A DNA stretch of 1,541 bases. Origin: Naegleria gruberi. Taxonomy: Eukaryota. The stretch lies in the NCBI GenBank assembly GCA_000004985.1, contig GG739388.1; one strand, 5' to 3'. A model generated the notes under the pieces. The model saw only the letters and a program-made list of their open reading frames with translations. It searched no databases and was not told where the DNA came from. Numbering within the stretch: the first letter of the stretch is position 1; each line of letters begins with the position of its first letter. The translations under genes and the position numbers were made by a program. This document shows positions 1-1,541 of this stretch, one piece after another.

Positions 1-39
1 AACAACCACATGAGTAACAAGTCCAACCCTCGAGTTCTT

Positions 40-65
40 CTTCGTTTCCCCCTTGGGACACGAAG
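40..65. other. Hairpin: cttcgt-t-tccc / ggga-c-acgaag. It has a 10-bp stem with one t/c mismatch and the loop cctt.
   Basis: Pairs c40-g65 through t45-a60, mismatch t46/c59, then t47-a58 through c50-g55, loop 51..54. It is 17 nt upstream of the stronger hairpin at 82..107. Confidence 0.5.
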
Positions 66-81
66 CCTGACCAAGGGTTAG

Positions 82-107
82 TCCCACCACTTCGTGAAGT
101 GGTGGGA
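82..107. other. Perfect GC-rich hairpin: 11-bp stem tcccaccactt / aagtggtggga with the 4-nt loop cgtg.
   Basis: I checked the pairing base by base (t82-a107 through t92-a97, loop 93..96). 7 of the 11 pairs are G-C. It lies in the ~50% GC block at the window start. There is no downstream T/U tract on either strand, so it is not a classical intrinsic terminator. Confidence 0.6.
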
Positions 108-130
108 ATGGAAAACTACTGAACCGAGAG

Positions 131-148
131 TGTTGTGTGTGGTGTTTG
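131..148. repeat. Short imperfect TG-rich dinucleotide-like tract tgttgtgtgtggtgtttg.
   Basis: Seen directly. It marks the boundary between the ~50% GC block (1..130) and the AT-rich tract. Confidence 0.45.
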
Positions 149-174
149 ACATGGAGTTAATTTTTTTAATTTGA

Positions 175-189
175 AATTTAATTTAATTT
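175..189. repeat. (AATTT)3 microsatellite within a 157..230 AT-rich tract (tttttttaatttgaaatttaatttaatttt...aaaaataaaaaataag).
   Basis: Seen directly. The region 161..420 is under one-third G+C by hand count. Confidence 0.8.
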
Positions 190-420
190 TATTGTTTGTG
201 ACTTGGCCAAAAATAAAAAATAAGATAATTCGATCTCCAAGAATCGAAAACTGGTCATGTACCTCCATATCCAGCGTTGTACCTCTATGCTACAACAGCA
301 AGAAGTACAACAAATAAAAAAACATCATTGAATAGCACTCCTTAATTGATATTAGCTATTGCAGTTAGGGTTGTAGATTTAATTTTCATGATAATTACGT
401 ACAATTACGGTAGTATGATT

Positions 421-458
421 CACGCGAGGATCGTTGAAGGTTCGACCAAGCTCGCGTG
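421..458. other. GC-rich inverted repeat cacgcgag ... ctcgcgtg (8-bp arms, 22-nt spacer) forming a small GC island inside the AT-rich flank.
   Basis: Arms at 421..428 and 451..458 are exact reverse complements. The spacer gatcgttgaaggttcgaccaag contains GGTTCGA, which resembles a tRNA T-loop, but no cloverleaf can be built around it. Confidence 0.4.
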
Positions 459-727
459 GTCCACAAGTTTTCACTCGAGGTTTAGCATTAACCCGACAAC
501 AATATAAATACATCTCTAGTATGTTATTTAGAATTATTGGTCATCTTTACAAATTCCGAAACTATGATATTGACTCAACAAATCCTAGTAACTGATTCCA
601 TTGTTGTGAGAATGGCCATAATAAGATGAAACATGCTTATTCTCAATATGTTGTCCCAAATCGTTCTTTTCAGCGCTTAATAGGCTCATTTCTGACTATC
701 ATGACAACAAGAGAATATACACATTTA

Positions 728-742
728 AACAAAGTCTTTGTT
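728..742. other. Perfect 15-nt palindrome aacaaag-t-ctttgtt, beginning 8 nt downstream of the minus-strand stop codon.
   Basis: Seen directly. On the minus strand it reads aacaaagactttgtt immediately after taaatatgtc. The arms are A/T only, so the stem is weak, and no U-run follows it. It may be a 3'-end or processing signal, or coincidence. Confidence 0.3.
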
Positions 743-749
743 GACATAT

Positions 750-1541
750 TTATGAATAAAATACAAAAATTGCAAAGAATACCAATGCAATACTAAGGAC
801 AATGCTCAAAATATCCATTCCATCGAGAGAATTGAAGAAATTCTTCTTTGGTGGTGAGGATTCAATTTCAATGTTTGCTTTTTCTGTTTCAATATTTTCT
901 AGTTGACTATCAGTTTCAACATTTTCCAGTGAATTTGGTATGTCAAAACTAAATGCAGCGGTTTGAGCTTGAGGAGATAGAGGAACTTGGTTAGTAGATC
1001 CAAAACTAAAAGGATCAGAATTTGATAAATTACATGAATTCCCCCGCATTTCATTAAACATGTTTGTCATGTATTCCCCTTGTTGCTGTCGTAGGAAAGT
1101 TTTCAACAGTTCTTCTTGTAATTTCTGTTGTTGCTCCAGCTCACTTGTAGATCCAAAACTAAATCCACTTGTTGCCTTTGGTAGTTGAGAGAATTCAGAA
1201 CCTAAACTAAATCCATTTTGTACTGATTGAGTTGGTGGAGGAGGTAGAAAATTACATCCACCAATCTGATTCGATTGTTGTTGCACTAATCCACCACATG
1301 TTGGTGGTGAAAAAGCACCAAAAGTAAATCCACCAAAAGAAGGTTGAGGAACTTGGTTTGTATTAAATTGACCAAAATTATTTGGGAAATTGTTTGTTGA
1401 TGAATTAATTTCTGTTGGAAAGAAAGGATTGGCAGATTGAGTGGAGGCAGATCCAACATTAAATGCAGAAAAACCTTGGTCAACTGGACCAAACGGACCT
1501 AATTGACCTAAATTATTTGCACCTAAATTGCCCAGAACCTT
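750..1541 (-). CDS. Partial CDS; the 5' end runs off the window at 1541 and the stop is TAA at 752..750. Hypothetical Q/N/S-rich low-complexity protein with FG-type repeats and a C-terminal hydrophobic tail anchor.
   Basis: I reverse-complemented 1287..1541 by hand and translated it. It reads KVLGNLGANNLGQLGPFGPVDQGFSAFNVGSASTQSANPFFPTEINSSTNNFPNNFGQFNTNQVPQPSFGGFTFGAFSPPTCGGL. There is no stop, and it is in the same frame as the 178-aa track ORF, since 1541-750+1 = 792 = 264x3. The track's 'start' at 1286..1284 is GTG read as an alternative start; in context it is Val, in ...CGGL-V-QQQSNQ.... A 264-codon open frame in sequence of about 37% GC is very unlikely by chance. The frame contains FG dipeptides (PFGP, NFGQ, SFGG, TFGA, and SFGS twice), codon bias toward A/T third positions, and a hydrophobic C-terminus. 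Confidence 0.72.
   Translation of the reverse strand, partial: KVLGNLGANNLGQLGPFGPVDQGFSAFNVGSASTQSANPFFPTEINSSTNNFPNNFGQFNTNQVPQPSFGGFTFGAFSPPTCGGLVQQQSNQIGGCNFLPPPPTQSVQNGFSLGSEFSQLPKATSGFSFGSTSELEQQQKLQEELLKTFLRQQQGEYMTNMFNEMRGNSCNLSNSDPFSFGSTNQVPLSPQAQTAAFSFDIPNSLENVETDSQLENIETEKANIEIESSPPKKNFFNSLDGMDILSIVLSIALVFFAIFVFYS
753..812 (-). other. Predicted single C-terminal transmembrane helix (tail anchor): ILSIVLSIALVFFAIFVFYS, followed directly by the stop codon.
   Basis: A 20-residue uninterrupted aliphatic/aromatic stretch (I, L, V, F, A, with Y and S only at the end) occupies the last 20 codons. It is preceded by the polar residues SLDGMD. No other hydrophobic segment occurs in the 263 residues visible. 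A single TM at the extreme C-terminus is the tail-anchored topology; this is inferred from hydropathy by eye, without a TM predictor. Confidence 0.55.
886..926 (-). repeat. 27-nt-period tandem repeat: gtttcaatattttc (886..899) versus gtttcaacattttc (913..926), 13/14 identical. It encodes the acidic peptide repeats LENIETE(KA) and LENVETD(SQ). A third degenerate unit, ttcaatttcaatg (861..873), encodes NIEIES.
   Basis: Seen directly in the sequence and in the translation ...SLENVETDSQLENIETEKANIEIESS.... The period is 27 nt = 9 codons, in frame. Confidence 0.7.
994..1163 (-). repeat. Intragenic exact 17-nt direct repeat gtagatccaaaactaaa (plus-strand copies at 994..1010 and 1147..1163, 153 nt = 51 codons apart, in frame). 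On the coding strand it reads tttagttttggatctac and encodes FSFGST in both copies.
   Basis: Seen directly. Both copies are identical in nucleotide sequence, not just in amino acids (GFSFGSTSE... and PFSFGSTNQ...). Related degenerate copies of aaactaaatcca occur at 1201..1212 (GFSLGS) and near 1322..1333 (GGFTFG). Confidence 0.8.

What the first reader, a model, noticed from the sequence alone, without database searches (positions are those of the whole stretch)
1..1541. The locus looks eukaryotic or eukaryotic-virus-like, not prokaryotic
The visible polypeptide is Q/N-rich, low-complexity and FG-repeat-bearing with a tail anchor. Codon usage is A/T3-biased (caa, aat, ggt/gga, cca, tta) at about 37% GC in the coding region. 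There is a 590-nt very AT-rich non-coding flank with homopolymer A/T runs and an (AATTT)3 microsatellite. I found no RBS-like motifs and no operon packing. All of this is typical of an AT-rich eukaryotic nuclear genome (protist, fungus, invertebrate) or a large eukaryotic DNA virus, and atypical of bacteria, archaea or phage. Tail-anchor biogenesis and FG-domain biology are themselves eukaryotic. If the window came from a nominally prokaryotic assembly or metagenome bin, this suggests contamination, mis-binning or a eukaryote-derived insertion.
Basis: inference. Interest (0 to 1): 0.5.

Follow-up and report, generated by a model that had tools for sequence, protein, structure and literature searches.

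The report
Naegleria gruberi scaffold, orphan tail-anchored protein

Summary
The minus-strand ORF (753-1541, stop at 750-752) is 100% identical to the NCBI entry "predicted protein, partial [Naegleria gruberi]". That protein's only contig is 1541 nt long, the same length as the window. The ORF is also 261/263 identical to the full-length 272-aa protein NAEGRDRAFT_66949, which lies on an 820-kb scaffold. The window is therefore most likely an unmerged allelic or duplicate scaffold of a heterolobosean amoeba's nuclear genome. I found no sign of a prokaryotic or viral origin.

The sequence observations hold:
- GC3 is 0.19 and coding GC is 35.6%.
- There are six F-x-F/L/V-G/D motifs.
- A 36-residue helix is predicted.
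- A C-terminal transmembrane helix ends one residue before the stop.
- A 589-nt flank has 33% GC, with T7 and A7 runs and an exact (AATTT)3.

Tail anchors are not exclusive to eukaryotes. The RBS test is empty because the start codon lies off-window. The flank is no more AT-rich than the genome average.

The protein has no detectable relative outside N. gruberi and matches no curated family. Its function is therefore inferred only. The one unexplained feature is a GC-rich cluster of three hairpins at 36-110.

The parts
753..1541 (-). Coding sequence for residues 10-272 of a 272-aa N. gruberi orphan protein. It is an allele or duplicate of NAEGRDRAFT_66949 (UniProt D2VDK3). The frame is open to the right end of the window, and no intron is needed within the window.
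   Evidence: ORF; 100% identity to EFC35304.1/XP_002668048.1; 261/263 identical to the 272-aa cluster mate; GC3 0.19; chance of an open frame about 4e-9
750..752 (-). TAA stop codon
1152..1541 (-). Nearly uncharged region rich in F, G, Q, N, S and P and predicted to be disordered (window residues 1-130). It holds four of the F-x-F/L/V-G motifs: SAFNVGSA, GGFTFGAF, NGFSLGSE and SGFSFGST.
   Evidence: composition, motif positions, shuffle test; pLDDT below 50, no secondary structure; DNA repeat families D1 and D2
1041..1148 (-). Predicted 36-residue helix rich in Q, E, L and K (residues 132-167, SELEQQQKLQEELLKTFLRQQQGEYMTNMFNEM...). It is a possible short coiled coil or interaction helix.
   Evidence: helix H132-167; block-mean pLDDT 73, 87 and 76 for residues 131-160, falling to 60 for 161-170
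822..1040 (-). Acidic, S/T/N-rich linker predicted to be disordered (residues 168-240). It holds two more motifs (DPFSFGST, AAFSFDIP) and short acidic repeats (LENVETDSQ / LENIETEKA / NIEIESS).
   Evidence: 3 positive and 11 negative residues; families D9 and D11 at 861-930
756..821 (-). C-terminal transmembrane helix, the tail anchor (residues 241-262). One residue (S263) follows it before the stop.
   Evidence: Kyte-Doolittle mean 2.84 at 244-262; helix 241-262, block-mean pLDDT 81-96
161..749 (.). AT-rich DNA with no detected coding sequence, lying 3' of the gene (32.8% GC). It contains T7 at 161-167, (AATTT)3 at 175-189, A-runs at 209-220 and A7 at 316-322.
   Evidence: no frame shows the GC3 depletion of the CDS; no stop-free segment matches any of 5.8 billion proteins
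36..110 (.). GC-rich cluster of three adjacent hairpins (40-65, 67-81 and 82-107). The last has a perfect 12-bp inverted repeat with a 2-nt spacer. The cluster lies in a 49% GC block (1-160) at the left end of the contig. Its identity is unknown.
   Evidence: I15; z -5.3 on the + strand, -4.2 on the - strand, 0 of 200 shuffles as stable; no Rfam family; no tRNA

Best explanation
The window is a small (1541-nt) scaffold of the nuclear genome of the free-living amoeboflagellate Naegleria gruberi. It is most likely an unmerged allelic or duplicate copy of a locus that also lies on an 820-kb scaffold.

It carries residues 10-272 of an annotated but uncharacterised gene (NAEGRDRAFT_66949, D2VDK3) restricted to N. 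gruberi, plus 749 nt of 3' flank. The low GC3, the Q/N/S richness, the homopolymer runs and the microsatellite fit an AT-rich (35% GC) protist genome.

The protein's anatomy is shown or predicted from sequence:
- an almost uncharged disordered domain of about 130 residues, rich in F, G, Q, N, S and P, with FxFG-like motifs;
- a 36-residue helix;
- an acidic disordered linker with two more motifs;
- a transmembrane helix at the extreme C-terminus.

The mechanism is inferred, not shown. The C-terminal helix would insert after translation into an endomembrane, as in tail-anchored proteins. The disordered Phe-rich domain would then face the cytosol or nucleoplasm. There its repeated Phe motifs could make weak multivalent contacts, and the helix could mediate self-association or partner binding.

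I put the origin and identity at about 0.97. I put the tail-anchored topology at about 0.7. I put any specific cellular role at no more than 0.1.
For: - Identity: 100% over 248 aa to 'predicted protein, partial [Naegleria gruberi]', whose longest contig is 1541 nt. 261/263 identical to the 272-aa NAEGRDRAFT_66949 on an 820,293-nt contig.
- Taxonomy: Eukaryota; Discoba; Heterolobosea.
- Composition: the window is 35.8% GC, against a reported 35% for N. gruberi. That assembly has 1,977 scaffolds, so tiny scaffolds are expected (PMC9928731).
- A real gene: a 263-codon open frame with a chance probability of about 4e-9, and GC by codon position of 0.47, 0.41 and 0.19.
- Architecture: AlphaFold2 helices at 132-167 and 241-262 and nothing else ordered. 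Hydropathy peaks at 244-262. The cluster mate's N-terminus, MIDLKREREKVLG, is not hydrophobic, so there is no N-terminal signal peptide.
- No prokaryotic or viral relatives and no DNA matches.
Against: No genomic context could be read. The 820-kb scaffold was not retrievable, so 'allelic copy' rather than 'recent paralogue' or 'unmerged read with errors' is an inference. One of the two amino-acid differences (CGG Arg against Met) needs two adjacent base changes next to a C5 run, which could be a sequencing error.

No homologue exists to support selection on the protein or to suggest a function. The structure model is single-sequence and of low confidence overall (mean pLDDT 50.5). The FG array is short, with 3 canonical FxFG motifs.

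I found no evidence on whether the gene is expressed. Two literature searches on the locus tag and its number gave nothing relevant.
Confidence: 0.93

Rival explanations
1. The sequence comes from a large DNA virus of eukaryotes, for example a giant virus of amoebae, or is a virus-derived insertion.
For: Only generic features fit: AT-rich DNA, a low-complexity orphan ORF, and no cellular homologues outside one species.
Against: The protein search of 2.9 million viral contigs found no relative, and an exact 24-nt pattern from the left-end element was also absent from them. No PHROG family matched. The same gene sits on an 820-kb N. gruberi scaffold, and the window's GC equals the host genome average.
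Confidence: 0.01
2. The sequence is prokaryotic or phage DNA, or a eukaryote-like contaminant inside a prokaryotic assembly or bin.
For: None was found. The sigma-70-like and terminator-like hits are at or below shuffle expectation: 3 against 4.8, and 1 against 1.0.
Against: - No relative in one genome for each of 185,579 bacterial and archaeal species, and the 22-nt pattern from the left-end hairpin is absent from them.
- No blastn match in phages, plasmids or E. coli genomes.
- NCBIfam gives only sub-threshold noise: 15 and 13 bits against cut-offs of 40 and 189.
- The only record found to hold this protein is N. gruberi.
Confidence: 0.005
3. The protein is a membrane-anchored, nucleoporin-like FG protein. 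In this reading it is a pore-membrane or nuclear-envelope component whose FxFG motifs bind nuclear transport receptors, analogous to the C-terminally anchored TbNUP65 of trypanosomes.
For: Motifs of the FSFG and FTFG type sit in an uncharged, N/Q/S/P-rich disordered domain and are followed by a helix, as in Nsp1/Nup62-type nucleoporins. Another discoban is reported to anchor a nucleoporin by a C-terminal transmembrane helix (PMC11825100).
Against: - No Pfam nucleoporin domain matched at E up to 10. That rules out Nsp1_C, Nucleoporin_FG and the Nup35 RRM domain.
- Nothing matched PDB nucleoporin chains.
- There are only 3 canonical FxFG motifs in 272 aa.
- The protein has no homologue even in other Naegleria species in the databases searched, which is odd for a core pore component.
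- Low-complexity Q/N/F-rich orphan proteins are, from general knowledge, common in AT-rich protists.
Confidence: 0.06
4. The ORF is a gene-prediction artefact in low-complexity DNA and is not expressed.
For: It is an orphan with no homologue, matches no family and has a low-complexity composition. I found no literature on it.
Against: The chance of a 263-codon open frame in 36% GC DNA is about 4e-9. Codon-position GC periodicity is strong (0.47, 0.41, 0.19), and no flank frame shows it. A clean C-terminal transmembrane helix lies directly before the stop. The frame is kept intact in two assembly copies that differ by 2 residues.
Confidence: 0.04

Closest known systems
NAEGRDRAFT_66949 (EFC45013.1 / XP_002677757.1 / UniProt D2VDK3), 'predicted protein' of Naegleria gruberi NEG-M; and EFC35304.1 / XP_002668048.1, the partial model on the 1541-nt contig
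   Same: This is the same gene. The window ORF is 100% identical to the partial model and 261/263 identical to the full-length model, without gaps.
   Different: The window lacks the first 9 codons (MIDLKRERE). It differs at two residues, Arg166 against Met and Leu188 against Arg. The partial NCBI model starts 15 codons inside the frame that is open in the window.
FxFG-type FG nucleoporins with a C-terminal coiled coil (yeast Nsp1, vertebrate Nup62)
   Same: Both have FSFG and FTFG motifs spaced by polar, mostly uncharged, disordered linkers, followed by a helical segment.
   Different: No sequence homology was detected: no Pfam Nsp1_C or Nucleoporin_FG hit and no PDB hit. The array here is far shorter, with 3 canonical motifs where, from general knowledge, Nsp1 has more than ten. 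The helix is a single 36-residue segment. A C-terminal transmembrane helix is present, which Nsp1 and Nup62 lack.
TbNUP65, the Nup35/Nup53 orthologue of Trypanosoma brucei
   Same: Both are discoban proteins with a C-terminal transmembrane helix. In TbNUP65 the helix ties a nucleoporin to the nuclear envelope (PMC11825100).
   Different: The defining Nup35-type RRM domain was not detected here. There is no sequence similarity. Localisation of the Naegleria protein is unknown.
Tail-anchored membrane proteins as a topological class (for example Sec61-beta, cytochrome b5, SNAREs)
   Same: Both have a single hydrophobic helix at the extreme C-terminus, a luminal tail of at most 2 residues here, and no N-terminal signal sequence.
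   Different: This is a topological class, not a homologous family. The helix at 132-167 lies 73 residues from the membrane span, so it is not a SNARE-type juxtamembrane motif, and no SNARE or other domain was detected.

Membership tests
Naegleria gruberi nuclear genome (taxonomic assignment) | Sequence identity to a deposited N. gruberi record | tested here: met
   100% over 248 aa to EFC35304.1 on a 1541-nt contig, and 99% over 263 aa to EFC45013.1 on an 820,293-nt contig. This was tested at protein level only, because the N. gruberi DNA records were not retrievable.
Naegleria gruberi nuclear genome (taxonomic assignment) | Base composition matching the genome | tested here: met
   The window is 35.8% GC. 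N. gruberi is reported at 35% GC (PMC9928731).
   No such hit. The NCBIfam hits fall far below their curated cut-offs.
   The window holds only one gene, and the larger scaffold could not be fetched. No stop-free segment of the flank matches any protein.
FG nucleoporins (Nsp1/Nup62 type) | An array of FG repeats in a disordered, low-charge domain | tested here: inconclusive
   There are 6 FG dipeptides against 2.5 expected (P about 0.03), and 6 F-x-[FLV]-[GD] motifs of which 3 are canonical FxFG. Residues 1-130 hold 5 charged residues and are predicted to be disordered. The array is much shorter than in bona fide FG nucleoporins.
FG nucleoporins (Nsp1/Nup62 type) | A conserved C-terminal coiled-coil domain (Pfam Nsp1_C) or another nucleoporin domain | tested here: not met
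   No Pfam family matched at E up to 10, and no PDB chain matched meaningfully.
FG nucleoporins (Nsp1/Nup62 type) | Localisation at the nuclear pore and binding of transport receptors | not testable with these tools
   This needs an experiment.
Nup35/Nup53/TbNUP65 | A Nup35-type RRM domain | tested here: not met
   No Pfam hit. AlphaFold2 shows no folded domain other than two helices.
Nup35/Nup53/TbNUP65 | A C-terminal membrane-binding element | tested here: met
   A transmembrane helix at 241-262. TbNUP65 is described with a C-terminal transmembrane helix (PMC11825100).
Tail-anchored proteins (topological class) | A single transmembrane segment within about 30 residues of the C-terminus | tested here: met
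   The only strongly hydrophobic window is 244-262 of 263 (Kyte-Doolittle mean 2.84). Every other sampled window scores 0.35 or below. The helix is predicted with block-mean pLDDT of 81-96.
Tail-anchored proteins (topological class) | No N-terminal signal peptide or signal anchor | tested here: met
   The full-length cluster mate starts MIDLKREREKVLGNLGANN, which is charged and polar. This holds only if the annotated start is correct.
Tail-anchored proteins (topological class) | Post-translational insertion by the GET/TRC40 pathway or an equivalent | not testable with these tools
   This needs an insertion assay.
SNARE proteins | A heptad SNARE motif of about 60 residues directly before the transmembrane helix | tested here: not met
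   No Pfam SNARE or syntaxin hit. The only helix, 132-167, is 36 residues long and is separated from the membrane span by a 73-residue disordered linker.

The most novel reading that the evidence does not exclude
Two readings are not excluded.

(a) The orphan protein is a lineage-specific, C-terminally membrane-anchored FxFG protein of the Naegleria nuclear envelope or another organelle surface. It would tether a small cohesive FG domain directly to a membrane. That would be a new variant of pore or organelle gating in a discoban with closed mitosis.

(b) The GC-rich three-hairpin block at 36-110, followed on the + strand by a T7 run at 161-167, is an undescribed small structured RNA gene (possibly a Pol III transcript) or a Naegleria-specific repeat.

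No comparative data support either reading.
Probability: 0.07. Interest if true: 0.45.

Novelty: already known. Interest (0 to 1): 0.1.

Why it matters
For a genome scan this is a sanity result. Compositional and protein-level cues alone correctly flagged a eukaryotic protist locus, and the sequence is already in public databases as Naegleria gruberi with an annotated hypothetical protein. Nothing here suggests contamination, horizontal transfer or a new biological system.

Two small points remain open. An uncharacterised, species-restricted, tail-anchored protein with FxFG-like motifs is a cheap candidate for localisation studies. An unexplained, highly structured GC-rich element lies at the contig end.

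Tried and rejected
**Known families**
- Pfam, NCBIfam and PHROGs scans of the protein gave no family. NCBIfam returned two sub-threshold hits.
- A sequence search of the PDB gave one meaningless hit at E=1.4.
- Rfam on the whole window at E up to 1 gave nothing. Rfam on 1-200 at E up to 10 gave only hairpin-shaped miRNA and snoRNA noise, 50 or more bits below gathering scores.
- ARAGORN found no tRNA.

**Homologues and related DNA**
- An exhaustive phmmer search of 1.84 billion representatives returned only the protein itself.
- The 5.8-billion-protein search returned only the N. gruberi cluster.
- Protein-guided scans of viral, metagenome and prokaryotic genome contigs found no relative.
- Exact patterns from the left-end hairpins found no match: a 22-nt pattern in prokaryotic genomes and metagenomes, and a 24-nt pattern in viral contigs.
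- blastn against phages, plasmids and E. coli gave no match. This also argues against a vector or host-DNA remnant at the contig end.

**Context and flank**
- Attempts to fetch the DNA around P0001 and P0002 found neither on record, so neighbouring genes, introns upstream and the other allele's DNA could not be examined.
- All 21 stop-free flank segments were searched as one concatenated query and matched no protein. These were the 20 segments of at least 28 aa plus the 26-aa segment at the left end. I therefore rejected the idea that the 49% GC block at 1-160 or the 47.5% GC block at 400-500 is an annotated exon.
- I considered a tRNA-like or B-box reading of GGTTCGACC at 441-449 and a Helitron-type 3' hairpin for 82-107. 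I rejected both by inspection because the stems and terminal motifs do not fit.

**Other**
- I did not run a fold search, because the model's confidence is too low to give meaningful matches.
- Literature searches for the locus tag and its number gave nothing relevant.
Full report
**What is in the window**

The only long open frame is on the minus strand. It runs from the right edge (1541) to a TAA at 750-752, which is 263 codons. No other frame stays open for more than 71 codons. The chance of a 263-codon open frame at this composition is about 4e-9. GC by codon position is 0.47, 0.41 and 0.19, and coding GC is 35.6%. Codon choice is strongly A/T-ending: CAA 21 to CAG 3, AAT 22 to AAC 5, TTT 22 to TTC 7. 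The rest of the window (1-749) has no frame with comparable periodicity.

**Where it comes from**

A search of 5.8 billion proteins returned a single cluster. Its representative is 'predicted protein, partial [Naegleria gruberi]' (EFC35304.1 / XP_002668048.1). It is 100% identical to the window ORF and is found on one contig of 1541 nt, the same length as the window.

The cluster's other member is the 272-aa NAEGRDRAFT_66949 (EFC45013.1, UniProt D2VDK3), on an 820,293-nt contig. It matches the window ORF at 261 of 263 positions without gaps and adds MIDLKRERE at the N-terminus.

N. gruberi is Eukaryota; Discoba; Heterolobosea. Its Sanger assembly is reported as 40.9 Mb, 35% GC, 1,977 scaffolds and 57.8% coding (PMC9928731). 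The window is 35.8% GC.

The simplest reading is that the window is a tiny unmerged scaffold of that assembly, representing the second allele or a near-identical duplicate of the 3' 97% of this gene. This is an inference, because the DNA of the large scaffold could not be fetched. One difference (CGG Arg against Met) needs two adjacent base changes beside a C5 run, so sequencing error is also possible.

**Tests of a prokaryotic or viral origin**

All of these came back empty:
- Relatives in 1.84 billion representative proteins read exhaustively: none apart from the protein itself.
- Protein-guided scans of viral contigs, JGI metagenome contigs and one genome for each of 185,579 prokaryotic species: no relative.
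- blastn against phages, plasmids and E. coli genomes: no match.
- PHROGs: no family. NCBIfam: only noise far below the curated cut-offs.
- Sigma-70-like and intrinsic-terminator-like sites: at or below shuffle expectation.

These are essentially all correct. The details are in the observation check and are not repeated here. The corrections are:
- The non-ORF part is 749 nt, and its first 160 nt are 49% GC.
- The 589-nt AT-rich stretch (161-749, 32.8% GC) is only about 3 points below the coding region and close to the genome mean.
- The RBS and operon arguments are empty for a window without the start codon and with one gene. The single AGGAGG is within chance.
- From general knowledge, tail-anchored proteins are not restricted to eukaryotes.

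**The protein**

No Pfam family matched at E up to 10, and no solved structure is related.

A single-sequence AlphaFold2 model is disordered except for a helix at 132-167 and a helix at 241-262. Block-mean pLDDT is 73, 87 and 76 for residues 131-160, falling to 60 for 161-170, and 81-96 for the second helix. The second helix coincides with the only hydrophobic segment (244-262, Kyte-Doolittle mean 2.84) and is followed by one residue.

Residues 1-130 are 22% Q+N, 18% S+T, 13% F, 15% G and 11% P, with 5 charged residues. Residues 169-240 are acidic, with 11 negative and 3 positive residues.

Six copies of an F-x-[FLV]-[GD] motif occur: SAFNVGSA, GGFTFGAF, NGFSLGSE, SGFSFGST, DPFSFGST and AAFSFDIP. 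Shuffles give 0.27 on average, but the motif was defined after the fact. The copies also appear as 14- to 22-nt DNA repeats with shared codon choice. That suggests internal duplication rather than composition alone.

The full-length homologue has a polar N-terminus, so the topology is that of a tail-anchored protein.

**How it probably works (inference)**

The C-terminal helix would insert after translation into an endomembrane. The Phe-rich, uncharged disordered domain would face the cytosol or nucleoplasm. There it could make weak multivalent Phe-mediated contacts, with the 36-residue helix providing self-association or partner binding.

The resemblance to FxFG nucleoporins (Nsp1/Nup62) is compositional only. 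The defining coiled-coil domain is not detected, and the array is short. A discoban precedent for a C-terminally anchored nucleoporin exists in TbNUP65 (PMC11825100). Its defining Nup35-type domain is absent here.

I give the nucleoporin-like reading about 6%. The lack of any detectable homologue, even among other Naegleria proteins in the searched collections, points to a fast-evolving, low-complexity orphan.

**An unexplained feature outside the finding**

The left 160 nt are 49% GC. They fold into three adjacent hairpins at 40-65, 67-81 and 82-107. The last has a perfect 12-bp inverted repeat with a 2-nt spacer (I15). By my own rough estimate, such a repeat is expected about 2.5e-3 times by chance in a window of this size.

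For 36-110 the folding z-score is -5.3 on the + strand and -4.2 on the - strand, and 0 of 200 shuffles fold as well. The middle hairpin needs a G-U pair on the + strand and is weaker on the - strand. A T7 run follows on the + strand at 161-167.

Nothing else identifies the block:
- No Rfam family and no tRNA.
- No protein match for any frame.
- No exact copy of the 22-nt hairpin pattern in prokaryotic genomes or metagenomes, or of a 24-nt pattern in viral contigs.

It could be a small structured RNA gene, a repeat or transposon end that also caused the contig break, or a structured UTR of a neighbouring gene. I could not discriminate between these without the Naegleria genome.

**Verdict**

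The finding is already known, because the sequence is a deposited N. gruberi scaffold with an annotated hypothetical protein. Interest is low.

Noticed in passing
window 1-160 (core 36-110): A GC-rich (49%) block at the contig end folds into three adjacent hairpins (40-65, 67-81, 82-107), the last with a perfect 12-bp inverted repeat. The folding z-score is -5.3 on the + strand and -4.2 on the - strand. On the + strand a T7 run follows at 161-167. No Rfam, tRNA or protein match was found, and the two exact patterns searched had no copy in the public collections. It may be a small RNA gene, a repeat end or a structured UTR.
   Followed up: partly
window 400-500 (palindrome 421-458): A second GC-rich island (47.5% GC) in the AT-rich flank holds an 18-nt imperfect palindrome (78% complementary, 2-nt spacer) with 8-bp outer stems CACGCGAG/CTCGCGTG. 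The folding z-score is only -1.7 to -1.9, so it is not clearly beyond chance. It contains GGTTCGACC, which looks like a B-box or T-loop, but no tRNA fold could be built.
   Followed up: partly
window 1044-1046 and 978-980 (minus-strand codons 166 and 188): These are the only two amino-acid differences from the full-length copy on the 820-kb scaffold: CGG (Arg) against Met, and CTA (Leu) against Arg. The first needs two adjacent base changes and lies beside a C5 run (1041-1045). It could be a sequencing error rather than allelic variation.
   Followed up: no
window 944-1470 (minus-strand CDS): The FxFG-like motifs are also repeated at DNA level, as 5-6 copies of a 14- to 22-nt unit (CAAAACTAAATCCA on the + strand) with shared codon choice. 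This suggests the motif array grew by internal duplication.
   Followed up: partly
window 861-930 (minus-strand CDS, residues about 204-227): Short acidic repeats (LENVETDSQ / LENIETEKA / NIEIESS) are encoded by DNA repeats spaced 21 and 27 nt apart, just upstream of the membrane anchor.
   Followed up: no
window 1497-1541: The NCBI partial gene model starts at window residue 16 (PFGPVDQ...), although the frame is open for 15 more codons to the contig end. Those codons match the full-length protein. The deposited partial model is therefore trimmed short.
   Followed up: yes

What the first reader, a model, noticed from the sequence alone, without database searches (positions are those of the whole stretch)
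750..1541. Tail-anchored FG-repeat, Q/N-rich low-complexity protein
The one gene visible combines three things. First, FG-type repeats (GFSFGS, PFSFGS, SFGGFTFGAF, NFGQF, PFGP) sit in a Q/N/S/T-rich, charge-poor matrix. Second, an acidic E/N-rich tandem-repeat block is present. Third, a single very hydrophobic 20-residue segment lies at the extreme C-terminus, directly before the stop. FG repeats in Q/N/S-rich spacers are the hallmark of cohesive FG nucleoporin domains and of some germ-granule and condensate proteins. A lone C-terminal TM is the signature of tail-anchored proteins, which are inserted post-translationally by the GET/TRC pathway. Canonical FG nucleoporins are soluble, and the membrane-integrated ones I know of (POM121-type) anchor at the N-terminus. 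A C-terminally anchored FG-domain protein would therefore be an unusual architecture, plausibly tethering a phase-separating FG domain to a membrane surface. Only the C-terminal ~263 residues are visible.
Basis: partly seen in the sequence, partly recalled or inferred. Interest (0 to 1): 0.6.

Follow-up and report, generated by a model that had tools for sequence, protein, structure and literature searches.

The report
Tail-anchored FG-like orphan protein, Naegleria
The window holds a real gene of the amoeba Naegleria gruberi for a small, almost entirely disordered protein with a few nucleoporin-style FG repeats and a membrane anchor at its very end; the layout is unusual but has one known precedent, and nothing yet shows what the protein does.

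Summary
The minus-strand ORF 750-1541 is clearly coding (GC3 0.19 vs GC1 0.47; 264 stop-free codons). The window is a whole 1541-bp Naegleria gruberi scaffold. A near-identical complete model on a large scaffold (NAEGRDRAFT_66949, 272 aa) adds only nine N-terminal residues, with no signal peptide. The protein has six copies of a degenerate GF[ST]FG-type unit that repeats at DNA level, set in a nearly uncharged N/Q/S/G/P-rich matrix. It also has one confident 36-residue amphipathic helix, a short acidic repeat, and one very hydrophobic 20-residue segment that ends at the C-terminus with no basic tail. That fits an ER/nuclear-envelope-type tail-anchored protein with a roughly 27-kDa disordered cytosolic domain. 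No homologue, Pfam family or solved structure was found, so it is an orphan, and nucleoporin membership is not supported by sequence. The architecture does have a precedent: Tetrahymena TtPom82 (N-terminal FG repeats, central coiled coil, C-terminal TM) is a localised pore-membrane nucleoporin. The tail-anchored reading is likely (about 0.6). A nuclear-pore role is possible but unshown (about 0.15). Interest is moderate to low.

The parts
750..1541 (-). Coding region: the C-terminal 263 codons plus the TAA stop (750-752). It is cut at its 5' end by the scaffold end. It corresponds to residues 10-272 of the complete 272-aa model NAEGRDRAFT_66949.
1152..1541 (-). Disordered FG-like region 1 (window residues 1-130). 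It is N/Q/S/G/P/F-rich and almost uncharged, and holds PFG, NFG, SFG, FTFG and FSFG motifs.
   Evidence: (pLDDT below 50 for residues 2-130)
1449..1470 (-). Repeat unit copy 1 (SAFNVGS).
1314..1335 (-). Repeat unit copy 2 (GGFTFGA).
1197..1218 (-). Repeat unit copy 3 (NGFSLGS).
1149..1170 (-). Repeat unit copy 4 (SGFSFGS), the reference copy.
1041..1148 (-). Predicted amphipathic alpha-helix (window residues 132-167: SELEQQQKLQEELLKTFLRQQQGEYMTNMFNEM). Its hydrophobic stripe follows ##..##..##. It is a candidate oligomerisation or partner-binding element.
   Evidence: (H132-167, block pLDDT 73-87)
996..1017 (-). Repeat unit copy 5 (DPFSFGS).
944..957 (-). Repeat unit copy 6, degenerate (AFSFD).
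   Evidence: D2
855..935 (-). Acidic block with period 9 aa / 27 nt: NSLENVETD, SQLENIETE and KANIEIESS. The first two units are good copies and the third is degenerate.
813..854 (-). Juxtamembrane segment PPKKNFFNSLDGMD. The KK pair lies on the cytosolic side. No acceptable GPI omega site was found here.
753..812 (-). C-terminal transmembrane segment ILSIVLSIALVFFAIFVFYS, the last 20 residues, with no basic tail.
   Evidence: H241-262, pLDDT 81-96
1..749 (.). Non-coding flank 3' of the gene (GC 0.36). It holds two hairpins and an AT-rich microsatellite, with no ORF of note, no tRNA and no Rfam match.

Best explanation
This is a genuine, lineage-restricted (orphan) Naegleria gruberi gene. It encodes a ~29.6-kDa tail-anchored membrane protein. 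Shown here: the ORF is coding; the only hydrophobic segment is the last 20 residues; the remaining ~250 residues are acidic overall (net about -12, pI 4.35), but the FG-bearing part is almost uncharged and is predicted disordered. That part is built around six copies of a degenerate GF[ST]FG-type unit, one ~36-residue amphipathic helix and a short acidic spacer next to the membrane. Inferred mechanism: the TMD emerges from the ribosome only at termination, so the protein is inserted post-translationally. Its very hydrophobic TMD with zero tail charge fits the ER class of tail-anchored proteins (GET/TRC40- or EMC-type route). The whole FG-like domain would then face the cytosol on the ER and the continuous outer nuclear membrane. 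There the Phe-rich, low-charge domain would act as a membrane-tethered cohesive or hydrophobic-motif docking surface, with the helix providing self-association or partner binding. Its most specific candidate role is at the pore membrane, by analogy with TtPom82, but that step is not shown.
For: Coding signal and ORF length. Identity to N. gruberi models, and a complete 272-aa model with a non-hydrophobic N-terminus MIDLKREREK. A single hydrophobic segment at residues 253-272, with KD 2.84 and a Hessa sum of -3.7 kcal/mol, while no other 19-mer falls below +8.7. AF2 predicts only two helices, 132-167 and 241-262, with everything else below pLDDT 50-55. FG and FxFG enrichment and the DNA-level repeat. 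No simple GPI omega site. The TtPom82 precedent shows that such an architecture can be functional.
Against: The N-terminus rests on an unverified gene model on a scaffold I could not read, so an upstream exon with a signal peptide or further TMDs cannot be excluded. No transcript or protein evidence could be retrieved. No orthologue was detected, not even in other Naegleria, so there is no evidence of purifying selection. Q/N-rich low-complexity sequence is, to my knowledge, common in amoebae, so the FG-like motifs may have no specific function. TM assignment used hydropathy scales and AF2, not a dedicated topology predictor.
Confidence: 0.6

Rival explanations
1. It is a bona fide pore-membrane FG nucleoporin of the Naegleria NPC, a miniature functional analogue of Tetrahymena TtPom82. 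The tail anchor would sit in the pore membrane, the helix would dock to scaffold Nups, and the FG units would contribute to the barrier or bind transport receptors.
For: The domain order matches TtPom82 point by point: N-terminal FG repeats, a central helix or coiled coil, and a TM at the extreme C-terminus. GF[ST]FG/GFSLG units in uncharged spacers resemble the repeat style of Nup62-type FG domains (from memory, not tested). The ER-type TMD gives access to the nuclear envelope. Membrane Nups are poorly conserved and lineage-specific, so the lack of homologues is not disqualifying.
Against: There are only six FG motifs in 272 aa. Neither the Pfam Nucleoporin_FG models nor any other family match, even at E<=10. 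There is no similarity to any PDB chain. No homologue was found in 1.84 billion representative proteins. There are no localisation or interaction data. The helix is short (~36 aa), compared with a central coiled coil in a 699-aa protein.
Confidence: 0.15
2. It is a secreted, GPI-anchored or type-I surface protein whose N-terminal signal peptide is missing from the gene model. In that case the C-terminal hydrophobic stretch is a GPI signal or a type-I anchor, and the low-complexity region is extracellular.
For: A hydrophobic stretch that ends at the stop codon is also the hallmark of GPI signals. The model's N-terminus is unverified, and the window itself does not reach it.
Against: The complete model starts MIDLKREREK, and no 8-mer in the first 40 residues exceeds KD 0.81. 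No candidate omega site combines small omega and omega+2 residues with a 5-10-residue spacer. The 20-residue segment is long and hydrophobic enough to be a stable TMD. An F/Q/N-rich composition with only 3 Cys is not typical of surface mucin-like proteins (inference).
Confidence: 0.1
3. It is a young or decaying orphan ORF with no specific function. On this reading it is low-complexity sequence produced by internal duplication that happens to end in a hydrophobic run.
For: There are no homologues anywhere. The construction is internally repetitive. No expression evidence was retrievable. About a third of Naegleria orthogroups are not shared between N. gruberi and N. fowleri (PMC8296547).
Against: There is strong codon-position bias (GC3 0.19) and a 264-codon open frame. 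Two independent assembly copies keep the frame, with only 2 amino-acid differences. The modular organisation, with a confident helix and a TMD, is more ordered than random low complexity.
Confidence: 0.15

Closest known systems
Tetrahymena thermophila TtPom82 (TTHERM_00375160), micronucleus-specific pore-membrane FG nucleoporin
   Same: The order of elements is the same: N-terminal FG repeats, a central helical or coiled-coil element, and a single TM domain at the extreme C-terminus (in TtPom82 the deletion construct is residues 1-678 of 699). The N/Q/S-rich repeat context is also shared (PMC5450191).
   Different: This protein is 272 aa against 699 aa. It has only six FG motifs. It has an acidic 9-aa repeat next to the TMD. 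No sequence similarity was detected in any search. TtPom82 has been localised to the cytoplasmic face of NPCs, whereas nothing is known here. The two organisms belong to different supergroups (Discoba vs Alveolata), so any relationship would be convergence.
Nup62/Nsp1-type FxFG nucleoporins
   Same: GFSFG, GFTFG and GFSLG-type units sit in uncharged S/T/N/Q/G spacers, and an alpha-helical segment follows the FG region (the motif resemblance is from memory of Nup62 sequences).
   Different: There is no Nsp1_C or Nucleoporin_FG Pfam match and no PDB chain match. The helix is about 36 aa rather than a ~200-aa coiled-coil domain. Those proteins are soluble, with no TMD.
Vertebrate and Tetrahymena POM121
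   Same: A single-pass membrane protein carrying FG repeats.
   Different: POM121 has an N-terminal TMD and C-terminal FG repeats, which is the opposite orientation and implies co-translational insertion. It is also much larger.
Trypanosoma brucei TbNup65 (Nup53/59/Nup35 orthologue with a conventional TM domain)
   Same: A nucleoporin from a Discoba lineage that carries a conventional trans-membrane domain (PMC8421043).
   Different: TbNup65 belongs to the Nup35 family, which has an RRM-like domain (from general knowledge). No such domain is detected here, and the disordered sequence leaves no room for one.
Generic ER-class tail-anchored proteins (GET/TRC40 clients such as Sec61-beta, cytochrome b5, emerin)
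   Same: A single C-terminal TMD, a luminal tail of no more than 2 residues, no signal peptide, high TMD hydrophobicity and an uncharged tail.
   Different: The cytosolic domain is an FG-like low-complexity region with no homology to any known tail-anchored family.

Membership tests
Tail-anchored (TA) membrane proteins | A single TMD located within about 30 residues of the C-terminus. | tested here: met
   The TMD is the last 20 residues (253-272 of the 272-aa model). KD 19-mer mean is 2.84 and the Hessa sum is -3.7 kcal/mol. AF2 predicts a helix at pLDDT 81-96.
Tail-anchored (TA) membrane proteins | No N-terminal signal peptide and no other TMD. | tested here: inconclusive
   This is met for the 272-aa NCBI model: the best other 19-mer scores +8.7 kcal/mol, and the N-terminus MIDLKREREK is not hydrophobic. 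However, the model's 5' end lies outside the window and could not be checked against DNA or transcripts.
Tail-anchored (TA) membrane proteins | Post-translational, GET/TRC40- (or EMC/SND-) dependent insertion with the N-terminus in the cytosol. | not testable with these tools
   This is inferred only from the TMD position, its hydrophobicity and the uncharged tail.
FG nucleoporins | Many FG motifs (FxFG, GLFG, PSFG and similar) in a disordered, low-charge spacer matrix. | tested here: inconclusive
   There are 6 FG and 3 FxFG, enriched over shuffles (P=0.017 and 0.0008). The repeat unit recurs six times at DNA level, and the matrix is disordered and nearly uncharged. The motif count is low compared with typical FG Nups.
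FG nucleoporins | Sequence relationship to a known Nup family or Pfam model (Nucleoporin_FG, Nsp1_C and others). | tested here: not met
   There are 0 Pfam families at E<=10. No relevant PDB chain matches at E<=10. No homologues were found.
FG nucleoporins | Localisation at the NPC and binding of nuclear transport receptors. | not testable with these tools
   This needs tagging, immuno-EM or pull-downs.
TtPom82-type pore-membrane FG protein | Architecture of N-terminal FG repeats, a central coiled coil and a C-terminal TM. | tested here: met
   FG units lie at residues 26-138, plus two more after the helix. The helix spans 141-176 and the TMD 253-272. This was compared with the published description.
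TtPom82-type pore-membrane FG protein | Homology to TtPom82. | tested here: not met
   Exhaustive HMMER and word-indexed searches returned only the protein itself, with no ciliate protein.
GPI-anchored proteins | An N-terminal signal peptide, plus an omega site with small residues, a 5-10-residue spacer and a hydrophobic tail. | tested here: not met
   The model has no signal-peptide-like N-terminus. No position passes the simple omega/omega+2/spacer rule. A dedicated predictor was not available.
POM121 | An N-terminal TMD with C-terminal FG repeats. | tested here: not met
   The orientation is the reverse, and there is no homology.
Nup35/Nup53/TbNup65 | A Nup35-type RRM domain with a C-terminal membrane-binding element. 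| tested here: not met
   There is no Pfam hit. AF2 shows no folded domain other than the two helices.

The most novel reading that the evidence does not exclude
The protein is a lineage-specific, tail-anchored FG nucleoporin of the Naegleria pore membrane. It would be the second known example, after Tetrahymena Pom82, and the first in Discoba. That would imply that C-terminally anchored FG/coiled-coil Poms are a recurrent, convergently evolved way of tethering barrier-forming FG domains to the pore membrane in organisms with closed mitosis.
Probability: 0.15. Interest if true: 0.55.

Novelty: new member of a known kind. Interest (0 to 1): 0.3.

Why it matters
Membrane-anchoring nucleoporins are the least conserved part of the nuclear pore, and outside animals and fungi they are largely unknown. 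[quoted passage not shown] If this small Naegleria protein were at the pore, it would show that tail-anchored FG proteins recur across eukaryotic supergroups. It would also give a minimal (272-aa) model for how a membrane-tethered FG domain behaves. If instead it is an ER tail-anchored orphan, it is one more lineage-specific low-complexity protein. Its main use would then be as a caution that FG-like motifs in Q/N-rich protist proteins are not diagnostic of nucleoporins.

Tried and rejected
- Pfam scan at E<=10: no family.
- PDB sequence search at E<=10: only an irrelevant 12-bit hit.
- Two word-indexed searches of 5.8 billion proteins (E<=0.01 and E<=10) and one exhaustive phmmer of 1.84 billion representatives: only the protein itself.
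- Metagenome contig scan: 131 pattern matches, none confirmed by tblastn.
- Attempts to fetch the large-scaffold locus to read the 5' end and neighbours: neither model is on record in the contig index.
- Rfam and tRNA scans of the window: nothing.
- TRF: it did not detect the acidic repeat or the FG units, which are dispersed rather than tandem.
- Bacterial promoter/terminator scan: at or below the shuffle expectation and irrelevant for a eukaryote.
- Transcript support: the gene identifiers are absent from the full-text library and from the 19 supplements of the N. fowleri/N. gruberi comparative paper. The differentiation-transcriptome preprint has no supplements held.
- Fold search: not run, because the AF2 model (mean pLDDT 50.5, pTM 0.21) has only two isolated helices and would give meaningless matches.
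- SNARE idea: rejected, because the helix lies about 75 residues from the TMD rather than adjacent to it, and there is no SNARE Pfam hit.
- Nup35/TbNup65 idea: rejected, because there is no RRM domain.
- GPI idea: disfavoured.

Full report
**What is in the window.** The 1541-base window is an entire small scaffold of Naegleria gruberi. The only database protein that matches the ORF is the NCBI model 'predicted protein, partial [Naegleria gruberi]' (P0001, 248 aa, 100% identical), whose longest contig is 1541 bases. Its 90% cluster holds one other member, P0002. That is NAEGRDRAFT_66949 / UniProt D2VDK3 / XP_002677757, a complete 272-aa model on an 820,293-bp scaffold. P0002 equals MIDLKRERE plus the window ORF, with two substitutions (R166M and L188R in window numbering). 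I infer that the window is an allelic or redundant copy of that locus.

**Is it a gene?** Yes. The minus-strand frame 750-1541 is open for 264 codons, while the other five frames carry 9-26 stops. GC at codon positions 1/2/3 is 0.47/0.41/0.19. In 20,000 shuffles of the region the longest stop-free run was 196 codons. Codon choice is strongly A/T-ending (TTT, AAT, CAA, GAA).

**Anatomy** (P0002 numbering unless stated otherwise).
- Residues 10-137 are 22% Q+N, 18% S+T, 14% G, 12% F and 11% P, with only 2 K/R and 3 D/E.
- The cytosolic part has 25 Phe residues with a median spacing of 6.5 residues.
- There are six FG dipeptides and three FxFG, against 2.3 and 0.22 expected from composition (P=0.017 and 0.0008).
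- The motif belongs to a real internal repeat. The 18-nt unit GGATTTAGTTTTGGATCT (G-F-S-F-G-S) recurs five times with at most 3 mismatches, where 0 are expected.
- The repeat finder lists six dispersed copies: SAFNVGS, GGFTFGA, NGFSLGS, SGFSFGS, DPFSFGS and AAFSFD. The start-to-start spacings listed (57-153 nt) correspond to 19-51 aa.
- AlphaFold2 without an alignment gives pLDDT below 50 for window residues 2-130 and 168-206. It predicts exactly two helices: window 132-167 (block pLDDT 73-87) and window 241-262 (81-96).
- The first helix (SELEQQQKLQEELLKTFLRQQQGEYMTNMFNEMM) has a ##..##..## hydrophobic stripe rich in Leu, Phe and Met.
- The acidic block consists of NSLENVETD and SQLENIETE (20/27 nt, 5/9 aa identical) plus a degenerate third unit. 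TRF did not score it.
- The last 20 residues, ILSIVLSIALVFFAIFVFYS, are the only hydrophobic segment. The KD 19-mer mean is 2.84 and the position-independent Hessa sum is -3.7 kcal/mol, while the next-best 19-mer in the protein scores +8.7. No basic residue follows the TMD, and a KK pair lies 11-12 residues before it.

**Topology and targeting (inference).** A single TMD that ends at the stop codon cannot engage SRP co-translationally, which is the definition of a tail-anchored protein. From established knowledge of tail-anchored sorting, high TMD hydrophobicity and an uncharged tail mark ER clients. Mitochondrial and peroxisomal clients have less hydrophobic TMDs with basic tails. This segment therefore fits the ER class (GET/TRC40 or EMC route), which places it on the ER and the continuous outer nuclear membrane. 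At about 27 kDa, the disordered extraluminal domain should be small enough to pass laterally through pore membranes. The GPI alternative is disfavoured. The model's N-terminus has no hydrophobic core (maximum 8-mer KD 0.81 in the first 40 residues). No residue satisfies a simple omega/omega+2/spacer rule. Because I could not read the 5' end of the locus, this remains the main uncertainty.

**Homology.** There is none.
- Pfam at E<=10 gave 0 families, so neither the Nucleoporin_FG models nor Nsp1_C match.
- PDB chains at E<=10 gave one irrelevant 12-bit hit.
- Word-indexed searches of 5.8 billion proteins at E<=0.01 and E<=10 returned only the protein itself.
- Exhaustive phmmer over 1.84 billion representatives returned only the protein itself.
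- The JGI metagenome contig scan gave no confirmed relative.

The gene is an orphan as far as sequence methods can see. This is not rare in Naegleria: only 67% of orthogroups are shared between N. gruberi and three N. fowleri strains (PMC8296547).

**Comparison with what is known.** It is not. Iwamoto et al. [quoted passage not shown] They localised it by immuno-EM to the cytoplasmic face of micronuclear NPCs. They also showed that deleting the TM (construct 1-678 of 699) makes it diffuse in the cytoplasm. They noted that these features had not been reported in Nups of any other organism. The Naegleria protein reproduces that order of elements at 40% of the size. In Discoba, the supergroup of Naegleria, T. 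brucei TbNup65 has a conventional trans-membrane domain in place of the amphipathic membrane-binding motif of Nup53/59 (PMC8421043), but it belongs to the Nup35 family, for which there is no evidence here. POM121 has the opposite orientation. Membrane Nups are patchily distributed. Neumann et al. found Gp210 across all five supergroups, but Ndc1 in only one excavate, Trichomonas (PMC2951903). The GF[ST]FG/GFSLG units in uncharged spacers resemble, from my memory of the sequences, the repeat style of Nup62-type FG domains. This is a lead, not a test.

**Verdict.** The tail-anchored, FG-like, disordered architecture is well supported for the annotated 272-aa product (confidence about 0.6, limited by the unverified N-terminus and the absence of expression data). 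Membership of the FG nucleoporins fails the only testable criterion, sequence or family relationship, and the FG count is low. The claim 'works like TtPom82' remains open at about 0.15. The rivals are a mis-modelled secreted or GPI-anchored protein (about 0.1) and a functionless young ORF (about 0.15). The finding is a new, unrelated instance of an architecture already described once. It is of moderate to low interest unless localisation shows it at the pore.

Noticed in passing
window 82-107: A perfect 12-bp inverted repeat (TCCCACCACTTC / GAAGTGGTGGGA) with 2 nt between the arms sits in the relatively GC-rich left end of the scaffold. Folded as RNA it gives -18.7 kcal/mol (z = -3.5). There is no Rfam or tRNA match.
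   Followed up: partly
window 421-458: A second strong hairpin (CACGCGAG...CTCGCGTG, 18-nt arms, 78% complementary) lies about 290 nt downstream of the gene's stop codon. Its energy is -19.9 kcal/mol (z = -3.8). Function is unknown; it could be a 3'-UTR or intergenic element.
   Followed up: partly
window 157-223: An AT-rich microsatellite, (TTAAT)n with about 7 copies at 157-193, followed by an AAAAATA repeat at 209-223. It looks like typical intergenic low complexity.
   Followed up: no
window 1-81 (+ strand, frame 1): The frame is open from the first base of the scaffold to a TAG at 79-81 (NNHMSNKSNPRVLLRFPLGTRSLTKG*). It could be the last 26 codons of a convergent neighbouring gene cut off by the scaffold end, or it could be chance.
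   Followed up: no
window 813-845 (- strand; residues NFFNSLD just before the TMD): NFFNSLD, preceded by the acidic repeat, loosely resembles an FFAT core (EFFDAxE; consensus recalled from memory) that binds VAP proteins. It lies only 5 residues from the TMD and has N instead of D at position 4, so it is probably coincidental.
   Followed up: no
window 1041-1148 (- strand): The single confident helix carries a Met/Phe/Leu-rich ##..##..## stripe (LLKTFL...YMTNMFNEMM). It looks more like an amphipathic partner- or membrane-binding helix than a canonical heptad coiled coil.
   Followed up: partly
whole window compared with the 820-kb scaffold copy (P0002): The N. gruberi assembly carries this locus twice: on this 1.5-kb scaffold and on a large scaffold. 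The two protein products differ by 2 amino acids (R166M, L188R in window numbering). This is probably an uncollapsed haplotype, so the 'partial' NCBI protein XP_002668048 is redundant with XP_002677757.
   Followed up: partly
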